Source of the DNA: a virus
Taxonomy: Duplodnaviria; Caudoviricetes
DNA length: 64,000 nucleotides
Direction: 5' to 3' (one strand)
IMG/VR virus record: IMGVR_UViG_3300036770_003093
Span: 54,244-118,243 of that record
Shown here: in pieces, positions 1 to 64,000 of the stretch
Layout of the letters: every line of letters begins with the position of its first letter
Numbering within the stretch: the first letter of the stretch is position 1
Notes under the pieces: generated by a model
The model's database searches: none
What the model was told of the DNA's origin: nothing
The model's input: only the letters and a program-made list of their open reading frames with translations
Position numbers and translations under genes: made by a program

Positions 1-660
1 TGCATCTACAACTTTAGCAACATAGAACAACTTACTGCTATTCTTATCATAAAGCTTTTGCAGTTCAGATAGTGCGCGGTTGCGTAGTTTTTTACCCTCG
101 GTCTTAGTAACCATGGTTTCTTCTACCCTATCAAGATAAAATTTAGGTGGTACCGCGCGTGCGCGTGCGTCATCTAAACTTTTAGCAACAATAGAAAAAC
201 CTCCAGCATTAATAGCATGAAGCTTAATCCTGTCAAATGGATCACTAGGATCTAAGAATACAGGATCGTTACCACAGCGCAACGTAATCTTGTTCCAGAA
301 AGTTTTGTTGTTGGGTTGAAGCAGTTCAACCTTGTTCCAAAAATCTTTATCTTCTGGATCAATAATGTTAGCTGCAAGCTCACGCTCTAGTTCAGCAACT
401 GATGCGCGAATCTCACGAATATGAGCTTCACGAACTTCAGGGTCTAGTTTTTTGATTTCAGGAGCAAACTCGTTTAAACCGGTAAGGTAACGAGTAACAC
501 CATTCATCTCTACACAAGCTAACTGCTCTTCATGGTAAACACCATCATATAGAGTAAGCCCGTATTTTTCAAGACCTAGGTTAGAAATGTTGCCATCAAA
601 ATATGGCCTTACAGAAACAGGTGTTAGTTTCTTTGGATCTAAAGTTTCGACAATTGTCAT
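1..660 (-). CDS. Conserved crAss-like capsid-module protein (gene 75-like), runs off the window edge
   Basis: Not in the ORF track. Open frame from ATG at 660 (MTIVETLDPKKLTPVSVRPYFDG...) to base 1; lies downstream of the MCP as in crAss-like gene order. Confidence 0.7.
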   Translation of the reverse strand, partial: MTIVETLDPKKLTPVSVRPYFDGNISNLGLEKYGLTLYDGVYHEEQLACVEMNGVTRYLTGLNEFAPEIKKLDPEVREAHIREIRASVAELERELAANIIDPEDKDFWNKVELLQPNNKTFWNKITLRCGNDPVFLDPSDPFDRIKLHAINAGGFSIVAKSLDDARARAVPPKFYLDRVEETMVTKTEGKKLRNRALSELQKLYDKNSSKLFYVAKVVDA

Positions 661-682
661 GATTTGTTGGTTTTAAAAAGGG

Positions 683-1174
683 TTAGTTAATTACTAAAAA
701 GTGAATAGTCAAAGTGTTATTGAATGCATTTGTATCAATATTATAAATACGGATATCAAATGATCCAGCAGCAGGAGGACCATCAACAATAACTACAGGA
801 ATACCTGCACCAGGATGTTCTACAGTAAGAAGAATTGTACTAGTAGCAGTTACCTCGCTGTTATTCACAGTAAAGGCGGCATTGCTACCACCGGCTAGGG
901 TACTAGAAACAGTTGTGATGCGACCAGATGCAGCATTAAGAGTAACAGCAGTTGAAATAGCAGTTTGCTGAGTAACAGTAGAATTAGTTCCTAGAAAAGA
1001 ATCATACAAATCAGAAACAAGCACATTTTTAAAGCTAGTAAACTCAATAGCCCATGTTTTGTAACCATCATCACGAGTAGAATCAGGATTACCAAACAAT
1101 AGTAAGGCATTATCAGGTACAGTGGTAGAAACGATTTCGTTTGCTACTAAATATGAAAAATTAATCAGTTCCAT
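683..1174 (-). CDS. Putative auxiliary capsid/structural protein
   Basis: Thr/Ala/Val-rich beta-type C-terminal half; immediately downstream of the MCP. Confidence 0.5.
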   Translation of the reverse strand: MELINFSYLVANEIVSTTVPDNALLLFGNPDSTRDDGYKTWAIEFTSFKNVLVSDLYDSFLGTNSTVTQQTAISTAVTLNAASGRITTVSSTLAGGSNAAFTVNNSEVTATSTILLTVEHPGAGIPVVIVDGPPAAGSFDIRIYNIDTNAFNNTLTIHFLVIN

Positions 1175-1196
1175 TGTTATAAGTTTTGGTAAGTAA

Positions 1197-1227
1197 AAAT
1201 GGGGAGGATTTGACTCCTCCCCATTTG
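1197..1227 (-). terminator. Rho-independent terminator after MCP
   Basis: Inverted repeat aaatggggagg/ctccccattt with a T-run on the minus strand. Confidence 0.75.
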
Positions 1228-1243
1228 TTACTCAAGTTTATGA

Positions 1244-2860
1244 TTAGAATGAGCCGCCAGTGATTGGGTTACGCATAACAATCTTCAAAACTTTGGTAGG
1301 GTCTTTTACCCAGATTGCAGGCATAGTCTGAGTCATATACACACGGTAACCGTTGAATTGACCAGAGCTTGCAAATCCTTGAGAACGTCCCATGTAATCC
1401 ATGGTACCGTTTTGGTAGAACCACTTCAACTGATTATCCCAAGATAACTTCAACAAGAAGATGTTGTCATTAGTGTTATCAGTGATATCAAAGATGATGA
1501 AGCTGTAAGAAGACAAAGGATAACCATCAATGATTGGGTTTTCAATGTCGTTAGTAAATACGTTATCAAACGCAGGGTTCAATACAAACTTCACGTTGGC
1601 CAAGAAAGGAATCACATAGCTAGTGTACGCAAATCCAAAGTTCAAGTCCATACCTTTACCAGTGATAGCACCGATATCAGCAGCTTGAATCACCAAACCA
1701 GAGCTGATAGCTTCTTGTTTGATAGCCTCGTTGACCATACGCATACCACCCATACCAGTTTGTACAACTAGTGAACGTTGTGGATCTGGACCTTTGAATT
1801 CAACTTTACCATTGAAGAAGTTGAAGATCTCAGAGCGGAACAAGTCAAGGTTGAAGTTGTTCTTGTTGTAAACACGCTTGAAAGAGTTATCAAGCTGCTT
1901 CCATAGACCTACAGACAAACGCAAATCATCTGGACCATCTTGTTTGATACGTCCACCATGTCCCCACATCAAGTAGGTTTCGATGTCAGTAGCAATTTTG
2001 GTCAAGTGAGCAGCTTCCATTGTGGTCAAGAAAGTGCGAGACAAATCTCCATTTTCCATAGCACGCTTAACAGCATCTTTACCCATAGTTTTTACCATGT
2101 CTTCCAAAGACGTGATAGAAGGATCCATGCGCTTATCAAAGTTACGCCAGATCTCAGTTACAGGTACAGTACCGTCAGCATTCATACCACCTTTGATCAT
2201 AAGATCAGCGCGAGAAGAAATGCTATAGTGAACGTGAGCTTCAGCACCACCTACGTAGTTGTAGAACTCACGGTATCCAGCACCGGTTTGAATATCAGAG
2301 AAACGCTCTCCATATTCTCCACGCGCAGAACCTTTACGGAATACACGGGTACCATTAGCAAGATACTTGTTGTCCAAGAACCGGTAGTTGTCATTGTTCA
2401 CCAACTGCACAGTGTAGATAAATCCATCACCAATAGGCAGGATATCTTCAGCAGTGATGTACAATTCAGCGCCGTTGTATTTGTCATAAGTGATGATATC
2501 ACCATGACCAAACTCACGCTTGTTAATTTTAATCTTGAAGGTTTGACCATCAATACCTTTAGTAAGGTTGTTAGGCTCAATATCTTCAATAATGTAAGGA
2601 AGCTCAAGGCTTACTGGGGTTTGCCATTTGTACTCACCGCGAGCGTTATCAACCTGGATAACATTCTTACCGCCAAAAGAGGACATTTGATAAAGAGGCA
2701 TTTCTACTTTCTGAGCCATTGCCCAAAGGTCAACGGGGCCCATATCCATAGGTTCTGCATCTTTCAACATGTTCACTAAGTGGTAAGAATCCACGTGAGA
2801 ACTGGCAGCATACTTGGTATCTCGGAGGAATATACCATTATTTAAAACTGGAGTTGCCAT
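1244..2860 (-). CDS. Major capsid protein (crAss-like)
   Basis: 538 aa; position after portal and an acidic coiled-coil gene; strong codon bias; resembles crAss-like MCPs. Confidence 0.85.
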   Translation of the reverse strand: MATPVLNNGIFLRDTKYAASSHVDSYHLVNMLKDAEPMDMGPVDLWAMAQKVEMPLYQMSSFGGKNVIQVDNARGEYKWQTPVSLELPYIIEDIEPNNLTKGIDGQTFKIKINKREFGHGDIITYDKYNGAELYITAEDILPIGDGFIYTVQLVNNDNYRFLDNKYLANGTRVFRKGSARGEYGERFSDIQTGAGYREFYNYVGGAEAHVHYSISSRADLMIKGGMNADGTVPVTEIWRNFDKRMDPSITSLEDMVKTMGKDAVKRAMENGDLSRTFLTTMEAAHLTKIATDIETYLMWGHGGRIKQDGPDDLRLSVGLWKQLDNSFKRVYNKNNFNLDLFRSEIFNFFNGKVEFKGPDPQRSLVVQTGMGGMRMVNEAIKQEAISSGLVIQAADIGAITGKGMDLNFGFAYTSYVIPFLANVKFVLNPAFDNVFTNDIENPIIDGYPLSSYSFIIFDITDNTNDNIFLLKLSWDNQLKWFYQNGTMDYMGRSQGFASSGQFNGYRVYMTQTMPAIWVKDPTKVLKIVMRNPITGGSF

Positions 2861-2902
2861 GTTTTGTTGTTTGATTAAGGGTTAATTATTAAGTGTTAAA
2901 AG

Positions 2903-4159
2903 TTAAAATTTGAAAATGTTTTTGTTAGCGCGTTGTATAGTTTTTCTGGATTTATTAGTTGCTGTATCACTTTCACGCTCTACTACTGCAGAACCTACTC
3001 TACGAGCTTGTTCTGTTTTTAAGGAGCGCACAGTTTGCTCAGTTGCTGCGCGATTACCTTGAGATTTAATTTTAGTTTTAAATCCTTCAGGATCTGCTAG
3101 CAACCATAGAGCTTCAGCAATTAACTCATGATTAGGTTCAACCCACTGATACTTTTCTAAAAGGTGCCCCAACAAGTTAGTTGGTTTACCACTAATAGAT
3201 GGATATCCTGGTTGTACTAATCCAGTATAAAGCATATTTTGAGTCTTACGATCAAGCTTTACACCACCAAGTTCACCTTTTTCAAGAACACCATATACAC
3301 TATCTACAAATTGACCTGCGATAGCTTGTTGTTGTTCTTTTTGTTTTTCCTGCTCTGCAATGCGACGGGCAACTTCTTTTTCTCGAACAGCCTCTAGTTT
3401 AGGTTTATACTGACTAGCTTTTTGCTCAAGACGATCCATATCTTTAAATGTTGCAATCTCGTCTTCAATCTCGTCTTGTGACATATCACCTTTTAGAGAT
3501 AAATACTGGCGAACAATTATTTCCTGATCATTAGGATCAGAAGGATCAAGTTCCATTGCCTCATTAACTTGAGACAGTTGTTGCATCATACCTTTCAAAT
3601 CTGTTCCACCTTTAGATATATAATCCATAAGGTATTGCATTTCTCCAGGCATAGATTGAAAAATCTGCTGAGGAATTCTTTGAGAAAGTTCTGCTTCTTT
3701 TTCTTTCATGTTAGCTTCAAAAAGCTCACGAAAGTCTTTTGCAGAATACTCATCTAAAGGCTTGTCGTCATCAAATGGAAAAAGAACACCTTCTTCAATC
3801 ATTTTTGATGCAAGTTCTACAAGACCACTCTTGTCAACTTTTTTACGACCACGACCACTAGAATCCTCTTGTTGAGAGATTAAACTATCAAGTTCATTCA
3901 ATGCTTCTTCAGCATCTTCAGTGCTTAATGATTCATCATCATTTGAAGTTTCAACCTTTGCAGCAGGTTTTGCTGGTTGCGGTTTATTGTCAAGGAACGA
4001 AGTGTCTACACCTGTAGACGAAAAGATATTAGGTTTTTTCTCATCTTCCTCTTCACCTTGAACAATGATGTTCTCGGCGCCGGGAAGAGCAAACAGTTCA
4101 TCAATGTTGACATCTGCTTGTGTAACCTGTGTTACCTCTTCATTTTTATTTTCTGCCAT
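2903..4159 (-). CDS. Acidic coiled-coil capsid assembly/scaffold-like protein (crAss gene 77-like)
   Basis: Very acidic and helical; sits between portal and MCP. Confidence 0.65.
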   Translation of the reverse strand: MAENKNEEVTQVTQADVNIDELFALPGAENIIVQGEEEDEKKPNIFSSTGVDTSFLDNKPQPAKPAAKVETSNDDESLSTEDAEEALNELDSLISQQEDSSGRGRKKVDKSGLVELASKMIEEGVLFPFDDDKPLDEYSAKDFRELFEANMKEKEAELSQRIPQQIFQSMPGEMQYLMDYISKGGTDLKGMMQQLSQVNEAMELDPSDPNDQEIIVRQYLSLKGDMSQDEIEDEIATFKDMDRLEQKASQYKPKLEAVREKEVARRIAEQEKQKEQQQAIAGQFVDSVYGVLEKGELGGVKLDRKTQNMLYTGLVQPGYPSISGKPTNLLGHLLEKYQWVEPNHELIAEALWLLADPEGFKTKIKSQGNRAATEQTVRSLKTEQARRVGSAVVERESDTATNKSRKTIQRANKNIFKF

Positions 4160-4175
4160 TGTTTGTTGGTTTATG

Positions 4176-4196
4176 TTATTAATATAGACAAATTTA
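4176..4196 (-). promoter_or_regulatory. Putative promoter for the capsid operon
   Basis: Minus strand reads TAAATTTG (Bacteroidota TAnnTTTG element) followed by TCTATATTAATAA. Confidence 0.55.
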
Positions 4197-4267
4197 TTAT
4201 ATAAACTTTAAAAAGTTGAAATCGTTAGAGTTGTAATCAGGAAAAATAGTTTATTATATAGCACGCA

Positions 4268-7042
4268 CTATTTTTTCTTCTTATTTGATTCTGCTTCTTT
4301 CTCTTTTTTAATGTTCTTTAAATCATACTGATTCTTGTTTTCACGAGCAATTTGTACCTGAGCATTTATTTTTTCTCGTTCAACTTGTAACTTTTCTCTT
4401 TGAATATTTAGTTTTTCAGCCTCTGTAAGCTTTCTATTAGTTTCTTTTTCTCGTTGAAGATTAGTTTGCTCTTGGTATTGTTCTGTTTCTCTGATTTCTT
4501 TCATGGCATCTTGATAGTCAGATTGCTCATTTTTATTAATATCCATCATAGAACCATAGCCGGCAGCTCTAATTTCAGCAACAAGAATATCTTTTTGACG
4601 ATCTTTCTCTTTTTCTGCAGCCTCATATTGTTGTTTCATCTGCTCTTCTTGTTGTTTAGCCTGTTGTGCTTGTTGAGCAAGTTGCTGTTCTTGTTGATAC
4701 TGCTCTTGACGTTGAGCATTAGTTTTCTCCTCAATCTTCTTAAGAACACCAGAAACATCTGCCATAGATTCAGCCTCAATGATTTGGCCAAGATCATATA
4801 TGCTTGCGCCGGCAGTATTGTTTTGAACAGCTAGTTGTTTAATCTGATCTAAGATAGCTCTATGATTAGCTTTGGTTGTAGCATATACACCAATGTCTCT
4901 TAACAACAGATCAGTGCCATTCATCTGGAAGTTAACAATCTCGTCTTTAGAAGAGATGTATTGTAAACGAGATGAAGGTTTAGTAGAATAGTAGTATTGT
5001 GCAATGTCCGTGCGCATCTGATGCACGCGAGGCATTAGATAGTCACAGTGTTGTATAAAGTACTGTTCTGTTTGAGCATATGACCCAACAACAGCTTGCT
5101 CAATAGCAGTAGCTGTTTGTTGACCAATTTGTTGACCCATACGTTGTGGTGTTACACCAACTACTTCAAAAGCTTGCATCTTAAAGTAATTAGCAAGCTG
5201 GATCCTAGACATTAGTCTTTCTGTTTGAGAAAGATCTAGTTTTTGGAAGTGATTAAAGTTTAACGCATTCTCAGTATTAGTTATACTAGTATCTAAAGGT
5301 AGCATCTGAAAGTTCTTCATTGCTACATACGCCTTGGCTAGATTATTCCTACCCCAGTCTTCACCTGCAGAGTGGCGAGGTAAAGTATTTTGATCAAGTA
5401 GAATTACTGTACCAAGCTCGTCAACAAGAATATCAGCAATCTGGTTATTAACAATGTTATAACCAATTTGGAAAGGTTTCATCAAGTCGACGAGCGAAGT
5501 TGATCTAGTATTACGATCTGAGAAAACAGAACCCTCAACAGGCAACTTACAACCATACAAGGTAGTATCACCTTTCATTTGGTAGCGTAGTCTTCCTGGA
5601 CGATTCTTTTGTACACCTAGGTAAATAGGATTAATACCGCCGGGGTTATTCATTCCCCAAAAAGAAGGGTGATTGGGACCAATCTTTACACCACCCCAAA
5701 CATCATTAATCCAGATCCAATCAATGTGCTCACCAAAAATTAAATTGTCTTTGTTTTTATTCTTAAACAGAGTAGTGTCATATACAGGCTTATCAGTCAC
5801 AATATAATCTTCTCCAATAACAGCTGTTTCTACATTTCCTAGTTCATCAATTTTAGTTAGATGGCCTACGCGTCTTTGTGACTTCCAATATACAGTTGTT
5901 ACTCTTAGTAAGTGGGCCACGCCAACATCCAAGTAATCCTCGCTCTCAGAAAGAATCCAGTTTACAATATCACCACCATTATAAATCCAGTTGTCATATA
6001 CAGATGTAAACTGACGATATGCAAGACTTGGCATACTAGTATTCCACTCATGAGATTTCGTAGCATCATAGTAGGTGCCATCATTTTGATAACCTTGAAT
6101 AGGATAACCTGCAGAGCGCACCGGGTAAATAGCTTCTAATGACTTAAGTTCATCCTCAGTCATCAAATAACCATATTTATCAATGACATCTGAAACAGAT
6201 AACATATCTGTTTTACCTACCCAGTTACCCTGGGAGATATAACGAATATCCGGCGACTTGTGATAGAAAGTTAAAACTGGATTCCAGAGCTCTACATCAT
6301 AGTCATCTTCCATCATGTGAAAATGCCAAAACTCTCTATCTGTGATCAACATGTCACGAAAAGCGCGTTCTTCTAACTCTTCAATTTTGAAACGCTCCAT
6401 GTCATGCTGCATAAGGTGGGTAGCCCACTGTTCTGCTTGTGACTTATAGTTAGTTCTAAAGTAATCTTCAATTTCCGGTAAACTCTTTAGCTTTTCAGGT
6501 GATAGTTCTTGTTGAGCTTCTTCAGATTCAATATCCATGCCCATTTCGAGCAACTTATTTGTAATCTTAATTTGAGCATCAGTTAAAAGATACTCTTCAA
6601 CCATGGACTTCTTTTGTTCAAGAAGCTCATTATATGAATACTCGTCAATAGCTTTAAAATTGATTTTAGTGTTTCTTTTAGCAAATTCAGACACAAGAAC
6701 ATTAATTACATTTGGGATAATAGGATAGAACTTAAGTTCTAGTGCACTATAGTCTTCTTGTGTAAGAGTTTCAACAAGATCTGACATTTCATTGTTTTCA
6801 CTAACAATATAGTCTGTCTTATCAATGATCCCCTTTGCTAATTTGTAGTTCTTCATAAGGCGCCGCGCATTACGACGCAGTTGCTTTATACCATTCCACT
6901 CTAACCAGTCAACATTCCAGGCTGCCCACTCATCAGTCTTTTCTTTGTCAGGTATAAATTGTAAGGGTTGGGTAACACTACCTAACCTATTGTAATCTGC
7001 CTTTGCTCCATTCTTGAGCTGTAATGCATTATATATTTGCAT
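4268..7042 (-). CDS. Portal protein
   Basis: 924 aa directly after TerL; YPIIPNVINVLVSE motif and Q-rich C-terminal coiled coil typical of crAss-like portals. Confidence 0.85.
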   Translation of the reverse strand: MQIYNALQLKNGAKADYNRLGSVTQPLQFIPDKEKTDEWAAWNVDWLEWNGIKQLRRNARRLMKNYKLAKGIIDKTDYIVSENNEMSDLVETLTQEDYSALELKFYPIIPNVINVLVSEFAKRNTKINFKAIDEYSYNELLEQKKSMVEEYLLTDAQIKITNKLLEMGMDIESEEAQQELSPEKLKSLPEIEDYFRTNYKSQAEQWATHLMQHDMERFKIEELEERAFRDMLITDREFWHFHMMEDDYDVELWNPVLTFYHKSPDIRYISQGNWVGKTDMLSVSDVIDKYGYLMTEDELKSLEAIYPVRSAGYPIQGYQNDGTYYDATKSHEWNTSMPSLAYRQFTSVYDNWIYNGGDIVNWILSESEDYLDVGVAHLLRVTTVYWKSQRRVGHLTKIDELGNVETAVIGEDYIVTDKPVYDTTLFKNKNKDNLIFGEHIDWIWINDVWGGVKIGPNHPSFWGMNNPGGINPIYLGVQKNRPGRLRYQMKGDTTLYGCKLPVEGSVFSDRNTRSTSLVDLMKPFQIGYNIVNNQIADILVDELGTVILLDQNTLPRHSAGEDWGRNNLAKAYVAMKNFQMLPLDTSITNTENALNFNHFQKLDLSQTERLMSRIQLANYFKMQAFEVVGVTPQRMGQQIGQQTATAIEQAVVGSYAQTEQYFIQHCDYLMPRVHQMRTDIAQYYYSTKPSSRLQYISSKDEIVNFQMNGTDLLLRDIGVYATTKANHRAILDQIKQLAVQNNTAGASIYDLGQIIEAESMADVSGVLKKIEEKTNAQRQEQYQQEQQLAQQAQQAKQQEEQMKQQYEAAEKEKDRQKDILVAEIRAAGYGSMMDINKNEQSDYQDAMKEIRETEQYQEQTNLQREKETNRKLTEAEKLNIQREKLQVEREKINAQVQIARENKNQYDLKNIKKEKEAESNKKKK

Positions 7043-7043
7043 C

Positions 7044-9248
7044 TTATTTAAAGTTTTTAAATGGACTCCTCTTCATACCTACTGGCAATACAGATTTGCC
7101 CATGTGTCTAAACGGACTATTATTAAATTTACTCAATTTATCTGATTTTTCCAATTTACCGTCATCTCTAATTACACGCTTTACATATCCCCGGTTTGTT
7201 TGCTGAATTTTAGCAAATGCTACCAGGGCAGAAAAAGCAACTAATCTATCCACGTTAAGACCATCTTGATAAGCCTGCATTTCGCGCAATAGCATTATAT
7301 CAGGTATACGTTCAACACCAAATTTTGTACGTACAACTTTACCATCTTCATCTATTTCCTCATCTAGCTTTTCTTGCAGATACTCAATAGCATAAGATAG
7401 AAGATGACTTTTAAATAAGGTGCCGGTATTCTTCCAACCATAATCTGCATATACAGCTTTGTTAGAAGTAATTTCTTTCAAGAAAAGTATCTGATCTTTT
7501 GGTACCAAATACTTTTGCTTACGCTTCATCATCATGTATTGAATAAATAAGCTGACGTTATTCTCTACAAGAGTCCAAGCATTATAAAATTCAATTATGT
7601 TTTCTAGGCGCTCATGAGTTTGCTTAATATCATCAAAACGGCCACACCAGGATGCAACAATTTTATCTCCCTCTACATAACTATTTACAGTATCAGCTTC
7701 AACCTTTGTAACTTCCGTTGGAGCTTTATACACAAATATCGAGCACAACGAATCTGACGTTGTAGTTTTTCCTTCTCCCACAGGGTCAATAGACGCGTAG
7801 TACATGCCAAAAGACGGATCCTTAACAGGGCGCTCGTATATAACCACGACACCCTCTTTATCAACCGCATTTTTAGGGACTGGAAATTCATTAATAGGGA
7901 GCTTACGAGTTTCTTTAATAACAACTTTATCATGTTCATCACGAATTAAATTAACATATTCAATAGAAATTTCTTTATCTAAAATACGTCTAATTTGCGC
8001 ATTAACAAGATGTTGTGGAAACTTTGACTCCTTTCTATAAGCAAAAGCCTCTTCTATATTTCTAGGATGCTGTGATATACGCAATTGATACTTATCTGCC
8101 GGCAACTCTTTCTTCCATGTGGCAAACTGTTCTTCTAATGCTACAAGGGCTTCTTCCACTTTTGAATTGCCATATTCGTCGATAAAGGGTGGCATTGACC
8201 ACTGCTCTGGTATGAATAATCCAGATTTTCCATGGGTGCCGTCTTTATCAATAAGATTTGATTCCACCGCGTAAATATCATTTACCTCTGGTTTTAGAAT
8301 CATTTCTTTGAGAGGTTCACATTGATCAAGATCACCTACAGATCCTGCTGCTATAAACATACCACTGGTTATAAAACCAGATTTTAGTGCAGGTCTTATA
8401 TACTCAAAAGTATCATTCATCTTTGGTGCAATACCGGCTTCTTCATGAAAGAAGTATTTACATGGACCACCTACACCATTTGTGGGATCTTTCTCAAATG
8501 ACATACCTTGAATAGTACCTTTAAGACCAACCTCACTTTTTCTATTACCCTTACGCACCTCAATCTTCTGTTGCCACATTAATGTCTTACTAGGATTGAA
8601 TGGTCTATACCATGCAGTATGCTCATTCAAGAAAGCAGCATATTCATCTAGCATTTTCCAGGTACCTTTCTCATTAATGTAATCTTTAAGACTAGCACCC
8701 ATTTTTAAGGTAACACCCTCTTCAAACCAAACCTGATTTATAAGCTTTGCAGAATGAAAGTATGAACTAGCAATCTGACGTTTCTTAAGAATGGCGCTGT
8801 GTTTATAATGAAGCTCTGCTAGTAACTCATAAAGGGCCATATGATACTGCGCGTCGCGAACTTTTGCAAAACCAAACAGGCTCTCTTCCTTATCGTAAAT
8901 AGGTAAGAAATTAAGCCACATGTAGTAATCACGGCATACATACCATGTCTTATCACCAGAAATAACTATTATACCATTTCTGTTTTTTACTTTCTGATCA
9001 TCCCAGTAGTTGACAAAATCTTTGCTTTTAATAGGCGCCTGGCAAAAATAGTTGCGTTCATTAAATATGGTTGCCTGTTCGTTAAAGATAGCAGTGTCTT
9101 CATTAAAACCATACTGACCTGGTTCTTTAAACCGGTCAAGTACAAAAGATTTAAACTCTTCACGATTACCAAATTCTGTAACTTCCCAGTTTCCATTACG
9201 CCAGGTTGGTATACGCTCATAGTATTTTACACCACTCCTACTGATCAT
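7044..9248 (-). CDS. terL: Terminase large subunit
   Basis: ILKKRQIASS (Walker A variant), FFHEEAG (Walker B), SIDPV and VENN nuclease motifs, NVDRLVA. Confidence 0.9.
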   Translation of the reverse strand: MISRSGVKYYERIPTWRNGNWEVTEFGNREEFKSFVLDRFKEPGQYGFNEDTAIFNEQATIFNERNYFCQAPIKSKDFVNYWDDQKVKNRNGIIVISGDKTWYVCRDYYMWLNFLPIYDKEESLFGFAKVRDAQYHMALYELLAELHYKHSAILKKRQIASSYFHSAKLINQVWFEEGVTLKMGASLKDYINEKGTWKMLDEYAAFLNEHTAWYRPFNPSKTLMWQQKIEVRKGNRKSEVGLKGTIQGMSFEKDPTNGVGGPCKYFFHEEAGIAPKMNDTFEYIRPALKSGFITSGMFIAAGSVGDLDQCEPLKEMILKPEVNDIYAVESNLIDKDGTHGKSGLFIPEQWSMPPFIDEYGNSKVEEALVALEEQFATWKKELPADKYQLRISQHPRNIEEAFAYRKESKFPQHLVNAQIRRILDKEISIEYVNLIRDEHDKVVIKETRKLPINEFPVPKNAVDKEGVVVIYERPVKDPSFGMYYASIDPVGEGKTTTSDSLCSIFVYKAPTEVTKVEADTVNSYVEGDKIVASWCGRFDDIKQTHERLENIIEFYNAWTLVENNVSLFIQYMMMKRKQKYLVPKDQILFLKEITSNKAVYADYGWKNTGTLFKSHLLSYAIEYLQEKLDEEIDEDGKVVRTKFGVERIPDIMLLREMQAYQDGLNVDRLVAFSALVAFAKIQQTNRGYVKRVIRDDGKLEKSDKLSKFNNSPFRHMGKSVLPVGMKRSPFKNFK

Positions 9249-9750
9249 ATGCTAAGTTTTGGCCTCCGCGAACTGAGGATTGTTGTTCATCTTTAAGATC
9301 TCTGTATGCACCTTTAAAGCTTTCACGAATCTGTTGATACTTAGCTGCAGCATTAACAAGAGAGTTGATATTACCATCTCTACCATGCTCAATTGGCGTA
9401 TTTTCCATGTAATCTGCCAATCTATCAAGCATTGTTTTGATTCCCCTGTACGCGCGCGATGTTGGTGTTTCATACAGTTTCTTAACAACATCTAATGCAT
9501 GCATGATATAAGCATCCTCTGTAGAAAAGTCAGCATCTATTTCTTGAAGAATAAGCTCTTCGCGATCAATATCTGGAACATCAAAAAAAGGATTTAGATC
9601 CGGGTTCATACAGGTCATGTAAAACACATACTGATAAATCTTAATATAGTTATCAGGATATTCATCCATGATAGTCTTAAGACTTTTCATAGTGTAGCAG
9701 TGCTCAGTAGGCACCACAGCACCATTTTGAATATCAAATATTCTCACCAT
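9238..9750 (-). CDS. Conserved helical protein, possible terminase small subunit
   Basis: Overlaps the TerL start; the function is inferred from position only. Confidence 0.45.
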   Translation of the reverse strand: MVRIFDIQNGAVVPTEHCYTMKSLKTIMDEYPDNYIKIYQYVFYMTCMNPDLNPFFDVPDIDREELILQEIDADFSTEDAYIMHALDVVKKLYETPTSRAYRGIKTMLDRLADYMENTPIEHGRDGNINSLVNAAAKYQQIRESFKGAYRDLKDEQQSSVRGGQNLAYDQ

Positions 9751-10124
9751 TGTAATTGATCTTTATACAAATTAAAATCATCGTCAAACGTATCATATGA
9801 AACAGTTATCTCTTCATCAGGATAAATATCTCTAGAAGCAATCATTTTATCTTCTTCAAACACTACACAATTTGGATTAGATGTATGATTCTGAAAAACT
9901 GAATGATCACAAGATGAATAATAATAATCACCATCTCTCCAAAAATATTTATCTATATGCTTTTGCTGAACGTGATTTAAAGTCTCATATATGTCTTTGT
10001 GAAACTTTATATCTAAACCTTCAATAAACTGCCATATAACAGTATTTTTTGGTATGAGCTCGTTAGCAAATAGACCAAAACCTTTTCCTGGTGATTCTGA
10101 TATGTATGTTTCTACTAGTAACAT
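9744..10124 (-). CDS. SET-domain protein (putative lysine methyltransferase)
   Basis: GKGFGLFA, FQNHTSNPNC and ASRDIYPDEEITVSY match SET signature motifs. Confidence 0.85.
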   Translation of the reverse strand: MLLVETYISESPGKGFGLFANELIPKNTVIWQFIEGLDIKFHKDIYETLNHVQQKHIDKYFWRDGDYYYSSCDHSVFQNHTSNPNCVVFEEDKMIASRDIYPDEEITVSYDTFDDDFNLYKDQLQW

Positions 10125-10747
10125 TAGTCCTTATTGTTAATATTATAATAGTAACAATCAGTGTCTTCACTTACCCATTTATCAGAAACTGTTTCTACAG
10201 ATGGTAGATCTTCATCAACTTTTATTCTTTTCAACTCAAAAGGAAAATCTTTTGTAATCCAATTTGAATCTCTCCAAACTATTCTATTATTAGGTTGACA
10301 TAGTAAATAACCGTCATCTGCAACTAGTATGTGTCCACATTTATAATCAGAAGGTTCATCAGAATAAGAGTTGTTATACCAATCTACAGTCATTAAATAA
10401 GTAGCCCATACTTTAGAACCGTCTTTTAATATAACTTGACAACGCTTTTCATATAAATAGTCATAAATGGTAACAGAAACGTTTTCACTAAAGCAGTCCC
10501 AAAGCTGTTTAAAATCATAAGGAATATCATTTGTAGGAATCTTTATAAATATCTCAGACATAGGAACCCTTGATCTAAGCATACCATAATCTGTCATAAC
10601 ATGAAAGGTTAAAATCTTCATTGTTAATGACTGTATAGCAAAGGCATAACAGTTATGATAAGTGTTTTTATCAGCAACATCTTTTGTAAAATGAGATGCT
10701 CTTACAAAGCACTTGAAACTCTTTATATTTTCGTTTAGAATAGCCAT
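10124..10747 (-). CDS. Conserved phage hypothetical protein
   Basis: 207-aa ORF coupled to its neighbours; QLWDCFS and QPNNRIVW motifs. Confidence 0.7.
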   Translation of the reverse strand: MAILNENIKSFKCFVRASHFTKDVADKNTYHNCYAFAIQSLTMKILTFHVMTDYGMLRSRVPMSEIFIKIPTNDIPYDFKQLWDCFSENVSVTIYDYLYEKRCQVILKDGSKVWATYLMTVDWYNNSYSDEPSDYKCGHILVADDGYLLCQPNNRIVWRDSNWITKDFPFELKRIKVDEDLPSVETVSDKWVSEDTDCYYYNINNKD

Positions 10748-11554
10748 TTATGATAGATGTTTGATTATATCTACGACTTCTCTTTTCAAATAGGGTACAT
10801 TTATTACGTTAACTCTTTTGACAATAAAGTCTCCGCGCTCATCTTGATGATAAATTGGGTTACCATACTTATCCTCAGCTTTCTGTTCAAACTCAATATG
10901 GTGAATCTGCATGTTACCTGGTTTATATCTTGGATTATGCTTCAAGATAATATACATGTAAATACTGAGTTGTAATGCATAATGATTAAAGTTACAATCA
11001 TCTAGATGACCCAAAGGTTTCTGCATCTTCTTGGTTACACCCTCCCAAGTTTTAAAACCCTCGCGCTTAATCTCCTTGTTTGTCTTATAGTCAATGATGT
11101 TAACCTTTGAGTTAACCACCTCAATTCTATCAGCCTGGCCGCATATACCTGCTGATTTAAGATAAACAAAGTGCTCTGGGTAAATACCCTCAACAAGATT
11201 TTGATCGGGTGCATGCTTGATACCATCAAACTCAATAGGCTTGACAATCTGTAGTTGTCTACCCTCTAGTGTAATGTTATCACATGCGTATAGGTCATTC
11301 TCTCTTTGTTGGTGGTAGAAGGTGCCCATGGACATCGCGCGATCAGATTCATTTTTCCAAATCTGTTGAATCTCAGCTGGCGCCATACCATACCACTTAG
11401 ACCTCTTGTTTTGAGAAGACTTCTTTGATTGAGCCACAGGATCAAATGGCTCTTTGAACTTGCTAATAACTGATGTTACACTAGTCCACTGAATGTTTTC
11501 GTTTTCATTAGTCGAAAGGTAGGTGTGTGTCTCCGGGATAAATTTGACTGCCAT
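10748..11554 (-). CDS. PD-(D/E)XK (Cas4-like) exonuclease
   Basis: GTFYH, CGQADRI, IIDYKTN and HYALQLSIY motifs; start placed at MAVKF. Confidence 0.85.
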   Translation of the reverse strand: MAVKFIPETHTYLSTNENENIQWTSVTSVISKFKEPFDPVAQSKKSSQNKRSKWYGMAPAEIQQIWKNESDRAMSMGTFYHQQRENDLYACDNITLEGRQLQIVKPIEFDGIKHAPDQNLVEGIYPEHFVYLKSAGICGQADRIEVVNSKVNIIDYKTNKEIKREGFKTWEGVTKKMQKPLGHLDDCNFNHYALQLSIYMYIILKHNPRYKPGNMQIHHIEFEQKAEDKYGNPIYHQDERGDFIVKRVNVINVPYLKREVVDIIKHLS

Positions 11555-11729
11555 GATTAAGATTAATTGAGTTGTCGTTTGAGTTGAAACATTCCACATA
11601 TCTTGGTGGTAAACCATTTAACTCGCTGATTATGCGAGTGCCTTTGCATGTGGGGCAAATAGCATCTGATGAAACAGGGTTTGAAAATAAACCTGTACCA
11701 TTACAAATAGGGCATTTTTGATAAGACAT
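11508..11729 (-). CDS. Small DnaJ-type Zn-finger protein
   Basis: CPICNGTG...CPTCKGT. Confidence 0.7.
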   Translation of the reverse strand: MSYQKCPICNGTGLFSNPVSSDAICPTCKGTRIISELNGLPPRYVECFNSNDNSINLNHGSQIYPGDTHLPFD

Positions 11730-12049
11730 TAGTATTCTAGATTAAGATCGTTTTTAACTTGTTCTTCTGTTTCTTCATCTGTTAGTGCATCCCAGCGATT
11801 ATCATCGCAGGCACTAGACAAAGAACGCGTTTTCCATTTAAGATTACAACCACATAGCCCACAACAAGGTTGCGTGCCGGGCATTAAACAAGATGCACCC
11901 TCTCTATCAATGTGGGGACACTTGTTACAAATAGCCATGCGTACATCAGCTACTTGCTCAATAGATTCTTTGGTAATAATAGAGTTCTTAATACCCTCAA
12001 GAATCTTTTTTTTGTTCTTCCAAATCTTTAATATATCTGTTTTTTTCAT
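11729..12049 (-). CDS. Cys-rich Zn-binding protein
   Basis: RMAICNKC...CGLCGCNLKWKTRSLSSAC...W. Confidence 0.7.
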   Translation of the reverse strand: MKKTDILKIWKNKKKILEGIKNSIITKESIEQVADVRMAICNKCPHIDREGASCLMPGTQPCCGLCGCNLKWKTRSLSSACDDNRWDALTDEETEEQVKNDLNLEY

Positions 12050-12395
12050 CGTAAAAAGATTTCATGCGTTGTTTATCTTCTATAACCTGCTGTAGAGCAC
12101 GCTCAAGATCTACTAGTTCTTCTTCACAAATTTTTACAAGCTTGTAGTTTTGCATGGTATCACGCCGGGAATGCTCAATGATATTCTTATGAGTATCTAT
12201 CTTCTTCCTTACAGCGTTTTCTTTTAAGTTAAACTTACCAAGACCTTCTACAATAATTTGTTTGTACTTAAGACCAGTCAGAGCTTGACGTAACTCTTTA
12301 TAGTAAAAGTCTACTATTCGTGTAAGATCTGCTTCAGATATACCCATATCATCAGCAATCTCAGGAATAAATGACTTAAACTTATGAGGGGTCAT
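11997..12395 (-). CDS. HU/IHF-like DNA-binding protein
   Basis: Two N-terminal helices followed by IIVEGLGKFNL; IHF-like genes are typical of crAss-like phages. Confidence 0.65.
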   Translation of the reverse strand: MTPHKFKSFIPEIADDMGISEADLTRIVDFYYKELRQALTGLKYKQIIVEGLGKFNLKENAVRKKIDTHKNIIEHSRRDTMQNYKLVKICEEELVDLERALQQVIEDKQRMKSFYDEKNRYIKDLEEQKKDS

Positions 12396-12744
12396 GAGAT
12401 AACATTTTGATGTCTAAAAACACAGGATGTTGTATAACAACCTTTATTTCAGGATTTACGTAAATAGTCCTAGACTTCTTACGTTTAAGAACCAGATTCT
12501 TTGTCTGCAGTTTTACCACCAGGTTTCTTACAGATTGGGGGTTTGAGAGAATCTCGTGATTGACAATGTGGTCACAAAACGGGATCAACTCAAACTCCCC
12601 CAAAACTGCAAGATGTGATAAACATTCAATTTCAGTCTCAGTAATTTTTACACCATTAACTAAGCAATGATGCCAAAACTGATACTTAATGATATCAGCC
12701 AAATTTAATCTAGTTCTTTTTTGAACTTGATTAACTATAGCCAT
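12382..12744 (-). CDS. Putative winged-HTH protein
   Basis: ITETEIECLSHL...SVRNLVVKLQTKNLV...IYVNP pattern. Confidence 0.55.
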   Translation of the reverse strand: MAIVNQVQKRTRLNLADIIKYQFWHHCLVNGVKITETEIECLSHLAVLGEFELIPFCDHIVNHEILSNPQSVRNLVVKLQTKNLVLKRKKSRTIYVNPEIKVVIQHPVFLDIKMLSHDPS

Positions 12745-12745
12745 C

Positions 12746-13000
12746 TTAAGACTTTTTTAAATTACGAGACTTAGAACTAGGTTCTGGTGAAGGCTCTTCT
12801 TCAGGATCTGGCGCCATATATTGGGCTACCTTAACCTGAATCATAAACCGGTTAGCACGAGCTTCCTCAATTTTTGTAAGCAGTTCTTCATACTCTAGCT
12901 GCCTCTTTAAAAAGGGAATGGTTTCTTTGTAATGAGCACTTAGCTCCTCACGCCGGCGAACTAGTTCTTCAGGACTGATGTTTTCTTGTTGGTTTTCCAT
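12746..13000 (-). CDS. Hypothetical coiled-coil protein
   Basis: ORF starting MENQQ, downstream of a TATATTTG element at 13017-13024. Confidence 0.7.
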   Translation of the reverse strand: MENQQENISPEELVRRREELSAHYKETIPFLKRQLEYEELLTKIEEARANRFMIQVKVAQYMAPDPEEEPSPEPSSKSRNLKKS

Positions 13001-13051
13001 ATCATTAAAGTTTACACAAATATACAAAAAATGTTTAAAGTGTACAAAAAG

Positions 13052-13080
13052 AAAACCCCGCAGTAAAAACTACGGGGCTC
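13052..13080 (-). terminator. Terminator after lysis genes
   Basis: Minus strand ccccgtag/ctgcgggg hairpin followed by ttttctttt. Confidence 0.7.
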
Positions 13081-13103
13081 TGTAACCAATTAAACACCTC
13101 ACT

Positions 13104-13523
13104 TTATGAGACACCAAATATAATAATTAAAACAACTAGTAAGCCACCTATTACGCTACCAATAGCTGTTCTTTTTTTGATCTTTCTCTCTAGCTTAGTA
13201 ATGTTTTCTTCTTTAGTGCTGATTATCTGTGTGTATACACTGTCTTTCTTGTTAATAAGAGAATCCTTGACCCCAAGTGTAGTTTGTAACTTTTTGTTAA
13301 TCACGATCAAATCCTGGCAGTTTCCTGCTACCTTTTCAAGACTATCTACTTGTATCTGGGCATATTCATGCTTTAGATAAAGCACATTTAGGTTACGCTG
13401 TTGCTGCTTAGTTATAGCGATAACTGTATCACTTTCCAGCACTAAAATCCTGGGATATCCAACCTGTGAAAAACACAAAGGAGGCAGAATCGCTAAGATT
13501 AGACACATAATGAATTTTTTCAT
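13104..13523 (-). CDS. Putative spanin-like lysis protein
   Basis: Signal peptide, coiled coil and C-terminal TM helix; overlaps the upstream spanin-like gene. Confidence 0.5.
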   Translation of the reverse strand: MKKFIMCLILAILPPLCFSQVGYPRILVLESDTVIAITKQQQRNLNVLYLKHEYAQIQVDSLEKVAGNCQDLIVINKKLQTTLGVKDSLINKKDSVYTQIISTKEENITKLERKIKKRTAIGSVIGGLLVVLIIIFGVS

Positions 13524-13788
13524 CACGCTGCTTTTTGATTTGTTTGACATTTGTAAGAGTTACATTTACCTGGTTTGAGATTTTATCAGCTTGCACATTT
13601 AAAGTTTTAATCTGATAATTTGTAGAATCAATCTTCTTACCAAGATTATAAACCTCCATCTCTAATTTTGTTGTAGAGATTTGCTCTTCATCTTCAGTAA
13701 GGTACCGGTCAAACATAAAGAATATGAGCATACCTATGCCAGCTAGACTAGCATAGCGCACAATTCTATCAAACTGCTCCAGGCTCAT
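13429..13788 (-). CDS. Putative i-spanin
   Basis: N-terminal TM helix plus coiled coil, immediately after the holin. Confidence 0.5.
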   Translation of the reverse strand: MSLEQFDRIVRYASLAGIGMLIFFMFDRYLTEDEEQISTTKLEMEVYNLGKKIDSTNYQIKTLNVQADKISNQVNVTLTNVKQIKKQRDEKIHYVSNLSDSASFVFFTGWISQDFSAGK

Positions 13789-14245
13789 TGTCTCTATGTT
13801 TTTTTAGGTTGATGATTACACCTATAGTTTTCTTAATGCTTCTAACAAACTCAAATATTCTTTCAGTAATACCTTTTCCAGTTTGCCATCTTACTTTTTC
13901 ATCAACAGAACTGTACTCTATCCAGATTATAAACAAAGCAGTGAATAGTGTAGATAGATATTCTTTAGGAAAGTACATCATCACAAAATCATTAAGGACC
14001 CAGCTATCTAACATAAAGATAAACGTGAGTCCTCCGCCGTATGTAAACATCTTGTTTACAAAACCTTTTCTTGTGATTTCACTAAGTACCTCTTTACCTT
14101 GTTTTTTCGCGTACCATCTTCCTGCAAAAGTATCTGCTACAACAGCAAAGAATACTAAAAGTAATAGTGGTACTAGTGGCATGAAGAATGTTATTACCAC
14201 TGATATATATGAAAGTAGAGTTGCTTTAAGATTTAGCTTTTCCAT
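13769..14245 (-). CDS. Holin-like membrane protein
   Basis: About three TM helices; ADTFAG and IEYSSVDE motifs resemble the phage holin_4_1 type. Confidence 0.7.
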   Translation of the reverse strand: MEKLNLKATLLSYISVVITFFMPLVPLLLLVFFAVVADTFAGRWYAKKQGKEVLSEITRKGFVNKMFTYGGGLTFIFMLDSWVLNDFVMMYFPKEYLSTLFTALFIIWIEYSSVDEKVRWQTGKGITERIFEFVRSIKKTIGVIINLKKHRDNEPGAV

Positions 14246-14287
14246 TTTGTTCTTGTTATCTTATAATATACAAATTATTCTTGGGTA

Positions 14288-15469
14288 TTACAAGAATGCA
14301 GCTAGCTGGGCGCCGGTGCTTTGAACAGTAGATGCATCTTTTAGTCTCTCTCCAATACTATTAGGTGTAGTAATACTTGCTAGTGGTACATTCCAGATGT
14401 CTGTAGGATTTAAATATGCTGTTCCTGTAGTATTATCAACAGGTACACCAAGGCTTACCGTATTTGCAGGTGGCACAGCGCATGTACCTGTTAGGTTATT
14501 TGTAGGGCCGTAAACAATACCAGTTCTTACGTTGTTGGTTGCAGGATGCCCAGTTGCAACGCCGGGGGTGTATAGGGTGTTGGTAGTTAGGTTTGATTTT
14601 CTGAACTCCCAAGAATTTACATTTTCAATAAATACAAAGTTTATAACTGTTGCCATTAGGCCATTTGATGCATTAAAAATATCGCCATACATATAAAGTG
14701 TAAGACCGCCAGCAACGCCGTATGAATTTGTATTTGCAGATAGCGAACCAGTTATTGTAACATTTGCAGTCCCCGATGACCTTATTGCTGTGCATGGATT
14801 TCCCAAATTATTCGATATGCCAGCCGTTACGTTTCCAATTATATTAACTGTATGGCTATTCCCTTGAAGCCCTATTCCAAAATTTGCGATGCCGCTGCCT
14901 CCAAAAACATTCCCAGCTATGTTGATAGTATTGCTATTTAAACCCTCAATACCATTTCCCAACCCAGCTGCACCTCCTGAACCAGCTTGCGTTCCACCAT
15001 ATACATCGCCAGTTAAATTTAAAGTTGCTGCGTTTGCAAGTTCTATACCCCTATAAGCTGTTGTTGTTACATTCCCAACAAAATTTAAAGTTGCACTTGA
15101 TGTTAATCTAACTCCAGCATTGAAGAGACTTCCTGATGTTACAACCAAATTACCATTTATGTTTACAATGTTTGGGAAAGATGCAGTTACTGATATTAAA
15201 TTATTGCCACTTGCATGAAACAAATCAGCATTTACCGTTCTTGATGTTGAAATAACACCAGCACCCCCAGCCGTTACTCCTGTTGCGCTGTTGTTTCTAA
15301 TCTGTAAAACCGTAACATCAACATCCATTTGCACGGTGAAATTGTTGAAATACACAACATCACTCGCCCCCGGCAACACCGTAGATGCGACATAGCTACC
15401 AGTCGAATCGTCTTGCCAAGTAGCCAATGCCGACCAGTTGCCGTTGGCTACCGCTTTGTAATTAGCCAT
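14288..15469 (-). CDS. Gly/Asn/Thr-rich beta-solenoid virion protein (fibre/spike-like)
   Basis: Repetitive NxxGNVxG units; ANGNWSALATW N-terminus. Confidence 0.55.
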   Translation of the reverse strand: MANYKAVANGNWSALATWQDDSTGSYVASTVLPGASDVVYFNNFTVQMDVDVTVLQIRNNSATGVTAGGAGVISTSRTVNADLFHASGNNLISVTASFPNIVNINGNLVVTSGSLFNAGVRLTSSATLNFVGNVTTTAYRGIELANAATLNLTGDVYGGTQAGSGGAAGLGNGIEGLNSNTINIAGNVFGGSGIANFGIGLQGNSHTVNIIGNVTAGISNNLGNPCTAIRSSGTANVTITGSLSANTNSYGVAGGLTLYMYGDIFNASNGLMATVINFVFIENVNSWEFRKSNLTTNTLYTPGVATGHPATNNVRTGIVYGPTNNLTGTCAVPPANTVSLGVPVDNTTGTAYLNPTDIWNVPLASITTPNSIGERLKDASTVQSTGAQLAAFL

Positions 15470-15471
15470 GA

Positions 15472-15765
15472 TTAAAGACCTTTTGCGTTAATATACTCTT
15501 GAACTGCCTCAGTAATCTTAGCAAATGCTTTTAATGCATCTGCATCACCTGAAGTAGTAACATCACCATATACAACAGGAACGTCATATTGTGATGGATC
15601 TTCAGGTCTAATTACATTTCCATTTTCATCATGGGTGTAATACTGCAATCTAATGGCTACAGTTTGCCCAATTTCAGCTTCTCTGAACAATGGCATTGAT
15701 GAAAGAGATGCTGCTACCTTGTTGTAGGTAACATCATCTACTGTAATAGGTTTATTTGTGTTCAT
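15472..15765 (-). CDS. Hypothetical protein
   Basis: 97-aa ORF within the operon. Confidence 0.65.
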   Translation of the reverse strand: MNTNKPITVDDVTYNKVAASLSSMPLFREAEIGQTVAIRLQYYTHDENGNVIRPEDPSQYDVPVVYGDVTTSGDADALKAFAKITEAVQEYINAKGL

Positions 15766-15770
15766 AGTTT

Positions 15771-16304
15771 TTAAGTATAAGGTACAATATATCTGTCATC
15801 CCAGGCAACATTGTTAGCATTCAACACAGTTGTTGAGCCATCATTGTTTACCTGTATTCTTTTTATATCCCAATAGGGATCGCTTGTTGATACACCAATT
15901 GGTGCCACCCCGCAATAACTATAGGGACTTACCCAGTCACTTTCTGTTTGTAAGAGAAGCTGCCCCGGGGAATAAGTTGCCGTTAATCTATTCGTCCAAG
16001 CTACATTATAAGCTGACGAAAATATAACGTCTCCTGTATTTGTAATCTCTAGTCTATCAATCTGCCATACAGGATCTGTTTCTTGTGCTCCCGTGGGCGC
16101 GGTGCCACAATATGAATATGGAGCAACCCAATCATGGCGATATTCACCAACTACAGGAATGCCTCCACCACCACCAGATACAGGTTTGTAAGTACCATCA
16201 TCGGCCAAATACATGTTTCCACCACCACCTTTTGTGATGATTTCTAACACATCCCAGTTAAAATGAACGTGCTCTTTTACTCTATTGGCCCAGGTTTGTT
16301 TCAC
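15771..16304 (-). CDS. Hypothetical structural protein with a tandem duplicated domain
   Basis: Two copies of DWVxPYSYCGxAPxG...DPxWxIxR...NVAW. Confidence 0.65.
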   Translation of the reverse strand: MKQTWANRVKEHVHFNWDVLEIITKGGGGNMYLADDGTYKPVSGGGGGIPVVGEYRHDWVAPYSYCGTAPTGAQETDPVWQIDRLEITNTGDVIFSSAYNVAWTNRLTATYSPGQLLLQTESDWVSPYSYCGVAPIGVSTSDPYWDIKRIQVNNDGSTTVLNANNVAWDDRYIVPYT

Positions 16305-16813
16305 AATCTTACGTACTCTGTACCGGGGATAAAATCTTTAGCATTATAACGACGAAGTAACTCTTTGTTAGATAAGCCAAAGGTTTTTTCAAAGTGAGGT
16401 CTATCTATAAATTTCCAATCACCACCCCATGCCCAACCATGAGCTTTGAAGATCTTTACTACCTCCATCCAGTCACTTACTTTATCGCCATCAAAGTCTT
16501 TCTTATAGTCCCATGATGCGTGTCTCTTATCAACAATAAGGCATATATCTAAAGCTAGACCATAGTTATGATAAGATTGGCCACCTTTAGCATTGGTTAC
16601 CTTACCAATGCGATTACCAAAACTATCAAACAAAACAGTTCTACCTTTAGCATAGAGCTCATCTTGCTCCTTGAAAGTGCGTAGAGTATAAGCAAAGCGA
16701 CATGTAGCGCGGCCAGATAACGCCGGTACTATCTCTTCAATGTATATTGCGCGTACCTCATCTCTAAGTTGAGGATGTAAATGCTCAATTCTTCCTAGTG
16801 TTACTGCATCCAT
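16301..16813 (-). CDS. Endolysin, M15 family (L-Ala-D-Glu peptidase-like)
   Basis: RTFKEQDELYAKGRT, SYHNYGLALD, WGGDW and DRPHFE motifs. Confidence 0.9.
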   Translation of the reverse strand: MDAVTLGRIEHLHPQLRDEVRAIYIEEIVPALSGRATCRFAYTLRTFKEQDELYAKGRTVLFDSFGNRIGKVTNAKGGQSYHNYGLALDICLIVDKRHASWDYKKDFDGDKVSDWMEVVKIFKAHGWAWGGDWKFIDRPHFEKTFGLSNKELLRRYNAKDFIPGTEYVRL

Positions 16814-16823
16814 TTTTTTGGTT

Positions 16824-17090
16824 TTAAGGATTGTTTTCTTCTATTGGTGAAACTGGTGGTACCCAAGGTATCATGGGCAAATCCTTCACCCACAAAAAAT
16901 CTTCGTTCACAGTCTGATCTACTTCCTCAACTGAGATAACCCAATTGCTCGGATCATTGCCATCTTCAACAGGATTAAAATAGCTGTCAGGGGCATACAT
17001 CTTCCCTGAAATCTCATCTTTCTGCTGAGTCGTAATTAAAGCTACAAACTGAGACTCCTGCCCAAGCGGTATTTCATTTCTTGCTATCAT
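16824..17090 (-). CDS. Hypothetical protein
   Basis: Coupled to the upstream gene; FNPVED...WVISVEE. Confidence 0.65.
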   Translation of the reverse strand: MIARNEIPLGQESQFVALITTQQKDEISGKMYAPDSYFNPVEDGNDPSNWVISVEEVDQTVNEDFLWVKDLPMIPWVPPVSPIEENNP

Positions 17091-17917
17091 ACTTGGCGGC
17101 CTAAAGTTGTTTGGAATGTTTGAACAATGTTGTATAAATTAAAGTTGTCAGCATCTGAAAGTCCTTGATTTTCAATGTATGCAAAAGCACACTGCTTTCC
17201 ACTATACTGTGCAAATCCATTTGCCACTAATATGTAAGCATTTGCAGAATCAAAAGATAAGAAAGAAAAAGAACTTGTTTGAACCCTAACTCCATTTTTG
17301 TAAGAAGCACCATTAGATGCTCCGAGCCCTGTCCTCGTAACAGTATAAAACCCTCTCCCATCAAGATTTGGACTTGTAAGCCAAGACGCCGAGCCTTCGT
17401 TTGCATAAAAGACATCATCTATATACCTCGGTATCACAATCAAACTTCTTGATCCATTCGTTACATTAATGCCCATCTCTCTACCACCCTGAATATTTGT
17501 TCTTGAGTAAAATCCCAATCCTCCTACCCCGGAAGAAAGCTCAGTACCAACATTAAACCAAGTGTTCGCATATCCGTTAATTGCATTCCCTTGAATCCCA
17601 AAAGCACTGTGGGTAACGCCTCCTAAAAATACAAGCCTGTATGCTGCGTTTGTGTCCGCAGGGTTTATAAGGTTAAACTTATGCGTAGTGGCTGTCCCCC
17701 CAACAAAAGGGTACATTGCTTTCATTTTAGTCCAAATACCGTAACTTTTCAGGTCTAAAACCAATGTGTCAATGGCTGCCGTTATAGTTGCATCAGTTAT
17801 GCCAGCCGCAGTTAAAAAAGCCTGAGCATCAGGATCTATTGATCCACCAGATACTGGCGGCTCAATACCCCTTACCTTGGAGCCAAGATACTTGCTTATG
17901 TTAATGCTATTGCCCAT
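17087..17917 (-). CDS. Putative virion protein (lectin/LamG-like beta fold)
   Basis: DPDAQAFLTAAGITD...FQTTLGRQV; the fold assignment is tentative. Confidence 0.55.
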   Translation of the reverse strand: MGNSINISKYLGSKVRGIEPPVSGGSIDPDAQAFLTAAGITDATITAAIDTLVLDLKSYGIWTKMKAMYPFVGGTATTHKFNLINPADTNAAYRLVFLGGVTHSAFGIQGNAINGYANTWFNVGTELSSGVGGLGFYSRTNIQGGREMGINVTNGSRSLIVIPRYIDDVFYANEGSASWLTSPNLDGRGFYTVTRTGLGASNGASYKNGVRVQTSSFSFLSFDSANAYILVANGFAQYSGKQCAFAYIENQGLSDADNFNLYNIVQTFQTTLGRQV

Positions 17918-18282
17918 TAGTAGGTATAGGTAATAATAAAGGTTGTACCGGTTGCGTTGTATGCAAAATGACTAGCTGGATATTTAGAGGCAGTTCCCGC
18001 ATCAAAGTTCAAAGTTACACCCGCAGGGAGACTAACATTACCACCACCATTTACATTCACAGTGCCCGGCGCGGCACCAGCATTATAAATAGATACAGAC
18101 TTAGTAGCTACAGTAATAGTACCAGAACCTGTTGATGACAACAAAGCACCAGTAGAACTACCTGTATTACTAACAAGTGTAGATAGTGAAGTAAATAAAG
18201 CTTGCAACCCCTCAAGTACCTTGAGCTGGTAGGGCATATTACTACCCTTTTGACCATATGTTTTTATATTACCTACAGACAT
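17917..18282 (-). CDS. Putative structural protein
   Basis: G/T/S-rich beta-type composition. Confidence 0.55.
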   Translation of the reverse strand: MSVGNIKTYGQKGSNMPYQLKVLEGLQALFTSLSTLVSNTGSSTGALLSSTGSGTITVATKSVSIYNAGAAPGTVNVNGGGNVSLPAGVTLNFDAGTASKYPASHFAYNATGTTFIITYTY

Positions 18283-18284
18283 GG

Positions 18285-18974
18285 TTAATATGTTTTAGTT
18301 AAAGTTACAATTTCAGTGTAAATAGAGTTTAATGGATCAGCAGCGCTCCATTGTGCGGTGATAGTCAGTGTGTTAAGCACTGTTGTATCAAAAGTTGTGT
18401 TGTTAACAACACTAAAATCTACCCCTTCATAAGCAGTAGAGGCATCCTTTATATAAGTAAACTGGCCACCGCTAGCAATACTAGCAACCCCAGCTGCACC
18501 AATAGCGCGAATAGTGAAATCCATGTTTAGTTCAAAATGCTGATTAGTCAACCCTGGCATGTTTATATTACCTGTATCAACCAATACTACACTTCCAGAT
18601 TTCACCCTTATACGCAGATCGTCATTGTTTTTAGAGGATAAATGGCCAATAACTGTTATATGGAAACTATCACCAACCATAAACACGTTTGCCGGCACAC
18701 TCAAGCTACCAACACCGGTACCCAGAATGTTTGTCTCAGTAGTAGTGTTTGTAACAGTTGGACCATTCACAGTTTGGCTAAACAATCCCCCGCCAGTAGC
18801 GACATTGAAGTTTATATAAGCCATGAAATCCTGCACGGTAATAATAGCGGGTCTATAATCACCATCATACTGATCATTTTTTACACCAATCATAAAAAGA
18901 TCAGAAGCCTCGGGCGCAGTGCGCCGGGCCCCTATCCTAATCAAATTGAATAAATTCAATAAATTGTTTAACAT
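18285..18974 (-). CDS. Putative structural protein
   Basis: T/V-rich beta-sandwich-like C-terminus. Confidence 0.55.
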   Translation of the reverse strand: MLNNLLNLFNLIRIGARRTAPEASDLFMIGVKNDQYDGDYRPAIITVQDFMAYINFNVATGGGLFSQTVNGPTVTNTTTETNILGTGVGSLSVPANVFMVGDSFHITVIGHLSSKNNDDLRIRVKSGSVVLVDTGNINMPGLTNQHFELNMDFTIRAIGAAGVASIASGGQFTYIKDASTAYEGVDFSVVNNTTFDTTVLNTLTITAQWSAADPLNSIYTEIVTLTKTY

Positions 18975-18976
18975 GC

Positions 18977-19117
18977 TTACCTGCCTTGACGGTTATACGG
19001 TTTCTTATAGTTCTTGCTAGTCTTTAGTCCACTAGACTTCTTCTTTGAATGCACACCAGGACGGCTAATCTTAACCTTCTCCTGCTTTACACCAGAATTT
19101 TCTTTTTTCGCTGCCAT
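18977..19117 (-). CDS. Small highly basic protein (46 aa)
   Basis: Below the ORF-track cut-off: MAAKKENSGVKQEKVKISRPGVHSKKKSSGLKTSKNYKKPYNRQGR; fills the gap between its neighbours. Confidence 0.7.
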   Translation of the reverse strand: MAAKKENSGVKQEKVKISRPGVHSKKKSSGLKTSKNYKKPYNRQGR

Positions 19118-19155
19118 TTTTGTACGATTATACCTCTTAATATAACCATTATTCC

Positions 19156-19488
19156 CTACTTATCCAAACTACCACCATCACGCTTCAATAAAAAGTCGCG
19201 GATCTCCACACAAATCTCATACTCCTCAGTATACTCATAATATCCCAACATGTCCTGAATAATCTCGTCAGTAATACCCACAGCAGGGTCGTGCCCTATA
19301 AACAACACCATGTTCTCCCTCTGAGCACGCTCTAATAACTCCTCATAACTAACAACACCAAACAATATCTTCCTGGTATTATTATAACCAACAGATATCA
19401 TCACATCCTCAAAATTCTCGGCGTCAAACTTGACCCCACGCATACCATCACCATCACCATCTAAATAATAAGCATGTTCACTTCTCAT
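19156..19488 (-). CDS. Hypothetical acidic protein, first gene of the minus-strand block
   Basis: 110-aa ORF with an EEYEICVEIRD (UVR-like) C-terminus. Confidence 0.65.
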   Translation of the reverse strand: MRSEHAYYLDGDGDGMRGVKFDAENFEDVMISVGYNNTRKILFGVVSYEELLERAQRENMVLFIGHDPAVGITDEIIQDMLGYYEYTEEYEICVEIRDFLLKRDGGSLDK

Positions 19489-19592
19489 ATTACTAATATA
19501 AACAAAAATAACAATACCCCCGGGTACCTACACATTTTTACCCACCCCCCACCATATTAGGGATATACAATATAAGATAATAGACAGTGTGA

Positions 19593-19800
19593 GGGGGGCT
19601 CCATAAAACGAGCCCCCGCCGTGCACGCGCGGGTGGCCACCCCCTATGCTGCGCGTGCTACGGCGCAAGCCACCGCGCACACCAACAAAAGTTTTTTTTC
19701 CAAGGGAAAAACTTTTGTTGTTGTCATGCTGTGCTGTGCATGCTGTGCATGCACATGCGTTGCTAGTCATGTCATGCATGCTGTGCATGCATTGCATTGC
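19593..19800. repeat. Palindrome cluster and CATG/TGCA low-complexity array at the strand switch
   Basis: gggggctc/gagccccc, gcacgcgc/gcgcgtgc, gggtggccaccc and caacaaaagtttt/aaaacttttgttg; 8 CATG within 19723-19800. Confidence 0.8.
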
Positions 19801-19855
19801 TACGAAGGTTCTGTATGTACATTCATTTAATTACTTAACTAATACCCCTTGTCAT

Positions 19856-20044
19856 ATGAAAAATGCCAATTATCGTGTTGATCTGTTCTTTGTAAAGAAC
19901 GACAACAGCCAAGAGCTTACGCAAATGCAAACGCGTTTGAATCAATGGATTACCGCAGGTTCTCTGTTGAAATTCGATATTACCGCTTGCGGCGATACGC
20001 TCTTGTTCCGCGTTCTTCGCAAGAAAGATACTGGTGCTGCATAA
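19856..20044 (+). CDS. Early hypothetical protein (62 aa)
   Basis: ATG 38 nt after the start of the motif. Confidence 0.7.
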   Translation: MKNANYRVDLFFVKNDNSQELTQMQTRLNQWITAGSLLKFDITACGDTLLFRVLRKKDTGAA

Positions 20045-20103
20045 GCACCAGTATTTTTTTCGGCGATACATTCATTTAATCCCTTAACTAAATACTTTAT
20101 CTT

Positions 20104-20400
20104 ATGAAAAACACTTCATTTGGCTTTTACGAGACAGCCTTTGGCATCGCCTTACACCTTATTTATAAGGATCAGGCTGACGCAGAGCGCCTATTGCCTT
20201 GGCTTGATAGGGCAAGCATTTATCCAGGCAAGAATGGCTGGCATATTTGCGGATTGCTTTACGGCGATTTTCGCGACACCGCTTTACGCGAAGCCATTGC
20301 TGATATCAAAATCGCTAAACTTCAGCGAGAGATTGACGCTATTAAAGGCCGCATTTACGGCGGTACTTTGCCACCACTCGCTGATGACTTGCCCTATTAA
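20104..20400 (+). CDS. Early hypothetical protein
   Basis: Follows the motif; ends before a terminator hairpin at 20408-20435. Confidence 0.7.
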   Translation: MKNTSFGFYETAFGIALHLIYKDQADAERLLPWLDRASIYPGKNGWHICGLLYGDFRDTALREAIADIKIAKLQREIDAIKGRIYGGTLPPLADDLPY

Positions 20401-20480
20401 CAGAAATAACCCGCGTAAAAGCGGGTTTTTCTTTTCTGCAATACATTCATTTAGTTAATTAACTATAAACACTTTATCTT

Positions 20481-20690
20481 ATGAAACTATTAGTTCTTTT
20501 CCTACGCGTATGGTTCTCCGCATTAGTAGCAACCTTTGTTCCACTGTTGAGCGTTGCATTTCTAATCTCTGTGTTCACAGATATTAGTTTCTTGCAGGTT
20601 ACAAGTCATGGCACATTCTGGATATTCGCCACATTCGCGATGATTCTACTGCTTGTGCTATTCGGCACAACAGAAGAAGATAAGTTGTAA
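20481..20690 (+). CDS. Early small membrane protein (2 TM)
   Basis: Two hydrophobic helices; follows the motif. Confidence 0.7.
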   Translation: MKLLVLFLRVWFSALVATFVPLLSVAFLISVFTDISFLQVTSHGTFWIFATFAMILLLVLFGTTEEDKL

Positions 20691-20842
20691 CACCAGTTGT
20701 AAAGCCTCGCAGTGATGCGGGGCTTTACTGTTTGTAAGGTAACGCATGGCCCCGCTCGCGGGCCCAAGTACCTTAACTCGTAGTCCTTGCCTCGACGCGG
20801 CAATACATTCATTTGATTCATTAACCATAACACTTATCAATT

Positions 20843-21046
20843 ATGACTAATGAAAATGTCACAAAAGAAATGTATTTAGACACATGTCTATCTCACAGTG
20901 AAGAACCAATTCCTGTTCGTGTTGAGCGTGTGATTTATCATCGCACCAAGACTATGACGGTAAGGAAATGGTGCATGAAAACCAACATGATACTCGCTGT
21001 TGTAAGAAATTTACCCGCACCTATTAGCGTGGTAGGCAAGCCTTGA
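20843..21046 (+). CDS. Early hypothetical protein
   Basis: Follows the motif. Confidence 0.65.
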   Translation: MTNENVTKEMYLDTCLSHSEEPIPVRVERVIYHRTKTMTVRKWCMKTNMILAVVRNLPAPISVVGKP

Positions 21047-21155
21047 ATAAGGTGTATTTGGTTAGGATAACGGGGCGCAAGCCTCGTTATTCCTTTTGTA
21101 TATGCCTATGCCAAATTTACATTCACTTAATCACTTAACTAAATCCTTTTACGTT

Positions 21156-21599
21156 ATGAAAAAAACATCTCAGAAACAAACCGTGAGTGTAGATTTGCCC
21201 GAAGAGTTTCTTAAGTATCAACTCGCACAGAAACTCGAAGGTAGAAACTCTCTTCTCGTTGACTGCATTGTAGAAACATGCGACAACAAAGAAGCTTTGA
21301 TGCACGTGCTATTAGGTACCTTTGAAGAGCCTCAATTCTCTGTTGGTGACAAGGTGTACTGCACAGACACCTATTATCACAGACCAGAAGGTGCTGAAAA
21401 TGGTAGCTACGTTGAATATGGCGACTGCGTGGTGATTGGTGTTAACCCATTCAATCAGCGCTACCGCTATGAAGTGCAGCAACAACCGCAGATAGACACT
21501 TTTACAGATGAAATCATTCCTGGCAAGCAGGTTTATTGCCGCGAGTCGCACCTTAGCCCTTTAGAGTACAAGGAATGCGTTGCGGCCTCAATGATTTAA
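21156..21599 (+). CDS. Early hypothetical protein (SH3/KOW-like C-terminal half)
   Basis: Starts MKKTSQK 38 nt after the motif; PQFSVGDKVYC. Confidence 0.7.
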   Translation: MKKTSQKQTVSVDLPEEFLKYQLAQKLEGRNSLLVDCIVETCDNKEALMHVLLGTFEEPQFSVGDKVYCTDTYYHRPEGAENGSYVEYGDCVVIGVNPFNQRYRYEVQQQPQIDTFTDEIIPGKQVYCRESHLSPLEYKECVAASMI

Positions 21600-21757
21600 C
21601 AGGGGTTTGAGTTTGAAGGGAGTGCCCCAAGTACCTGAACAAGTAGCCGTGGCCTCGAGCCACGGTTGCTTTTGCTCGTATTTATGCCAAATTTACATTC
21701 ATTTAATCCGTTAAGACATAATGCAATTTTGCAACATAACCACTAAATCCAAAAACT

Positions 21758-22294
21758 ATGTCTCTATTGAAAGCAACCCTTATGGGTAAATACCGCAGTG
21801 CCAAAAGCGGTAACATCGTTAAACGCTATGTTGTCACCGGTAGCAAAGACGCTCTCGCTGAATACAAAGAAATTCAGGGTACCAACTATGTCGCAGACGA
21901 CAAAGGTAGACCCCTGTTCTTTCGCAGCGAAAACGACGCACAAGGCAAGCCCTATCCAACCGTGATGATGATTGAGCCCAATTATCGTCGTGATGGCTAT
22001 GAGATGGCCTTTGACACCTCCTACGATGACGCTGAATTCGCAGCCTCTTTGCCAGGTGCTGTTGGTCAAGCCGTTGCAGAAGAAATCGCTAAGGATATTC
22101 TTGCCCGCCGCCGTGCCCTACGCTCAGGAACAAGCGGCATTGTCGCTCCAACTCCTGCACAGGAAAATGTTGCGGAAAACATTGATGATATTATCAATGA
22201 AGAACCACAGCAAAAGACAGAGCAAAAGACGCCAAAGCCTAAGAAAGAACAGGTGTCTGCCACGCCAGAAGACGCAGGTTTAGGCGATATCTAA
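21758..22294 (+). CDS. Early hypothetical protein
   Basis: Follows the motif; terminator acagggttgc/gtaaccctgt at ~22316-22351. Confidence 0.75.
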   Translation: MSLLKATLMGKYRSAKSGNIVKRYVVTGSKDALAEYKEIQGTNYVADDKGRPLFFRSENDAQGKPYPTVMMIEPNYRRDGYEMAFDTSYDDAEFAASLPGAVGQAVAEEIAKDILARRRALRSGTSGIVAPTPAQENVAENIDDIINEEPQQKTEQKTPKPKKEQVSATPEDAGLGDI

Positions 22295-22968
22295 TCCGCT
22301 CTCGCACACACACAACAGGGTTGCTCGCATTTGCGGGTAACCCTGTTTTTTAATCACCTTTTTTTTCAATTTATGCCAAATTTACATTCTTTTGATTCGG
22401 CGAGCCTGCCCTCAAACCCACCCGCAGAAACAAGCGACTCCTTACGGAAAATAGATTGTGTGCCTAACCTTCTCATTATCAAGTACCTCGAGTAAAATTG
22501 CACTCGGGGTGTCGCTTATCGCTAGACGCTAAAAACTAAAATTGTTTACGATGAGATTACTATTGATAATCAAGCAGTTAGTCTCACTTTCCCACCGCGT
22601 GGATAAACTTACGAAAAGGCGATTGTTTACGATATCTGTGGTGGGGGTCGCTTATCACTCACAACAACAACATAAATACAGTAGTTTTACTTTAAGTAAC
22701 ACGACGTAAGTGCTTGAGTATCAGTGAGTAGGTGGACGTATACCCCCTATTATTAGTAACCCGATAATCAAACTAATTTAGGCCGGGTACCAGATAACAA
22801 GTGGGGGATATAGCACGGAGAACACCTAGCGTTTCAACTCTTATCTTATTTATCTATTCTCTTTCTTATATAAGTAAGAGTTTGATTTGTTGATAAAGAG
22901 AATCCGCCGCGGGTTTAGTCACGAGTATTTTTCAAATCATTATATAAACAACTCAAAAAAACAAACTA

Positions 22969-23097
22969 ATGTTTAGTAACTTAAAACAATTTGAAACTAA
23001 GCCCAATACTTTTGAAGGTACTTTTATTAAAGTAAAAGATAGAGTTATGGTTTGGCAAAATGGTGTTATACATACAGGATATGTGTATCTTCCATAA
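22969..23097 (+). CDS. Small hypothetical protein (42 aa)
   Basis: MFSNLKQFETK...VYLP after an A-rich leader. Confidence 0.45.
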   Translation: MFSNLKQFETKPNTFEGTFIKVKDRVMVWQNGVIHTGYVYLP

Positions 23098-23104
23098 TTT
23101 TACA

Positions 23105-23685
23105 GGTTGGTAAACCGTAAGCTTCCACTCTTTAAACATTCCGGGAGAACAGGCTATGCAGGAACCACAGTTAACACTCATATTGTCTGATGTATCAGAA
23201 GTGTTCTGCCTCATACCTGTTCTTACGAATCTTTTTTATTTTAAACATTTAACCCTCAATCCTATGCTCAACTCTATTCTAGAGCAGTATCGGGAGGCAC
23301 AGCAGCGGGTAAATGAGCTGTATGAACAACTGCGTAATACATCTGATGGGTATCTTTATGTTACCTGTCTGAGATGTTATGGCAGTTTGACTTGGGAGAG
23401 CCATGTCAATAAGTTCACAGTTCAGGAACTCTGTGATGAGTATGATGGTTATAATGGTATAGTGGATGTTTATACCACTAATCCTGACCATGGTATTTAT
23501 TCTTATGGCGGTGTTAAAGTTATGTCAGAAGCCGAGCTTCAAGACATGGCTAAAAAAGACATCTCCATGAGTACAGCTGTGACCAACTGGATAACACGCT
23601 CAACTGGTTATTAAGATAACCGGGGCTCACACCATATGCCTGGCAACAGAAGGTGTTTTTTTGGTTGGTAAACCGTAAGCTTCCA
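23105..23685 (+). repeat. 23-nt identical direct repeat GGTTGGTAAACCGTAAGCTTCCA (23105-23127 and 23663-23685)
   Basis: Exact match; the copies flank one gene. Confidence 0.9.
23264..23614 (+). CDS. Hypothetical protein
   Basis: Likely start MLNSIL after a typical AT-rich leader. Confidence 0.7.
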   Translation: MLNSILEQYREAQQRVNELYEQLRNTSDGYLYVTCLRCYGSLTWESHVNKFTVQELCDEYDGYNGIVDVYTTNPDHGIYSYGGVKVMSEAELQDMAKKDISMSTAVTNWITRSTGY

Positions 23686-23698
23686 AATTTTTCTTTAA

Positions 23699-24124
23699 GG
23701 TTGATAAACCTTGACAAGCATGTGGGGCAACGACACCATTCTATCTATTACTGCAAGTAAAATAGATAGTATCAAACACTTTTGCAGAGTGTAATGGTAT
23801 CATATGAGATATAATCTCTATGATTTAGCGTTTGTGCAGACTTAAAAATCATGCAGTTATAAGCAACTTGATATGTTGTGGAAGTTACATAACTTTAAAA
23901 GCAAAATGCTTATCTCTATCTCAAAAAAGTCACAGAGGTAGATGCTTAATGGTTTGTGACGAACCATAAAAATTTGGGAGTATATGCGTTAAGCCACATG
24001 ATGCAGACTGGTAATCTGTTGAATCCCATTTATATGACAACTAACAACCGACAGGGGGGTAAATACTCACCTTGTAAGTGATCTACCAAAGATTGCGAGT
24101 CCTCAACAAGCTGTTAAATCAGCC
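23699..24124 (+). ncRNA. Candidate large structured ncRNA (~425 nt)
   Basis: No ORF of 60 aa or more; closing stem ggttgat/atcagcc, long-range catgtgg/ccacatg and many internal hairpins. Confidence 0.5.
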
Positions 24125-24246
24125 AACATTCTTTTTTAGTAGTTATTTTTTCTTATATGGGATAAAGCATAGAAAAAAATCTACACCTCTTGAAGGTTAC
24201 CAAAGAGTATAAATAAATGGTAGCTCAAACTCAAAAACTTATTATT

Positions 24247-24435
24247 ATGAAAGAAACATGGTTATTGGTTTGTGAAGAATTTGGTATTCTCGACAAATGT
24301 TTAGCATCATCAAAAGATGAAGCAAGTGATATATTCAAAAAGAATAATTCATACATTGATTGGTCAGAATCAGATATATTATCAGAAGCTGATTATATGA
24401 ATGAACTTGAACTAAATTCTTTTGAATGTCAGTAA
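24247..24435 (+). CDS. Small acidic hypothetical protein
   Basis: Starts MKETWLL; flanked by similar CTACAC-hairpin motifs. Confidence 0.6.
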   Translation: MKETWLLVCEEFGILDKCLASSKDEASDIFKKNNSYIDWSESDILSEADYMNELELNSFECQ

Positions 24436-24694
24436 AAATCTTCTACACTCCCTGAGATAGTATCAAAGGGAGCTTTTTACGAATCAGAGTTAACTTGAAC
24501 AAACGATAGTTCTCAGATTGATGATGTTTCTTTTATCAACCGTGCGGGGCAGTAATCCTCGCCGCAACTAGTAAGACTAACCAATAATGTCTTACAAAAC
24601 AATCTCAAAGCCAGCACTAAGAAACTCGGCGGTCTTATGACCAATGTTTCCTTGCAACTAGAAATAGTGTGCTAAATAGTGCTGGCTTCATCTT

Positions 24695-24852
24695 TCTCTC
24701 TTCACTAACTTTAGGGTGAATAGTTGTAATCTTCAGGCAATGTAAGTAAACTACCTAAATAGCCATAACGGAAGTGCTTAAGAGCTTTCTGTTGTGTTGA
24801 TGGACAATATGTTCTTTTAGCTTTAGAAGAGATTATAACTAAGTGTTGAGAA
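24695..24852 (+). ncRNA. Structured RNA motif, copy 1
   Basis: TCTCTCTTCACTAAC..GGTGAA followed by a 12-bp stem that covaries with copy 2. Confidence 0.7.
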
Positions 24853-24854
24853 AA

Positions 24855-25007
24855 TCTCTCTTCACTAACCGCAAGGTGAACAGTTGTGATAGACAGGATT
24901 TTGTACAATCCTGACCACTGGTATAATTAAATAGTTTTGTAGTATGCCTCTACCATAAGGAAGGCTATAAAATGTTCATTATTCTATCACAACTGAGTGC
25001 AGAGGGG
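24855..25007 (+). ncRNA. Structured RNA motif, copy 2
   Basis: Same scaffold as copy 1 with a different ~90-nt insert. Confidence 0.7.
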
Positions 25008-25076
25008 TAAAAAACTTAATAACTTCCAAAGTTGTTGAGAACACAAGTTTTTCTTTAAAACATAAATAAAATAGAC

Positions 25077-25289
25077 ATGAAAGTTATAGCAACTATTCCT
25101 TCTTTTGATAAGAATAAGTCTTATTCTGACGTAGTAAAGTCTAAGCATATTCCTGTTTATCCTAATCAATGTCCTTGCCACTATGGGTATGAATGCGATG
25201 ATCCTAATTTTGATTATAGCAAACCTATAGGCTACATAGAAGTAGATAAGAACGATGAAAGAAACAGTGTTTTAGACACAGATACCTGA
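25077..25289 (+). CDS. Small hypothetical protein
   Basis: 70-aa ORF with an A-rich leader. Confidence 0.55.
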   Translation: MKVIATIPSFDKNKSYSDVVKSKHIPVYPNQCPCHYGYECDDPNFDYSKPIGYIEVDKNDERNSVLDTDT

Positions 25290-25361
25290 GCAAGTATTTA
25301 AACTGCTCTAGTAAATCATCCTACTTAGTGGATGAATAACCTCTTTTAAAAACCAAAAACC

Positions 25362-25643
25362 GTGAAACAAAGATTTCAAAACATTCTATTAGCCACTGCT
25401 GTAGTTCTTACTGGTGTATTCATTAGTGCTTTTACTATTGAGACTCTTGATAAAGAACCGGCGCCGCCGCTAAAACAACTTTCTTACGAGAAAATCCAGG
25501 CTATTAACGCCCTGGAAGATATGCGTGATTGGGTGTATGAAGATTTAGCATATGTAGAAGAAGATTCGGTGCTTACCGCGCGTCTACAAGCCTATATCAA
25601 CAACATAGATTACGCAATCGAAATGTTAAACAACGAACAGTAA
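25362..25643 (+). CDS. Membrane-anchored hypothetical protein
   Basis: N-terminal hydrophobic helix. Confidence 0.65.
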   Translation: MKQRFQNILLATAVVLTGVFISAFTIETLDKEPAPPLKQLSYEKIQAINALEDMRDWVYEDLAYVEEDSVLTARLQAYINNIDYAIEMLNNEQ

Positions 25644-25673
25644 ACTCAAAAATCAACTCAAATACTCAATCCA

Positions 25674-26741
25674 ATGAACACTATCATTAAATCTTACAAC
25701 ATGGATAAAATAGCAGATGTTCTTGCTATAGAAAATCCTATTGCAAAAAGAATCGCTGTTGGAAAAAGCCCAATCAGTGGCTATGAAACATCTATTTGTG
25801 TCAAAGATGGTAAAACGTACTTTTCTTCAAGATACATGTGTACAGCCATAGGCAGTACTGGAAATGTATATCTTAAGATCGATACACAATGCGGTTTTAC
25901 TTATGATGGTAAAACTATCAAATACTGGTTTGGTAAGAGTCCTTTTCAGCATTTATCACAAGAAGATCTATACGCGCTTATGACGCATTTAGGCTTAGAT
26001 TGGATTAAGTCTAAAGAATTCAACAGCCTATATTTTCATTACAAAAGTGTTGTTCTTAAAATCTTACAAGGTAAAATCACAAACTTTGAAGATTTGTACA
26101 AGGCTATCATGAAAAGCATGCGTGTCAAGAACTGCTCACCAAAACTGTTTGAAAAGGTTTTAAATCATATGAGAAGATTTCAAATCAGTCAACTGGTAAG
26201 AGTTACCGAAAATCACGGCGAGCAGTTTATAGCGTACATGAAACAGGATAAGAATCTGCAAATACTTGGAGACACCATAGAACAAGCAGTACTACTTGGT
26301 GAAAAGATAGATCTTCGTTGGTCGAATAAAAGACTAAATGAAGTTCACACGGATTTTACCAGAAGGATAATGTTCTATGAAGCTGAAACTGTCAAAAATG
26401 TAGATTTTACCATTCCTGAAGTTAAGTATATAGCTGAAGAAAGGAACTTTGAGTACATCTCTAACAACAGAAGGTTGTATGAAGAAGGCATGATACAGAA
26501 ACATTGCGTTTACACTAACTACTCCAACATGTGTATAGACAAGAGATTTCTTGTTTTTAACATTGATGGTTACACACTTGGTGTGAACGTAAATAATTCT
26601 GTAGATAACTCTTCTGTATTCAATAAAAGGTTTACCTTTAATCAGCTTTATGGTAAATTCAATGCTCCGGCGCCTATAGAGATAAGTCAAAAGGCAGAGC
26701 GTTTTATTGAAGAACTTAACTCTAGAGTTACTCTAAACTGA
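25674..26741 (+). CDS. PcfJ-like domain protein
   Basis: LNEVH...LYEEGMIQKHCVYTNY...FNQLYGKFN pattern. Confidence 0.75.
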   Translation: MNTIIKSYNMDKIADVLAIENPIAKRIAVGKSPISGYETSICVKDGKTYFSSRYMCTAIGSTGNVYLKIDTQCGFTYDGKTIKYWFGKSPFQHLSQEDLYALMTHLGLDWIKSKEFNSLYFHYKSVVLKILQGKITNFEDLYKAIMKSMRVKNCSPKLFEKVLNHMRRFQISQLVRVTENHGEQFIAYMKQDKNLQILGDTIEQAVLLGEKIDLRWSNKRLNEVHTDFTRRIMFYEAETVKNVDFTIPEVKYIAEERNFEYISNNRRLYEEGMIQKHCVYTNYSNMCIDKRFLVFNIDGYTLGVNVNNSVDNSSVFNKRFTFNQLYGKFNAPAPIEISQKAERFIEELNSRVTLN

Positions 26742-26858
26742 TTCCACGGCGGGTCTCCCACAACGTTTCCTAATTCCATCCCAACTCGGGGGGCCCGCCA
26801 AACTTATAGGTGGTAGTAAGTATACCTTTATAAACTTACAAACATTTATCTCAATTTT

Positions 26859-27083
26859 ATGTCACAATCCTTAAACGAAGCTCTAAACATCTCAGACGAA
26901 AGAGCAGATGAGCTTGCAAAAACATCTGTAGAAATCCTTAGAGCAAATGAAACGCTTGACCAGGCGTTAACAAGTTTGTATTCTGGAATTACAGGCAAAG
27001 AAGATCTTACTACAGAAGAAAAAGAAGCGATCTTCTCAATTTATGCCTTGGGACACTATTTGTCCTCTTTTCGTCAATCCTAA
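26859..27083 (+). CDS. Hypothetical protein
   Basis: Shares the (L/V)NEALNI N-terminus with the next gene. Confidence 0.7.
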   Translation: MSQSLNEALNISDERADELAKTSVEILRANETLDQALTSLYSGITGKEDLTTEEKEAIFSIYALGHYLSSFRQS

Positions 27084-27118
27084 ATCATTTAATCAATTAA
27101 CCACTAAATCCATTTTTT

Positions 27119-27412
27119 ATGAACGTAAATGAAGCTTTAAACATTCCACAAAATTTGTGGGACCAAGATGACGAATTTGTAAACAAAGTTATCAAAGAGG
27201 ATGATTCAACAGTAGCAAGCTGTCTTGAAAGTTCTGGAAATCACGTTAAAAGTGATGAGTTTAATATTAACGGTATTGAACTCTCATTGTATGAACGTAG
27301 ACTTCTAGCAATTGGCTACATGGTAGGTTGCGAAATCATGAAATATAGGGTTCAAAATGACCCAAGAGTCATGATGGACATGATTCGATCATTCAAAAAA
27401 ATGTTTGACTAA
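27119..27412 (+). CDS. Hypothetical protein, probable paralogue of the previous gene
   Basis: NEALNI N-terminus; similar helical pattern. Confidence 0.7.
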   Translation: MNVNEALNIPQNLWDQDDEFVNKVIKEDDSTVASCLESSGNHVKSDEFNINGIELSLYERRLLAIGYMVGCEIMKYRVQNDPRVMMDMIRSFKKMFD

Positions 27413-27469
27413 ACTATCTTTGAACCATGGGCGGGGAAACTAATCCCCGCCCTTTATACACAATCAATC

Positions 27470-27877
27470 ATGAAAAATCTATTATTTCTCTTATTACTGT
27501 TTATAGGAAGCGCTGCAAACGCTCAAAACATGATCTACATAGATCACACTTACGATGCAATGAAAGAAGCCCTAACAGAAGATGGGAACTACATTGACAA
27601 AGAAGAAGACTATAAAGGTCAAGTTGTAGTTACTATATTCTCTCATGAGCACCCGGAAAGAGTTGGTCTGTTGTTTTACAAAAATGGCGAATGTGTAACA
27701 AACGCTATCTTTTATAACGATATGCCTAAGTTTAACGCTGCAATCGAAGATTACAACAAACATTTCGTAGTTTTAAGCAATAAATCGTGGAGAGTTTATG
27801 CAAAAGGTAATTCTTACCACGCATCTATAGAAACTACGAGTAAAAACAAGTTTTATATTCTCTGGACTAGAGAGTAG
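27470..27877 (+). CDS. Secreted hypothetical protein
   Basis: Signal peptide ending ANA-Q, the Bacteroidota-type cleavage pattern. Confidence 0.75.
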   Translation: MKNLLFLLLLFIGSAANAQNMIYIDHTYDAMKEALTEDGNYIDKEEDYKGQVVVTIFSHEHPERVGLLFYKNGECVTNAIFYNDMPKFNAAIEDYNKHFVVLSNKSWRVYAKGNSYHASIETTSKNKFYILWTRE

Positions 27878-27885
27878 ATAAACAT

Positions 27886-28007
27886 AGTCAGGTGGCGGAA
27901 TGGTACGCAAAGATATAGGCTGTGGAAAATAACTTGTTATACAGCCAGCAATAAGCGATGGATTGGTTATCCAGTATCTTTATACAGGTTCGAGTCCTGT
28001 TCCTGAC
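27886..28007 (+). ncRNA. tRNA-like RNA without a canonical anticodon arm, copy 1
   Basis: AGTCAGG acceptor strand, TGGCGGAATGGTACGC D-arm-like segment, ACAGG-TTCGAGT-CCTGT T-arm and a ~75-nt branched middle. Confidence 0.65.
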
Positions 28008-28068
28008 AAATCAATTCAGGTCTTGGTATTGCCCTGAAATTTTGTATATTTGTAGAAATATAAATACT

Positions 28069-28449
28069 ATGAAACAACAGGGTGATACCGCTGAATTGAG
28101 ATTTATGCTATTGAACCATGAGTTAGGATATATCGTGTCTAAACCATTTGGTGATAATGCAAAGTACGATTTAATTGTAGATACAGGAGATAATCTTGAA
28201 AGAATACAAGTTAAATCAACAAGAAGAAAAGAAAATTCTTCAGGAATGGATTGTTACAATTGCCTTGTTTGTTCAGGTGCTGATTCAAAACAACAGTACT
28301 TAGAAAAAGATGTGGATTATATAGCAATTTATGTTATACCTGAAAATGTTTGGTATAAAATACCACTAAAAGAAATTAAGGGTAAGACAGTAAAACTGTA
28401 TCCTCATAGGAAATCTCAAAGAAACACCTATGAAAAATATAGAATATAA
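28069..28449 (+). CDS. PD-(D/E)XK endonuclease, group I intron-associated (I-Ssp6803I-like) family
   Basis: GDTAE, PFGDNAKYDLIVD, RIQVKST and VDYIAIY motifs; own TATATTTG promoter element at 28045-28052. Confidence 0.8.
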   Translation: MKQQGDTAELRFMLLNHELGYIVSKPFGDNAKYDLIVDTGDNLERIQVKSTRRKENSSGMDCYNCLVCSGADSKQQYLEKDVDYIAIYVIPENVWYKIPLKEIKGKTVKLYPHRKSQRNTYEKYRI

Positions 28450-28478
28450 TCCTGTCCTGACTACTAAATATTAAAACG

Positions 28479-28682
28479 ATGATAACAATTTCAATATTAT
28501 TAATTCTACTATACTCATACAGTATATATAAAATTAGAAAGGACTCTGGATCTTGGAAAGATTTTGATTTCTATGAGAGTAATATATTTGTTTATCTTAT
28601 ATTCTTATTTGGTACAGCAACAATTGTCTTAAGCATAATATCTCTTATGATTTATGCGGTAAATAATAATATTGTACCTTAA
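28479..28682 (+). CDS. Small membrane protein
   Basis: Two hydrophobic segments; very AT-rich. Confidence 0.6.
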   Translation: MITISILLILLYSYSIYKIRKDSGSWKDFDFYESNIFVYLIFLFGTATIVLSIISLMIYAVNNNIVP

Positions 28683-28692
28683 ATAATAATAT

Positions 28693-28792
28693 AGTCAGGT
28701 GGCAGAATTGGTAACAGTTCCTGGGCTATTAAGGATGCTGGAAACGGTAGATAGAGAGATTCTTAATGCGGGTTCGATTCCCGCCCTGGCTC
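28693..28792 (+). ncRNA. tRNA-like RNA without a canonical anticodon arm, copy 2
   Basis: AGTCAGG/CCTGGCT acceptor stem, TGGCAGAATTGGTAA D-like region and GCGGG-TTCGATT-CCCGC T-arm. Confidence 0.65.
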
Positions 28793-28806
28793 CTAATTTA
28801 AAACAA

Positions 28807-28944
28807 ATGGAAGAATTAGATAAAAAGTTTCAAGAATTAGGTTGGAGAGACACAACCGAGGCATATTATGGATTGGATTTTACTCCTTTCATGAGTATCA
28901 TTATAGAACACATTTCAGAAATCTCTAAAAAACAAGAACTATGA
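28807..28944 (+). CDS. Small hypothetical protein
   Basis: ATG after the tRNA-like element; ATGA overlap with the next gene. Confidence 0.55.
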   Translation: MEELDKKFQELGWRDTTEAYYGLDFTPFMSIIIEHISEISKKQEL

Positions 28945-29300
28945 AAGGATTAATCTTATTTAAGCTCATATCTGCTATGATAATGGTAGAGAGTGGTGGT
29001 AACCCTAATGCATTTAACCCTAAAGAAGATGCCGCAGGTGTACTACAAATCAGGCCAATTATGGTCGCTGAACTTAACAGATTAGGAATAGAGTTTAGTC
29101 TTGATGACAGATACTCTAAAACAAAATCTGTAGAAGCATTTGAGAAATGGGTTGAAATCAAGAACTATACTAATCCAGAGGTAATTGCTAGAAAATGGAA
29201 TGGTGGTCCTAGTGGCCACCTTAAACCTACTACTCTTAACTACTGGAGAAAGGTTAGTAATTTGATGTACCCCAAATTTTATAAATGTGACCTCAGATGA
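28941..29300 (+). CDS. Lysozyme-like / lytic transglycosylase domain protein
   Basis: AMIMVESGGN (catalytic E), AAGVLQI and RKWNGGP motifs. Confidence 0.8.
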   Translation: MKGLILFKLISAMIMVESGGNPNAFNPKEDAAGVLQIRPIMVAELNRLGIEFSLDDRYSKTKSVEAFEKWVEIKNYTNPEVIARKWNGGPSGHLKPTTLNYWRKVSNLMYPKFYKCDLR

Positions 29301-29725
29301 AGATTCCACAAACACCTAAAGATTTTGTAAAAGACATCTTAGAACTTTTGGAAAGAAACACATATCAAGGCTTTGAAAAAGAGTATTTGTATGCAATGTA
29401 CCTAGAGCTTGTTAGTAAGGAAAAGTTTCCGCAGCCTAAATTTAAAGTTGGTGAATATGTATATGTTCATACAAAAAACTTAGGCTACGGTTACAGCGAA
29501 GAAAATTCTCAAAAGAAAGATCTTATATTCTTCATTGACAACGCTCCTTATGTGATGGGTATAATCACAGACTTTTCTATTTATAATAGAAGATCTTATG
29601 AGGTTAAAACCTATTTTGCTGATAACCGTGATCCTGAAAAAGAATCTGATATAAAAAGGTTTACTGAAAGCGAACTCATAAAAATGTCAGAATACTGTAA
29701 GAATCCCTTGTTAGAAAAAGATTGA
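29297..29725 (+). CDS. Hypothetical protein
   Basis: PKFKVGEYVYV, SH3-like. Confidence 0.7.
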   Translation: MKIPQTPKDFVKDILELLERNTYQGFEKEYLYAMYLELVSKEKFPQPKFKVGEYVYVHTKNLGYGYSEENSQKKDLIFFIDNAPYVMGIITDFSIYNRRSYEVKTYFADNRDPEKESDIKRFTESELIKMSEYCKNPLLEKD

Positions 29726-29801
29726 CAGAGAGGTAGATTGTTTATATATGGGGAGGTGAGAAGTCTCCCCATTTATAAATTTTATTTATTTAACTTTGCT
29801 C

Positions 29802-30071
29802 GTGCTGTATCAATTACCAAACGGAAAAGTAATCTCAATGTCACTTGAGCAATACCTTCAGTTAGATCATGAAGAGATACAATTCTTGATTTCTCTTGAT
29901 TGTGGCAGCATAATTCACAACCCATTTAGTGGGTCCTCAATTAATAAATCTCAAAGATACTATGATCCTGACCTTGATGAGATTGTAGATGATAATGAAG
30001 ATATAGAATCTTTTGAAGATATAATTGTTGATGATATCGACTTATTAGAGGACATAGATCCTCTCGAATAA
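29802..30071 (+). CDS. Acidic hypothetical protein
   Basis: Follows a TAACTTTG element at 29791; the start codon is uncertain. Confidence 0.65.
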   Translation: MLYQLPNGKVISMSLEQYLQLDHEEIQFLISLDCGSIIHNPFSGSSINKSQRYYDPDLDEIVDDNEDIESFEDIIVDDIDLLEDIDPLE

Positions 30072-30166
30072 TATTGCAACACGAAGTTGTGATACTCTAC
30101 TGTGCATAAAGGCCCGTGCGCAGTGGAGTTTTTTAATTTTGGGCTTAACCAATTCAATCATTTTTT

Positions 30167-30703
30167 ATGAACCCAGTTGTAGTAACAGCAGACCAACTTG
30201 GAAATGTAATCATCCCTAGCGAGAATAACGCTGAATGGGGACATGTCAGGGTAGAACAAACCCGAGTACAAATTGATGACAAAGGATTCTTGCGCAAATC
30301 TAAAATGAGCGCTCTTATCCATGGTAAAATGGAAGATCTCACAGAAATGGGATTCTTCAAAGGCCAAAAGTTGCCTGGTAAAATCGTCGTAATCGAGTCT
30401 TTAGAGCCATTTAATACTAAAGAACCGGCACGCGATTACAAAGTTGCTGGTGCTACCGGTGTTGTTTGTTGCGTTGATGGTCAACCCATCTACCGTAAAA
30501 CATTCTTCCGTGAAGATATCAATGCACAAGATGAAACCATTCAGCACAACAACACAGATGATATCAAAGCTGCTTATCAAGCAACCTTGGCATCTACTCG
30601 TGTTCAACCTACTTTTGAAGAAGAAGAGGTTGAAGAAGAGGAAGAAGTGTTCGCCGGTGATGATGACAGCGATGACACCATCCAAGGCACATTTGATCTG
30701 TAA
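30167..30703 (+). CDS. Hypothetical protein with an acidic tail (possible ssDNA-binding protein)
   Basis: Beta-rich core and an acidic tail ending FDL. Confidence 0.55.
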   Translation: MNPVVVTADQLGNVIIPSENNAEWGHVRVEQTRVQIDDKGFLRKSKMSALIHGKMEDLTEMGFFKGQKLPGKIVVIESLEPFNTKEPARDYKVAGATGVVCCVDGQPIYRKTFFREDINAQDETIQHNNTDDIKAAYQATLASTRVQPTFEEEEVEEEEEVFAGDDDSDDTIQGTFDL

Positions 30704-30778
30704 TTATGTATTAACGATAACGGGGGCTCCTAGTGGGCCCCCAATATCAAAATTGTAAATTAAATCTATCTATCAATC

Positions 30779-31276
30779 ATGTCACAAAAACCTTATTCAA
30801 AACCAATGTACTCTGGCAAAATGCAGGAGTACCAAGTCTCTCCCAAGCGAGTAATGAATTATGAAAAAGATGAATTCTCGCAGTACCAAAACTTTCTTTA
30901 TCACAGAGCTATATATGGCTTAAAAGTGTATGAAGAAACAGAACTTAAAGTTATGAGCAAACAGAAAAAATCTCGTATCTTTAAAGTTCATAAGAGAGCA
31001 CAGCAAGTCATCAATCTAATGAAACACGAAGTTGTAATGGATCGCACAAACCGGTTATTTACCGCATTGTTCCCTAAAAGCAGCCTCGTGCAAGAGTTAC
31101 TTGCTGAAAAAGAACCCTCCTTAGAAGTAGTAAATACCTCTTCTTTTAAAGAACTCAACATCTCTAAGAAAGATTTAGTTGAGAGATTTATTAAAGAGCG
31201 TATTTTACCACCAAACTTCTATCAACTTGAACAAGATCCTAATTTTCTACCTCGACTAAAAGCTTGTGAAAGCTAA
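30779..31276 (+). CDS. Hypothetical protein
   Basis: 165-aa ORF. Confidence 0.7.
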   Translation: MSQKPYSKPMYSGKMQEYQVSPKRVMNYEKDEFSQYQNFLYHRAIYGLKVYEETELKVMSKQKKSRIFKVHKRAQQVINLMKHEVVMDRTNRLFTALFPKSSLVQELLAEKEPSLEVVNTSSFKELNISKKDLVERFIKERILPPNFYQLEQDPNFLPRLKACES

Positions 31277-31667
31277 AAAGAAAATATGTTCGTCTTGTAA
31301 AAGGGAGTCCCTCATATGGAAGAGCGTGGGGCGTGAAAAGTATTGTAAATCATGCTGGAGTTGCCAAAAACCTAGTCAAGAATTGCAGACTAAAAAACCA
31401 ATACGCCCCCGCTCTCCTAAGAGGGTTTTAGATGATGCTCTGTACACAAAACTCAGAAAAGTATTCATGGATAAAAATCCATTGTGTAAAGCTAATCTTC
31501 CAGGATGTACGCTGAATGCTACAGATGTGCATCATAAAGCTGGTCGCACTGGCGATAATCATTTAAAAGAATCAACCTGGCTGCCTGTATGTAGAACCTG
31601 TCATAATTATATTCATGACAAACTTAGCATGGAGGACGCCATAACTCTAAATCTTAGAACACGATGA
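31266..31667 (+). CDS. HNH-type Zn-binding nuclease
   Basis: CxxC pairs and DVHHKAGR...VCRTCHNYIH. Confidence 0.75.
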   Translation: MKAKKKICSSCKRESLIWKSVGREKYCKSCWSCQKPSQELQTKKPIRPRSPKRVLDDALYTKLRKVFMDKNPLCKANLPGCTLNATDVHHKAGRTGDNHLKESTWLPVCRTCHNYIHDKLSMEDAITLNLRTR

Positions 31668-31763
31668 CTTACACAACCTATGACATAGTATTTTCACTGA
31701 TATACTTACTAATAGTATTAGCAATATTTCTAGTTACAATTATCGCAATAACAAATAGTTTAA

Positions 31764-32852
31764 ATGACACGAGATCAGATACAAGGAGAAGCGCTGGTAG
31801 CTTTAAAAGGAAAAAAGAAAGCTGGTTTAGCTGTAAGCGTTGGCGTAGGTAAAACGCTAATCGCATTAAAACACATAGACTCTCTTTATACAGAGAACCT
31901 AACGGTTTTAGTAGTTGCCCCAAAGAAGAGTATTTTCCAATCTTGGAAAGATGAAGCTAAAAAACATAACCTCGAGCATTTACTCGAGCACATTAGCTTT
32001 ACAACATACTTATCTTTGAATAAACAGAGTATCCATTACGATGTAGTTTACCTAGACGAGTGTCACTCTTTGTTGTTTTCACATCAAGATTGGTTAGCAA
32101 ACTATACCGGCGCCGTGATTGGCTTAACAGGCACGCCACCTAAATACAAATCTTCTGAGAAAGGTATTATGGTTGAACGCTATTGCCCAATCGTATACCG
32201 GTATATTACTGATGACGCAGTTAAAGACGAGATTCTTAACGATTATAGAATCAAAGTTCATATGCTTAAGCTTAATCCTAATAAGTCTATTTGTAAGACA
32301 AGCAAGGATGGCCGCCGCTCTTGGTATACTAGCGAACTAGCAGAGTATAATTACTGGACCCAGGCAACAATCACAGCTAATTCTCCTAAACAACAACAGA
32401 TCATGCGTATAATGCGCATGAAAGCGTTAATGGAGTTCCCGAGCAAAGAACAATATGCTCAAAAGCTGTTTAATGCCAGCCAGGAGAAATGCATTCTCTT
32501 TACCAACACACAAAAGCAGGCTGATAAGATGTGTAGCCACAGTTATCATTCTAACAATCCCCAATCTGAAGAGAACCTGGAAGATTTTAAGAATGGATAT
32601 ATAACTAAGCTATCCTGCGTATTACAGCTTAATGAAGGTGTTAATATCCCCAATCTTAAAGAAGGGATTATTATGCACGCATATGGTAATGAGCGCAAAT
32701 CTAGTCAGCGCATAGGTCGATTATTACGTTTATCTGCAGATCAAACAGCGACTATACACATTTTGTGTTATGTTAACACCATAGATGAAAAGTGGGTTAA
32801 CGAAGCCATTTCTCACCTAGACTTAACAAAAGTAGAAATCATAATTGTTTAA
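31764..32852 (+). CDS. Superfamily 2 helicase
   Basis: VGVGKT, LDECH, GLTGT, LNEGVNIP and QRIGRLLR motifs. Confidence 0.9.
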   Translation: MTRDQIQGEALVALKGKKKAGLAVSVGVGKTLIALKHIDSLYTENLTVLVVAPKKSIFQSWKDEAKKHNLEHLLEHISFTTYLSLNKQSIHYDVVYLDECHSLLFSHQDWLANYTGAVIGLTGTPPKYKSSEKGIMVERYCPIVYRYITDDAVKDEILNDYRIKVHMLKLNPNKSICKTSKDGRRSWYTSELAEYNYWTQATITANSPKQQQIMRIMRMKALMEFPSKEQYAQKLFNASQEKCILFTNTQKQADKMCSHSYHSNNPQSEENLEDFKNGYITKLSCVLQLNEGVNIPNLKEGIIMHAYGNERKSSQRIGRLLRLSADQTATIHILCYVNTIDEKWVNEAISHLDLTKVEIIIV

Positions 32853-32854
32853 CT

Positions 32855-33028
32855 ATGTACTCATCAAATTTACCACCGGGGACCTCAGATAAAGACTTTG
32901 AAAGAAATCTTTGTCCTAACTGTGATTCTGAAATTATTTCAGAGATGTCTCAAGATGAAATTTCTGGATTAAAACTGTGTCCAACATGTATACAAGAATA
33001 TCGCTACGACAATGAAGATAGAGAATAA
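32855..33028 (+). CDS. Small Zn-finger protein (57 aa)
   Basis: MYSSNLPPG...CPNC...CPTC; below the ORF-track cut-off. Confidence 0.65.
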   Translation: MYSSNLPPGTSDKDFERNLCPNCDSEIISEMSQDEISGLKLCPTCIQEYRYDNEDRE

Positions 33029-33428
33029 AGACATACTGCTTGGCGTTTTAAACTGTACACCTAAAGAGCTAAGAAAATTAAAAAAGCTTTTTAAAAAGCT
33101 CCATAAGTATAATATAACCCTTGATGAAGTAATTACTACAGCAAGGGGACAATATATTACTCAAACGGAGCCTTTGACATATGGAAAACTAGTCAAAACA
33201 TCTTTTTACATGTTACATGGTTTACTCATAGCTTATTTCTATGGGCGAGCCAAAAATGCAAAAACAGATAAAGAGCTTAACATGGTCGAACTCTTTATTG
33301 AAAAGGTAAGCTACTCACCAAATCTTGAAAAACTAAAGTTTGATAACTTACTAGATGATCTACCACTAGACGGTGATTTATCTGAAGACTATGATTATTT
33401 TATTTATCTCTTAAACCAAAAACCATGA
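33012..33428 (+). CDS. Hypothetical protein
   Basis: ORF within the operon. Confidence 0.65.
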   Translation: MKIENKDILLGVLNCTPKELRKLKKLFKKLHKYNITLDEVITTARGQYITQTEPLTYGKLVKTSFYMLHGLLIAYFYGRAKNAKTDKELNMVELFIEKVSYSPNLEKLKFDNLLDDLPLDGDLSEDYDYFIYLLNQKP

Positions 33429-33781
33429 CAACAGACATTAAAGCAACAAAAAAGAAACTTGAGCTAATCAAGAGAATTTACGAGCACATTGAGCAAAATG
33501 ATGTAAAAAATGCTAGAGATCTTAGAACCGAAATGAAATGCGATTCTAGATTAATAGGCTTTCTATTTAAAAACAACCTTATCAAAAAAGAAAATGGTAA
33601 GCTTGTAATTGGTAGAAACTCTACACCATCTATTGCTTTAGCAAGAACTTATCAAAGTTACATTGAAGTTGAAAATGCTAAATCAAGAAGTATGAAAAAA
33701 GGTAGAAATACTGAAAAAGGAATCGCTCCAACAAGAAGAACCTTTAGTATCTTATGGGGTTTATTTAAGATTTCCTGGTAA
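33425..33781 (+). CDS. Hypothetical protein (HTH-like)
   Basis: ORF followed by a hairpin at ~33791-33816. Confidence 0.65.
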   Translation: MTTDIKATKKKLELIKRIYEHIEQNDVKNARDLRTEMKCDSRLIGFLFKNNLIKKENGKLVIGRNSTPSIALARTYQSYIEVENAKSRSMKKGRNTEKGIAPTRRTFSILWGLFKISW

Positions 33782-33831
33782 TTTAATTAGCGCCCTCCTG
33801 TTTATAAGGAGGGCGCATTAACCCAAAGCTT

Positions 33832-34377
33832 ATGTTTCCTGAATTTGTAATATTTACCGGCCCCATGTTTGGCGGTAAAACCACTAGGTTATTATCCGTG
33901 CTAGAAAGAGCGCGGTACCAAAAGAAAAAGATTATTCTTTACAAACCCAAGATAGATTCTAGATACTCTCTAGATCATGTATTAACCCATAGCGGTTTAT
34001 CTTGGGAATGTAAAACCGTTGTTACTGGAGATGACATCTTAACTAACAGCAAAGATTATGATATCATTGCTGTAGATGAAGCATTTCTAATCCAAGGTTT
34101 ATCTCAAGCGTTATTAACGCTGTTTAAACAAGGTAAGACTATATACGTAAGTAGTATTCAATTATCAGCAGAAGGTGAGCCTTTTGATGAGATAAAAGAG
34201 ATTTTACCCTACGCCACAAAGATAGAGATCTGTCCCGCGGTGTGTCCTATCACCAGCCAAGATGCTTATTACACAATAGCTAAAGAAAAGACAGAACACT
34301 TTCAAGTTGGCGGTAGTGAAACATATGAACCAAGAAGTTTTTATTACTCAAAACTATACTTTAAGAACAAGCTATGA
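33832..34377 (+). CDS. tdk: Thymidine kinase
   Basis: GPMFGGKTTRL, IDSRY, VDEAFL and VGGSETYEP motifs. Confidence 0.9.
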   Translation: MFPEFVIFTGPMFGGKTTRLLSVLERARYQKKKIILYKPKIDSRYSLDHVLTHSGLSWECKTVVTGDDILTNSKDYDIIAVDEAFLIQGLSQALLTLFKQGKTIYVSSIQLSAEGEPFDEIKEILPYATKIEICPAVCPITSQDAYYTIAKEKTEHFQVGGSETYEPRSFYYSKLYFKNKL

Positions 34378-34760
34378 CACAACAAATTAAACCCGCATAC
34401 GCAACCCCTGAACAAGCTAAATGGCTTAAAGAGAAAGGATTTGATGAGCTAACAACTGTATGGAGACAGCACGGAAATGGTGTATCTGGAGATGTTGAAG
34501 GTAAACGAGATTATTATAACAGAAAAGGTGATGTTTATATATCTTTACCCGAACAACATCAAGTAGTTGAATGGTTAAGAGTTAATCATGGTATTCATAT
34601 TGAAATACTACTAGAAGAAAATAAACCTTGGAATAAATTTTATTACAGAATAATGAAAATAGGTCAATATTTTAGTTTAAGTCATGATGGTATTTATTCA
34701 GAAACACCACAAGAAGCTTATTCAGCAGCATTTGATTACATTTTAAATGATTTGATATGA
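34374..34760 (+). CDS. Hypothetical protein (LKEKGFD family)
   Basis: Paralogous to the next gene. Confidence 0.7.
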   Translation: MTQQIKPAYATPEQAKWLKEKGFDELTTVWRQHGNGVSGDVEGKRDYYNRKGDVYISLPEQHQVVEWLRVNHGIHIEILLEENKPWNKFYYRIMKIGQYFSLSHDGIYSETPQEAYSAAFDYILNDLI

Positions 34761-35200
34761 CACAACAAGAAATACAAGAAAACACAAACTATGAAAAGGA
34801 ATTTGTGCTTTATGAACAAGCCCTAGCATTAAAAGAACTAGGGTTTGATGAACCTTTTAAAATTTTTGACCAAGCTATTGTCTTTAGAAATAAAGGTATA
34901 TGTATGGCTAATGAATATGCTTTAGAATATTTTGATTTTTATGGTGATGAAGTTATATCAGCACCACTTTACCAGCAAGTATTTAGATGGTTTAGAGAGA
35001 AGTATGGTTTATGTTCTTGGATAGAAAGAATGTATACAGCAGATAGTATTTGTTATTATAGATACACGTGTGAATATAAAAAGGATCCTTCATCAAAGAC
35101 TCATGAAGTTATACTTAGTATTAAAGAATATAATACCTACGAAGAAGCAGAACTTGCTTGTCTTAAAAAACTAATCGAAATCGTTAAACAACAACTATGA
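34757..35200 (+). CDS. Hypothetical protein (LKELGFD family)
   Basis: APLYQQVFRWFREKYGL...YEEAELACL. Confidence 0.7.
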   Translation: MTQQEIQENTNYEKEFVLYEQALALKELGFDEPFKIFDQAIVFRNKGICMANEYALEYFDFYGDEVISAPLYQQVFRWFREKYGLCSWIERMYTADSICYYRYTCEYKKDPSSKTHEVILSIKEYNTYEEAELACLKKLIEIVKQQL

Positions 35201-35424
35201 GCAACAAACAACAAACAGCAGTTGAGTGGTTAGCATCTCAATTAGGAAAACATATTATTTGGGAAGAAAAGATAATAGACATAATCGAACAAGCCAAAGA
35301 ACTTGAAAAGCAGCAGATTATTGATGCTTATGATTTAGGTAGCTTATCAGATATGCAATACCCTGACCCTAAAACAGTAATTGAAAATGGCGAACAATAC
35401 TACAACGAAACCTTTAACAAATAA
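35197..35424 (+). CDS. Hypothetical protein (QTAVEWL type)
   Basis: QTAVEWL...EQYYNETF. Confidence 0.7.
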   Translation: MSNKQQTAVEWLASQLGKHIIWEEKIIDIIEQAKELEKQQIIDAYDLGSLSDMQYPDPKTVIENGEQYYNETFNK

Positions 35425-35427
35425 CCC

Positions 35428-35637
35428 ATGAACAACAACAAACAAGAAACACTTGAAGAGGCTGCTGAAAAGTATTGGGCTAAACAACCTTATAATCAAG
35501 ATGCTTTTGAAGAAGGTGCTAAATGGCAAGCAGAGAGAATGTATAGCGAGGAAGAAGTTAAACGTATTTTAATGAAAACAGGTAACTATACAAAGATAAC
35601 TTTAGATACATGGTTTGAACAATTTAAAAAGAAGTAA
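35428..35637 (+). CDS. Hypothetical protein (KQETLEEAAE type)
   Basis: Ends WFEQFKKK. Confidence 0.7.
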   Translation: MNNNKQETLEEAAEKYWAKQPYNQDAFEEGAKWQAERMYSEEEVKRILMKTGNYTKITLDTWFEQFKKK

Positions 35638-35638
35638 T

Positions 35639-35911
35639 ATGAAACAGTTAATAGTAATTTTATCAGTATTTTTATTATTTAGTTGTAATTCTGATTATAA
35701 AGTAGTTAATACAAAAATAGTAAAAGGAAGAGTTTCTGCAATTGAAGAAGGCTACATAGGTACAAGGACATCAAAACTACCTAAAATATATATTCAGGAT
35801 AACAAACAGACTATCACAATAGACATACCGTTTGCTAATGAAAATGATTACAAAATAGGTGATAGCATTAGTGTTATTATTCAACAAGTTGAACAATTTA
35901 AAAAGAAGTAA
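35639..35911 (+). CDS. Putative lipoprotein
   Basis: MKQLIVILSVFLLFSC lipobox; flanked by 28-nt direct repeats. Confidence 0.7.
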   Translation: MKQLIVILSVFLLFSCNSDYKVVNTKIVKGRVSAIEEGYIGTRTSKLPKIYIQDNKQTITIDIPFANENDYKIGDSISVIIQQVEQFKKK

Positions 35912-35912
35912 T

Positions 35913-36494
35913 ATGACACACAACATTATCAAAACCGAAAACTATCTTCTTATTGTAAGTGATGAAATACCTACTACATGGTACTATGACACTTACATAA
36001 ATCAGGTGCGACATACGGGAGGTGCTGAATATGGGGATAGTTCTATTACTAAAAAAGTGATTGGTCATTTACCACTCAACAACTCACCTGTTCTTGAAGG
36101 TGTACCCCTTTTGCCACCGCTTGAAGATGAAGCTGAAAGTTTATCTTTAAAATCTGTGAATAAAAGAGGGTACACAACAGATGATTATCAAGATGGTTTT
36201 GAGGATGGCTACAACAAAGCCAAAGAGAAGTATAAGTTTACAGAGGATGATTTGAGAGAGGCTTTATTTGAAGCATTAAATACACCAAAAGAAGAATGTT
36301 GTGTGAGTTACACAAAAGACAGTATTGTTCGTAGAGTAATCCAATCCCTCCAACAACCAAAGATGCCTGTTGCGTTTGAGTGTGATATGGAAAACAAGAT
36401 TGCTATTGATGGTCATACAGTAATAGGTAGTGAGCCAAAAACCACAACCAACCCCCAAGGCCAAACCGTTTTGGTAGGCAAATACATTTACTAA
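35913..36494 (+). CDS. Hypothetical protein
   Basis: Starts MTHNIIKT. Confidence 0.7.
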   Translation: MTHNIIKTENYLLIVSDEIPTTWYYDTYINQVRHTGGAEYGDSSITKKVIGHLPLNNSPVLEGVPLLPPLEDEAESLSLKSVNKRGYTTDDYQDGFEDGYNKAKEKYKFTEDDLREALFEALNTPKEECCVSYTKDSIVRRVIQSLQQPKMPVAFECDMENKIAIDGHTVIGSEPKTTTNPQGQTVLVGKYIY

Positions 36495-36520
36495 AAACTT
36501 AATACCTTTGAAGAAAAACT

Positions 36521-36775
36521 ATGACTACAATTACTTTTGTAAACGGGTGGAAAGAAAGCTACCAACACATTAATCTTATTCCACACACGCAGATCGTGCG
36601 TAAAAAACCAGGTAAAGTTGAATCCTGCATGAAAGGGTGCATCAATACCAAAAAGTGTAAAGATCCTTTCTGCACACAAATCTTAGAAAAAAGAAGAGAG
36701 ATTGTGATCAGCTGGTTAGGATTTACTCTGAACATCATTACTGTAGAACACACAATAGATAAACCTAACAACTAA
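36521..36775 (+). CDS. Hypothetical Cys-containing protein
   Basis: Follows a TACCTTTG element at 36503-36510. Confidence 0.55.
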   Translation: MTTITFVNGWKESYQHINLIPHTQIVRKKPGKVESCMKGCINTKKCKDPFCTQILEKRREIVISWLGFTLNIITVEHTIDKPNN

Positions 36776-37161
36776 TGTTTCACGGCGTTCTTAAGAAAGA
36801 AAATGGAAAGCTTGTATACTCTGATCATGCTGAGAAATTAAAGTATGATCTGTTTTTAAAGAACCTGCCCGAGGGTGCCACAATCGAAATCTATGTAGAA
36901 GCCGTTAAATCTGATGGGAGTGTAGCCCAGCTTGCTAAAGTTCATGCTATGATAAGAGAACTCGCAAATTTCCTGGGTTACACTTTCGAGGAGATGAAAT
37001 ATGAGGTAAAAGAAAAAGCCGGTTTATGCCTTGTTAAAGACATAAACGGCTCTCAAGTAAAAGTGTGCAAATCTTTTGCAGCCTGTTCTAAAATGGAACT
37101 AGGTATGGCTATCAATGCCTGCCTAGAAATTGGAGATATAGTAGGTTTTAACCTTCACTAG
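36775..37161 (+). CDS. NinB/YbcN-like protein
   Basis: SVAQLAKVHAMIRELA...SKMELGMAI pattern. Confidence 0.55.
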   Translation: MFHGVLKKENGKLVYSDHAEKLKYDLFLKNLPEGATIEIYVEAVKSDGSVAQLAKVHAMIRELANFLGYTFEEMKYEVKEKAGLCLVKDINGSQVKVCKSFAACSKMELGMAINACLEIGDIVGFNLH

Positions 37162-37471
37162 TAGGTTCTACATACCCCTCGTCTCCAGGTTCTAGAATTT
37201 CTTTCTCATTAAACTGCTTTTGCTCTACAGAAGCATTCTCGATTTCACTAAGCAAAATGAAAAGCGTTTGAATATCAAAAGCTTCTGGATTACTGTTGTA
37301 AAACTCAGGAGACTTTTCTGATGCTTGTGGATTCAAAAATTCTTTTACAATCTCTGGATCAAGTTTGTTTAACTGACGAAAAAGCATAGATTTTACACGC
37401 TTATAGAAAAATCCACTGATTTTAATTGACACCAAATGGTCATCTTGAAGTTCCTTAACTGTAACAGCCAT
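37148..37471 (-). CDS. Hypothetical protein, lone antisense gene
   Basis: Fills the gap between two plus-strand genes; minus-strand TATATTTG at 37496-37503. Confidence 0.75.
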   Translation of the reverse strand: MAVTVKELQDDHLVSIKISGFFYKRVKSMLFRQLNKLDPEIVKEFLNPQASEKSPEFYNSNPEAFDIQTLFILLSEIENASVEQKQFNEKEILEPGDEGYVEPTSEG

Positions 37472-37491
37472 AATTTAAATGTTTAAAGTTT

Positions 37492-38202
37492 ATGACAAAT
37501 ATAGATATAGATTCCATACGAGACAAATTACACGCAAAATTAGAACCATCTGGTTGGGCTACAGTACTTAGACACTTTATTTACAGCGACGAGTTTACTA
37601 AAATTATAGTAAAGCTAGAGCATGAAACTAAAGAAGGTAGAAGATTTACTCCTTCTCTTAGTAAAATGTTCAGCGCTTTTTATGATTGTCCCTATGATAA
37701 GTTAAGTGTAGTCATGATTGGACAAGATCCTTATCCCTATGTAGGGGTAGCTGATGGTAAAGCTTTTTCTGTGAGTAATGATTCTAAACATGTGCCGCCG
37801 TCGCTAAAGTATATCTTTAAAGAGATAGAGCGCACAGTATACAAAGAGAAAAAGAACTTTCAACCAGATTTATCAAGGTGGTCTAATCAAGGCATATTGT
37901 TACTAAACATTGCTCTTACCACAACTGTAAACAAAGTAGGCCAACATTATCTTATCTGGCAACCATTTCTAGCTTATCTCTTTGATATGCTCAATTGGCA
38001 CAAGCCTCAAACTATCTATGTTTACATGGGTAAAAAAGCTAGTGATTGGCAAGATAGTGTATCTGACAACAACAAAAAGTTAGTAACTTCACATCCCGCA
38101 TCCGCAGCTCATAATAAACTTGAGAACTGGGATTCCGGGGATGTATTCAACAAGATAAACGAATGTCTACAGAAACTAGAGAAGCCACAGATAGAGTGGT
38201 AA
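37492..38202 (+). CDS. ung: Uracil-DNA glycosylase (family 1)
   Basis: GQDPYP, PPSL, QGILLLN and SHPAS motifs. Confidence 0.92.
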   Translation: MTNIDIDSIRDKLHAKLEPSGWATVLRHFIYSDEFTKIIVKLEHETKEGRRFTPSLSKMFSAFYDCPYDKLSVVMIGQDPYPYVGVADGKAFSVSNDSKHVPPSLKYIFKEIERTVYKEKKNFQPDLSRWSNQGILLLNIALTTTVNKVGQHYLIWQPFLAYLFDMLNWHKPQTIYVYMGKKASDWQDSVSDNNKKLVTSHPASAAHNKLENWDSGDVFNKINECLQKLEKPQIEW

Positions 38203-38663
38203 TGAATCCAAATTACTACTACGATTTACATCAAGAAATCTCTAGATTTTGTAAACGTATCGCGCGGCTGTATGATGTTACACTCCATGTAACAACACTA
38301 CAAACCATAGATATTGTCACAAAGCTTCCTCTAGAAACAATAGAGAGCGCAGTAAATGCTGTCATTGAAAAAGAGTATCCCGGCGAAACTGTAAAGACTT
38401 TAAGCCGTGGTGGAGCTATTTATAGACAAGTGTTTTCTAAGATTGCTAGTGATCTAGGTCATGTAAAATTGCACATCGCCGCTTATCTTGGTCAAAACCA
38501 CACTACAGTTTTATACTCTATAAGAACCATCACAAACCTTATAGAAGTCAAAGACTACAACACGTTACTAATCCATAACAAATGCATTCATGAGCTTAAA
38601 TCCAAAGAACAAACTTATAACTCTTTTTCAACAGACTCTGAACCTGTCGATAACACCCAATGA
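38202..38663 (+). CDS. Protein with a DnaA C-terminal-like HTH
   Basis: IAAYLGQNHTTVLYSIRTI resembles DnaA domain IV (GRDHTTV); TAATG coupling to ung. Confidence 0.65.
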   Translation: MNPNYYYDLHQEISRFCKRIARLYDVTLHVTTLQTIDIVTKLPLETIESAVNAVIEKEYPGETVKTLSRGGAIYRQVFSKIASDLGHVKLHIAAYLGQNHTTVLYSIRTITNLIEVKDYNTLLIHNKCIHELKSKEQTYNSFSTDSEPVDNTQ

Positions 38664-39225
38664 GTTGTTTGCTATGTTGTGTTTCAAGGAAAAGATAATG
38701 ATTGATCATACCAAGATCAATCTACACTTTGAAATGCGACGACTCAAATCAGAAGGGTATGTTATCTACGATGAGAAAGAGGAGAAAATAGTTATCACAG
38801 AAAAAGGTGAAGCTCTTTTAACTGAAATGGAAACGCTATATAGCAAAACAGTTGAGAGTATTTCTAAACAGGTTATTGGTAATAACTATGAAGAGAACAT
38901 TGCTAGTTACAACATGTTGTTCCCGCGCGGTAAACTACCTAGTGGTAAACAAGCCCGAGTAAATGCTAAAAATCTAGAAGCTTCTTTCAAATGGTTCTTC
39001 AAAACTTTTGATTACTCATGGGAGATTGTTCTTAAAGCAACCGAGCTTTACGTAAATGAGTACAGATTACGCAACTATCTTTATATGCGTACATCCCAAT
39101 ACTTTATTCGTAAAACTCTCCCTGATCGTACATCAGAATCTGAGCTGGCTAATTATTGTGAAATGATTGTAACCGGCAACTATGAAGATCCAGGAAGCGA
39201 GCATTTTAGTGAAAGAGTAGTATAA
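38590..39225 (+). CDS. Hypothetical replication protein (wHTH N-terminus)
   Basis: LKSEGYV...ITEKGEALL; directly upstream of the helicase. Confidence 0.6.
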   Translation: MSLNPKNKLITLFQQTLNLSITPNELFAMLCFKEKIMIDHTKINLHFEMRRLKSEGYVIYDEKEEKIVITEKGEALLTEMETLYSKTVESISKQVIGNNYEENIASYNMLFPRGKLPSGKQARVNAKNLEASFKWFFKTFDYSWEIVLKATELYVNEYRLRNYLYMRTSQYFIRKTLPDRTSESELANYCEMIVTGNYEDPGSEHFSERVV

Positions 39226-39239
39226 TTAAATAGATAGAT

Positions 39240-40238
39240 ATGTTGAAAGGTAAACAGGCTTGGAAAAGCCAAAAGGAAGGGTTTGTTGATTCTCTTAACT
39301 ACCTAAAAGGTAGGCAAGAAGGCTTGATTAAAAGCATCAGAACACCCTGGGTAAAATTTAATGACGCGTCTACAGATGGTATTGAGTGGAACTCTATGAC
39401 TGTTATTGGTGGAAGACCAGGTAGTGGTAAAACTCTTATTGCGGCCCAGATAATACGAAGTGCTTATTCTCTTAATAAAGGGCAAAAGTTTAGAGTATTA
39501 CAGTTTCAGTTTGAGATGCTTGCTCGTGTCTCCGCCATTCGTGAATACAGCAGTTATCTAGGTAAATCTTACAAGTATCTATGTAGTGCGGATGGTCAAC
39601 TTACAGCAGAAGATTTGACTAAATGCTATGCTTATGCAAAGAGTAGAGTAAAGTATCCAATTGATGTTGTAGATGAACCATGCACAACAAAAGAGTTCAA
39701 AAAGATCGTAGAAACTTACATGGAAGAACACGCAGAAATAGTTGACGAAGAGAAGGTTTTTACAAAAACAATTATTACCTTAGATCATTCATTACTAGTT
39801 AAAAAAGAGACTTACGAGAAAGATAAATATGAAACACTTTACAATTTAAGCGAAACAATAACTGAGTTAAAAAGAAAGTATCCTATAGCCTTTATCATAT
39901 TAAGCCAGCTTAACAGAAACATTGACTCGCCAGAGCGCAATGAAGATGGTAAATATGGAAACTACATTCTAGAATCTGATCTTTTTGGTGCCGATGCTTT
40001 GTTGCAACACGCAGACATGGTAGTTGGTATAAACCGGCCAGGTAAACAAAAGATTAGATTTTATGGCCCAGATAGATACATTATTGAAGATGACAAAATT
40101 CTTGTCATGCACTTCCTAAAATGTAGAAACGGTGATAACAGAATGAGTTTCTTTAAAGCAGAGTTTGAGAAGATGCAGATTATAGAAACAGATACTCCAC
40201 CCACACAAGAAAAAAGAACATTAACCAAAATCACATAG
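39240..40238 (+). CDS. dnaB: DnaB-like replicative helicase
   Basis: GRPGSGKT, FEM, LDH, LSQLNR, ADMV and KCRNG motifs. Confidence 0.9.
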   Translation: MLKGKQAWKSQKEGFVDSLNYLKGRQEGLIKSIRTPWVKFNDASTDGIEWNSMTVIGGRPGSGKTLIAAQIIRSAYSLNKGQKFRVLQFQFEMLARVSAIREYSSYLGKSYKYLCSADGQLTAEDLTKCYAYAKSRVKYPIDVVDEPCTTKEFKKIVETYMEEHAEIVDEEKVFTKTIITLDHSLLVKKETYEKDKYETLYNLSETITELKRKYPIAFIILSQLNRNIDSPERNEDGKYGNYILESDLFGADALLQHADMVVGINRPGKQKIRFYGPDRYIIEDDKILVMHFLKCRNGDNRMSFFKAEFEKMQIIETDTPPTQEKRTLTKIT

Positions 40239-40239
40239 T

Positions 40240-40788
40240 ATGTCAACAAAAACAAGAGCAGAAATCGTCAAAGAATTAAAAGAACATCATCAACTAGTAT
40301 TTAACGCACTCGGAATCCCAGATGCTAACTTTGTCCCTAAGTTAGCATGGAAACCTCAAGACAAAGATTATTACTGTATGGGCTTCTTTGCTAATGAACT
40401 TAGCGGAGGCACTGATGTCTATACAGAGTATGTAAGTTCTAATTTAGAACCCGAGGATCCACAGCGTAAACTGTATAGATGGAAATACAATCCTCATTTT
40501 GCTGAGGAGTATGACACTATACCTACTAGCTCTGGACATGTGAGATATTTAATTCCTGTTGATGAGTTACATGAAGTAACTGTAGATACAAAAATTGAAT
40601 CTGCACCAAAAGAGTTACCAAGTCTTAAGACTAAGAGTAAATCTTTTGAAATCATGGATCCTGACAATGACGCACCCATTGATCAGATGACTATTAAGGA
40701 TCTTGCTGCAATATTGTGGCAGTCTCCTGTAAGCGACAAATCATTTTTAAACCAATTAATCAAAGAAAGATGGCCGAAGCATGCTTAA
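40240..40788 (+). CDS. Hypothetical protein
   Basis: 182-aa ORF in the replication operon. Confidence 0.7.
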   Translation: MSTKTRAEIVKELKEHHQLVFNALGIPDANFVPKLAWKPQDKDYYCMGFFANELSGGTDVYTEYVSSNLEPEDPQRKLYRWKYNPHFAEEYDTIPTSSGHVRYLIPVDELHEVTVDTKIESAPKELPSLKTKSKSFEIMDPDNDAPIDQMTIKDLAAILWQSPVSDKSFLNQLIKERWPKHA

Positions 40789-41447
40789 TCATTGCTGAGT
40801 CTGGATCTGGTAAGTCTACTAGCATCCGCACTTTAGATCCTGAAACAACGTTTATTATCAACGTTGCAAACAAACCGTTGCCGTTTAAAGGCTGGCGAGA
40901 AAAATACATACTTGTAAGCAAAGACTATCCCCAGGGTAACATGAGTAATACATCTACTCCTGGAGGTATTATCAAAGCTTTAGAATATGTATCTACATCC
41001 CGGCCAGAGATCAAAACTATTGTCATAGATGACTGGCAGTATATGTCAAGCTTTGAGTTCTTTGATAGAGCTCTAGAAAAAGGTTATGAGAAATTTACTC
41101 AGATTGGTGCCGGTATAGCAGCTGTTGCTAAAACACCAAAAGATTTGAGACAAGATCTTGTAATCTTCTTTCTTACACATGCTGAAGACTTTTATGATAG
41201 CACCGGCGCTCGTAAAACCAAAGCTAAAACAATTGGTAAAATGATTGACGAGAAACTTACTCTCGAAGGTTTATTTTCCATTGTACTATATGGCAAGGTA
41301 AAGAAAGACAAGGACAACAATCTTAGATATGTCTTTGAGACAAAGAACAGTGGCGATAACACATGTAAAGCACCACTCGAAATGTTTGAATCAGATGAGA
41401 TTCCTAACGATCTAGAATTAGTACGTAAATCAATCATTAACTTTTAA
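40770..41447 (+). CDS. Sak4-like / AAA_24 P-loop ATPase
   Basis: ESGSGKST, KPLPF, IVIDDWQY and KAKTIGKM motifs. Confidence 0.8.
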   Translation: MAEACLIIAESGSGKSTSIRTLDPETTFIINVANKPLPFKGWREKYILVSKDYPQGNMSNTSTPGGIIKALEYVSTSRPEIKTIVIDDWQYMSSFEFFDRALEKGYEKFTQIGAGIAAVAKTPKDLRQDLVIFFLTHAEDFYDSTGARKTKAKTIGKMIDEKLTLEGLFSIVLYGKVKKDKDNNLRYVFETKNSGDNTCKAPLEMFESDEIPNDLELVRKSIINF

Positions 41448-41458
41448 ATCAATTAAAA

Positions 41459-42187
41459 ATGGCACTAAGCACAAAAAAAGTAACCACAGATGGTGGTGGT
41501 AGTTATGTCTCAAAAACAATTGAGCCAGGAAATGTAACAGCAAAGATTCTTGAAGTAAGACTAGAACCTTTCACTTTTGTAGAAAACTCCTACCATATTA
41601 TCCTGGAGTTAGAAACTAAAGAGATTCCTGGATTTGAAGGTTTTGCTATTAACAAAGACAAACCAGATGGACCTAAATACAAAGGTCAAGTTGGACGTGT
41701 TAAAATGAGTCAGTATGCCTATGTAGATGGTGTTACTAAAACTGGCCGCGAAGTTTCTCGTGATACAGAAATCTTGCGGGCAATTAAAACTATCTGTGAA
41801 GCTACTGATACAACATCTTGGTTTAATGATCAAGATGAGAAGCATGACACTATTGAGTCTTTTGTTAATGCATTAAATGCTCAGAAGCCTTTCCGTGGTG
41901 CTTTGATTAATTTCTGTATTGGTGGTAAGGAGTATCTGAGCCGCGAGGGTTACACAAGATATGATTTGTTCCTACCAAGAACAGGAAAAGGTCAAGTAGC
42001 AATGGAAAGAAATGATGTAGAAGAGGGATCTTCTAGATTGATGTCTTTTGATGCTAATCTACATGTCACCAAGAAACCTGGAGCTAAAGAAGTATCTTCT
42101 TTCTCAGGTGGTGGTGATTCTGATGATCTACCTCCTTTTGATACAGGAGAATCATTTGGCTCTCCAGCAGGAGATTTTGAACTTTAA
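41459..42187 (+). CDS. Putative single-stranded DNA-binding protein
   Basis: Follows the Sak4-like gene; acidic tail with DDLPPF. Confidence 0.6.
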   Translation: MALSTKKVTTDGGGSYVSKTIEPGNVTAKILEVRLEPFTFVENSYHIILELETKEIPGFEGFAINKDKPDGPKYKGQVGRVKMSQYAYVDGVTKTGREVSRDTEILRAIKTICEATDTTSWFNDQDEKHDTIESFVNALNAQKPFRGALINFCIGGKEYLSREGYTRYDLFLPRTGKGQVAMERNDVEEGSSRLMSFDANLHVTKKPGAKEVSSFSGGGDSDDLPPFDTGESFGSPAGDFEL

Positions 42188-42249
42188 CTAAATGTAACTA
42201 GAGCCCCGGTGTAACAGCCGGGGTTTTTAGTTAACAAATATCTCTAACA

Positions 42250-43221
42250 ATGCTAAAAACTAAAAATGTAGTATTCGACATAGACAGTGTGCCCGCTACA
42301 TGGGTTTTTGAGCACTATCTTTGTTGTGATGTTCTTACCGGTCAAAATGTAAAAATCAAATCTGTATTTAACCCCAATGATAAAAACCCTTCTATGTTTG
42401 TCTATGTTAATCCAACAGGCAGGTATAAGTTTAAAGACTTTTCAACCGGCGCTCAAGGTGATCACATAGATTTAGTTGCTGAACTATTTGGTATAACCAG
42501 AGTTCAAGCAATCAACAAAATCATGGAAGACTTTTCTAAAAACAACACCGGTGATACAGAAACAAGAATTATCAAAAGAGAAATCTTTAAAATTGAAGAT
42601 TACTCAATGCGGCACTGGACAGACTACGATGCAAAGTTTTGGCAAAAATATCAGATTGGTAGTACTCTACTTAAGCATTATAATGTTCAGCCCCTTGAAA
42701 GCTATACGTATTCTAAAAGCAAAGGCACGGAAATAAGATACTCCAAGATTGCTAAGAACTATACCTATGGTTACTTTAAAGAAGATGGATCTCTCTACAA
42801 AATTTATCAACCTTATAGTACAACAGCTAAGTTCTTGAAAGTCAAGCCTTATATTCAAGGCTTAGAACAGATAGACTACAACAAAGAATTGCTGTTTATA
42901 CTGGCTTCTCTAAAAGACCTGATGGCATTTACATTACTGCAGTTTGGTAATGCTACACAACTTGCACCAGATAGTGAGAACACCACTATCCCGGAGAAAA
43001 CAATGACCAAACTAAAATCTAAGTTTAAAGACGTAATCGTTGTATTTGATAATGACGATGCCGGTATTAAATCCTCAAAGAAATATGAAGAAACTTTTAA
43101 TATTAAAAGTGTAAACATATCTTTAGATAAAGATTTGGCAGATTGTGTAAAAAACCACGGCCTAGCTAAAACAAGACATGAGTTAATAACCTCTTACAAA
43201 CAGAAATATGGAGGATCCTAA
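42250..43221 (+). CDS. DNA primase (TOPRIM)
   Basis: DKNPSM, FKDFSTG, SLKDLM, FDNDDAG and KDLAD motifs. Confidence 0.85.
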   Translation: MLKTKNVVFDIDSVPATWVFEHYLCCDVLTGQNVKIKSVFNPNDKNPSMFVYVNPTGRYKFKDFSTGAQGDHIDLVAELFGITRVQAINKIMEDFSKNNTGDTETRIIKREIFKIEDYSMRHWTDYDAKFWQKYQIGSTLLKHYNVQPLESYTYSKSKGTEIRYSKIAKNYTYGYFKEDGSLYKIYQPYSTTAKFLKVKPYIQGLEQIDYNKELLFILASLKDLMAFTLLQFGNATQLAPDSENTTIPEKTMTKLKSKFKDVIVVFDNDDAGIKSSKKYEETFNIKSVNISLDKDLADCVKNHGLAKTRHELITSYKQKYGGS

Positions 43222-43417
43222 AAAAACATCTATAAAAGACTTTGAAGACTACATGAAGCGTAAGTCTAAAGAGTTTCCAGATGAAAGCACAAGCTTTCTT
43301 GTATTGTATCTAAGCTGTTGTCAAGAAATTGATGAGGGCGCCCCTGTAGATGAAACTATCTATGAATACATCTCAGAAGTAGAACAGATTATTAAAGAAG
43401 TAAATAAAAACCCATGA
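43208..43417 (+). CDS. Hypothetical protein
   Basis: Translationally coupled ORF. Confidence 0.65.
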   Translation: MEDPKKTSIKDFEDYMKRKSKEFPDESTSFLVLYLSCCQEIDEGAPVDETIYEYISEVEQIIKEVNKNP

Positions 43418-43908
43418 CATTCAAAGAGCTTTTAATCAAATTAGACGCTTGCGAAGAAGCAAAAGAATGGGCAAGAGATATGTCTATCGAAGAAATAGTT
43501 TTAACCTGCCACCGAGCAGATTGGTTGCTTTGGCTTGCCCAAAAAGTTGATTTAGATTTACGCCTTCGCACGTTGGCGAAAGGCCATTGTGCAAACACGG
43601 TTAGACGCTTAATGGAAGATGAGCGAAGCATCAACGCTGTTAATGTGGCTATTGCATTTGGTGAAGGTAAGGCTACACGTGAAGAGTTAGATGCTGCTGC
43701 TGTTGGTGCTGTTGCTGTTGCTACTGTTGCTGCTGCTGCTTATGCTGCTGATGCTGCTGTTTCTGCTGCTGATGCTGCTGTTGCTGCTGCTGATGCTGCT
43801 TATGTTTCTGTTGCTGCCAACCGCCAACAAGCCGCCGACATCTGCCGCCAGTATATTGGCGCAGCCTTAATCGAAAAAGTAAATCAATTATTAAATCAAA
43901 ATGAGTAA
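43414..43908 (+). CDS. Ala-repeat protein (Imm5-like)
   Basis: LDACEEA...RADWLLW...GKATREELDAA followed by a GCT-repeat tract. Confidence 0.65.
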   Translation: MTFKELLIKLDACEEAKEWARDMSIEEIVLTCHRADWLLWLAQKVDLDLRLRTLAKGHCANTVRRLMEDERSINAVNVAIAFGEGKATREELDAAAVGAVAVATVAAAAYAADAAVSAADAAVAAADAAYVSVAANRQQAADICRQYIGAALIEKVNQLLNQNE

Positions 43909-44413
43909 ATACATTGCTATTGACCCCGGTAAGAATGGTGCTATTGTATATCGCGATAAGCAATTACCTGAAAGTGAAATAAAGATTCACACAATGCCCT
44001 TGATAAAGAAGGAGCTCGACTACCACGCGCTAAACAAACTTATAACAAGTTTAGCAGGTGATAACTCAGACGTAGTTCTGGTTATAGAAAAGGTTGGTGT
44101 AATCTTTGGTACCAGCAAAACAACCGCATTTTCAATGGGTCATCAATCTGGGGCTATAGAAATGTGTGCCGTGGCTAATGGTTACAAATATGTTTTGGTG
44201 CCACCTAAAACCTGGCAAAAAGATATCTTCCTGGGAATACCGGTGATATCTAAGGCAAAAAGTAGCGCTAACGACACTAAAGCAATGGCTCTAGTAGCAG
44301 CTAACAGAATGTTTAATCCAGAAATGCTAAGAACTAATCCTAAGAATAAACCTCATGATGGAATAGTTGATGCATTACTTATATCTGAATTCGCATGTCG
44401 AAACAATTTGTAG
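43901..44413 (+). CDS. RuvC-like Holliday junction resolvase
   Basis: IAIDPGKNGAI, VIEKV, PKTWQK and DGIVDALLI motifs. Confidence 0.85.
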   Translation: MSKYIAIDPGKNGAIVYRDKQLPESEIKIHTMPLIKKELDYHALNKLITSLAGDNSDVVLVIEKVGVIFGTSKTTAFSMGHQSGAIEMCAVANGYKYVLVPPKTWQKDIFLGIPVISKAKSSANDTKAMALVAANRMFNPEMLRTNPKNKPHDGIVDALLISEFACRNNL

Positions 44414-44587
44414 AACTTAAGGCTGACAAAAAAGTAAAAGAACTATTAGATAAGTATGTTATTAGCGATGCTATAATCATTGCTAAACAAGCATTATATC
44501 TAGTAGAAGAACTTGGTAAACTAAAAGATTACAGGTTAAAATACGAAGTGTGGCAACGAGTATATGAAAAACTAAATGCTTTAGAAA

Positions 44588-44953
44588 ATGAGTGATTTAA
44601 TAGATGAATTTGAAAATGTATGTAAACAATTAAAAGCAGGAAACGATGATAAATTAGTAGCTAAGTTTATTATTGATAGCAAAGACATAATGGTAGCTAA
44701 ATTATGGTTAGCTCTAATTAAACTTCGCGGGATACCTATTGAATTTAAAGAGGCTAATTTTACAAGTTTGGCAACAATCTACAATTCTAATTCTGAAATA
44801 ACATCCTATACTCAAGTTTTAGACATAATAAACTATACTGATGAGTTAGGGCCTTTAGAATTAGTTCTTCATGAGATGTCAAGATCTGCAGAAGCCCTAG
44901 TCAATCTAAAAACAATGGGTTATACCGTAAAATTCAACTTTGAAATATTATGA
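44588..44953 (+). CDS. Hypothetical protein
   Basis: Translationally coupled ORF. Confidence 0.6.
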   Translation: MSDLIDEFENVCKQLKAGNDDKLVAKFIIDSKDIMVAKLWLALIKLRGIPIEFKEANFTSLATIYNSNSEITSYTQVLDIINYTDELGPLELVLHEMSRSAEALVNLKTMGYTVKFNFEIL

Positions 44954-46152
44954 ACAGACATGAAAACCTAGCAAAGACAGTAAAAAATCTTATGCTAAAA
45001 GAACCCTTTTATGGGATATTTGCCTTGTCTCTTAGTAAAGAGTTTAACAAGGATAAAGTACCCACCGCAGGTGTTGCAAAAATGGGTATTAATTACAAAC
45101 TATGCATAAACCCAGAATTCTGGGATGGCTTAGAGCCTAATGTCAAAGAAGGTATTTTGAAACACGAGCTTATGCACATTGCTTTCTTTCACCTGTACAT
45201 GCAAGATAGTTATGCTGATAAAAAGCTCTTTAATGTGGCCGCTGACATGGAGATTAACCAGTATATTGAGCGTGAAGATTTACCCCAAGAAGGTATCTTC
45301 ATAGAAAACTATGCTGAACTAAAGCTAGAAGAGAAAGCCGGCAGCGACTATTATTACAAAGCTTTACAAAACGCTCAGGAAGAATATCAGAAAAACGGTA
45401 CTTGTGGTTGTCAAGCTGCAGATGAACTTTTTGAACAAATGGAAAATGGTGATGAGCTTCCTTGTGATCACCCAACATGGAAAGAGTTTGAAGGTTTATC
45501 AGATGCTGACAAACAGCTTCTTAAAAGACAAACTGTACATTTACTTAAAGAAGCTGAATCTGCAGTTAAAACACGAGGTACTATGCCCGGTAAAGTAGCA
45601 GAGCTCTTAGAACTACTACAAGACATTCCTCCAAAGTTTGATTGGCGTCAGTATTTACGTCGCTTTAGTGGTGGTTCTAATATACCATACACAAAGAAAC
45701 TAAGACGTAAGTATAACAAACGCTATGAAGATAATCCAGGTTTAAAGATTAAGTATCACAAGCATTTGCTTGTTGCTATTGATACATCTGGGTCTGTTAA
45801 TAAGGATGAGCTCGAGGAATTTGTGAATGAACTAGTTCATATCCACAAAACTGGTGGTAAAATCACTGTTGCACAAACTGACGCGGCAATCTCTTCTATT
45901 GAGGAATTCAATCCTAGAAAAAAAGAGTTTACTATTCATGGTCGTGGAGGCACCGATTTTCAACCTATTATTGATTATTACAGAGAGAATCTTAAAAAGT
46001 ACACGGCGCTAATCTTCTTTACAGATGGAGAAGCACCTGCACCAATTGATGTAAAAGGTAAAGTATTATGGGTAGTATCATCATTGTCCACACACTTTGA
46101 TCATTTACCCGGACAAGTAGTTAAATTAGAAGAAAAACAAACAAACAATTAA
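44950..46152 (+). CDS. Metallopeptidase-like + VWA domain protein
   Basis: HELMH, NVAADMEIN, IDTSGS (MIDAS), GRGGTDF and FTDG motifs. Confidence 0.9.
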   Translation: MNRHENLAKTVKNLMLKEPFYGIFALSLSKEFNKDKVPTAGVAKMGINYKLCINPEFWDGLEPNVKEGILKHELMHIAFFHLYMQDSYADKKLFNVAADMEINQYIEREDLPQEGIFIENYAELKLEEKAGSDYYYKALQNAQEEYQKNGTCGCQAADELFEQMENGDELPCDHPTWKEFEGLSDADKQLLKRQTVHLLKEAESAVKTRGTMPGKVAELLELLQDIPPKFDWRQYLRRFSGGSNIPYTKKLRRKYNKRYEDNPGLKIKYHKHLLVAIDTSGSVNKDELEEFVNELVHIHKTGGKITVAQTDAAISSIEEFNPRKKEFTIHGRGGTDFQPIIDYYRENLKKYTALIFFTDGEAPAPIDVKGKVLWVVSSLSTHFDHLPGQVVKLEEKQTNN

Positions 46153-46162
46153 TTAAATCAAC

Positions 46163-47338
46163 ATGAACAACGTAGTAAAACTAAATCTTGACGAACTAAA
46201 AGAGTTCTTACGTCATATTGTAAAAAACAATCAACATATTCAAGGAGAAGGAAAGGTTCCTGTAGCAGTAAATATTGAAGGCGAAGCTGGTCTTGGTAAG
46301 ACTTCATCTTTACTTCAATTAGCTGAAGAGCTTAACATGCAAATTGTAAAACTGAGTTTATCTCAGATTGAGGAATTAGGTGACCTTGTTGGTTTTCCCG
46401 TCAAAGAATTTGAGATGGTAAAAGATGACGGTAAAAAAGTTTGGATTCAAGATTCAGTAATGTCAATGTATATTCAAGCTAAATATAAACCCACCGGGGC
46501 AAAGCGTATGACTCATGCTGCTCCTGAGTGGATTCAGGGCCGTGGTGAAGGTGGCTTCTTAATCCTTGATGATTATACCCGCGCCGATCACCGCTTCATG
46601 CAAGCTTGTATGGAAATCATTGACCGGCAAGAATATATTTCTTGGCGTTTACCAAAGAACTGGCACGTTGTATTAACCACTAACCCAGACAATGGTAATT
46701 ATCAAGTTACATCTCTTGACAATGCTCAAAAGACTCGTTTCATTACTGTTGAAACTAAATTTGACATTGATGTATGGGCCCGCTGGGCAGAGAAAGTAAA
46801 TATCGACACTCGATGCATCAACTTTTTGTTGTTGAATCCAGAGTTAGTTACTGACACACTCAACCCTCGTAGCATTACTACGTTCTTCAACTCAATCTCT
46901 TGTATTGAATCTTTTGAGGATTCACTAGGTTTAATTCAAATGATTGGTGAAGGTTCTGTTGGTAATGAATTTGCTAGCATGTTTACCATGTTTATCAACA
47001 ACAAACTTGATAAACTATTATCTCCAAAAGATATCTTCAGCAAAGATATGTCATACATTGTAGGTGCTTTACGCACCAACATTGGTAGAGGAGATAATTA
47101 CAGAGCAGATATTGCTAGTGTAATGGGCACGCGGATTGTAAACTATGCATTAACGCATGCAGAAAACAATCCTGTTACCCCAGATATGATTCAAAGAATC
47201 ATTACTGTTTCTACAGATGAGGAAATCTTTACTAAGGATATTAAGTACTTTATTGTACGTGCATTATTATCTGGTAACAAACAGAAGTTCCAGAAAATTA
47301 TGACTAATCCAGAATTAGTAAAGATGGCTGCGAGCTAA
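46163..47338 (+). CDS. MoxR-like AAA+ ATPase
   Basis: GEAGLGKT, GDLVGFP, LILDDYTRA and TTNP motifs. Confidence 0.88.
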   Translation: MNNVVKLNLDELKEFLRHIVKNNQHIQGEGKVPVAVNIEGEAGLGKTSSLLQLAEELNMQIVKLSLSQIEELGDLVGFPVKEFEMVKDDGKKVWIQDSVMSMYIQAKYKPTGAKRMTHAAPEWIQGRGEGGFLILDDYTRADHRFMQACMEIIDRQEYISWRLPKNWHVVLTTNPDNGNYQVTSLDNAQKTRFITVETKFDIDVWARWAEKVNIDTRCINFLLLNPELVTDTLNPRSITTFFNSISCIESFEDSLGLIQMIGEGSVGNEFASMFTMFINNKLDKLLSPKDIFSKDMSYIVGALRTNIGRGDNYRADIASVMGTRIVNYALTHAENNPVTPDMIQRIITVSTDEEIFTKDIKYFIVRALLSGNKQKFQKIMTNPELVKMAAS

Positions 47339-47443
47339 TTCAGCTTCCAGTCTTTTCAAATGTAAAGAAACACAAAGGAATAATTAATCAATGTTTAACT
47401 CAGCGGGATGGCGTAACAACCATCCCGCTAAAAACAAACTATT

Positions 47444-48682
47444 ATGCTTAAGCCAACACACATAAGTGTTAATGTAATCTTTAAAAAAGAGTTTGGTTTC
47501 AAAACAATTAAACTATCTGAAAATCCGTTGATTATAGCAGATGATGATAAAGATAATCTTAAAAAACACATAGAGAGTTATTTAAACTTATCGACTTTTG
47601 ACACTAGTAACTTTCCTAGTATATTCATAGATAAGTCCTGTAAAATTCCAAGAGCTAAACTCGGCGCCCTTAAAGACAATAAAACTCTACAGGTAAAAAG
47701 AGATATTCAAAAAGCTGATTACTTAGTTATTAACAAAGATAGTTACATAGACAACATGATGGAGTATACCTGGGCTTATGAGTTAATCTATCTAGATGAA
47801 CTTCACAACTGGGTAAAGTTTGATTTACAGCATAGACAAGGATACAGTGATGAAGAAAGAGAAACTATAAAATCAAATTTTGCAGAAATTGTAGAACTAT
47901 GTAAAGCTCATTCTATAACTAAACTTTCGATTAGAGTAGATTATGAACTTAGAAAAATTCTATGTGAACCAGACTCTGTTTACAGAAATAACTATTTTAG
48001 TCATTTATTAAATGCACCTGATCCTTTAACAGTAAATTTTCTCAATAATCCTGCACGTGGAAAAAATGAAGATGGTGATATAATATGTATAGACCTACGT
48101 CACTATGTAGAGTTAAACAATGAAAAATTACAGGCTTTAATTTATGCACTGCAGAACAACATAAAAATCATTAACTCCTCAGAGGTTACTAAGCTAATCA
48201 ATGTAACAGTTATTGATAAAGAGTTGTTTGAGTCATTAAACAACATGTTACAAAGCCAAGACCGGTCTAATCATGATACAGCTCTAGAAATAATAGCTTC
48301 TTGTGATTTTGAAGAATCTCTATTTTATATAGTGTTACTGCTGAATCTTAACTATCAAAGTGTTGCCTATTCTGATTACTTCAAACATGTTAACTTTCAA
48401 GCTGTTGTGCAATTTGTTAGAACAAAGTTAAATAAAGGAGAGATGAGTACACCATATAGATTTCGTAGTGCTATGGGTGGTCAAAAATGTATTGAAAACG
48501 ACTCTAAACATCTGCTAGAATCAGGATATATGTTTTCTGAACACAAATGGGTAGTTGAAAAATATATGTTCCCTTATCATGAAATAGACTGCGATTTCAT
48601 AGACACAGAATTTTTAATTGCTAAGTCTGTTCTTGAACAAATAGAAATAAACGATAAACGTAAAGAAGAAAATGAACTTTGA
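47444..48682 (+). CDS. Hypothetical protein
   Basis: 412-aa ORF. Confidence 0.7.
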   Translation: MLKPTHISVNVIFKKEFGFKTIKLSENPLIIADDDKDNLKKHIESYLNLSTFDTSNFPSIFIDKSCKIPRAKLGALKDNKTLQVKRDIQKADYLVINKDSYIDNMMEYTWAYELIYLDELHNWVKFDLQHRQGYSDEERETIKSNFAEIVELCKAHSITKLSIRVDYELRKILCEPDSVYRNNYFSHLLNAPDPLTVNFLNNPARGKNEDGDIICIDLRHYVELNNEKLQALIYALQNNIKIINSSEVTKLINVTVIDKELFESLNNMLQSQDRSNHDTALEIIASCDFEESLFYIVLLLNLNYQSVAYSDYFKHVNFQAVVQFVRTKLNKGEMSTPYRFRSAMGGQKCIENDSKHLLESGYMFSEHKWVVEKYMFPYHEIDCDFIDTEFLIAKSVLEQIEINDKRKEENEL

Positions 48683-49709
48683 TGAACTTGCGCTAGAAGG
48701 AGAATTCTACGCTAAAGATTTTTACTTTAGCTACTCCTCACTAAACAAACTACTGTATTCGCCGTCAGCTTTCTATAAGCACTACATCCTTAATGAAAGA
48801 GAAGACAAAGTAGAATCTTATTTGATTACAGGTAAGGTTATACATAGTCTTATTCTTGATAAAGGACGCTTTGACGATTTCTTTGTGGTTGTTCCCACGA
48901 ATCTTCCCGGGGATAGCATACGGAGAATTGTAGACTACATTTTCAAAGAACACTTTCTAAAACAAGAAGACTTTGAGAAAAATCTAGAAGACTATGATAA
49001 AGAGATACTTGCACACATGCAAGAAATAAATCTCTATCAGAGTTTGGTAGATGACAAAAAAGATGTACATTTGACAGGTGATAAGAAGCGACTCGAAAAG
49101 ATTATCACAGACCAATCCAAACAATACTTCTCGTACCTCAAATCAAGCTTAGGTAAAGATTTAATCGACGAAGAGACACTGAGAATTTGTGAAGAGGCCG
49201 TTGTGGCAGTAAAGCAAAACAAGCGGGCTTGTGAGCTTTTAAACACAGAGGCACAGTTTGAGTTACAAGAAGTATACAATGAGATGTTTATATCAAGGGA
49301 TTATAGACCCGTTTACCCTTTTGGTTTAAAGGGTATAATTGATAATATAACCATTGACCACTCTAAGAAGGTTATAACAATATGTGACCTTAAGACAAGT
49401 GGTAAAACACTCAGCGAGTTTCCAACAACAATAGAGTTCTATAATTATTGGTTACAGGCAGCACTCTACGTCAGAATGGTTCACCACGAGTTAGTTCTCA
49501 GTAAACCAGACGCTAATATGTGGAAAATCAACTTTCACTTTGTGGTAGTTGATAAGTTCAACATGTGCTATGTTTTCGATGTTACAGACGAAACTATGAA
49601 TGTTTGGCAAGAACGTCTTACAGATGTACTCAACAAAGCAAGTTATCATTACTCAAATCGCTCATTTAGTCTTCCCTATGAGTTCTTAGTTGGTAATGTA
49701 AAACTGTAA
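48672..49709 (+). CDS. PD-(D/E)XK exonuclease (DUF3799/RecE-like)
   Basis: SYSSLNK, GKVIH, KGIIDN, DLKTSG and YWLQAALY motifs. Confidence 0.85.
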   Translation: MNFDELALEGEFYAKDFYFSYSSLNKLLYSPSAFYKHYILNEREDKVESYLITGKVIHSLILDKGRFDDFFVVVPTNLPGDSIRRIVDYIFKEHFLKQEDFEKNLEDYDKEILAHMQEINLYQSLVDDKKDVHLTGDKKRLEKIITDQSKQYFSYLKSSLGKDLIDEETLRICEEAVVAVKQNKRACELLNTEAQFELQEVYNEMFISRDYRPVYPFGLKGIIDNITIDHSKKVITICDLKTSGKTLSEFPTTIEFYNYWLQAALYVRMVHHELVLSKPDANMWKINFHFVVVDKFNMCYVFDVTDETMNVWQERLTDVLNKASYHYSNRSFSLPYEFLVGNVKL

Positions 49710-49714
49710 ACCCC

Positions 49715-50281
49715 ATGGTTATCGAATCTTTGTACACGGATTATTTCCAAAAATCTAAAGCCTTTATGTATCCGGTTTTAGGTGTTAAACGAGGAAGCAG
49801 TGTCACACCCATTGAAACTTATGTTTCATGGGTGGGGCACCTTGTTCCTGAAGACATGCGTTTGATATGCAAGTATCACATGCGTGAGGATGCAGAATTT
49901 ATAAACTTTGAAAAGACCCATTTACGAAGCTCTAAATACTTTGAAAGATTTCATCTTGTAGATGATAAAACAGGACTTTACATATTTGATATGTCTAAGC
50001 ATAAATCTGACTGGTATTACCTTCTAAGCGGTAAATATTCAAAGTTTAGTAATAATCAAAAGAATATCATCTTAAAATTCTTTGGTGGTAATTCTTCAAG
50101 CTCTGTCTACATAGACAGTTTCTTGAATCCAAAAAAATATTTTGAAATCTATGCGAAACTACTAGATGTTCCTAAAGAGCTTTTAGAAAGCGTTGGCGAG
50201 CTGTGCTCTATGCCGGATTTAGAAAAGGAATCACTAGTATCTTTAGTGGAAGATTTTGATAGAAGCGCGTTAATTAGCTAA
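49715..50281 (+). CDS. Hypothetical protein
   Basis: 188-aa ORF. Confidence 0.7.
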   Translation: MVIESLYTDYFQKSKAFMYPVLGVKRGSSVTPIETYVSWVGHLVPEDMRLICKYHMREDAEFINFEKTHLRSSKYFERFHLVDDKTGLYIFDMSKHKSDWYYLLSGKYSKFSNNQKNIILKFFGGNSSSSVYIDSFLNPKKYFEIYAKLLDVPKELLESVGELCSMPDLEKESLVSLVEDFDRSALIS

Positions 50282-50299
50282 CTTTACCAAAAAATTATA

Positions 50300-50704
50300 A
50301 TGAAAAACAACAGTATTAAACCAACAATGCTTGCTATCAAATCAACGTGGAATGGCAAGCAAACAGCAAAGCTTATACCTATAAGTAACGATTGCCCTTA
50401 TGTAGAATGTATAATGGATCCAGAGAGCAAAATCATGGTAGTTATCTCTAAAGTTTCTAAGCAAACTTTACATATGCTACCAAGATTAGATGACAATGGG
50501 GACCCTAAAATACTTAAAGTAACCAAGCGTCCTAGTGGTAAAACAGTAATGGAAGAGCGTAAAACAATTGAGACTTTCCAAGAATACTATATTGATGATA
50601 AAACAGCCATTATGAATATAATCGACCTTCACAGCGTAAATCCTGAAGAGATTAAAGTTATAGTAGCTGAGATTTTATCAGACTCCGCAGCGAGTCAAAA
50701 ATAA
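50300..50704 (+). CDS. Hypothetical protein
   Basis: 134-aa ORF. Confidence 0.7.
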   Translation: MKNNSIKPTMLAIKSTWNGKQTAKLIPISNDCPYVECIMDPESKIMVVISKVSKQTLHMLPRLDDNGDPKILKVTKRPSGKTVMEERKTIETFQEYYIDDKTAIMNIIDLHSVNPEEIKVIVAEILSDSAASQK

Positions 50705-50805
50705 CCCTTTTGGGTTTAGTGGTAAGCAGTAGAGGCCGGGGGTAACACCCCGGCTTTTACATTCTCAAGCCACACCTTTACAAAACCAATAAAACACTTA
50801 ATAAA

Positions 50806-50988
50806 ATGGAAGAAGAAGTACTGAAAGAGTTAATCAAAGAAATGGAGCTTAGGGCAGCATCATTTGAGTATAACCGTGACTTGAATAAAGAAGTTGATGC
50901 ACAGCATGGTTATTGGGACGGCAAGCGTTCAGAAGCGCAATTTATGGTCGAAAAATTAACATGGATTTTGGAGAATGGTGGGCTTTAG
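50806..50988 (+). CDS. Small hypothetical protein between 21-nt direct repeats
   Basis: TCAAGCCACACCTTTACAAAA at 50765 and 50993. Confidence 0.65.
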   Translation: MEEEVLKELIKEMELRAASFEYNRDLNKEVDAQHGYWDGKRSEAQFMVEKLTWILENGGL

Positions 50989-51058
50989 AGAGTCAAGCCA
51001 CACCTTTACAAAATGACTAAAAAGTAAAGTTATATAGTTACCTTTTAACAATTAAATT

Positions 51059-51310
51059 ATGAACCAAGAACAAAGAATACGAATGAAACAAAAATTTGCT
51101 GATGCTGGAGAGCAGTCGGCATTGACAAACCTTGAACAATTGCCGAGCAGAATTAGGCATTATTTACTTGAGTGGAAAGATTGCCATTTAGAAGAATATT
51201 GTCGTAATTACGGCGAACTAAAATTACGTGATTTAACCAAGCGACAACTTCATGCTTTGTTTTATTATGCAACTTCAAAAGATTTTTCATTGAAATCTTG
51301 GGAAGATTGA
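51059..51310 (+). CDS. Small hypothetical protein
   Basis: 83-aa ORF followed by ..ACGCATAAC. Confidence 0.65.
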   Translation: MNQEQRIRMKQKFADAGEQSALTNLEQLPSRIRHYLLEWKDCHLEEYCRNYGELKLRDLTKRQLHALFYYATSKDFSLKSWED

Positions 51311-51426
51311 TAGCATTACGCATAACCGCACCTGCAATTTTTAGAACCCGAATCAGCCCCTATTACACTTAATAAATAAAACAAAATAAGTTTGGGGTGA
51401 ATTATTAACAACTAAACTTTATTAAA

Positions 51427-51669
51427 ATGCAAGAAAATTCAAAAAACAACGAAACTGCCCAATTGGGTATAGGTGCTGTTATGCACCGTTTGAAAACTAT
51501 ACAAACATTGAGAAATAGTCCAGACCTACTGCTGCTAATGGCGGAGTTTAAACGAGCTAATTTTGTTGGCTCTTACATAATAAAACATCAAATTGAATCA
51601 GAGGAAGAGTTAGCAGCAGTATGGCTATCTCAATTGGAAGCACAATTGTTTCGGTCAAATGGTGCATAA
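51427..51669 (+). CDS. Cassette-associated hypothetical protein
   Basis: Stop codon lies inside GCATAAC; the N-terminus is encoded by an attC-like half site. Confidence 0.6.
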   Translation: MQENSKNNETAQLGIGAVMHRLKTIQTLRNSPDLLLLMAEFKRANFVGSYIIKHQIESEEELAAVWLSQLEAQLFRSNGA

Positions 51670-51963
51670 CGTTTTGCAAATAGGCGAAGCGGAACGTAGT
51701 GTAGTTTTGCTTATTTGCTGTTATAAGCCGTTTTTATTTACTAATTAATTTTAAAAATATGATGACAATAAACTTAAACATCAAGGCAAATGTAGATAAT
51801 CTAACACTTGCAGAAATTTACGAACTACTTGCTAAGTATAGCCGAGAAACAAAAAACAAGGACAATTTTTATGAGTTCAAAGGCTATATTTTTAAAATAG
51901 AAGCACAAACCAATATGTCAATTGATTATGTTATTACAGAGGTCATTTAAAATGGCTTATAAC
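51478..51963 (+). mobile_element. Integron-like gene cassette array (two cassettes with attC-like sites)
   Basis: GTTATGCACCGTTTGA...TCAAATGGTGCATAAC and GTTATAAGCCGTTTT...AAAATGGCTTATAAC, with a full hairpin at 51664-51729 between them. Confidence 0.65.
51759..51950 (+). CDS. Cassette-borne small hypothetical protein
   Basis: 63-aa ORF filling the second cassette. Confidence 0.65.
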   Translation: MMTINLNIKANVDNLTLAEIYELLAKYSRETKNKDNFYEFKGYIFKIEAQTNMSIDYVITEVI

Positions 51964-52035
51964 TAATGTATAGGCGCAACAGCCCTACTTAGGTGGGGCT
52001 TTTTGTTATAAACCACTAAGATTAATAACTATGAT

Positions 52036-54027
52036 ATGGCATATGGATATGTAATGGACTATGAAACAATGTCCAACCTCTTCGTGGGTGTATTCGAGGA
52101 TATTAACACAGAAACTCAACACGTTTTTATAGTTCATAGGCTACGCAATGATCTTTCTAAACTACTCAAGTTCTTAGATGGTAATATCAAGAATAACGAA
52201 AGGCATATATCCTTTAATGGTTTAGCATTTGATGCTCAAATTACTGAGTATATACTTAAGCATCGTGATTACTTATTATCTATACCCGGGGAGGCTGTTG
52301 CTAGAGAAATCTACGCCGAGGCGCAACGGGTCATCGAGCTTAGTAACGCCGGCGAGTTTGCTAGCTATTCTGAGTGGCAGATGAAGATTAAACAGATAGA
52401 TGTATTTAAGCTAAACCACTGGGATAATGCTGCGAAACGCTCTAGTTTAAAATGGATACAGTATTCCATGGATTGGTCTAACATACAAGACATGCCATAC
52501 ATCCATACTCTGGATGTAGAAAGTTTTGATATAATCAATGAAATCGTAGACTACTGTATCAATGACGTAAAGTCCACTAAAGCAATTTTGTTCCTGTCTA
52601 AAAACCAGGTAAATCTAAGAAACAAACTAAGCCTAGAGTATAAGATATCTCTTTATTCAGCATCAGAGCCCAAGATTTCTAAAGATTTATTTCTGTTGTT
52701 TTTATCTAAGAAGCTTAAGGTTCCTAAGTATGAGCTCAAGAAATATAAAACTGTAAGGAAGTCTATTGATATCTCTAAGATACTACTAGACTATATCAGT
52801 TTTGTTAGACCAGAGTTTCAAAGGTTGCATGCGAAGTTTAAAAGCTTAATCATCGACCCGAAGAATACTAAAGGCGCCTTTGAGTATCACATTAGGTACC
52901 GCAATGTTCAAACAGATTTTGGTTTTGGCGGCGTGCATGGTTCAAATAAAAGCGGTGAATATGTTGCTAAGGACGGCATGATTATCATGACCTCAGATGT
53001 AACTAGCTTCTACCCGAATCTTGCAATTAGAAACAAATGGTCACCTGCACACATACCCAAAGATATATTCTGTGAGCAGTATGAGTGGTTCTTCGATGAG
53101 CGTACAAAAATACCGAAGAAAGACCCCAAGAACTATGTGTACAAGATTATTCTAAACAGTACATATGGTTTGAGCAATGAGGAAAATAGTTTCTTATATG
53201 ACCCCGAGTTTACCATGCGTATCACCATGAATGGTCAGCTAACACTAATGATGCTTTACGAAATGATTTGTGAAGCTATCCCGGAAGCTATACCAATTAT
53301 GCAGAATACAGATGGTCTAGAAACAATGATTCCTGAACACGCGTATGATAAATATATGGAAGTGTGTAAACGGTGGGAGGAGATAACAAAATTATCTCTA
53401 GAACATGACCAGTACGATAGAATATTTCTCGGCGACGTGAATAACTATATCGCCCTATTCACAGAAAAGGAATGCTCTCAAGAGGAGCTTTCTAAGATAC
53501 TGATAGCAAATCCCCACTTTCCACATAGAGAAGACAACGGCAAGTTCTATTATCAACCAGTAAAATGCAAGGGTAGATTTGAGTTCGTAGATCTTCCGCT
53601 TCATAAGAACAAGAGTTTTCTAATAATCCGCAAAGCTATTTACAACAACCTTGTGTTTAACACTCCTGTAGAAGAAACTATCAACAACTGCAAAGATGTT
53701 TTCGACTTCTGCGCAGGTGTAAAGATTAAAGGTGACTGGGAGTTTGTACAAACATGTATTATAAATGGCAAGGTAACAAAAGAAAAACTGCAGAACACAC
53801 TAAGATACTATGTAAGTAACAAAGGATGTAAAGTCATAAAGTATAATTACACAGATGGTAGAGAAATACAGCTTGAAAGCGGCCCGTGGCTGCAAACAAT
53901 TTTCGTTAAGTATGAAAAGAAACCTTTTGAGCAGTATGATTTAAATCTTAAATATTACATACTGAAAGCAAAGCAAGAAATAGAGAAGCTTAAACAAACA
54001 AACTTTAAACAATTAACTTTTTTCTAA
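52036..54027 (+). CDS. polB: DNA polymerase family B
   Basis: Exo motifs DYET, FNGLAFD and YCINDV; polymerase motifs SDVTSFYP, KIILNSTYG and NTDG. Confidence 0.92.
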   Translation: MAYGYVMDYETMSNLFVGVFEDINTETQHVFIVHRLRNDLSKLLKFLDGNIKNNERHISFNGLAFDAQITEYILKHRDYLLSIPGEAVAREIYAEAQRVIELSNAGEFASYSEWQMKIKQIDVFKLNHWDNAAKRSSLKWIQYSMDWSNIQDMPYIHTLDVESFDIINEIVDYCINDVKSTKAILFLSKNQVNLRNKLSLEYKISLYSASEPKISKDLFLLFLSKKLKVPKYELKKYKTVRKSIDISKILLDYISFVRPEFQRLHAKFKSLIIDPKNTKGAFEYHIRYRNVQTDFGFGGVHGSNKSGEYVAKDGMIIMTSDVTSFYPNLAIRNKWSPAHIPKDIFCEQYEWFFDERTKIPKKDPKNYVYKIILNSTYGLSNEENSFLYDPEFTMRITMNGQLTLMMLYEMICEAIPEAIPIMQNTDGLETMIPEHAYDKYMEVCKRWEEITKLSLEHDQYDRIFLGDVNNYIALFTEKECSQEELSKILIANPHFPHREDNGKFYYQPVKCKGRFEFVDLPLHKNKSFLIIRKAIYNNLVFNTPVEETINNCKDVFDFCAGVKIKGDWEFVQTCIINGKVTKEKLQNTLRYYVSNKGCKVIKYNYTDGREIQLESGPWLQTIFVKYEKKPFEQYDLNLKYYILKAKQEIEKLKQTNFKQLTFF

Positions 54028-54707
54028 TGGAACCATACGAAGTAATAGAATTAAAAAATGATCATGTACTACATATTGTACATGACACCAATCCTGAATC
54101 TCCCAGAAGCTGGGAGCCTTTAGGAACAATGATTTGTGTACACAGACGATATAATCTTGGAGATATTCAAGCAGACAGCAACCTTGAGTGCTTACAACAA
54201 ATTGCAGACGATTTAGGAATAACTGAGATTATAGAGGATCTCGAAATGTATGAAGAAATTTATGAAGATGAAGAGCAGCTTCAAGATTGGATTAACTCAA
54301 GAGAAGACTATGTAATTCTACCATTATATCTTTACGATCACGGTGGTATTACTATGAGTACTTCTAGTTATAGTTGCCGCTGGGATTCTGGTCAGGTAGG
54401 GTACATATATTGCCCTACCAACAAAATCCTAAAAGAATATGGTAACACTAACCTAAGTACTTTAACTAAAGTTGAGGACATTCTAGAAGATGAAGTAAAG
54501 ACATATGACCAGTATCTAACTGGTGACACTTATGGATATAAGCTTTACAAAAAAGAAAAGTGTTCTTTAGGCCACGAGCATCTTGAACTTATAGATTCTT
54601 GTTATGGTTTTTACGGAGATGATTTTAAACAAAATGGTATCTTTGGCCACATTGATTCTAAACTAATCCCCGAAGAATATGCAACAGCAACTGTGGAAAG
54701 TCATTGA
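54027..54707 (+). CDS. Conserved hypothetical protein
   Basis: LPLYLYDHGGITMS...WDSGQVGYI...DSCYGFYG. Confidence 0.75.
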   Translation: MEPYEVIELKNDHVLHIVHDTNPESPRSWEPLGTMICVHRRYNLGDIQADSNLECLQQIADDLGITEIIEDLEMYEEIYEDEEQLQDWINSREDYVILPLYLYDHGGITMSTSSYSCRWDSGQVGYIYCPTNKILKEYGNTNLSTLTKVEDILEDEVKTYDQYLTGDTYGYKLYKKEKCSLGHEHLELIDSCYGFYGDDFKQNGIFGHIDSKLIPEEYATATVESH

Positions 54708-55062
54708 CTTTCACCAATCTTTTAGACAACCCTATTCTAAGATACCTACACTACTTCCCATGGAAGAGTGCACTCTAAGACACGACCTCATGAAAGAGGA
54801 GAATGTAGAGTATCTCATTGCATGCGGAGAAGGTAATCTACCAGAGATTGCCGACGCTCTAGGAGATCAGTTATACATCTTACTTGGTACCATTATCAAA
54901 CATGGTATGCAAGATGTAATCGCTGATGTTTTTAGAGAAATCCATGATAGCAACATGACAAAACTAGGTGAAGATGGTTTACCTATTTTGCGCGAAGACG
55001 GTAAGATTTTAAAAGGTCCTAATTACAAAAAACCAAACATTAAACAATTCTTTGAAAAATGA
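54679..55062 (+). CDS. MazG-like NTP pyrophosphohydrolase
   Basis: LMKEENVE, IADALGDQLY, HDSNMTK and REDGKILKG motifs. Confidence 0.85.
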   Translation: MQQQLWKVIDFHQSFRQPYSKIPTLLPMEECTLRHDLMKEENVEYLIACGEGNLPEIADALGDQLYILLGTIIKHGMQDVIADVFREIHDSNMTKLGEDGLPILREDGKILKGPNYKKPNIKQFFEK

Positions 55063-55379
55063 ACATCGTAAAATTAGATGAGGTAAAACACCTCTACACA
55101 GATTTGGTATACCAAGATGGTAAACCCTACTTGATTCCTTTGACTCAGGTAACAGAAGATGATATCCGGGAGTTTCTAACTAAAACTGACCAGGTGTTTA
55201 ATGATGATATGGTAAAGGATATCACCAACCATATGCATAAATCCATTGCTGAAGTTTACCTGGAAGGTAATATCTACACAATAGGTAGATTGTTTAGCCT
55301 GCTTATTGAAAGAAAATACGACGTATTTGATTTAATCGGCGCCGGTGAAGCTTTAGATTTAGCAACTTTTAAATCGTAA
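55059..55379 (+). CDS. Hypothetical protein
   Basis: DVFDLIGAGEALD C-terminus. Confidence 0.7.
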   Translation: MNIVKLDEVKHLYTDLVYQDGKPYLIPLTQVTEDDIREFLTKTDQVFNDDMVKDITNHMHKSIAEVYLEGNIYTIGRLFSLLIERKYDVFDLIGAGEALDLATFKS

Positions 55380-55382
55380 TAC

Positions 55383-55604
55383 ATGAGCTTTTTTGTAAAA
55401 TGTATAAACGCGAGTGGTTATAACAGCGGTTTAATTGAAGACTCTGTATATAAAGTTCTAGAAGTAACAGAAAAAGGTAATTTTATTCTGGAAGGAGCTA
55501 CTCCACCAGAACCATTTACGTCATTTGAAAAAACAAGATTCGCTGTTGTAGATGATACACCAGCTGAAATTGAAGAGTTAGACGAGTGTGTTTATAAATC
55601 TTAA
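55383..55604 (+). CDS. Hypothetical protein
   Basis: VKCINAS...YKVLEV...RF, small beta-barrel-like. Confidence 0.65.
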   Translation: MSFFVKCINASGYNSGLIEDSVYKVLEVTEKGNFILEGATPPEPFTSFEKTRFAVVDDTPAEIEELDECVYKS

Positions 55605-55621
55605 AGATTTAAAATTTAAAT

Positions 55622-55660
55622 ATGGGGGATTGAGCTTATGCTCTTTCCCCCATTTTTTTT
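55622..55660. terminator. Terminator between converging gene blocks
   Basis: atggggga/tcccccat hairpin with a T-run. Confidence 0.8.
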
Positions 55661-58600
55661 TACTTACGCGCTTCAACAGATTCTTGTGGCATGATTCCTC
55701 TGCCCACTGGGTCATAGAACTTACCTTTAACACCAAATAGACTTAGAGTATGGTTCATAATCTTGTAGCTATCTTTTTCTTGCCATGAGAATGGACCAAC
55801 ATCTCTAGTATACTTAGCTTTCTCTGAGCCAATTGACATATAGAACATGTCTTTTAGCAATGTTCCCATTTGACCTATTGACCTGCCAAATACTAAACTT
55901 GTTAAGTCAGCATTTTCACGAAGGTCTTCTAAACCAAGTTTTGGTACTGGGATAAAAGATGTTGTTTCTGCAAATACGTTTTTAGAAAACAAAATCAAGT
56001 GTTGAGCTAACCACCAATCAACGTTAAAGTTATTACTAAACATATCTCCTGATTTTGCCCGCAACTTTTTATATCTATCGTCATCACCTGGGTCATATCC
56101 AAACAGTATTGTAGACATCATGTATAGCATAGCTATAATGATAACCTCCATTAGTATTTTACGAAGAGCATACTTCTCTTCTTTGCTCATGAACTTCCAA
56201 TACTTATTTGATACATTAGCCATTTTAATTAGTGCAAGAACACCCTCAACATAATATCCTCTTTCTACAGTGTTCATTGCCCAATTATACCTGTATCCAC
56301 CAACATTACCATCCCGGGTACTAAAACCAAATCTATTCATAAACATTTCAGTAAAATATTTACGAAGGAAGCTTGTTACTTTATATGCATAGAACTTATT
56401 AGCCATAGGTAGGTCAATATCAGCATATGCACCATAAAGTTTATTAGCAGCATTTTGCATCAACGTTTTAAACTTAGCATACTCAGTACCACCTAAGTCA
56501 TATTTTTTATCAACGCCGTCTTTCAATTTCATTTTACCAGAAGCATCCAGCTCCCAAGCATCAATGTACCGGATGTTTATCTTCTTACCATCACTAGTAG
56601 TTCTCTCGATGATTTTATGATGCATCATCCCAAAGAATAACTCTAAAACAGATTGTCTCTCTAAAAACTTACGAGGAGACATAAAGAAAGACAAACTTGT
56701 AACATCGCTAATAAATCCACGACTTTGAGTTTTACCAAAGTTTTGGTTAAAGTAACTCTGGCCGGGATCAAAGTTTAACATCATTTGTGTCTGTAGAGAA
56801 GGTAAACCTTTCTCATATCTCTGGCCCTGCATGCGAACCATTTGTTGGTGAGCCATTCTACTACCCACAGCCAAACTATACAGCGTTATGTTCTTACCAC
56901 CCGCAGCCTCAATAGCATTTTGTACAATCTGTCCACCCCAGTTCTTAGTAGCAGATACTAAATCTAAAGCAAAGAATCCAAATGATACTTGCTTCATAAA
57001 GAACTTGGTGATTTTATTTAGGTATGGATTATCACCAAAACTATTATTCTGTATACCTAAAAACTCACGATCATAAAGATGTGATATCTGAGCAGCTCTT
57101 AAATCTTGCCGGCGTTTATCACGAACATACTTAGTTATACCCTTTACACGAGCAATGTTTTTGTTTACAAGCTTAGTATTTTTCTGAGCATTTTGTTCTG
57201 AACCAGTGAATTCTTTAAGTGCTCTACCCAATGGGTCCATATCACTTAGCTGTTTATAGCGCATCGCGCTGAATAAGTACTTGTGGAAAGTTCTTATTAC
57301 ATCTAGTGATACCTGGTCAGTTTCTAATCTAGATAATCCACCAATTGGAATATATTCCTGCTCTTCACCTAATGCATTTACACGAACCATGTTCTTTTGA
57401 GAATCATAGTTTACATCTGAATCTGCAGTTTCACGAAATAGCGGTTCCTCTTCTCTAGCCTCTCTACTTACTAAACCTTTAATTTGTGTCCATGTACGCA
57501 GAGCTTTTTTCTTAATCTCGCCGCGAAGAATTAATTCTTGATTGTCTTCTATACCAAATCTTGGTAAGTCAAGATAAAGCTTACCATATGTAGATACTAC
57601 ATTTTGTGTTTGAAGATGGTACTTTTTCATAATCTCTAATATCTTATAGATATCAGAGTTTTTGTCCATGGCCTCAAACTCTTTGTTTATGTACCTATCA
57701 TCTTTAGCTGAGTTTCTATCTCCTGGAACATAAGGTCTAGGTAAGAAATTAGGATTCTCAGAAAGATTAGTGTTGTCGATATAAACACCTACATAACTGG
57801 ACCAGTCATCTTTCTTTAAAAGCTTGTATTCTTTTTTTACAGAACGATCATAAAATCTTGAACCGGGTACAGCGTTAACTGTTATATACTCACCTGTTTT
57901 CAGTTTTACCGTAGTAGTCTTTAAATAAGACTCATTAGTTGGTCTAATAATATTCCATAGATACAACCTCTCGTAGTAAACACCATCTTTATTTTCTTTT
58001 TGTACGTGATTTGCTAAAAACCAATCTTTAAAAGATCCATCAAGAGACATTAGAAAATTAGCTGTTGCGGCGTCAGCAGAAATATTAGTAGCTTCTTCAG
58101 CATTAACTTCATCTCTACCAAGCTTACTCATCCAAAAGTTTATAGTATCTACATAATCCTGATTTGGTTCTTTACTAGTAAGATCTGAAATATTACCTAA
58201 CAAACTGTAATAAATATCTTTATCCGCTTTACTTAAACCCAGAGCATCTTTCTTAGTTCTAAGAGTAGCAAACTCTGTAGCCTCAGATGGGGTATGCATT
58301 GTTGTCTTGTTATTAAGTTCATTGTATCTATCCCATTCAACAGAAGATAACCCAGATACACCAACTTGTTCTCTTTGAATTTGAACTATCTCTTCTTGTA
58401 AGTCTTTTACTTTCTTAAATGTTTCTGGTGATAAAACAGTTACATCAATTTGACCACTAGGATCCCGGGCAAGAATTAAAAGGTCATTGATCTCAGAATG
58501 TATTTCAGTAATTCTTGTGTTTCTAGCACCAGCAGGAAACTTAGCATTAATGAAATCTGTTAGTGCTTGTATTGCACGCTGTTTATCATCAAAGTATTTT

Positions 58601-61600
58601 TCATTGAATTCAACACGAGTGTTTTGATCTAACCACTCCATTAACCTTGCTTCCCTTTCTTCTTCATTTAATCCCTCAGCAATCAAACTATCTTCAAACG
58701 CTGAAAAAGCTTTTTCAAAAGCGCCCTCTTTAAGTTTATACTCATAAAACTTCCTACTCTTTTCAGCGTATTCTTGATGAGTCTTTGCTTTTGTTAAATC
58801 AAATATCCCACGAGCTGGATCATCAATCTTTGGAGTACCATCTTCATATGTAAGTTTAGATAACTCTTTTAGTTGACGTTCTAGAGATCTAATGTTTGAA
58901 TAGCTGTTGAAACGATCTAATTCTGTTTGTAAGGGGGTTCTTGCATTCCGCAGCTCAGTAAGAATAATCTCCTTCTCCATTAATGCATCCCGGGTAACAT
59001 CATTCTTATCATAAACAGAATCTTTTACATCGTAATATTCCCGATCATACATCTGCCACATATAATCAGATTTGAATTTCTCCAAAGCTTTATATGCAGC
59101 TCTAATAGCTGTTTGATCTTTACTCTCTATAGCTTTTTGAAGACCAAATTCTAGTTGAGAAAGATCAAACCGGTAATCTTTAAATCTATCCATGTATGAC
59201 CACACCCTTTGCAGTACTAACTCACCTTTTTCATTAATGTCAGCGACAGCATCTTCAAAAGCTAAAGCCTTACCAAGAAGTAAAATTTCATTCTTGCTTA
59301 GATTTTTAAGGAAAGGTTGTAACTCTTCTATAAGATCGTTAGATATGCGCGCGGTCTCAGCGTCAATCTCAGCATATTTGTTTTTAAGATATGCAAAGAA
59401 TGGACCAGATATCAAACTTTGACTAGCACTATATGATTCTAGATACGCATTTAACCAGTTCATTCCTGGCCCTTCACCAACTAACTCAGCTCTAATCTTC
59501 TCAGGTGTAATCTCTACACCCTTGTAGTTTTTTATCTGAGCCTTAAGTGCAGACTCAGCGCCTCTAGACATTTTGCTTTTATCTGCTTCTGTTAATGGTT
59601 GATTAGCAATAAGTTTTTCAGCAATTTGCTCTGCAAAAGCTTCATCACCAGTATCAATTCTAACAATGTTTTTAAACCTTTCACCAAAATTTTGTTCGAT
59701 GTTCAGTCTCATGTCTTTAGTTAAGTCACCTAAAAACTTAGTAAGCTGTTCTTCAAGAATTTTATTTGATTTTCTTTTTATGACAGATATGCTTGTTGAC
59801 ATCGCACTTACCGTATCGTTAAAATCCCTGATGCCTTGTTTTTGAACAGCGTTATTTAAGTCACTATCCTGAATTACCTCTTGAAGAGGGTTAATAAAAT
59901 TCTCTTCTACATACAATGCTAAATCACGATAGTACATAATTCTAGCAATTGTATCAGGGGTAACATCCTCTGGTTTTAATTCTTCTAAAGCCCTAATATT
60001 TTGCTTTATAACATTAAATACTTGATTGTATCCAAACAGAGCTCTTGCTAATGCGGCAGCTTGTCTGTTCTTAGCAATAGCATCTTCAGCCATAGCATTT
60101 ACTATGTTCCTTCTATTTAAGCTAGAATCTGACATTAACTGAGAACGCATCTGCTCAAATACAGAATCTTTCTCAATTAAAGCTTTTATCTCATTATCAT
60201 TAGAACGTTTAACAAGCTGTTCAAATTCTTGAGCTGATACTGTAGCAGCATCAATTAAACTTAAAACAGTTGCGCCGGTGCTTTCTACGGCATTTACAAA
60301 CTCTATCTGCTCTCTAGTTTCAAGGCGTATAAACTCGGCAACCTCGTCATTAGTAAACACCTCAGAACTTAAAGCAAACTTTTCTCCCGTCATCATATCT
60401 ACCAGCTGCTTAATGCTGGTATTAGTATTAAGCTTTTCGATTTTAATACTCTTACCAAACAGACCTCTTAACAACTGTTTGATATGGAAAAGAATCTTCT
60501 CAATCCATGACTTATACTGTTTAGATACAGGCTCACCAGTATTACGCATTTGTCCCTCAAGACCCATGGCTGTAACAATAACCTCCTCTTTTAATCTATC
60601 TCCAGTATAATCATAGTTTCTTTGAACTCTAGCTAATACCTTTTGACCCTCTGGTGTAGAAATCAACTCTTCATATAGAGCATTAAACAACTTAGGATTC
60701 TGTATTCTTATAGATTGTATCAAAGGGTGAGCAAACTCGTGGAATACAGTTTCTGCAGTAATTTGGCCTTCTACAAAGTACACTTTGCCATTATAGAAAA
60801 ACGCGGGCTCCCCTCTATACTCAATACCACTATCTTTTAAAATCATAGCCGCTTCCTCGGAAGAAGCAACTGTTTCAAAGGGAACACCTAAATTATCAGA
60901 TAACACCTGCATAAGTGAACTGATAGCTTCATTACCAAAGTTATTACTGGTTTGTTCTTGGCTGTAAGTGGCGCCGGGATTATAATTATCCTCACTATTC
61001 TCAAAGAACTCTTCTACTTGATCTCTATAATCTGGGAGCTTAATGCTTACATCCCTATCTAAGTTATCTGTGGGTGTAGAAACATCTGGTCTAAAGAAAG
61101 AAATCCTGTTTTTTAAATCTCTATTTACATTAATATCAACTTCATTCCAGGTATTACCATATTCGTCTGTAACTAATACAGGGTTATAACCTTGTTTTTT
61201 AAGAACATTAGCTATAGTATTTTCATAGAAGTTATAGATAGGTGCTAATGCACTGAATCCTTCTGTTTCTACTCTTTCAAGTTCTTGTTTAAGTTGATTT
61301 ATTTCATTAGTATTATCTACCTCTTGTATATAAATATCATATCCAGACTCTGAATCTAATTCATCTTTTCTTTTTTGAGCTTTTTCTTTAGTTTTGAAAA
61401 AACCTATGAAATTATTATATTCATCAATTAGATTAAATCCTCTCTCCTGTTTTTCAAGTTCCTTAATCCTATCTTCTTTTTGTTTTTTAAATTCCTCTAA
61501 AGTAGAATGTCCTTCTATTTTACTAGCTGTATTACCTGTAGGAAATAATACTCTCTCATATCCTTTTTTAGCAGAGTCTTGTATAATCGATTTAACAAAG

Positions 61601-64000
61601 AATGTAACCCAGTTATTGTCTTTGTTTAGGAGTTGTAAAAATTCGTTGCTGCTATCATTTTCTCTTATATAATTTTTTGATATTTTTTCATCATTTCTGT
61701 ATTCTTCAAAAAGTAATTTTGAAAGTTCAGGATATTTTTTTTGTAATATTGCTTTTCTACCTATTTCTCCTTTATACTCTATTTTAATAGAGGGCGAGTC
61801 CGTATAAATTACACCATTTACTTCTTGTTTACGATTTCTTTTAATTAATCGTAACATATCTCTACCTTTCTGAAATAAATCAGATTGTACTTCTAGTATT
61901 CTTCTTGTTTTAGAACCATATTTCTTAGTTTCTTTATATTCCTTTCTTTTACCTACCCAATCATCTATTTCTTCCCAAATATCTTCTTTTTTACTAATTT
62001 GTTCATCACTTCTAAACCATCCAATACCTTTATCAGTAGCAAATTGAGCATGTCCTTTAATAGAAGGAGTAATAGCTGGTGTAGCTATTTCATTTTCTGT
62101 ATAATTAGTACCTCCTGGAACTGTTAAATTAGAGTAATATTGAGTAGGGTTGCGTCCTTTTTTTAATTCTATTTCTATTAGTTTTAATTCTTCTTTAGTA
62201 GCAGGAACTCTCTCATATTCGTCTATCCAACCTATTCCACTAAGTTTAAAATCTTTACCGGCTACAGAAACATAACTACCTTCTAAATCTGTAGAAGAAC
62301 CATCTTTAGCAATATTAATCTCAATAGTATAACTATAATTAGCAATGAATGATGCTAGTTTTTCTTCTATACTTTCACCAGATGATTCTCTTAATAATAA
62401 GACTTGTTGCTTAGGGATCTGTAGATCTTGTTGAATTTTGTTCCAAAATTTATCAGTATTACCTAAAGATTTATACCACTGATTTATCTTAGATATATTG
62501 TTATTTAAAATCTGAACCACCTTAAAATCATAGTATACCTTATTAGAATCAAATACTTCTTCTACACCTGTTTTGATAACATTATCTCTACCAACAAAAT
62601 CCTTAAATAATTCTATATCTTTTTTAGTTCCTAATTGATGAACTTGTTCTTTCTTATATGTAACATATGTTTTTTCATTAACTCCTTGACCACTATCTCT
62701 TCCAATTACTGAATCAGTATTTTTTTCTCTTACTTCGTCAGGAGTTACATATTCATCTCCTAATCCACTTTCTCTAAACTCTTTAGCTCTATCTGTAAAT
62801 TCATAGTATGAATCAACAATAGTAGGGTTGGTTATGTTTAAAAGAATTGGAATTCTTTTACCTTTTATTTCTTCTAGCTCTGTTAACCAAGAACCGAAAT
62901 CTGTAGAATAAAAAGCTTTATTATCTGTTAGGAATATAGTCCCGGTTTTATTAACGTGATATACAATATCTTTTACTTGACTACCGGGGAATATAGTATC
63001 TAAGTATTGAGAGTATTGTTCAGGAGTTCCTATAGAAGCTAGCTCAGGATTAGAATCAAATAGCTCTTGTACTCCTGGTTTGATTGGTGTAGATGGTATT
63101 TTTTGAAAAGGTATATCATCTTGATCCCACTGAGTGAATGGTATATCCTCAGATATAGGCTTAACTTCACTTCTAATTAAACTTCTAGGATACTTCTTAG
63201 CTACTTCTTTAAGCTTGGCTATTTTAGTGTTGATTAACGCTTGTTCTGTGTAGTTTTTTTTAGGAATTATTTGTTCATTTAACTCTTCTTCAGATAGTGA
63301 CTCTAAATATTTTAATCTTTGTTCTTGATTACCTAATAAACCAAAGGGTTCTATTGCTAATAAGATTTCTAGTTCTTCCTTAAATGTTTTTGGTTTTAAA
63401 ACTTTAGCTTTAAAACTCTCAATACTTGTAGTATTCTCTTTAGTTTGAGTTGGTTGGATACCTTGTTCATAATTAGATTTTAAGTTTTTAATATATTCAA
63501 CAGCATCTTTAATTTCATAAAAAAATTCAAGTTCCCCTTCTTTTTCAGAATATACATAATACCCTTCAACTTTATTATACTGTCCTTTCTCATAATCAGG
63601 ATTTTCTAATCTTTCTCTAATTGTTGTAACACCATATTTATTTACAAAAGAGTTTAAATTGGTAATCTCAGGCTTAACTAACTTACCATACTTTTGGTCA
63701 AGTATTCTATTGATACTATCAATAATTTTTTTAGTCTGATAAGGAATATCTTCATCATATTCTAATCTAAAGTTATTTCCTGTAAGAGAAATACCTAATT
63801 CATTATGATGATGCGCTAAATCATCTACAATAGAAGCTAAATTTGGTTGTATAGCATTTACATTACTTAAAGAAGGATATTTAGTATAGCTAACACCAAG
63901 CAGTTCAGATTTTTTATCCTTGCTCACTTTTTCAGAAGCATCCCACACACTTCCTGAATAAACATCTGTATTTGCAGCCCATTTAATATCTTTAGATTTG
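55660..64000 (-). CDS. Giant polyvalent virion/ejected protein, 5'-truncated
   Basis: Frame stays open to the window edge (KSKDIKWAANTDVYSGS precedes the listed start); over 2770 aa; contains HEFAH zincin motif and an ART-like module. Confidence 0.75.
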   Translation of the reverse strand, partial: KSKDIKWAANTDVYSGSVWDASEKVSKDKKSELLGVSYTKYPSLSNVNAIQPNLASIVDDLAHHHNELGISLTGNNFRLEYDEDIPYQTKKIIDSINRILDQKYGKLVKPEITNLNSFVNKYGVTTIRERLENPDYEKGQYNKVEGYYVYSEKEGELEFFYEIKDAVEYIKNLKSNYEQGIQPTQTKENTTSIESFKAKVLKPKTFKEELEILLAIEPFGLLGNQEQRLKYLESLSEEELNEQIIPKKNYTEQALINTKIAKLKEVAKKYPRSLIRSEVKPISEDIPFTQWDQDDIPFQKIPSTPIKPGVQELFDSNPELASIGTPEQYSQYLDTIFPGSQVKDIVYHVNKTGTIFLTDNKAFYSTDFGSWLTELEEIKGKRIPILLNITNPTIVDSYYEFTDRAKEFRESGLGDEYVTPDEVREKNTDSVIGRDSGQGVNEKTYVTYKKEQVHQLGTKKDIELFKDFVGRDNVIKTGVEEVFDSNKVYYDFKVVQILNNNISKINQWYKSLGNTDKFWNKIQQDLQIPKQQVLLLRESSGESIEEKLASFIANYSYTIEINIAKDGSSTDLEGSYVSVAGKDFKLSGIGWIDEYERVPATKEELKLIEIELKKGRNPTQYYSNLTVPGGTNYTENEIATPAITPSIKGHAQFATDKGIGWFRSDEQISKKEDIWEEIDDWVGKRKEYKETKKYGSKTRRILEVQSDLFQKGRDMLRLIKRNRKQEVNGVIYTDSPSIKIEYKGEIGRKAILQKKYPELSKLLFEEYRNDEKISKNYIRENDSSNEFLQLLNKDNNWVTFFVKSIIQDSAKKGYERVLFPTGNTASKIEGHSTLEEFKKQKEDRIKELEKQERGFNLIDEYNNFIGFFKTKEKAQKRKDELDSESGYDIYIQEVDNTNEINQLKQELERVETEGFSALAPIYNFYENTIANVLKKQGYNPVLVTDEYGNTWNEVDINVNRDLKNRISFFRPDVSTPTDNLDRDVSIKLPDYRDQVEEFFENSEDNYNPGATYSQEQTSNNFGNEAISSLMQVLSDNLGVPFETVASSEEAAMILKDSGIEYRGEPAFFYNGKVYFVEGQITAETVFHEFAHPLIQSIRIQNPKLFNALYEELISTPEGQKVLARVQRNYDYTGDRLKEEVIVTAMGLEGQMRNTGEPVSKQYKSWIEKILFHIKQLLRGLFGKSIKIEKLNTNTSIKQLVDMMTGEKFALSSEVFTNDEVAEFIRLETREQIEFVNAVESTGATVLSLIDAATVSAQEFEQLVKRSNDNEIKALIEKDSVFEQMRSQLMSDSSLNRRNIVNAMAEDAIAKNRQAAALARALFGYNQVFNVIKQNIRALEELKPEDVTPDTIARIMYYRDLALYVEENFINPLQEVIQDSDLNNAVQKQGIRDFNDTVSAMSTSISVIKRKSNKILEEQLTKFLGDLTKDMRLNIEQNFGERFKNIVRIDTGDEAFAEQIAEKLIANQPLTEADKSKMSRGAESALKAQIKNYKGVEITPEKIRAELVGEGPGMNWLNAYLESYSASQSLISGPFFAYLKNKYAEIDAETARISNDLIEELQPFLKNLSKNEILLLGKALAFEDAVADINEKGELVLQRVWSYMDRFKDYRFDLSQLEFGLQKAIESKDQTAIRAAYKALEKFKSDYMWQMYDREYYDVKDSVYDKNDVTRDALMEKEIILTELRNARTPLQTELDRFNSYSNIRSLERQLKELSKLTYEDGTPKIDDPARGIFDLTKAKTHQEYAEKSRKFYEYKLKEGAFEKAFSAFEDSLIAEGLNEEEREARLMEWLDQNTRVEFNEKYFDDKQRAIQALTDFINAKFPAGARNTRITEIHSEINDLLILARDPSGQIDVTVLSPETFKKVKDLQEEIVQIQREQVGVSGLSSVEWDRYNELNNKTTMHTPSEATEFATLRTKKDALGLSKADKDIYYSLLGNISDLTSKEPNQDYVDTINFWMSKLGRDEVNAEEATNISADAATANFLMSLDGSFKDWFLANHVQKENKDGVYYERLYLWNIIRPTNESYLKTTTVKLKTGEYITVNAVPGSRFYDRSVKKEYKLLKKDDWSSYVGVYIDNTNLSENPNFLPRPYVPGDRNSAKDDRYINKEFEAMDKNSDIYKILEIMKKYHLQTQNVVSTYGKLYLDLPRFGIEDNQELILRGEIKKKALRTWTQIKGLVSREAREEEPLFRETADSDVNYDSQKNMVRVNALGEEQEYIPIGGLSRLETDQVSLDVIRTFHKYLFSAMRYKQLSDMDPLGRALKEFTGSEQNAQKNTKLVNKNIARVKGITKYVRDKRRQDLRAAQISHLYDREFLGIQNNSFGDNPYLNKITKFFMKQVSFGFFALDLVSATKNWGGQIVQNAIEAAGGKNITLYSLAVGSRMAHQQMVRMQGQRYEKGLPSLQTQMMLNFDPGQSYFNQNFGKTQSRGFISDVTSLSFFMSPRKFLERQSVLELFFGMMHHKIIERTTSDGKKINIRYIDAWELDASGKMKLKDGVDKKYDLGGTEYAKFKTLMQNAANKLYGAYADIDLPMANKFYAYKVTSFLRKYFTEMFMNRFGFSTRDGNVGGYRYNWAMNTVERGYYVEGVLALIKMANVSNKYWKFMSKEEKYALRKILMEVIIIAMLYMMSTILFGYDPGDDDRYKKLRAKSGDMFSNNFNVDWWLAQHLILFSKNVFAETTSFIPVPKLGLEDLRENADLTSLVFGRSIGQMGTLLKDMFYMSIGSEKAKYTRDVGPFSWQEKDSYKIMNHTLSLFGVKGKFYDPVGRGIMPQESVEARK

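Follow-up and report, generated by a model that had tools for sequence, protein, structure and literature searches.

Flavivirus exonuclease-resistant RNA (xrRNA) folds as a three-way junction whose 3′ tail is paired with a hairpin loop, and it occurs in tandem copies upstream of RNA that may need protection. The phi29 pRNA, a phage packaging RNA of ~120-170 nt, has paired ends and a near-perfect three-way junction. The RNA described here occurs as two tandem units in a window of viral DNA of 64,000 nt (the whole stretch that was analysed) and is similar in outline to both. It shares with xrRNA, as that RNA is generally described, the junction, the loop-tail pairing, the tandem copies and the placement, but its pseudoknot loop is carried by another helix, its 5′ end shows no pairing to the junction, and the subtype found in the window has a plain helix in place of the pseudoknot, which a ring-like fold would not tolerate. 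Size, paired ends and the junction are also common to the units and the phi29 pRNA, and a loop pairing of 3-4 nt could in principle act between molecules; unlike the pRNA, however, the units are found in an unrelated phage group, in 1-3 copies with differing inserts, and there is no sequence likeness between the two.

Closer in setting are the drum, skipping-rope, ROOL and GOLLD motifs, which combine a junction and/or a pseudoknot with many highly conserved nucleotides and which are described as orphan RNAs with links to phages and tRNAs and with no association with gene-specific 5′ UTRs (Weinberg et al. 2017, PMC5737381). The units resemble these motifs in all of these respects. They differ in having another fold and no match in Rfam 15, and in being confined to contigs of uncultured crAss-like phages. 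The Hatchet (RF02678) and hammerhead ribozymes are likewise small phage RNAs located on the same strand and in the same non-coding islands as the units, and a peripheral stem of Hatchet can hold a long insert too, but the units match neither model, do not contain the hammerhead core letters, and include minimal variants without an unpaired core.

A catalogue of 8495 candidate structured RNAs, named ‘DNAVirus_X’, each at most 151 nt long (median 65), has been compiled from IMG/VR (Fremin et al. 2023, PMC10690425); it stems from the same data source and holds the same kind of object as the units. The junction-fold motif is absent from the main text of that report, to which our comparison extends; given its hundreds of copies, the motif or parts of it may already be among the DNAVirus_X entries. 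Literature searches by core sequence returned unrelated primer matches only, and searches on ribozymes, crAss-like phages and structured RNAs returned no description of the motif. Because strong covariation supports the fold, which recurs across hundreds of viral contigs, and because neither Rfam nor cultured phages contain an equivalent, the family constitutes a new and unnamed orphan RNA class, possibly one that has a catalogue number already.

Results

Two tandem units fold as three-way junctions

The two units are encoded on the + strand, unit 1 (U1) at 24695-24852 and unit 2 (U2) at 24855-25010. The first-pass annotation, made from the sequence, had noted that both share the layout TCTCTCTTCACTAAC-N5-GGTGAA, beginning at 24695 and 24855 with a spacing of 160 nt, and this layout is present as described. 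The corresponding 21-nt pattern, CTTCACTAACNNNNNGGTGAA, has two perfect matches in the 64-kb window, namely U1 and U2; at up to 3 mismatches there are 4 matches against 0.79 expected, the extra two carrying 3 mismatches each.

In U1, P1 pairs 24695-24706 with 24842-24851 and contains two U-U mismatches. A mini-hairpin (24708-24717) and a GAA linker (24718-24720) lead to P3, a 12-bp stem of TAGTTGTAATCT (24721-24732) and AGATTATAACTA (24830-24841) that encloses a 97-nt insert (24733-24829). U2 has the same arrangement, with P1 and its extension pairing 24855-24866 with 24996-25007, an ACC-GCAA-GGU hairpin at 24868-24877, the GAA linker at 24878-24880, and a 12-bp P3 of CAGTTGTGATAG (24881-24892) and CTATCACAACTG (24984-24995) around a 91-nt insert (24893-24983). 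Between the two P3 stems there are four two-sided changes (pairs 1, 8, 11 and 12) in addition to a change from G-U to G-C (pair 6), in agreement with the earlier count.

The three-way junction proposed at first pass is the MFE fold of each unit folded alone. U1 reaches -41.7 kcal/mol (z -2.56), with 4 of 200 shuffles equal or better, and U2 reaches -52.6 kcal/mol (z -5.47), with none of 200. The non-coding region 24436-25076 is unusually structured as a whole (z -8.9; none of 20 shuffles equal or better). R1, a covariance model for which other phages supplied most of the units, scores U1 at 45.8 bits and U2 at 64.2 bits (E 3e-14 for U2), the U1 match spanning 78925-79100 of record G000, which is 24682-24857 of the window; when the window alone was searched with default filters, U2 was reported and U1 was missed. 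The alternative TTCAC/GTGAA hairpin that had been suggested can now be placed more exactly, as the positional counterpart of the family helix P2 (CUCAC/GUGAG), which covaries strongly in the main form. The UUCAC strand of U1 and U2 is predicted to pair either with AGUG.. in P1 or with GUGAA in the P2 counterpart, and the two pairings would be mutually exclusive. Relatives of the two inserts of the window are absent from the other loci compared.

The units belong to a widespread family of phage RNAs

U1 and U2 had appeared as a novelty of two copies; they belong instead to a family present in several hundred viral contigs. Homologues with covariation, whose absence from viral metagenomes had been set beforehand as grounds for abandoning the proposal, were found in IMG/VR. 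An initial scan with the 21-nt motif gave 21 loci, among which L011 and L012 alone hold true homologues, the others being chance matches in coding sequence. Scans with a gapped pattern, derived from the five units known at that stage, gave 94 and 59 loci with 156 matches, 134 of them distinct, and L155 alone looks like chance. A third pattern, in which P3 was left free, gave more than 120 loci among the matches listed, and with E limited to 1e-5, model R1, built from 70 units, found 129 matches distributed over 94 loci. The scan of a prokaryote genome collection yielded 8 matches, all on contigs of metagenome-assembled genomes, and these probably sit on phage contigs. Searches of GenBank phages by blastn with the island described below and with a best-scoring unit produced no true match, the early region of Cellulophaga phage phi14:2 contains no unit of the junction-fold family, and none of the relatives sought through a neighbouring protein was confirmed. 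In phi14:2 (L256), a tmRNA-like match is located at 4031-4502, between g004 and g006 (46 bits against a cut-off of 47, E 4.5e-16); a preprint describes an abundant, long-lived early non-coding RNA from this g004-g006 region.

The copy number is 1-2 units per record in nine records that are at least 93% complete, including that of the window, and in one that is 85% complete. Up to 3 units are seen in genome fragments; of 155 loci in a less sensitive scan, 25 had two units and 3 had three. U1 and U2 are diverged copies of a widespread structured RNA family of uncultured, distantly crAss-like phages, and we hold the identity and structure of this family, as described here, with high confidence.

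The window comes from a 118-kb virus record with a completeness of 99%. Phage families are matched by its portal protein, its large terminase and its major head protein, and the terminase shares 25-26% identity with the terminases of crAss-like phages that infect Bacteroides, Flavobacterium and Cellulophaga; judged by these sequences, the host phage is a distant crAss-like virus. The minus strand of the window contains a 2762-aa ORF (55660-63948) whose size and place presumably fit the giant virion RNA polymerase of crAss-like phages.

Family fold and covariation

The family fold is modelled as a three-way junction. In this model the 5′ end is joined to the 3′ end by P1 (UGCAC/GUGCA), P2 forms a hairpin (CUCAC/GUGAG), and the base of P3, CAGUUGUAAU/AUUACAACUG (CAG UUGUAAU / AUUACAA CUG), is followed by a variable insert of ~30-300 nt, with a single A between P3 and P1. 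The GGGR tail at the 3′ end is predicted to be paired in every form, with one of two partners. In the main forms it would pair with the P2 loop UCCC to give a pseudoknot. In type C and its relatives the P2 loop is without CCC, and pairing of 5′ CYCUUU with AGAGGG would extend P1 to ~11 bp. The subtype of the window is predicted to engage its tail in the P1 extension, with P2 shrunk to a 3-bp hairpin plus the GAA linker.

Among 62 model-aligned sequences, 92.8% of cells are paired and two-sided changes occur at 20 of 25 pairs (98 cells; 0 of 500 shuffles as high), although these pair counts lean towards the model, to which P1-P3 were fitted; with the partner shifted by 1-3 columns as a control, 28-48% of cells in the same sequences are paired. 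The pseudoknot lies outside the model and still covaries at three of its four pairs, CCC/GGG changing to CCA/UGG and CAC/GUG. In the P3-free scan, CAGUUGUAAU is kept in 81 of 129 distinct sequences and the remainder are compensated, as in CAGAUGUACA/UGUACAUCUG, with a P3 span of 39 to 310 nt. Many U-G pairs are present in the helices on the + strand, three of them in the P1 extension, and they favour an RNA read from that strand. The core of ~60 nt is nearly identical even between phages with no detectable similarity in the proteins encoded beside it, a conservation that is partly by construction because the retrieval patterns fixed parts of the core.

Types, minimal variants and exchange of inserts

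Three 5′ types with a common core were distinguished among 132 classified units. Type A (68 of 132) reads uuaAUGCACCAyAACUCACUUCCCAAG-GGUGAGCAGUUGUAAU..insert..AUUACAACUGAGUGCAGAGGGr, type B (33 of 132) is as type A with a conserved domain of 135-190 nt inside P2, and type C (13 of 132, among them U1, U2, the first L011 unit and L012) reads CUCUUUGCACUAACC-NNNN-GGUGAG.... The type B domain, GUGGAUAUAAAGACUUCUUA .. AGAUGUAAAACCAC followed by CUGAUUAAU..UUAAUCAG, is located at 8236-8460 in L036, at ~1930-1800 on the minus strand of L011 and at 6175-6345 in L103; in L011 it contains a hairpin with a T-loop-like sequence.

The unpaired conserved nucleotides of the main form are J1/2 (CAYAA), the loop AAGG, and GA between P1 and the tail. 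Minimal variants (L026:11806, L100:224 and L099:553) have two unpaired A in the junction and a very short P2 loop of 2-6 nt, and L103:6606 is a unit without any P2. Such variants are kept in several phages, with a plain helix in place of the pseudoknot, and the junction-adjacent helices of the units are free of internal loops.

Both the covariation of the family and the differences between inserts bear out the original description of a conserved, covarying scaffold with unrelated inserts, and the insert does behave as an exchangeable cassette. Identity between L103 and the window is 92-96% over the segment with Hatchet, over the extra hairpin, over the U2 end together with the hairpin after it, and over the following ORF, and the units between these flanks differ: at the site of U1 and U2, L103 has a type B unit, a small ORF and the unit without P2. 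Insert families are common to phages of different 5′ types, as in L012/L024, L011/L057 and L031/L036.

The units reside in mosaic islands of RNA modules

The units are found on the sense strand of the early small-gene region, within mosaic RNA-module islands. The island of the window (23615-25076) consists, in order, of Hatchet, a conserved stretch, a small ORF, a two-hairpin block, an extra hairpin, U1, U2 and a hairpin with a UUCCAAA loop, and each of these modules recurs in other loci in other combinations. The Hatchet self-cleaving ribozyme (23691-23854, + strand; Rfam RF02678, 66.4 bits against a cut-off of 51) is followed by a conserved non-coding stretch (23855-24113, + strand) that is 95% identical in L011 and 86% in L103, and then by the small ORF (24217-24435). 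The upstream conserved block (24477-24605, + strand), with two hairpins including GUAAGAC..GUCUUAC, is 96% identical to L012; counting L011, which has its 5′ part, and 10 more loci with its 3′ half, the block is represented in 12 loci. Just 5′ of U1, the extra 12-bp hairpin (24607-24691, + strand; 24608-24619 with 24677-24688) is 96% identical to L103 6090-6174 and is missing at the corresponding place in L012. U2 is followed by the conserved downstream hairpin module (25008-25056, + strand), whose stem, as read from the sequence, is CUUAAUAAC (25015-25023) with GUUGUUGAG (25031-25039). Copies of this module that are 83-94% identical (E up to 1e-3) occur in 17 other loci, directly after a unit in five (L011, L026, L082, L084 and L103) and ~450-1400 nt upstream of a unit in others, and its loop (UUCCCAAG or UUCCAAA) resembles the main-form P2 loop UUCCCAAGG.

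RNA-library contigs from four metatranscriptome runs in 3 studies cover only 23695-24103 of the region 23600-25300, and the contigs having been chosen by shared words, their lack of cover over U1 and U2 is uninformative either way. Two of the contigs start at 23695, near the expected Hatchet cleavage site. Besides the window, 4 of 49 other records with units contain Hatchet, that of L011 included. In L053, a hammerhead core (CUGAUGAG..CGAAAC..GUC, ~2735-2800) is placed 3-4 nt after the unit, with a RAGATH-1-hammerhead score of 35.5 bits, short of the cut-off of 56.3.

All recurrent flanking ORF clusters with a median position downstream of the units are on the units' strand, and no conserved neighbour protein was found, the best cluster being present in 17 of 155 loci. 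For 35 of 145 units, an ORF that begins with ATG and encodes at least 40 aa starts 30-49 nt downstream. Same-strand tRNAs are found downstream of 51 of 186 units and upstream of 5, and two of the downstream tRNAs are only 5 and 10 nt away. Many loci contain, between a unit and the next ATG and 10-20 nt before start codons, a recurrent A-rich motif similar to UUAAAACUAAA, possibly a signal for translation initiation or a promoter in these phages. Recurrent non-coding sequences after the units, for example UUACUCUUGUCCAAGCAGG..CAAGGUUGCAACCUUG.. and GCAUAAGUGCUGAUGAAACAAUGCAG..., were observed in L078, L052, L173 and L176, in L040, L068 and L090, and in L057, L061, L044, L164 and L140; in the loci tested, none of them has a match at Rfam gathering score.

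On the upstream side of type A units there is usually a variable hairpin plus UUUGUUAA. Hairpin-plus-U-run elements directly 5′ of units have the appearance of terminators and, if efficient, would leave the units in need of a promoter of their own. A scan for promoters of the sigma-70 type found none for the units, and the downstream motif AAAACTTAATAAC was rejected as a promoter, its 11 matches against 7.7 expected being no enrichment. Within 23000-25600 of the window, 0 terminator-like sites were found.

Comparison with known RNA classes

The first reading had recognised no known family in the units, and a scan with the covariance models of Rfam 15 agrees, with nothing credible on them. At gathering score the window contains Hatchet (23691-23854) and one weak tRNA match only. 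The latter (28693-28792, 100 nt, 30.3 bits against a cut-off of 29) overlaps an 81-aa ORF (28699-28944) and has no ARAGORN call. At E up to 10, the units within 23000-26000 receive only a non-credible lncRNA match (24527-24726), and L036 8200-9100 gives only snoRNA and miRNA noise. Eleven loci with main-type units have no match on the units at gathering score, and the nested pseudoknots and conserved loops encoded in Rfam models gave no match to types A, B and C at E up to 10. With regard to tRNA and tmRNA, ARAGORN reports 0 genes in the window, L011 and L012, and no Rfam tRNA or tmRNA match falls on the units. A micro-ORF in type A (AUG..UAA, 12 codons) was also considered and rejected, as the length of J1/2 (CAYAA or CAUU) shifts the frame, type C is without AUG, and the changes are pair-compensating.

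A guide role had been suggested at first pass, and the inserts were compared with their own phage genome and with 401 Bacteroidota genomes, where no convincing target was seen. In the former the best match is 28.2 bits, where shuffled inserts have a mean of 26.8 and a maximum of 32.2; in the latter, 16 genomes have weak, scattered matches of 21-41 nt (per-genome E 2e-4 to 1e-2). Host RNA complementary to the conserved 3′ strand amounts to scattered matches with 2-3 mismatches, similar to the control.

Discussion

We tentatively favour the view that each unit is a generic nuclease-resistant RNA module with sealed ends, and not a sensor or an enzyme. In the invariant part, a long irregular helix made of P1 together with its extension or the pseudoknot would be stacked on the conserved base of P3 and would hold the two ends of the unit in a clamp. 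Clamping of the ends would produce a compact, nuclease-resistant body that could persist as a discrete stable small RNA, or could shield or insulate the downstream RNA of early polycistronic transcripts. The junction-proximal helices would then represent the recognised or structural core and P3 a tolerated peripheral domain, exchanged among phages by recombination, with P2 and the P3 insert dispensable or exchangeable. It is the invariant end clamp, taken together with the generic placement of the units before unrelated ORFs, tRNAs and modules, that points to a general-purpose RNA body, and the neighbours of the units include elements that create or define RNA ends. For the crAss-like isolate phi14:2, a preprint reports abundant, long-lived early non-coding RNAs that originate from its long intergenic regions and whose levels are maintained as infection proceeds (10.1101/2020.03.07.982082).

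The main rival to a nuclease-resistant module is a trans-acting small RNA in which the junction binds a conserved protein or machine of the host (Bacteroidota) or the phage and P3 serves as a variable effector or specificity domain, an explanation that is possible but, on balance, doubtful. Such an RNA would better explain the retention of helix sequences, beyond that of mere pairings, and the conservation of sequence near the junction in excess of the needs of stability does hint at a specific partner. The near-identity of the ~60-nt core across phages with dissimilar neighbouring proteins, the sharing of insert families between 5′ types (the three pairs of loci named above among them) and the differing inserts of near-identical phages are consistent with this explanation as well. 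The 5′ and 3′ ends of the unit pair with each other, as is common among stable RNAs. No protein gene co-occurs beside the units, however, and the fixed spacing to a start codon that a quarter of the units keep suggests a role in cis.

A bolder proposal, speculative and in our estimation rather improbable, is that the junction is bound by a conserved factor of host or phage and acts as a modular platform whose exchangeable P3 cargo provides decoys or aptamers, aimed at the defences or the RNA machinery of the host, in an arms race at the RNA level, or else that the main pseudoknotted form is a new class of self-cleaving ribozyme. An arms-race device is suggested because P3 cargo is swapped as cassettes between near-identical phages.

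The possibility that the units in general form a new class of self-cleaving ribozyme, which the first-pass annotation had entertained, appears unlikely. The small junction with its pseudoknot, the conserved unpaired nucleotides of the main form, the arrays of 2-3 units, and the company of Hatchet (window and 4 of 49 other records) and of the L053 hammerhead core would suit a ribozyme, but the family contains members with J1/2 = A, a P2 loop of 2-6 nt and J3/1 = A, or with P2 missing. In these variants a plain helix replaces the pseudoknot, and the junction helices have no internal loops. Because minimal members have almost no unpaired conserved core, they argue against both a self-cleaving ribozyme and a riboswitch, and no Rfam ribozyme family matches the units at E up to 10. 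A hammerhead in particular was rejected, since the strands of the junction read A (or CAYAA), GAA or none, and A, without the CUGANGA/GAAA core, and no hammerhead model matches.

A role as an RNA anti-CRISPR decoy that mimics the host CRISPR repeat:anti-repeat duplex is very unlikely. The 5′ strand of P3 does start with GUUGUAAU or GUUGUGAU, and the same 8 letters open the CRISPR repeats of 24 of 401 Bacteroidota genomes, which begin GTTGTGAT or GTTGTAAT (1 genome with the reversed-pattern control). These repeats, however, are 46-47 nt long with an array period of 76-77 nt, and their likeness to P3 stops after the first 8-9 nt, so that the decoy proposed at first pass fails as a mimic of the repeat. 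Mimicry of a type II guide scaffold was rejected as well: the three tracrRNA candidates go on with AAGG.. and a terminator, continuing AAGGAUUAUUCCG.. or AAGGCUAUAAGCCG.., where the units have UGAGUGCAGAGGG, and the P3 bases covary freely in other members of the family.

Phage N4 virion RNA polymerase uses hairpin promoters, and the units are situated upstream of early-region ORFs, as a DNA-level element (a folded single-strand promoter or origin) might be. The crAss-like virion polymerase gp66 transcribes single-stranded and hardly double-stranded DNA, and its early transcripts have no common upstream motif, according to a preprint (10.1101/2020.03.07.982082), which would also suit such an element. 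It is nevertheless hardly credible, because the many U-G pairs of the sense strand, which as DNA would read T-G, with A-C on the template strand, disfavour a fold at the DNA level, and extrusion of a pseudoknot and of 30-300 nt loops from duplex DNA would be unlikely. Equally improbable is a riboswitch or other gene-specific cis-regulator, to which the tandem occurrence, the junction with pseudoknot and the frequent 5′ UTR position might point, but which is disfavoured by the lack of a conserved downstream gene family (17 of 155 loci for the best cluster), by the other RNA modules or tRNAs that follow many units, by minimal variants without a pocket-like core, and by the absence of a terminator-like expression platform from 23000-25600 of the window.

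The scaffold itself, with clamped ends and P3 inserts of 30-300 nt, could serve as a display scaffold in RNA engineering. Crassvirales, the crAss-like phages of Bacteroidota, are an order reported as abundant in the mammalian gut, and finding the partner of the junction, or the RNA under its protection, would give access to early infection at the RNA level in the relatives of these phages.

Follow-up and report, generated by a model that had tools for sequence, protein, structure and literature searches.

Just before the DNA polymerase gene of this phage lie two short units, each of which begins with GTTAT and ends with its near-perfect reverse complement, ATAAC. An earlier note on the 64,000 nucleotides analysed here (hereafter the window; positions 54,244 to 118,243 of IMG/VR record IMGVR_UViG_3300036770_003093) read these units as integron-like gene cassettes that the phage carries and may acquire. 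Are the units part of an integron and, if they are not, what do their complementary ends do? We find that, for all their likeness to integron cassettes, no integron accompanies them, and that the locus is not a canonical integron.

Anatomy of the locus

The features of the locus are collected in Table 1. Both units, their arms and the hairpin between them, flanked by ATAAC-gtttt and t-GTTAT, lie exactly where the earlier note had placed them, and the five stem mismatches that it had counted are all G.T on the + strand. The arms of unit 1 pair over 16 nt and those of unit 2 over their first 15 nt, with one G.T in each case. The unit 1 ORF had been described as a fusion across the presumed crossover; its stop codon does fall in GCATAAC, with the first 17-18 codons placed 5' of the arm, and its only homologue in IMG/VR (91% identity over residues 17-80) matches from residue 17.

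Table 1. Features of the hot spot and its flanks (window positions)
Feature	Position	Strand	Description
PD-(D/E)XK exonuclease gene	48672-49709		Pfam/PHROG profile match; upstream of the hot spot
Accessory hot spot	50761..52020	+	Between the upstream gene's terminator and the DNA polymerase gene; four small ORFs, including both units
Junction 0	51320..51484	+	GCATAAC, stem CGCACCT/AGGTGC, 137-nt A/T-rich loop, t-GTTATGC; inverted repeat of 14 nt, 93%
Unit 1 ORF	51427..51669	+	Starts at 51427 (80 aa) or at ATG 51481 (63 aa); stop TAA inside GCATAAC
Unit 1, 5' arm	51478..51493	+	GTTATGCACCGTTTGA; in-frame ATG at 51481 inside the arm
Unit 1, 3' arm	51655..51670	+	TCAAATGGTGCATAAC; homology to L011 stops exactly here
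Spacer hairpin 1	51671..51719	+	gtttt, 15-bp stem 51676-51690 / 51704-51718 with three G.T, then t; terminator-like
Unit 2, 5' arm	51720..51741	+	Begins GTTATAAGCCGTTTT
Unit 2 ORF (ORF2)	51759..51950	+	63 aa; stop codon abuts the 3' arm
Unit 2, 3' arm	51942..51963	+	Ends AAAATGGCTTATAAC; G001 homology resumes directly after
Spacer module 2	51964..52004	+	TAATGTATAGGCGCAACAG, G+C-rich terminator hairpin (51981-52000) and T run
Orphan 5' arm	52005..52014	+	GTTATAAACC; precedes the polymerase gene; pairs 9/10 with the unit 2 3' arm
DNA polymerase gene	52036..54027	+	Conserved; borders the hot spot on the right; phrog_1252, 1.2e-128

A chance origin of the arms is excluded. A search of the window for 14-nt inverted repeats 90-600 nt apart, in which a single G.T but no mismatch was allowed, recovered only the two units and one AT-rich pair within unit 2, or six hits when register shifts are included, whereas 30 dinucleotide shuffles averaged 1.3 hits and never exceeded 5. 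An inverted-repeat search also brought out two extra junctions of the same kind that had been overlooked in the first reading. One, at 51320-51484, holds in its loop the ATG at 51427 with which the unit 1 ORF starts; the other, at 51953-52015, consists of TGGCTTATAAC, a terminator hairpin and GTTATAAaCCA. Terminator-like hairpins are found at 51687-51712 and 51981-52000.

Profile searches gave little at the hot spot itself. None of its four small ORFs matches Pfam or PHROGs, and Rfam returned nothing at the locus, either with the whole window at gathering thresholds or with 51200-52100 at E <= 10. The ORF2 protein is an orphan with a beta-alpha-beta3 predicted structure (pLDDT 87) that has no PDB match at E <= 0.001, and the sole match in a phage DNA search was LR756500.1, to ORF2. 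The spacers gave no hit in a promoter scan restricted to the sigma-70 type, as opposed to the Bacteroidota type; an upstream T(-8)A(-7), compared by eye with the Bacteroidota -7 motif, proved not to match it and was rejected.

The sense strand is the one that folds best. From 51470 to 52020 the predicted fold, which includes both long-range stems, reaches -146.5 kcal/mol on the + strand (z -5.3), against -126.2 kcal/mol on the - strand (z -3.5). Spacer hairpin 1 shows the same preference (-20.9 kcal/mol on the + strand and -8.8 on the - strand), as do 9 of 12 spacers examined. The folding bias towards the coding strand that had been noticed here is thus both real and general.

A signature shared by units in many phages

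Units of this kind carry the signature T|GTTR-N6-G-T ... A-T-N6'-YAAC|G, in which ten Watson-Crick pairs are followed by a G.T wobble at position 11 and by three more pairs, and in which N6 varies but stays complementary. We chose 29 non-redundant units that have GTTR/YAAC and, at positions 11 and 12, a G.T and a T-A pair, respectively. Several features outside this selection recur among them: T is found at -1 in 29/29 and G after YAAC in 20/29, and pairing extends to position 13 in 29/29 and to position 14 in 25/29. Additional mismatches at positions 5-10 amount to four G.T, two T.T and no A.C. When position 11 is left out of the selection, G.T occupies it in 19 of the 55 perfect 10-bp GTTR/YAAC pairs present in 818 kb; five shuffles contain 23-41 such pairs in total. 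ORFs are co-oriented with the arms, the longer ORF lying on the arm-defined strand in 28 of the 29 units, and the stop codon falls within the 3' arm in 27 of them.

The two arms of a unit covary. In an alignment of units with cargo of one family, both sides have changed at 4 of 12 stem pairs and 97% of cells are paired; in 500 shuffles neither the observed covariation score nor this percentage is ever matched, and the count of both-side changes is matched five times. Pairing is also specific to the unit: a unit's own arms pair at all six of positions 5-10 in 14 of 17 units, whereas adjacent arms across a spacer pair at only 0-5 of these six positions.

Units are strung together via hairpin spacers that differ in sequence and length and in some cases are terminators, and other phages have arrays with as many as six units; in a Balneolaceae MAG, two units are separated by just 5 nt (YAAC-acggt-GTTR). 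The same architecture occurs in IMG/VR phages of 22-429 kb, in Bacteroidia MAG contigs and in the cultured Polaribacter phage P12002L, and the cargo includes orphan DNA methyltransferases (L210; P12002L). The arm pattern GTAGTATTRYRCACAAC is found in 111 stretches of genome contigs, which is at or below the ~555 expected from uniform base composition; we counted such loci only when they had a matching 5' arm, and the first 80 loci contain 24 signature hits.

Gain, loss and replacement at unit borders

The earlier note had suggested aligning this pre-polB locus across related phages, and relatives do differ by cassettes at the predicted boundaries, as seen in phage G001 and in one population variant. 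The polymerase of G001 is 98% identical to that of our phage, but other cassettes occupy its hot spot: only 50991-51123 and 51961 onward are shared, with homology resuming exactly after ATAAC. Population variants were taken from assembled Logan contigs of four DNA runs (X1, X2, X3 and X7), and show cassettes absent, replaced or reshuffled. In RNA-labelled runs, just 5-11% of words are present. A 1813-nt contig from X3 fuses 50760 to 52021, so that the entire 1260-nt region is absent, including the orphan arm at 52005..52014. A joint 51482>51957 bears 210 other letters; if this insert is a diverged unit 2, then unit 1 would have been gained precisely, together with its spacer.

More distant comparisons place the breakpoints of this mosaicism at the stem ends. 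Among 36 pairs of ORF2-family units, homology stops at YAAC and starts at GTTR, or at most ~15 nt from it, in nearly all; unit 1 and L011 are homologous from GCT|GTTATGC through GCATAAC|. In most ORF2-family comparisons the spacer hairpin is inherited with neither neighbour, and the sole pair that shares one along with the unit is L007-L008, on the upstream side. Spacer module 2 is itself a repeated module, reused behind six different cassettes: in contigs it has ~8-fold depth and loose ends at 51965 and 52004|52005, and its copies have YAAC directly before them in 9/9 cases, with six different upstream sequences. An identical 10-nt arm surrounds three to five unrelated cargo families, and one cargo family has four arm variants. 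Of 10 ORF2-family members, 4 have kept the ORF while lacking one arm or the GTT/AAC ends. No strand-changing joint that would reveal an inverted orientation was seen in the contigs, which drop rare forms; no target-site duplication is visible at the unit flanks; and neither circles nor empty sites occur in the assembled contigs, which cannot show rare forms. That the units are cassettes is thus borne out by their unit-specific complementarity, by arrays of up to six and by gain, loss and replacement at GTTR/YAAC borders.

Cassettes without an integron

An integron cassette consists of an ORF and its own attC, with crossover at G|TT. The attC site is a local hairpin of 57-141 nt with 7-bp R''/R' boxes (RYYYAAC/GTTRRRY), L boxes and extrahelical bases, and its bottom strand is the better-folding, recombinogenic one. 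Could the hairpin junctions of our phage be attC sites on which an integron integrase of the host acts, and the array a CALIN, a cluster of two or more attC sites lacking an integrase in its vicinity? The layout of 51664-51726 is attC-like (ATAAC, unpaired spacer, stem, GTTAT), and genuine attC arrays adjoining intI, in relatives of genome G008, likewise contain R boxes GCATAAC/GTTATGC. However, the irregularities of the junction are G.T pairs and not bulged bases, conservation of the R boxes is restricted to GTTR/YAAC (4 of 7 positions), and the better-folding strand is the sense (top) strand, opposite to that of integrons. Moreover, among the ORF2-family pairs, with L007-L008 as the sole exception, the spacer hairpin does not travel with the unit as an attC does with its cassette. 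Its inheritance with neither neighbour in most comparisons is not what a circle integrating at one GTT would give.

The search for integrases points the same way. Phage_integrase (PF00589) is absent from the phage's own genome (G000, 99% complete; 0/1) and present in 1/5 other unit-bearing phage records. The integron integrase profile (TIGR02249) found no match above cut-off in the five unit-bearing MAGs and one among 301 sampled genomes in the class of the Flavobacterium MAG; the search itself works, because 91 of 301 genomes in the G008 phylum sample are positive. In G008 and four other genomes, the true attC arrays by intI are G+C-rich local hairpins and no signature units were found beside intI; the integron of G008 lies ~207 kb from its ORF2 homologue. 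The proposed membership in the integron family is therefore not supported, with no integrase in this genome, 4 of 7 R-box positions conserved and a spacer hairpin tied to neither neighbour in most comparisons, and we infer that no integron machinery is involved.

Published work speaks for the CALIN interpretation. A CALIN has been described for P12002L, a phage that carries units with the same signature, and IntI1 recombined 5 of 6 phage sites tested, including the P12002L CALIN site at G|TT (PMC9892861). The likeness to integron cassettes and to the CALINs of virulent phages extends to arrays of mostly single-gene, co-oriented cassettes with AAC...GTT borders, to a cassette start complementary to the cassette's own end, to variable hairpins in between and to orphan methyltransferase cargo (PMC9892861). 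Our units differ in having no phage integrase, and almost none in the host class, in a complementarity of 14-16 nt instead of 6-7, in pairing distal arms, in G.T pairs in place of extrahelical bases, in favouring the sense strand and in a hairpin spacer that is not inherited with the cassette. We consider it very improbable that the units are a true integron component.

Non-autonomous transposons (MITE-like elements with a passenger gene, whose terminal inverted repeats are bound by a transposase) or invertible segments would also have terminal inverted repeats such as these, of 14-16 bp with conserved outer bases and with the same arms around different cargo. Repeats bound by a protein, however, have no need of an N6 core that differs between units yet is complementary within each, and neither a target duplication at the flanks nor a common transposase family was found. 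Inversion is further contradicted by a wobble pair that always has its G in the 5' arm and its T in the other (29/29 units), by ORF co-orientation in 28/29 and by the lack of any inverted state among the forms seen. This is the alternative to which we give the least credence of all.

Possible action of the stems in the transcript or in single-stranded DNA

Our best explanation, which we put forward tentatively, is that the stems of these portable cassettes do their work in the transcript, while crossovers take place at the cassette borders. The units belong to a widespread family of accessory-gene cassettes in phages of Bacteroidota-type hosts, each made of an ORF within a 14-15-bp stem with T|GTTR...YAAC|G ends, six free complementary positions and a G.T(U) at position 11. 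The stems would form in the transcript, closing each message end to end, and the closed message might be marked for some ubiquitous activity of the host that processes or binds RNA. General recombination between phages that infect the same cell would have its crossovers at the conserved borders and in the reused spacer modules; an exonuclease gene lies just upstream. No dedicated enzyme turned up in the searches, and RNase III had no match in any of five unit-bearing records. Stems that enclose a product within a long transcript are familiar from rRNA operons and from the RNase III sites of T7 early mRNA; as there, complementary flanks would pair over hundreds of bases, and G.U would be tolerated only on the transcribed strand. 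The units differ in that their predicted stems are only 14-15 bp long, have sequence-fixed ends and surround protein-coding messages. A tRNA-like stem base (U-1|G+1...C-G-UUU, for RNase P or RNase Z) was considered and discarded.

For the crossovers, the parallel is with the promoter/terminator PeSL (promoter-early stem-loop) modules of T4-like phages. These are small conserved regulatory hairpin modules between small non-essential ORFs in hyperplastic regions, and close relatives differ by ORF insertion, deletion or replacement at the modules (PMC2839356, PMC4122927). Here too, close relatives differ at modules (G000 and G001, the Logan joints, module 2 behind six cassettes). PeSLs, however, are direct repeats of one motif with a sigma-70-type promoter, of which none was found in our spacers, whereas each ORF here has its own inverted arm pair with a fixed signature, in another host phylum and other phage groups.

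Several observations sit uneasily with transcript stems and general recombination. The invariance of GTTR/YAAC, of T(-1) and of the G.T suggests that a particular protein must recognise them; homologous recombination would have little to work with in arms of 14-16 nt and ~10 nt of spacer edge; and no sigma-70-type promoter was found in the spacers. Identical arms on unrelated cargo and homology ending at the stem base fit a structure-specific DNA transaction, and an integron integrase is reported to recombine a P12002L CALIN site in an assay (PMC9892861).

A close rival is recombination of cassettes as single-stranded DNA, without an integron, which we regard as possible if somewhat doubtful. 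In this scenario the sense strand, probably the lagging-strand template, would fold, the arms of a unit would pair, and a structure-specific recombinase acting in trans would cut and rejoin at the stem base (T|G, C|G), so that the unit is excised or inserted. A host Xer-type tyrosine recombinase is a candidate enzyme, which would tell the strands apart by the G.T at position 11. Integron attC sites, Xer on the folded attachment site of CTX phage and the peel-and-paste of IS200/IS605 follow the same principle. Mismatches mark the strand in attC and IS200/IS605; Xer acts on folded CTX-phage DNA without any element-encoded tyrosine recombinase; and both CTX phage and IS200/IS605 ends require one folded strand, the active one being marked by an imperfection in the stem. 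Those structures, however, are local hairpins of family-specific sequence, whereas the stem of our units encloses a whole gene and its core varies. Many features of the family would follow from such a transaction: homology between distant phages that runs exactly arm to arm, with spacers going with neither neighbour in most pairs; the same arms on unrelated cargo and four arm variants in one cargo family; invariant ends and an invariant mismatch at a fixed mutual distance; orphan arms at array edges (e.g. 52005 and 51320); and the Balneolaceae units joined by 5 nt only. The reported action of IntI1 at G|TT of the P12002L CALIN site (PMC9892861) can be counted here as well, units of the family being present in that phage.

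Against it speaks that no candidate enzyme is common to the unit-bearing phages searched: Resolvase (0/5 records) and Y1_Tnp (1/5) are not shared among them, and the single Y1_Tnp match, in G005, lies 41 kb from the units. Neither a target-site duplication nor a circle or empty site was seen, in contigs that cannot show rare forms. L007 and L008 share their upstream spacer, while the comparison of G000 with G001 suggests that the downstream spacer travels with the cassette, so there is no single crossover point. Finally, 4 of 10 ORF2-family members keep their ORF without one arm or the GTT/AAC ends.

A broader version of the idea would be an integrase-independent cassette system across Bacteroidota phages, in which single strands (DNA, possibly RNA) are cut and pasted by a conserved host enzyme, of a kind so far not associated with mobile DNA, at a split, sense-strand-folding site (T|GTTR-N6-G.T...). 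We think this rather unlikely.

Significance

Accessory genes of phages turn over fast, by mechanisms that, to our knowledge, are largely unknown outside T4-like phages. The genes concerned here include anti-restriction methyltransferases and orphan small proteins, and a compact signature is sufficient to find swappable cassettes in unrelated phages of 22-429 kb and in one cultured, harmless phage-host pair (P12002L and Polaribacter sp. IMCC12002). Programs that look for attC may tag such junctions as integron sites, which calls for caution. If the stems are RNA elements, they would represent a new packaging of individual messages in hosts without Shine-Dalgarno-led translation. If they are recombination sites, they would allow integron-like gene capture in the absence of an integron, and this in a phylum whose members seldom have integron integrases. 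And should the integrase-independent system prove true, phages would possess their own equivalent of the integron, a supplier of anti-defence genes such as orphan methyltransferases.

Structure of the locus

Both units of the locus (51478-51670 and 51720-51963) are ORFs bracketed by inverted-repeat arms, of which the 5' arm opens with GTTR and the 3' arm closes with YAAC. Their sequences and positions, and those of the hairpin separating them, were found exactly as an earlier note had reported them. As two outer junctions of like build flank the pair, the locus reads as ORF-YAAC-hairpin-GTTR-ORF three times over, up to the DNA polymerase gene. The genome behind the window, a 118,243-bp record (99% complete) of which the window is the final 64 kb, carries no units other than these two.

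Features of the cassette locus in the window
Feature	Position	Strand	Remarks
PD-(D/E)XK exonuclease gene	48672-49709		upstream of the hot spot
Left outer junction	51320-51484	+	GCATAAC-CGCACCT...AGGTGC-t-GTTATGC
Unit 1 arms	51478-51493 / 51655-51670	+	GTTATGCACCGTTTGA / TCAAATGGTGCATAAC; pairing with one G.T
Hairpin between units 1 and 2	51676-51690 / 51704-51718	+	three G.T; ATAAC-gtttt before, t-GTTAT after
Unit 2 arms	51720-51741 / 51942-51963	+	paired
Right outer junction	51953-52015	+	TGGCTTATAAC-terminator hairpin-GTTATAAaCCA
DNA polymerase gene	52036-54027	+	phrog_1252

Comparable inverted repeats (14 nt, arms 90-600 nt apart, no mismatch and at most one G.T) gave six hits in the window, register shifts included, which correspond to units 1 and 2 and an AT-rich pair within unit 2; 30 dinucleotide shuffles of the window averaged 1.3. 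The folding energy of 51470-52020 is -146.5 kcal/mol (z -5.3) for the sense strand, whose minimum-energy structure includes both long-range stems, and -126.2 kcal/mol (z -3.5) for the antisense strand. A further long-range stem of 17 nt (51522-51538 / 51610-51626, CTGCTGCTAA/TTAGCAGCAG, 88% complementary) appears in the predicted fold within the unit-1 ORF.

A bracket shared by many loci

Relatives of the unit-2 ORF (ORF2) were found in one 462-kb uncultured phage and nine IMG/VR contigs of 11-429 kb, and the unit-1 ORF has a single relative. The same bracket encloses most relatives of both ORFs as well as many neighbouring ORFs of those loci, in the form T/GTTR-N6-G-T... on the 5' side and ...A-T-N6'-YAAC/G on the 3' side (slashes mark the borders). 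We found no description of this signature in the open-access literature searched. We chose 29 non-redundant units by GTTR/YAAC and no more than one mismatch per ten, requiring G.T and T-A at positions 11 and 12, respectively. Among features outside this selection, T at -1 and pairing at position 13 occur in 29/29 units, pairing at position 14 in 25, G directly 3' of YAAC in 20, and upstream T(-8) and A(-7) in 27 and 28, respectively. Mismatches left at positions 5-10 comprise four G.T, two T.T and no A.C. When position 11 is left unselected, 818 kb contain 55 perfect GTTR/YAAC pairs of 10 bp, 19 of which have G.T at that position; in shuffled loci, such pairs total 23-41. In 28/29 units, the longer ORF is encoded on the arm-defined strand, and the stop codon falls within the 3' arm in 27/29, either 11-13 nt upstream of the final C (22 units) or as the TAA of YAAC (five units).

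The N6 core is free in sequence and keeps its complementarity. In the six of ten ORF2-family members with both arms intact (alignment A4), 4 of 12 stem pairs vary in both partners, and pairing holds in 97% of cells; of 500 shuffles, none equalled these data in covariation score or in percentage of paired cells, and five did so in the number of pairs changed on both sides. Among arrayed units, own arms pair 6/6 at positions 5-10 in 14 of 17 cases, and arms facing each other across a spacer in only 0-5 of the six. The unit-specific complementarity proposed in the earlier note is therefore both correct and general.

The bracket is not indispensable: of the loci from other contigs, L005 lacks the 5' arm, L118 the 3' arm and L003 both, and L002 ends in CTT...AAG.

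Spacers between units

Spacers range from 5 to 170 nt, start with G-(G/T)-T-T and finish with T; most contain a 10-20-bp stem with an A/T-rich loop, and of 12 spacers, 9 fold more stably as the sense strand. At times the next ORF begins inside the loop, with its start codon and N-terminal codons there (unit 1; gp37 of the cultured Polaribacter phage P12002L), so that the 5' arm is translated as codons; of 11 ORFs that start before the arm, 9 have GTT in codon register, a count uncontrolled for stop-codon bias. The hairpin spacer is optional, as only 5 nt separate abutting units in a Balneolaceae MAG (L118 3960-3985, CCTAAC-acggt-GTTACC). In the same locus, the window unit-2 arm GTTATAAGCCGTTTT reappears 250 nt downstream within a different ORF.

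Spacer 2 (51964-52004) is a terminator-like module reused elsewhere: its nine copies (window and eight IMG/VR loci) all follow YAAC, with six different upstream sequences, and its depth is about eight times that of its flanks in metagenome runs X1 and X2.

Exchange of units as cassettes

The units behave as cassettes, and mosaicism is cassette-wise. For unit 1, the window and L011 are homologous from GCT/GTTATGC to GCATAAC/, with unrelated flanks. Among 36 pairwise matches in the ORF2 family, the right homology end is YAAC in nearly all, and the left end is GTTR or at most about 15 nt upstream of it; only one pair (L007-L008) also has the upstream spacer in common. Identical 10-nt arms enclose unrelated cargo (GTTGTGTGCA, five families in eight hits; GTTGTGTGTA, 4/4; GTTGTGCATA, 3/3), in a sample that is biased because loci were fetched by that arm type, and one cargo family carries four arm variants.

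Comparison of the pre-polymerase locus across related phages bears out exchange at these borders. The near-identical phage G001 (118,449 bp), whose polymerase is 98% identical, matches the window over 48600-50763 and 50991-51123, and homology returns exactly after ATAAC at 51961; between the equivalents of 51123 and 51961 it carries other cassettes, likewise ending YAAC/TAATG. Its spacer 2 differs by four substitutions and a 2-nt indel in 41 nt, and the following 195 nt by three differences. Assembled Logan contigs from four metagenome runs provide population variants. In X3, 50761-52020 is wholly absent, so the terminator is joined straight to the polymerase leader; in X1 and X2, 210 other letters stand from GTTAT (51482) to TTATAAC (51957). 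Further variants are the G001-like joint (51123 to 51961) and a reshuffled arrangement in which 52004 leads back to 51390.

A 21-nt direct repeat, TCAAGCCACACCTTTACAAAA (50765-50785 and 50993-51013), surrounds a 60-aa ORF (50806-50988), and G001 has a single copy and a different insert at this site; this is a second style of module exchange within the same hot spot. The G001 insert (L093, 117994-118258, in place of window 50764-50990) has a tRNA-like T arm (GGTTTGAATCC) and acceptor-like ends and terminates in CCTAAC/TAATGTATAGG; ARAGORN called no tRNA in it. Finally, an 83-aa ORF (51059-51310) and a G001 ORF (118329-118449) have their first 22 codons in common and then diverge. As a 5' arm, GTTAGCGGAAGT, lies 13 nt past this breakpoint in G001, with its partner ...TTTTCGCTAAC across the contig ends, a unit there appears to be fused in frame to the resident start codon.

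Hosts and cargo

Unit-bearing MAG contigs are labelled Chitinophagales, Saprospiraceae, Cyclobacteriaceae, Flavobacterium, Lewinella, Salibacteraceae, Draconibacterium and Melioribacteraceae, and a few others bear implausible labels. Among cultured phages, the polymerase is best matched by that of Cellulophaga phage phi14:2 (33%). Neither window unit ORF has a family in Pfam or PHROGs, and the confident ORF2 model (pLDDT 87) has no match in the PDB. A Saprospiraceae contig (L210) holds five units, with cargo including two N6_N4 DNA methyltransferases and a PAPS-reductase-like protein. Downstream of the polymerase, the window encodes a MazG-like nucleotide pyrophosphohydrolase (54679-55062, +), a function also present in the P12002L replication module.

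Elsewhere, the window carries a full-length Hatchet ribozyme match (RF02678, 23691-23854, +; 66.4 bits, gathering score 51, E 2.2e-11) and a weak 100-nt tRNA-family match (28693-28792, +; 30.3 bits, gathering score 29), which may be an intron-bearing or degenerate tRNA; ARAGORN called no tRNA in the window.

Relation to integrons and possible mechanisms

Qi et al. 2023 (PMC9892861) report CALINs (clusters of attC sites lacking an integrase) from virulent phages, P12002L among them, with five of six tested phage sites recombined by IntI1. The unit signature occurs in P12002L at 39518-39242, 31120-30952, 40764-40552 and 14622-15197, its methyltransferase gp35 is enclosed by a bracket with T.T at position 11, and its spacers are built as in the window family. 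We infer that these spacers are probably what was published as attC sites; a term search of the P12002L genome paper (PMC4615864) showed no mention of such repeats.

The integron-like cassettes of the earlier note stand as cassettes, but the units are not a canonical integron. They differ from the integron model in their sense-strand bias, in a conserved box of 4 rather than 7 bp and in spacers mostly inherited with neither neighbour. The earlier note saw no integrase in the window, and the whole 99%-complete genome showed none either: Phage_integrase was found neither there nor in four of five other unit-bearing records, one of them a 429-kb phage with 96% completeness. The integron integrase TIGR02249 exceeded its cut-off in none of five unit-bearing MAGs and in one genome among 301 sampled from the class to which the Flavobacterium MAG belongs. 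It did so in 91 of 301 genomes sampled at phylum level around the Balneolaceae MAG G008, so the search works; the distribution of the integrase within the phylum is strikingly uneven. Next to the true intI genes recovered in this way, attC arrays consist of local, G+C-rich hairpins whose adjacent boxes are fully complementary, and no signature units were found beside these arrays. In G008 itself, an integron lies about 207 kb from the ORF2 homologue. That the units form a canonical integron or CALIN on which a host IntI acts is very improbable, and a transposon or inverton we hold to be the least probable reading. Resolvase and RNase III were absent from all five unit-bearing records, and Y1_Tnp was present in one, the 195-kb phage record G005, as an IS200-type Y1 transposase (131160-131522, -; 112 bits), 41 kb from its units.

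A close rival of the reading we favour, only slightly less probable, is that folded sense-strand DNA is recombined at the stem base by a trans-acting enzyme. This would best explain why homology stops exactly at the arms, why identical arms hold unrelated cargo and why an invariant mismatch sits at a fixed distance from the ends; however, the unit-bearing phages share no candidate enzyme for it, and the assembled contigs yielded neither a circle nor an empty site. The analysis shows the structure, its covariation, its strand bias and the mosaicism by cassette; which molecule folds is something we infer, and we tentatively favour stems that work in the transcript, combined with conserved borders and reused spacers acting as crossover points. 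A crossover role has likewise been proposed for the promoter-early stem-loop (PeSL) modules of T4-like phages (PMC4122927, PMC2839356). Under the favoured transcript reading, each message would be closed by a stem that contains its stop codon, and a ubiquitous host factor would thereby meet ends that are fixed; general recombination between co-infecting phages would then cross over at the conserved borders and in the reused spacers.
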